From Takakia lepidozioides (Eukaryota; Plantae; Bryophyta), in contig JAKLZA010000089.1 of assembly GCA_030704615.1 (NCBI GenBank), positions 1 through 9,737 on the forward strand: 9,737 nt of DNA, in the 5' to 3' direction. The stretch's first letter is position 1. Each line of letters starts with the position of its first letter. The notes under the pieces were generated by a model. That model saw only the letters and a list, made by a program, of their open reading frames with translations, did no database searches and was not told the origin of the DNA. Below are positions 1 to 9,737 of the stretch, piece after piece. A program made the position numbers and the translations under genes.

Positions 1-1480
1 TGGACAGGCTGTGATGGTCTGTGATGGGTGTGACAGGCTGTGCCTGTCCCTGTGGGGCTGTGAACGGGCTTTGTCAGGCTGTTGACAGGCTGTGCCCAGT
101 GGCCCTTTGGGGCTTGACTTGACGCGGGCTGTGACAGCTTGTGCTGAGGCCCTTTGGGGCTGGACGGGCTGTGTGGGCTGTGACCAGCTGCCCTGTGCCC
201 TTGGGGCGTTTGACGGCCTGTGTCAGGCTGTGGCGAGCTGTGACGGCTGTGCGGGCTGTGACAACAGGCTGTGTCCCTGAGGCTGTGGGGCTGTGACGGC
301 TGTGAACAGGCTGTGGCGAGCCTGTGACCAATGCTGTGCCCAGGCCTTGGGGCGGTGACGGGCTGTTGACATGCTGTGCCCAGGCCTGTGGGCTGTGAAC
401 GGGCTGTGACAGGCTGTGGCAAGCTGTGCAGGCTGTGATGGGCTTGAGGTTGTGACAGGCTGTGCCCTGTGCCTCTGTGGGCTGTGACGGCTGTGTCAGG
501 CTGTGACAGCTGTTCCCATGGCCTTTGGGGCTGTGACTGTCTGTGACCAGGCCATGCCTGAGGCCTTTTGGGGCTGTGACGGGCTGTGAGGGGTCTGTGA
601 CACAACATGCTGTGCCCTGTGCCCTTTGGGGCTGTGAACGGCTGTGTTCACGGCTGTGGCGAGCTGTGACGGGCTGTGAGGGGCTGTGACAGCTGCCCAG
701 TGGCCTGTGGGGCTTTGACGGGCTGTGACAGGCTGTGGCAAGCTGTGACCGGCTGTGATGGGCTGTGATGGGCTGTGACAGGCTGTGGCCCTTGGCCCTG
801 TGGGGCTGTGACGGGCTGTGTCAGCTGTCAGGCTGTGCCCAGTGGCCTTTGGGGCTGTGACGGGCTGTGAGTGGCTGTGACAGGCGGTGCCCTGAGGCTA
901 TGGGGCTGTGATGGGCTGTGACAGGCTGTGGCAGCTGTGACAGGCTGTGCCCATGGCCTTTGGGGCTGTGACGGGCTGTGAGGGGCTGTGACAGGCCGTG
1001 CCTGAGGCCTTTGAGGCTGTGACGGCTGTGAGGGGCTGTGAACAGGCCGTGCCATGGCCTTTGGGGCTGTGACGGGCTGTGAGGGGCTGTGACAGGCGTG
1101 TCCTGTGGCCTTTGGGTCTGTGAACGTGCTGTAGGGCTGTGAACAGGCCGTGCCCATGGGCCTTTGGGGCTGTGACGGGCTGTGAGGGGCTGTGACAGGC
1201 CGTGCCTGAGGCCTTTGGGGCTGTGAGGGCGTTAGTGGCTGTGACAGGCCGTGCCCTAGGCCTTTGAGGCCTGTGACGGCTGTGATGGGCTGTGACGGCT
1301 GTGAGTGGCCCTGTGACAGGCCGTGCCTGAGGCCTTTGAGGCTGTGACAGGCTGTGAGGGGCTGTGACAGGCTGTGCCCAGTGGCCTGTGGACTGTGACG
1401 GCTGTGACCAGTGAGCTGTGTGGCCTGTGCTGGTCTGTGGTGGCCCGTGTTGACCTGTGGACGGCCTGTGCTGACTCGTG
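1..1480. repeat. Tandem minisatellite array: ~10-bp subunit GGCTGTGAC(A/G)-like, organised as ~51-bp monomers (GGCCTTTGGGGCTGTGACGGGCTGTGAGGGGCTGTGACAGGCCGTGCCTGA-like); truncated by the left window edge
   Basis: The GGCC(T/C)TT anchor recurs at 955, 1006, 1056, 1107, 1159, 1210, 1259, 1331 and (as GGCCTG) 1383, with spacing 49-52 bp and one of 72. GGCTGTG recurs about every 10 bp throughout, and units decay between ~1410 and 1480. Confidence 0.97.
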
Positions 1481-1929
1481 GAGGCACTGGTGGACTGCCT
1501 AAGGACTGGCATGTGGTCTGGAAGGCCGAATTTTGAAGCTCGTGGAGGGCGGTTTGAGGAGTATCTTCATGATATTCCCATGGTCATGCAAGTGAGGAAG
1601 AGAGGAGAGGAAGAGTGTTGGGATGAGAGCATGCTGGGGTTAGGCATTGCTTTAGCTTCTCTTCCTCGTAGTTTCCACCCTCTCATTAGGCCAAGACCTT
1701 TCCGTAGGTGGAGGCAAGAGTCAGTCCGGGTTTGGGCTGGGGTGTCCTTGCAGGAGCAACACCGTGGAGTTGTTTTTGGTGTGGGGGAGTTGTCGATCTG
1801 ATTTCTTGTGTTTGGATCCCCTCCATACCTGCATGCTTGACTGTGCGCCATGCTAGTTTTGTGTGGGCGCTTGTTTTTATAGGTGATTGGTCCGGATTTG
1901 ATCACCGGCCAGTCCTAGAGCATGCTGTC

Positions 1930-2016
1930 GATGGTGAGGCTGGGGTGATGACCAGCCAGACCATCATTGTTTCTCCTGTGGTGAGGTTGGAGGTGATGAC
2001 CAGCCAACCATAGGAG
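1930..2016 (+). repeat. Two imperfect ~33-bp direct repeats (1932-1964 and 1979-2011), each able to form a hairpin
   Basis: TGGTGAGGCTGGGGTGATGACCAGCCAGACCAT versus TGGTGAGGTTGGAGGTGATGACCAGCCAACCAT. Confidence 0.85.
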
Positions 2017-2080
2017 TGCTTGCGGTGGATGCAGGTACAGGTGTAGGCTATGTTAGGAACTTAGTATTCCAAACCATAAG

Positions 2081-2088
2081 CCGCAACA
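2081..2088 (+). other. Possible 3' end of the 5' LTR (...CCGCAACA)
   Basis: Ends in ACA, complementary to the TGT after the candidate PPT, and lies shortly before the gag frame opens. No canonical TGG-starting PBS follows, so the call is tentative. Confidence 0.35.
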
Positions 2089-2349
2089 GGTTCTCTACCC
2101 GGTTACCTTGTGAGAGGGGGTTAGGGACATGTTCATGACCGGTTGAGTGTCAACACGGAGGTGCCACTAGTTGCTGGGGACAGTGCCGGTTCGAGCACTA
2201 GCGATACTAGTGGGTACACGAGACGAGGTGTGCGGTTTAGGCCACCTTCACCTCCTGTGTCTTCTACGGAAGGTTCTGATTCGGATTGTGAATCAGGAGG
2301 ACTCATACCGGCGGTGCAAGTTGTTTCTTTGCCATTGTTGTGGGACACA

Positions 2350-5300
2350 ATGGAGGAGATGTATGGAGCTACCAAGGGGCCACGAAGGTACTCTGGGGCG
2401 GTGGGCACCATCGAGTTGGATGATTTTATCCAAGAGTTTGATAGTTGGTGTGATTTGCAGCAAATGCGCAATCCACAACTATTTACGCCTTTCATGGCAT
2501 GGAAAGGGCTGTTTCAGCACCTTGAGGGGCCGCCTATGGATGATTACCATGAGTTCAGGCGGGGGCATGAGGTTGAGATCGAGGAGTGGAGGATGTACTG
2601 GTCACCCGACTATGTCTCCATCACTAGGGGCACTAGAGCCACGAGGGCAGTGGCTACACCTGCCGCTGCACCGGCAGCTTCAGCAAGCAGCAGTGGGACT
2701 GGTGGTACAGTAGCTACGACGTCCACCCAAGCCACTACCGCACCAGCACTAGCACCCGTGCCTGCCTTCAACCCTGTTGTGGAGTTCTTCGAAGAGTTGA
2801 GAGGGAACTACCAAGGGGTGAGGACAGAGAAGTTGCGGAGCTTGCAAGAGTTCCAACGGAAGCCGACCGAGAGCTTGAGGGAGGCTTTCACTCGCATGAG
2901 GCGCTTGATAAATGTAACCCAAGGGGTTACGGAAGCTCAGGCAGTCCAATTCTGGTATGGGATATTGGACAAGGAGCTGAGGAGAAGGGTGCGGGATGCA
3001 ACTCTCCTACAAGCGGCCCAACCCACCTTAGCAAATGTGTTTTTGCTGGCAGAGCGGATAGAGCTCAACATGGTGGAGGAACGAGTGGTCATGGTGGGAT
3101 TTGCTAAGGAGACACCACGGGGTAGTGGTGCTCCTAGCCAACCACTACCTCAACGTGCTCAAGGCAACAAGGGGGCTCAGGTGAAGCTCAGGGAAGGGCA
3201 GAGAGGACCTCAGATGCAGGGGTCTCTCCCTTCATTTGCTGGCCAACAACGGGCGGATGTGGTGTGCTGGACATGTGGAGGACCCCATGTCAAGAAGGAT
3301 TGCCCAGAGGGAGGCAAAGGGCCGGCACATGCACAGCCTGCACAGTTGCAGTGTGGGCATTGTGGCAAGCACGGGCATGGAGAGGCCCAGTGTTATGGTT
3401 TGCATCCTGAGTTGCGCCCAGGCCAGTTCCAAGGGAACAATGGTGGCCGGGGGCGAGGTGGAGCAGCCCAGAGAGGACGAGGTGGCCAGCCACGAGGTGC
3501 AGGCCAAGGGCAAGCTCAACATGGCCAAGGACGCGGAGGTCAGGGTGTTGACCAAGGCATGGCCAACCGGCTTCAGCAGCTAGAGCAGAGGCTCGCTGCC
3601 ATGGCTACAGCTCAGGTGGTACCGGCTCTAAGGCCGGATGGTCCACCTCCTGCTCCTGAGGGAGGAGATATGGGAGGCATGGGATTCATGTGTGGAGCAG
3701 CACTACCACTAGTGCAGGTGGAGTCTGCTGCAGCCGTGACTCGAGGAGCAGCACGAGTTCCTGAGCCACGAGGTGCAGAGGTGGAGTTGGATCCACAGCG
3801 TGGGGAGGCAAGCCGTCAGGCTAGGCTTCCTCAGTCATTCACATTGGCGGAGACAGTGTCGACGCCATCCATGGCACCTAGTTCTCGCCCGACTGTTACC
3901 GAGGCGGAGGTTACTATGCCATTGGGGAGAGCTACACGGGTAGCACCACTACCTAGTGTTGCCAAGGCTACGGCAGCTAGTGTGCTGCTAGGAGCGGCCA
4001 CATCTGTGTGCCAGGCTCCATTGTTCTCGGCTACCATGATTGCGACGCCGGGGGTAAGACCAGCTGAGGTGTTCAGGCTGGCAGCTACACTCTGTGAGAG
4101 TGGGGAGGTTACTTCATCTTCTGCGGAGATAGTGGGAGGTGTAGTGCCGGAGGGATCCTCGGATTTGAGGGTCAAGACTGCCACGGCGGCGCCATGGCAA
4201 GCTGCAGCTGCCAGGTTGATGGAGCTGCCAGCTAGGCCAGCCATTGAGCGCGCCATGGTGACACCTGGAGTTGTCATGTTAGACAACCAGGATGGCATTT
4301 TCTGTTTGAGTGGACCGGCAGGCAAGAGGTACCGGCCACTGCGGGTCTTGTTGGACTCGGGAGCTCAGCCATTGATGCTGGGCAGAGCTGCTATTGCAGG
4401 CTTGGGCCTCACGGAGGCGGATATGGAGCCTTGTCCTTTCCAGATACAGACGTCTCTGGGAGGATCGGAGCAGGCTCGGGGCATGACACGGCGTGAGTTG
4501 GCTATCAGACTACGGCCGGATCACCCTACAGATGGCTCAGTGATGCGAGCCAAGGCCATTGTGACAGACGCAGTCTCATACGATGTCCTGGTTGGTGGGG
4601 CAGTGTTGTACCCCATGGGCTTCACCCTGGATTTTTGGGAGGAGTCAGCTTCCTATAGGCCTGCATGGCAGTCAGGGGAGGGCCGGCGTGTGCAGCTCCC
4701 TGTGACGTTCATAGGAGGAGTTGCGGTTGCCCAGCGAGGCAAGATGCCGACACTAGCAGCATTCACAGCGGCAGTGAGTTGGCCTAGAGAGTTGCTTGAG
4801 GGCAATGCTCATTCAGAGGATGTACCACCTCCGGGAGAGCAGGATGACATGTATGGTATGGCGGAGTTGCCTACCATGGTTGCTCAGACTCCATTGTGGG
4901 GCACGAGCAAGGATTTGCAGCGGGATGCTGATCGACGGGTGCAACAAGCCTGGGTGGAGGCTTTTGTACCGTCAGGAGAGGAGGAGAGTGTGGGGATTGC
5001 ACCAGGACCACCTCAATTGTCTCCATTGGACACCACACCTATTGTGTGGCAGTATCCGGATGAAGGCATTTGTCTTCTGGACTTGTTTGGCGGGATCAGC
5101 ACCGGATTGGCTGCTGTGTTACAGGCAGGTGTACGAGTTCGGCGTTACCTGTATGTGGAGAGGGATGAGACTGCACGACGCGTTTCACTTCGCCATGTTG
5201 CTCAGTTGGTGCAGCGGTACCCTGAGTTGTTGTCGGTGTCTGCAATTCGTGGATATCAGCAGGCCTTGCCAGCAGACATTTCGTTGCTGGGGGCGCAGGA

Positions 5301-6315
5301 TTTGGAGCGGGTTGGCTCCATTGATCTGGTAGTGGCAGGTTGGCCCTGCCAAGGGCATTCATCAGCCGGGCATGGCAATGGATTGCGAGACTCGAGGTCG
5401 GGTCTGTTTTGGGAGATGGTGCGGGTTTTGCGCCACTTGCAGCTTCATCAAGCTGTATCTCCAGCATACATCTTGGAGAATGTGCCACTGATGGGCGATT
5501 CTCGGGCCAGGGTGATGGCCAGTGTGCATCAAGTCCGGTCGTGGCTTGGGTCAGCAGTGTTGCTAGATGCAGCTACAGTGGGGTCACGGGCTCATCGTCC
5601 ACGGCTATGGTGGACTAACTTGATGCCACCCGCACTGCTCAAGCGTGCATTTGATGGGGTGCAGCGGCCAGCACATCTCACAGTGGATAACATTCTGGAC
5701 ACAGGGAGGCAGTCTCAACGTGTGAGACACGATGACCGTTCGCCTTTGGCAGTGGTCAACAAGGTGGGTCAACCACGAGCAGCATTACCTACACTGCTCA
5801 GCTTCCCAGGATCGCATGCTTTCCGGGATAGTGGACCTGGCCTCCTGTGGGATGCTCAGTTGCAGCAGTTAGTGGAGCCTAATGCTGACGAGCGTGAGCG
5901 GGCAATGGGTTTTACCACTGGTACCACGGCGGTGTCGTCTCTTTCTGAGGCATCACGTCGTCAAGTGTTGGGGCAAGCAATGGATCTCAATTGCTTGACC
6001 TGGATTATCAGCTTGGCTCTGGCTGAGCAACGCAGAGTGCGGAATACACTTCCCTCAATGGTCTCTCTGCCTACCGAGACGGTACAGGCAGTGAGTGGGG
6101 GCGAGCATGTGAGGACCACGGGGTGCATGCATCCATGGCACACGTGGGAGGTGCTCGAGGTTCAGAGGGAGTTGGCAGCCAAGGCGGCTGTGATGGATGA
6201 GGTTGGGGATTCTTCTCGGGTTGAGGAGGTCCTCAAGGATGAGATGATGGGGCAGGATGAGGCCTTGTCATTGACTGAGCAGGTAGGGAGTACTGCTCAA
6301 GAGGTTGCAGCATAG
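2350..6315 (+). CDS. gag: ORF1: Gag - aspartic protease - DNMT3-like C5 cytosine methyltransferase polyprotein (1321 aa from first in-frame ATG; frame open from 2125, ORF-track start is TTG 2143)
   Basis: Gag-like N-terminus (PRRYSG...LDDFIQEFDSWC; FQRKPTESLREAFTRMRRL; FWYGILDKELRRRV), two CCHC knuckles, protease LLDSGAQ, and C5-MTase motifs I, IV, VI, VIII, IX and X. Ends at TAG 6313-6315. Confidence 0.92.
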   Translation: MEEMYGATKGPRRYSGAVGTIELDDFIQEFDSWCDLQQMRNPQLFTPFMAWKGLFQHLEGPPMDDYHEFRRGHEVEIEEWRMYWSPDYVSITRGTRATRAVATPAAAPAASASSSGTGGTVATTSTQATTAPALAPVPAFNPVVEFFEELRGNYQGVRTEKLRSLQEFQRKPTESLREAFTRMRRLINVTQGVTEAQAVQFWYGILDKELRRRVRDATLLQAAQPTLANVFLLAERIELNMVEERVVMVGFAKETPRGSGAPSQPLPQRAQGNKGAQVKLREGQRGPQMQGSLPSFAGQQRADVVCWTCGGPHVKKDCPEGGKGPAHAQPAQLQCGHCGKHGHGEAQCYGLHPELRPGQFQGNNGGRGRGGAAQRGRGGQPRGAGQGQAQHGQGRGGQGVDQGMANRLQQLEQRLAAMATAQVVPALRPDGPPPAPEGGDMGGMGFMCGAALPLVQVESAAAVTRGAARVPEPRGAEVELDPQRGEASRQARLPQSFTLAETVSTPSMAPSSRPTVTEAEVTMPLGRATRVAPLPSVAKATAASVLLGAATSVCQAPLFSATMIATPGVRPAEVFRLAATLCESGEVTSSSAEIVGGVVPEGSSDLRVKTATAAPWQAAAARLMELPARPAIERAMVTPGVVMLDNQDGIFCLSGPAGKRYRPLRVLLDSGAQPLMLGRAAIAGLGLTEADMEPCPFQIQTSLGGSEQARGMTRRELAIRLRPDHPTDGSVMRAKAIVTDAVSYDVLVGGAVLYPMGFTLDFWEESASYRPAWQSGEGRRVQLPVTFIGGVAVAQRGKMPTLAAFTAAVSWPRELLEGNAHSEDVPPPGEQDDMYGMAELPTMVAQTPLWGTSKDLQRDADRRVQQAWVEAFVPSGEEESVGIAPGPPQLSPLDTTPIVWQYPDEGICLLDLFGGISTGLAAVLQAGVRVRRYLYVERDETARRVSLRHVAQLVQRYPELLSVSAIRGYQQALPADISLLGAQDLERVGSIDLVVAGWPCQGHSSAGHGNGLRDSRSGLFWEMVRVLRHLQLHQAVSPAYILENVPLMGDSRARVMASVHQVRSWLGSAVLLDAATVGSRAHRPRLWWTNLMPPALLKRAFDGVQRPAHLTVDNILDTGRQSQRVRHDDRSPLAVVNKVGQPRAALPTLLSFPGSHAFRDSGPGLLWDAQLQQLVEPNADERERAMGFTTGTTAVSSLSEASRRQVLGQAMDLNCLTWIISLALAEQRRVRNTLPSMVSLPTETVQAVSGGEHVRTTGCMHPWHTWEVLEVQRELAAKAAVMDEVGDSSRVEEVLKDEMMGQDEALSLTEQVGSTAQEVAA
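3265..3393 (+). other. Two nucleocapsid zinc knuckles: CWTCGGPHVKKDC (CX2CX3HX4C) and CGHCGKHGHGEAQC (CX2CX4HX4C), followed by an RG/RGG-rich tract (~3442-3540)
   Basis: Motifs read directly in the ORF1 translation, starting at codons 3265 and 3352. Confidence 0.9.
4330..4640 (+). other. Retropepsin-type aspartic protease domain
   Basis: RVLLDSGAQ (catalytic D at 4354), flap-like IQTSLGG, and C-terminal YDVLVGGAVL matching the retropepsin D-h-h-h-G motif. Boundaries are approximate. Confidence 0.85.
5068..6020 (+). other. C5 DNA cytosine methyltransferase domain, DNMT3-like
   Basis: Motif I LLDLFGGISTG, motif II YVERD, motif IV DLVVAGWPCQ (catalytic Cys codon 5347), motif VI ILENV (5476), motif VIII AHRPRLWWTNL (5596), motif IX ERERAMGF and motif X RRQVLGQAM. 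These parallel animal DNMT3 as recalled (VLSLFDGIATG, DLVIGGSPCN, LFENV, AHRARYFWGNLP, EMERVFGF, RQRLLGRSW). Confidence 0.93.
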
Positions 6316-6321
6316 CAACCA
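6313..6321 (+). promoter_or_regulatory. Candidate programmed stop-codon readthrough signal TAG-CAA-CCA (UAG-CARYYA)
   Basis: The only stop between ORF1 and ORF2, which share a frame. The 3' hexamer CAACCA fits the tobamovirus-type CARYYA consensus, and 6316-6474 contains no in-frame stop. Confidence 0.7.
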
Positions 6322-9300
6322 CGGGACGCGTCCTCTACCTCTAAGCCCACTGGACTTAAGGTTGCAGTTACGGAGGACAATTGGGAGCCTGACATTGGAC
6401 CCATTGTCACCGGAGGAGAGAGACGACGTATACGGCGGTTCCTGAGGGCTTACAGGAATTGCTTTGCCTTCAGTTTGAAGGACTTGGGAGCACTGAAGGG
6501 TCAAGAGATCCGTATTGAGTTGGCCACTGACACGCCAATCTTTCGGAGACCCTATAGATACAGTGACATGGAGAGGTCTTTGATTCAGATGAGGACTCAA
6601 GATCTCTGGGAGGCAGGTTTGGTGGAGCTCTCTGGTGGAGAGTATGCTTCAGCCACAGTGATGCCAGCCAAGAAGGATGTCTATGGCAATTGGACGGAGA
6701 GACGTATGTGCGGTGATTACCGGCCTGTAAATCGTCAGACCAAGTCCGATAAGTATGCCATGCCAACACCAGAGGAGATCTTTGATGCCATCGGGCATGC
6801 TAAGGCCTTTAGCACTTTGGATTTACGATCCGGATATCACCAGTTGCCAATCAAGGAGGCGGACAAGCAGAAGACGGCATTCTGGGGGATCAATGAGCAC
6901 GGCAAGGATTGCCTATATCAGTGGCGGTTCTTACCATTTGGGCTTAAGAATGCTCCTGCAGAGTTTCAGAGAGTCATGGATAGGATTCTAGCAGGGGTGG
7001 ACTTTGCTCGGTGCTACATAGATGACATCATCATCTTTAGTGTTACGATGGAGGAGCATGAGAGACACCTTCAGGTGGTATTGGAGCGCTTGAGAGCGCA
7101 CGGATTGAAGTTGCATCCGGGGAAGTGCAAGTTTTTCCACAACCAGATTGAGTATCTGGGTCACATGATATATCCTGGAGGATTGGGGGTACAGCAGACT
7201 AAGGTAGAGGCCATTGCACAAATTCCACGCCCCACGGATGTGAGCCGAGTTCGAGCTTTCATGGGGTTGGCAAACTATTATAGACGGTTTGTCAAGGGAT
7301 TTAGTACCATTGCAAAGGCTCTAACCAAGCTGACCAAGGTGGACCAGGAGTGGCAGTGGGAAGATGAGCAGGAACGAGCTTTTCAAGAGCTCAAGGCGAG
7401 GTTGACCTCGGCGCCTATCTTGAGACGACCTATCAGGGGGCGTCCCTTTCAGCTGCATACGGATTGGAGCATGCTGGGGCTTGGAGCGGTGCTCACACAG
7501 GTGGATGATGAGGGAAGAGAGTTCGTAGTGGCTTACGCTAGCCGCTCAAACAACGCTGCAGAGGCTAAGTACAGCTCATATGAGGGAGAGTGCTTAGCTG
7601 CAGTGTGGGCCGTGGCACACTTCAGGTGCTATCTATACGGCAATCTTTTCACCCTTGTCACGGATCACCAGCCACTCAAGTGGTTGATGGAGTCAGACAA
7701 GCTTACAGGGAAGCTTGCACGGTGGGCACTTATACTCCAGGAGTATGACTTTCAGGTTGTGCATCGACCGGGTTTGGTCAATCGGGATGCGGATGGATTG
7801 AGTCGCAATCCATGCATGAGCCAGCAGGATGACACTGGAGCTCGGTGGCATGGTGAGACGGACGAGGAGATGGTGCCGGGATGGCACGCATCTGCATTTT
7901 TGTGTATCTTGGCATCGGGAGGTCAGATTGGACCTACAACAGGGATGACTGTAGACGGAGTGTCTGAGGACCCTGAGGCTAGTGATGAGCTAGGTGGTGC
8001 CAGAGATATACATGAGGATTCGGCTGTGTTGGACTACCTCCGCACGGGAGACACGGCAGCCATTGTGACTGCCAGGGAGAGGGATCGGATCCTGCAACGA
8101 GCCAAGAGGTTCAAGTGGGAGGGGATACACCTACTTCGAGTGTGGGAGGGTGGTCGGGTGAGGATTGTGCCTCACCCCACACAGCGTGCACGGTTAGTGC
8201 GGCATGCCCATGAGGAGTTGGGGCATTTTGGAGTGCGACGCACTCACAGTTTACTGCAGGGGCAGTATTGGTGGCGTGGTATGCATACAGAGGTGCAACA
8301 GTTTGTGGCTAGGTGCATGGTGTGTGACAGGGTGCGTGCTTCATTCAATGCCCCTACACCACAGTTGCATCCTTTACCTATCATGGGATTGGGCTACAGG
8401 TGGAGTCTTGACTTCGCAGGACCGTTGCCACTGACTATGCGCCACCACAGATATGTGTTGGTGATGGTGGAGCACTTCTCCAAGTGGATTGAGTTGGTTC
8501 CATTGCCTGACAAGGCTAGTGAGGGGGCTGCGTATGCATTCTTGGATCGTGTGCTTAGCCGATTTGGTGCTCCAGCTGAGGTACTCACGGACCAAGGGAG
8601 AGAGTTCTTGGGGGAGTTTCAGGCTTTGTGTGATAAAGCCTTGATCGACCACCGCACCACTTCTCGGGATCATCCTGAGGCCGATGGCTTAGCAGAGAGA
8701 GTTGTTCAGACGGTGAAGAGGGGTTTGCGCAAGTATGGCTTGCAGAAGGGACACCTAGGAGATTGGGATCTTCAGGTTCCTTGGTTAGCTATGGGCTACA
8801 GGTTCAGCAAACAAGCATCACTTGCCTCCTTCTCACCATATTTCCTTCTCTTTGGCCGAGAGCCGGATTTGCCTGCAGCCATTCGTAGGGACACTGCTCA
8901 AGTCCTTAACCTTGACGATCCGGACGTGTGGGTACGTGCATGTGATCAGCGTGCAGAGTTGTTCAAGAAAGTCATGCCCATGGCTTTTGAGAACCTTGCC
9001 ATTGCACAGCACCGTGATACGTTGAGGTATGCCACTATACGTGGTGGAGGATATCGTCCCGGGGTTCGGAGGTTTAGCCCTGGTGACTATGTTTATTTGC
9101 AGCAGACTGCTCCTACGACTCTGGATGTTACTGCAGGGCGTGTTATTCTGAGGGTTCGAGAGGTGTTGCCCTCAGGGGTCCTGATCTTGGAGGGTCGGGA
9201 TGGCATGACTTGGAAGGACCATGTGCGTAATTGTGCGCCATGTCACCTTCCCAATGTCGATGGCAGAGTTGACCCAAACTTGGCAGTGGTACCTGCAGGT

Positions 9301-9450
9301 TTGAGGTGCATGCTCTGTGGGTCTGCCAAAGGGGCAGCCACCATGCTGGTGTGTGATCGATGCTCAAGGGGTTGGCATATGGGATGCTTGACACCACCTC
9401 TTGAGAAGGTTCCTGACGGAGATTGGTTGTGTCCACACTGCTTGGGATAG
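6316..9450 (+). CDS. pol: ORF2: Pol (reverse transcriptase - RNase H - integrase - PHD finger), 1044 codons in frame with ORF1
   Basis: The frame is open from directly after the ORF1 stop (QPRDASS...RRFLRAYRNCFAFSLKDLG, a typical RT-preceding segment). The ORF-track start 6475 is an internal TTG. RT, RNase H, IN and PHD motifs are all intact, ending at TAG 9448-9450. Confidence 0.93.
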   Translation, partial: QPRDASSTSKPTGLKVAVTEDNWEPDIGPIVTGGERRRIRRFLRAYRNCFAFSLKDLGALKGQEIRIELATDTPIFRRPYRYSDMERSLIQMRTQDLWEAGLVELSGGEYASATVMPAKKDVYGNWTERRMCGDYRPVNRQTKSDKYAMPTPEEIFDAIGHAKAFSTLDLRSGYHQLPIKEADKQKTAFWGINEHGKDCLYQWRFLPFGLKNAPAEFQRVMDRILAGVDFARCYIDDIIIFSVTMEEHERHLQVVLERLRAHGLKLHPGKCKFFHNQIEYLGHMIYPGGLGVQQTKVEAIAQIPRPTDVSRVRAFMGLANYYRRFVKGFSTIAKALTKLTKVDQEWQWEDEQERAFQELKARLTSAPILRRPIRGRPFQLHTDWSMLGLGAVLTQVDDEGREFVVAYASRSNNAAEAKYSSYEGECLAAVWAVAHFRCYLYGNLFTLVTDHQPLKWLMESDKLTGKLARWALILQEYDFQVVHRPGLVNRDADGLSRNPCMSQQDDTGARWHGETDEEMVPGWHASAFLCILASGGQIGPTTGMTVDGVSEDPEASDELGGARDIHEDSAVLDYLRTGDTAAIVTARERDRILQRAKRFKWEGIHLLRVWEGGRVRIVPHPTQRARLVRHAHEELGHFGVRRTHSLLQGQYWWRGMHTEVQQFVARCMVCDRVRASFNAPTPQLHPLPIMGLGYRWSLDFAGPLPLTMRHHRYVLVMVEHFSKWIELVPLPDKASEGAAYAFLDRVLSRFGAPAEVLTDQGREFLGEFQALCDKALIDHRTTSRDHPEADGLAERVVQTVKRGLRKYGLQKGHLGDWDLQVPWLAMGYRFSKQASLASFSPYFLLFGREPDLPAAIRRDTAQVLNLDDPDVWVRACDQRAELFKKVMPMAFENLAIAQHRDTLRYATIRGGGYRPGVRRFSPGDYVYLQQTAPTTLDVTAGRVILRVREVLPSGVLILEGRDGMTWKDHVRNCAPCHLPNVDGRVDPNLAVVPAGLRCMLCGSAKGAATMLVCDRCSRGWHMGCLTPPLEKVPDGDWLCPHCLG
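6600..7180 (+). other. Reverse transcriptase domain (Ty3/Gypsy type)
   Basis: RMCGDYRPVN, FSTLDLRSGYHQL, KTAF, LPFGLKNAPAEFQR, catalytic YIDD (7015-7026), KCKF and IEYLGH. Confidence 0.97.
7441..7806 (+). other. RNase H domain (Ty3/Gypsy type)
   Basis: FQLHTDWS (D at 7462), GLGAVL, YSSYEGECLA, VTDHQPL, LARWAL.LQEYDF and ADGLSR. Confidence 0.95.
8203..8880 (+). other. Integrase (HHCC zinc-binding domain plus DDE core)
   Basis: HEELGHFG (8209/8224) and CMVC (8314/8323). Catalytic D in WSLDFAGP (8410), D in LTDQG (8590) and E in LAERV (8695), giving D-X34-E spacing. SPYFLLFGR follows. Confidence 0.95.
9307..9441 (+). other. PHD finger (C4HC3) at the integrase C-terminus
   Basis: CMLC-X11-CDRC-X4-HMGC-LTPPLEKVPDGDW-L-CPHC, with the typical PHD signature CL.PPL..VP.G.W.CP.C. 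Confidence 0.93.
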
Positions 9451-9699
9451 TGGCAGTGGACATGACTGGAGGCAGCTAACAAGACATGGGAGGCCAAGCT
9501 CATAGGAGTCAATACATGAGATCCCAAGCTCAAGTTCACAAGTTGCAAGACGGCGACTAACGATGGGGCAACTCTTGCACCCGGCCTCTTGATCTATCGA
9601 GTTTGAGTGTAGTAGGGATAGTGGTGGAGGACTTAGTGAGGCTATGGTCACTATCACATCTTGTGGCTACCTGGACTTAGAGGGACCTAAGCACCAGCT

Positions 9700-9710
9700 A
9701 GGGGGGCGAT
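9700..9710 (+). other. Candidate polypurine tract (AGGGGGG-CGAT)
   Basis: Purine/G run ~250 nt after the pol stop, shortly followed by TGTG, the usual PPT-LTR arrangement. Confidence 0.6.
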
Positions 9711-9737
9711 TGTGTGGACTAGTGACTGCCATAGTGG
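9711..9737 (+). repeat. Probable start of the 3' LTR (TGTGTGGACTAGTGACTGCC...), truncated by the window edge
   Basis: TG directly follows the candidate PPT. No matching copy was found within 1-2088, so it cannot be confirmed here. Confidence 0.5.

Follow-up and report, generated by a model that had tools for sequence, protein, structure and literature searches.

A Ty3/Gypsy retrotransposon of the bryophyte Takakia lepidozioides encodes a DNMT3-like methyltransferase domain ahead of a conserved stop codon

The closest described system is KnitGypsy-Dnmt3 of the alga Klebsormidium nitens (de Mendoza et al. 2018, PMC5890265), the only species from which the main text of that paper reports a Gypsy-Dnmt3 element. 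Its enzyme showed no activity in yeast, a result that the authors treat as inconclusive, human DNMT3B having failed too; Dnmt3 domains borne by DIRS elements carried out de novo CG methylation in yeast, and the Klebsormidium methylome is described there as not unusual despite its carrying such elements. According to a 2019 opinion paper, “land plants, such as tracheophytes” lack methylase-encoding transposons (PMC6338049). Two later papers by the KnitGypsy-Dnmt3 group say “streptophytes”, possibly covering bryophytes.

We examined a stretch of 9,737 nt (the window) of Takakia lepidozioides contig JAKLZA010000089.1, in which a first-pass annotation had noticed a Gypsy element with its own methyltransferase, citing de Mendoza et al. 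2018 as precedent; KnitGypsy-Dnmt3 is indeed such a precedent. The window holds an intact Ty3/Gypsy element with the domain order Gag-PR-DNMT-(UAG CAA CCA)-RT-RH-IN-PHD. The locus bears on the question of why transposons carry an enzyme that normally silences them, the sole Gypsy example described being algal.

Layout and ends of the element

The Gag-PR-RT-RH-IN order of Ty3/Gypsy elements is present, in line with the annotation's Gypsy call, and one frame is open from Gag (first ATG at 2350) through the protease and methylase to a TAG at 6313-6315. The annotation had placed the methylase between protease and RT; that order is right, but the in-frame TAG before RT had been missed. The features are as follows.

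1..1480, no strand: tandem array of a 10-bp unit, with higher-order periods of 51 and 101 bp (TRF)
2350..6315, plus strand: ORF1, with Gag, zinc knuckles, protease and DNMT3-like methylase; 1321 aa when counted from the first ATG, closed by TAG (translation)
3250..3393, plus strand: two Cys/His zinc knuckles (nucleocapsid), read off the translation, no Pfam match
4261..4674, plus strand: aspartic protease, DSG at about 4354, by motif, with Pfam matches only in relatives
5041..6024, plus strand: C5 cytosine methyltransferase domain, DNMT3-like, catalytic motifs all intact (Pfam, motifs, structure comparison)
6313..6321, plus strand: in-frame UAG then CAA CCA, fitting the CAR-YYA signal for (here predicted) readthrough (sequence; motif per PMC2754532)
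6316..9450, plus strand: ORF2 in the frame of ORF1, with RT 6700-7170, RNase H 7357-7746, integrase zinc-binding domain 8176-8340 and integrase core 8395-8676 (Pfam; YIDD)
9307..9441, plus strand: PHD finger ending the integrase C-terminally (Pfam, E 1.8e-10)
9700..9710, plus strand: polypurine tract (sequence)
9711..9737, plus strand: start of the 3' terminal repeat (repeat B in relatives), 27 bases up to the window end, placed by position after the polypurine tract as in relatives

The tandem array is probably a piece of the 5' non-coding region of the element. Contigs of three DNA runs span 651-1450, with summed depths of about the order of the coding region (depth not being copy number), and in relatives L081 and L018 the stretch from repeat A to gag has short repeats rich in GC. 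The protein of the window gave no Pfam match for the protease; Asp_protease_2 was found on the homologous stretches of relatives P0137 and P0151-P0153. Pfam likewise gave no match to DUF3444, PWWP or ADD in ORF1, and none to a chromodomain, the chromovirus feature, at the integrase C-terminus, which bears the PHD finger instead; the best solved matches of this finger are CHD4, KDM5B, PHF12, KDM5A and ATXR5.

The window includes neither element end in full, and split repeats are known from relatives alone. These have repeats arranged A-coding-B-A-B, in full form in L039, L068 and L075/L078, and the B-A junction is also seen in L018, L026 and L081. Of the 8 relative loci in which both ends are present, 7 showed a 4-bp target-site duplication, representing 6 distinct insertions; the remaining one is cut by a contig end. 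TG...CA ends and duplication were thus seen in relatives, and the polypurine tract in the window itself, where the surrounding 50 nt match related loci at the same place by 86-90%; contigs of other runs part from the window after 9714. The relatives are without paired LTRs, and no TGG-type primer binding site was visible after repeat A in the six relative loci inspected.

The methylase domain, its relatives and its conservation

The annotation's complete C5 methyltransferase, fused in frame after Gag and protease, was confirmed: six motifs follow one another in the expected sequence within a single open frame (LFGGIS at nt 5083, GWPCQG 5338, ENV 5476, HRPRLWW 5593, ERERAMGF 5890 and LGQAMD 5968), and the Pfam DNA_methylase profile, the check that had been proposed, matched the window protein with E 1.7e-12 and 47.9 bits (cut-off 22). 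DNMT3A is the best solved relative (about 25% identity), and by bit score it ranked first at 85.6, followed by DRM at 47.8, HhaI at 31.8 and DNMT2 at 26. An AlphaFold model of the domain (pLDDT 93) matched DNMT3A from end to end (Z 28.8, rmsd 2.5 A, 272 residues), ahead of the CpG methylase 4dkj (25.0) and HhaI (23.4); the nearest folds, DNMT3A, DNMT3B and 4dkj, are all DNA enzymes. As judged from sequence and predicted fold, the domain is closest to DNMT3A. The linear motif order had been read as a sign of DNMT3. The motifs run I-IV-VI-VIII-IX-X, not circularly permuted, and DRM structures align by sequence only to residues 3-124, so that DRM is excluded; taken alone, this order is no sign of DNMT3, since HhaI and other bacterial enzymes share it.

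The methylase trees contain no host DNMT3, DRM, CMT or MET1, so the DNMT3 likeness is a ranking by score only. Host DNMT3 was sought by profile search; among the best 150 of 13,539 matches none was recognisable as a host gene, and the domain orders of these 150 were element-like or methylase-only. A bacterial or phage origin was considered and rejected, there being two loci in GTDB (one a complete element copy in a MAG, read as contamination, the other a 28% match) and 12 in IMG/VR at 25-39%. Copies of the element contaminate bacterial MAGs, as in L081, P0020 and P0496.

The range extension into land plants that the annotation had held out was borne out: Marchantia, Calypogeia, Riccia and Sphagnum have close relatives of the element in their chromosomes. 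Relatives at a greater distance occur in Closterium and chlorophytes, some of them with the methylase between RNase H and integrase. In the RT-RH tree the window and K. nitens protein P0186 (PR-DNMT-RT-RH-IN; 46% identity in the methylase) fall in one clade (99, FastTree), separate from other Gypsy elements; in the methylase tree the family groups together against phage enzymes (100/100, with long branches meeting at the root). From its species and architecture we infer that P0186 is one of the copies of the KnitGypsy-Dnmt3 paper. The window element most likely belongs to the KnitGypsy-Dnmt3 lineage, as opposed to a separate new capture of a methylase. The PHD-bearing relatives P0266, P0271, P0278 and P0282 have space for a methylase domain, where no match was obtained. 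No named vascular-plant member was among the matches listed (120/269, 79/79 and 120/5,920), most of which are nameless, so this is not evidence of absence.

The methylase domain is under purifying selection. In an alignment of 166 dereplicated rows, the catalytic Cys was kept in 162/162 aligned rows, the ENV Glu in 165/165, and the motif VIII Arg in 159/162 and 161/162; the rows in which the nucleophile Cys and ENV Glu are invariant share about 35-75% identity. The proposed dN/dS comparison came out as purifying, not neutral: 0.07-0.22 between divergent families, for pairs with estimable dS, in the range of the Ka/Ks of about 0.2 or less that is a trait of the KnitGypsy-Dnmt3 family. Silent sites are saturated or nearly so between the CAACCA, CAGTTA and CAATCA families (named for the hexamer after the stop codon); the L018/L019 pair gave 0.135 at an unsaturated dS of 0.25. 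Within the family of the window, 19/30 common variants in the methylase were silent compared with 35% expected (p 0.0017), these variants being linked within subfamilies and non-independent; in the tail after the methylase 2/10 of the same set were silent. Decayed Sphagnum-like copies had median dN/dS of 0.60 for methylase, 0.65 for protease and 0.39 for RT. The window element is CG-poor (O/E 0.51-0.63) yet not CWG-poor (1.2-1.7); CG depletion is no guide to self-methylation, because it was equal or stronger in the flanks and other Gypsy elements of related loci (O/E 0.21-0.44).

The stop codon and the target of the methylase

A stop was found at the homologous codon in 36/36 loci with an in-frame junction. 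The full CAR-YYA occurs in three versions encoding different residues, CAACCA (window and L006), CAGTTA (L018 and L019) and CAATCA (L026 and L081); in the Sphagnum-like family, 30 of the 36 in-frame loci, the stop is followed by CAA CCC (5/6 positions). CAR YYA is described as essential to TMV readthrough, at about 6-10% in stable Arabidopsis lines (PMC2754532). In proteins P0122, P0123, P0124 and P0129, from Marchantia and Calypogeia, the chain stops 78-81 residues past the methylase and before RT (window, 96). For RNA folding 3' of the stop, four elements had z-scores of -0.67, -0.86, -1.79 and -2.06, and a common fold was not evident. The stop parts Gag-protease-methylase from RT-RNaseH-integrase; therefore the methylase is predicted at Gag, not Pol, level. 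Such a dose is not needed family-wide, since some algal members are predicted as a single ORF from protease through integrase (P0243, P0357, P0186) or have the methylase between RNase H and integrase.

We lean towards the reading that this intact element, likely of the KnitGypsy-Dnmt3 lineage, makes its methylase with Gag before a leaky stop and packages it, and that the enzyme methylates the element's own new DNA copy. Most ribosomes would end at the UAG, giving Gag-PR-DNMT, and a minority would read through to add RT-RH-IN-PHD; with mostly termination, the methylase would enter the particle at about Gag stoichiometry, to be freed there by the protease. Cytosines of the cDNA, probably in CG, would be methylated before or at integration so that the new copy arrives marked, and the PHD finger, likely binding unmodified H3 tails, may bias the choice of target site. 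A broader claim, which we advance tentatively and regard as rather doubtful, is that split-repeat retrotransposons that use an integrase form a clade spanning the Viridiplantae and have retained, in green algae and land plants alike, an active methylase of DNMT3 type; in the land-plant branch a TMV-type leaky stop would load it at capsid stoichiometry and every new copy would be pre-methylated.

The enzyme could instead be active upon nuclear chromosomal DNA, whether at the insertion site, in older copies or in competing elements, and not upon particle cDNA. The catalytic residues would be equally conserved, the PHD finger on the integrase would direct the integration complex to chromatin, and in chlorophyte-type members the methylase adjoins the integrase; in the lineage of the window, however, the stop parts it from the PHD-bearing integrase and leaves it with Gag, and the Klebsormidium methylome is ordinary despite the elements, according to the main text of PMC5890265. 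We consider this unlikely, though the most serious of the rivals. That the domain is retained for binding nucleic acid, modifying RNA or decoying host silencing factors is improbable: the invariance of the nucleophile Cys and ENV Glu over 162-165 rows, the nearest folds being DNA enzymes, and the distance of DNMT2 (26 vs 86 bits) all speak for DNA methylation, against which stand the inactivity of KnitGypsy-Dnmt3 in yeast (PMC5890265, main text) and a predicted Gag-level abundance that would fit a binding or structural job.

There is also a small chance that cDNA is methylated as proposed and ORF2 is reached by splicing, subgenomic RNA or re-initiation. Re-initiation is possible in the Sphagnum-like family because an ATG lies directly behind the CAA CCC, six bases past the stop, and predicted proteins P0200, P0202 and P0203 start at a Met just past it; but ORF2 of the window has its first Met at codon 85, within the conserved pre-RT stretch, the frame and CAR-YY context are conserved, and a contig of run X12, whose RNA status is a guess, covers 5941-8113 with no gap. 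No RNA dataset is listed as containing the window's sequence, which carries no information on expression. Only one assembled copy makes up the window, and close to its ends there are apparent indel errors, which would suit an assembly chimera or a neutrally captured host gene. This explanation can practically be set aside: the same domain order recurs in dozens of loci and proteins, chromosome-scale assemblies included, which refutes a chimera, contigs of other runs run on across the linker-methylase and methylase-RT borders, and purifying selection on the methylase opposes neutral capture.

Significance and comparison with known systems

The predicted leaky stop, being conserved, gives a sharp prediction on methylase dose and packaging, and, as Marchantia polymorpha has the family in its chromosomes and methylation mutants exist for this model, the question can be tested in a land plant. 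If the Viridiplantae-wide claim is true, intact high-copy families, this one among them, would give bryophytes a second source of de novo methylation, one encoded by transposons. In bryophyte annotations, the number of DNA-methyltransferase genes can also come out too high owing to element copies.

The literature search, whose scope excluded subscription journals, figures and bioRxiv supplements, found no report of bryophyte members, of the readthrough signal or of the Marchantia gene ids. The words PHD, Marchantia and chlorophyte are absent from the main text of PMC5890265, whose Fig. 4c may show a PHD, and “methyltransferase” is absent from that of the REXdb paper (PMC6317226). KnitGypsy-Dnmt3, as described in its main text, shares with the window element the Gypsy domains, an intronless non-permuted Dnmt3-like domain and purifying selection, and its DIRS-like split repeats are matched by those of our relatives; its domain is placed in the Pol ORF, whereas that of the window ends ORF1 ahead of the conserved stop. 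SymbioDIRS-Dnmt3 and SymbioLINE-Dnmt (same text), and the EpiLTRs of Euglena and Cymbomonas, as presented in a preprint (bioRxiv 10.64898/2026.05.21.726589), are also retrotransposons with a C5 methylase; the first two are of the tyrosine recombinase and LINE classes, and the methylase of the EpiLTRs comes from a different clade, the sister of DNMT4, and is accompanied by Dam and a chromodomain. The host DNMT3 of non-flowering streptophytes (PpDNMT3a/b, as given in PMC6453930) and animal DNMT3A/B have the same catalytic fold and motif order; the domain of the window, unlike these, is embedded in a polyprotein without a DUF3444, PWWP or ADD match. Tobamoviruses have an in-frame UAG and CAR-YYA before the polymerase, as here, and the rice Gypsy element RIRE2 is named as a candidate for readthrough (both in the text of PMC2754532); unlike in these, the UAG of the window is predicted to fix how much DNA methylase is made in proportion to RT and integrase. 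Beyond what we found in print are the bryophyte and algal range, the UAG with CAR-YYA, the PHD finger of the integrase, and the split repeats of the relatives with their 4-bp target-site duplication.

A methylase-bearing Gypsy element

The window carries one Ty3/Gypsy element on the + strand, nearly complete and uninterrupted, with the following layout.

1-1480, no strand: array of tandem 10-bp units, organised into higher-order repeats of 51/101 bp
First ATG at 2350, TAG at 6313-6315, + strand: ORF1, encoding Gag, two zinc knuckles, aspartic protease and C5 methyltransferase (methylase, 5041-6024)
6316-9450, + strand: ORF2, in the same frame as ORF1, encoding RT, RNase H, integrase and PHD finger
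9307-9441, + strand: PHD finger at the integrase C-terminus, where a chromodomain would stand

Compared with numerous contigs of the same organism, the window shows single-base indels at 1-600, 1421, 1595, 2111 and 9714, which points to sequencing errors towards its ends; neither ORF1 nor ORF2 has such an indel.

The first-pass annotation had proposed an intact DNMT3-like enzyme between protease and RT; all of the motifs it listed were present, in order, at 5083-5985, and the Pfam search it called for returned DNA_methylase (E 1.7e-12). Among solved structures DNMT3A ranked first, both for the window methylase alone (47.6 bits; DRM 26.8; HhaI 22.9) and for a 43-sequence methylase profile (85.6; DRM 47.8; HhaI 31.8). 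The predicted structure (pLDDT 93, pTM 0.92) matched DNMT3A over its full length (Foldseek E 2.5e-19), with model Z-scores of 28.8 for DNMT3A, 25.0 for CpG methylase 4dkj and 23.4 for HhaI. The catalytic Cys was kept in 162/162 aligned methylase rows.

The family is present many times over in its host: in run X1, which may be the source sample, 98,294 of 2.79 million contigs mapped to the window, and each of the 30 window bins was covered by three DNA runs (one carrying the label plant metagenome), with the proviso that depth does not equal copy number. Two explanations that would have removed the claim were ruled out: chimeric assembly, by contigs from other runs that run on across the methylase borders, and neutral evolution, by an excess of silent variants and low dN/dS between families. 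Of the 43 common variants over 5041-6360, 40 were shown, and 30 of these lay within the methylase, 19 silent and 11 replacement (silent share 35% expected, p 0.0017, the variants not being independent); none of the 30 made a stop or altered a catalytic motif. In the tail 3' of the methylase 2/10 were silent. Between divergent families, where dS was estimable, methylase dN/dS was 0.07-0.22, and window-versus-locus pairs ranked conservation as RT > methylase > protease. For decayed Sphagnum-like copies the median dN/dS was 0.60 in the methylase (RT 0.39, protease 0.65), a level to be expected once a copy has inserted. The DNMT3-like methylase domain in the window is real, intact and under selection, and its host family is one of known, barely studied retrotransposons.

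Range and phylogeny

A suggested extension of such elements to land plants was borne out by family members in named bryophytes: methylase relatives occurred in Marchantia polymorpha (up to 76%), Calypogeia fissa (75%), Sphagnum (71%), M. paleacea and Riccia sorocarpa, several of the close ones on contigs of 13-49 Mb. Remoter methylase relatives were from Klebsormidium nitens (46%), Closterium and Monoraphidium; the RT search added Coleochaete scutata (70%), Tetraselmis and Tetrabaena, and cluster look-up a Scenedesmus member. The methylase profile search gave 599 clusters (50% identity, E up to 1e-30). A complete, circularly permuted element inside a cyanobacterial MAG (GTDB; L081:1-9285) and related proteins under bacterial labels (P0020, P0496) most likely represent eukaryotic contamination.

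The methylase lies between protease and RT in streptophytes and Tetraselmis, and between RNase H and integrase in Scenedesmus, Tetrabaena, Monoraphidium and many others; proteins P0349, P0295, P0197 and about 100 more have this second arrangement. Members with the latter, chlorophyte-type layout formed a single group in the methylase tree (100/96), which suggests one relocation or a second capture. A PHD finger instead of a chromodomain was shared across the clade, in both layouts. One Gypsy polyprotein from outside the clade, P0315, has a Dam adenine methylase in the slot that the cytosine methylase occupies in the window, between protease and RT, and a PHD ahead of integrase; loci L076 and L079, a divergent subfamily, have a second protease-methylase fragment, inverted, downstream of RT.

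Trees were built without host DNMTs from dereplicated rows (RT 118/162; methylase 166/233, of which 46 were picked and joined by 5 phage enzymes). The window methylase shared a 14-row clade (100/100) with Marchantia, Calypogeia and Sphagnum, where it branched immediately outside the group formed by the named bryophytes and locus L006 (96/89); in the RT-RNase H tree (FastTree) the window joined Calypogeia and Marchantia (96), and Coleochaete was the following branch (97). We infer that tree and range together fit vertical descent from algae to land plants. The host is most likely a land plant of bryophyte grade, another seedless plant being less probable.

The stop codon between ORF1 and ORF2

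CAR YYA is essential in the TMV readthrough signal, and readthrough was proposed for a rice Gypsy element, in the accessible passages of PMC2754532. Among the best 80 of 177 metagenome loci, 59 showed the methylase end and RT start; the junction was in frame in 36, the other 23 having frameshifts or insertions, and in 36/36 in-frame loci the homologous codon was TAG or TAA, with CAR-YY after it. Stop plus CAR-YY was kept in 52/55 rows of a DNA alignment that leaves out four misaligned loci and the window. None of the 40 common variants shown fell in the window's stop and hexamer (6313-6321).

Full CAR-YYA forms 3' of the stop
CAACCA: window, L006
CAGTTA: L018, L019
CAATCA: L026, L081

The second encoded residue differs in each of the three forms, with silent sites at or close to saturation, an indication that constraint acts on the RNA. 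Window ORF2 has no Met ahead of codon 85. Two observations count against readthrough: the large Sphagnum-like family has CAA CCC ATG after the stop, and for some algal members a single ORF is predicted.

Gypsy elements produce and package the proteins encoded ahead of the gag-pol switch in larger amounts than RT and integrase, so the methylase should be plentiful inside the particle that houses cDNA synthesis; its most likely substrate would be the element's own cDNA. The PHD finger most resembled, among solved matches, those of CHD4, KDM5A/B, PHF12 and ATXR5, readers of unmodified H3 tails, hence our guess that it may steer insertion away from H3K4-methylated promoters. Methylase activity, substrate, packaging and PHD targeting are all proposals. 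By analogy with the DIRS-borne Dnmt3 enzymes described in PMC5890265, CG would be the likely methylation context; the same source reports the Klebsormidium enzyme as inactive in yeast, a result its authors consider inconclusive.

Element ends and comparison with known elements

The window ends 27 bases past the polypurine tract (PPT), and its 5' end lies inside the tandem array, whose 10-bp unit is similar to GACA-NN-TGTC, the motif at the B-A junction in related elements, a likeness that may be chance. Relatives are built as A (about 340 bp) - coding - PPT - B (112 bp) - A - B, where A and B are terminal repeats (L078:3886-13092, L039:1679-10805, L068:1768-10971), with TGTC...GACA termini; no tRNA primer site was visible after A in those inspected. 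Target duplications of 4 bp in 7/8 relatives with both ends (6 distinct insertions) show that insertion is by integrase. Among 23 loci with B, a further A follows in 8 and is lacking in 14, while 1 is cut, the short form thus being commoner at 3' ends (14 versus 8); short A-coding-B elements (L030, L056) also had a 4-bp target duplication, and could have arisen either by B-by-B recombination or by integrase using the internal B end.

In its accessible text PMC5890265 describes the family in K. nitens only, and according to PMC6338049 'land plants, such as tracheophytes' lack transposons that encode methylases. PMC12344493 and bioRxiv 10.64898/2026.05.21.726589 call members 'streptophyte' and name no bryophyte in their visible text, the figures of both and the supplements of the latter, possibly with Marchantia, lying out of view. 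Such elements go unmentioned in the passages seen of PMC6453930, PMC6317226, PMC12885004, PMC11982613, PMC10952607, PMC11244446 and 10.1101/363937. Our literature searches found bryophyte members and the readthrough signal unreported in the text that they covered.

The split repeats and Gypsy domains of the relatives match KnitGypsy-Dnmt3 of K. nitens, for which the Fig. 4 legend of PMC5890265 gives DIRS-like repeats and Gypsy domains. New relative to this known family are the land-plant and chlorophyte range and the PHD finger with integrase-type target duplications, together with a Gag-side methylase position that a predicted leaky stop would set.
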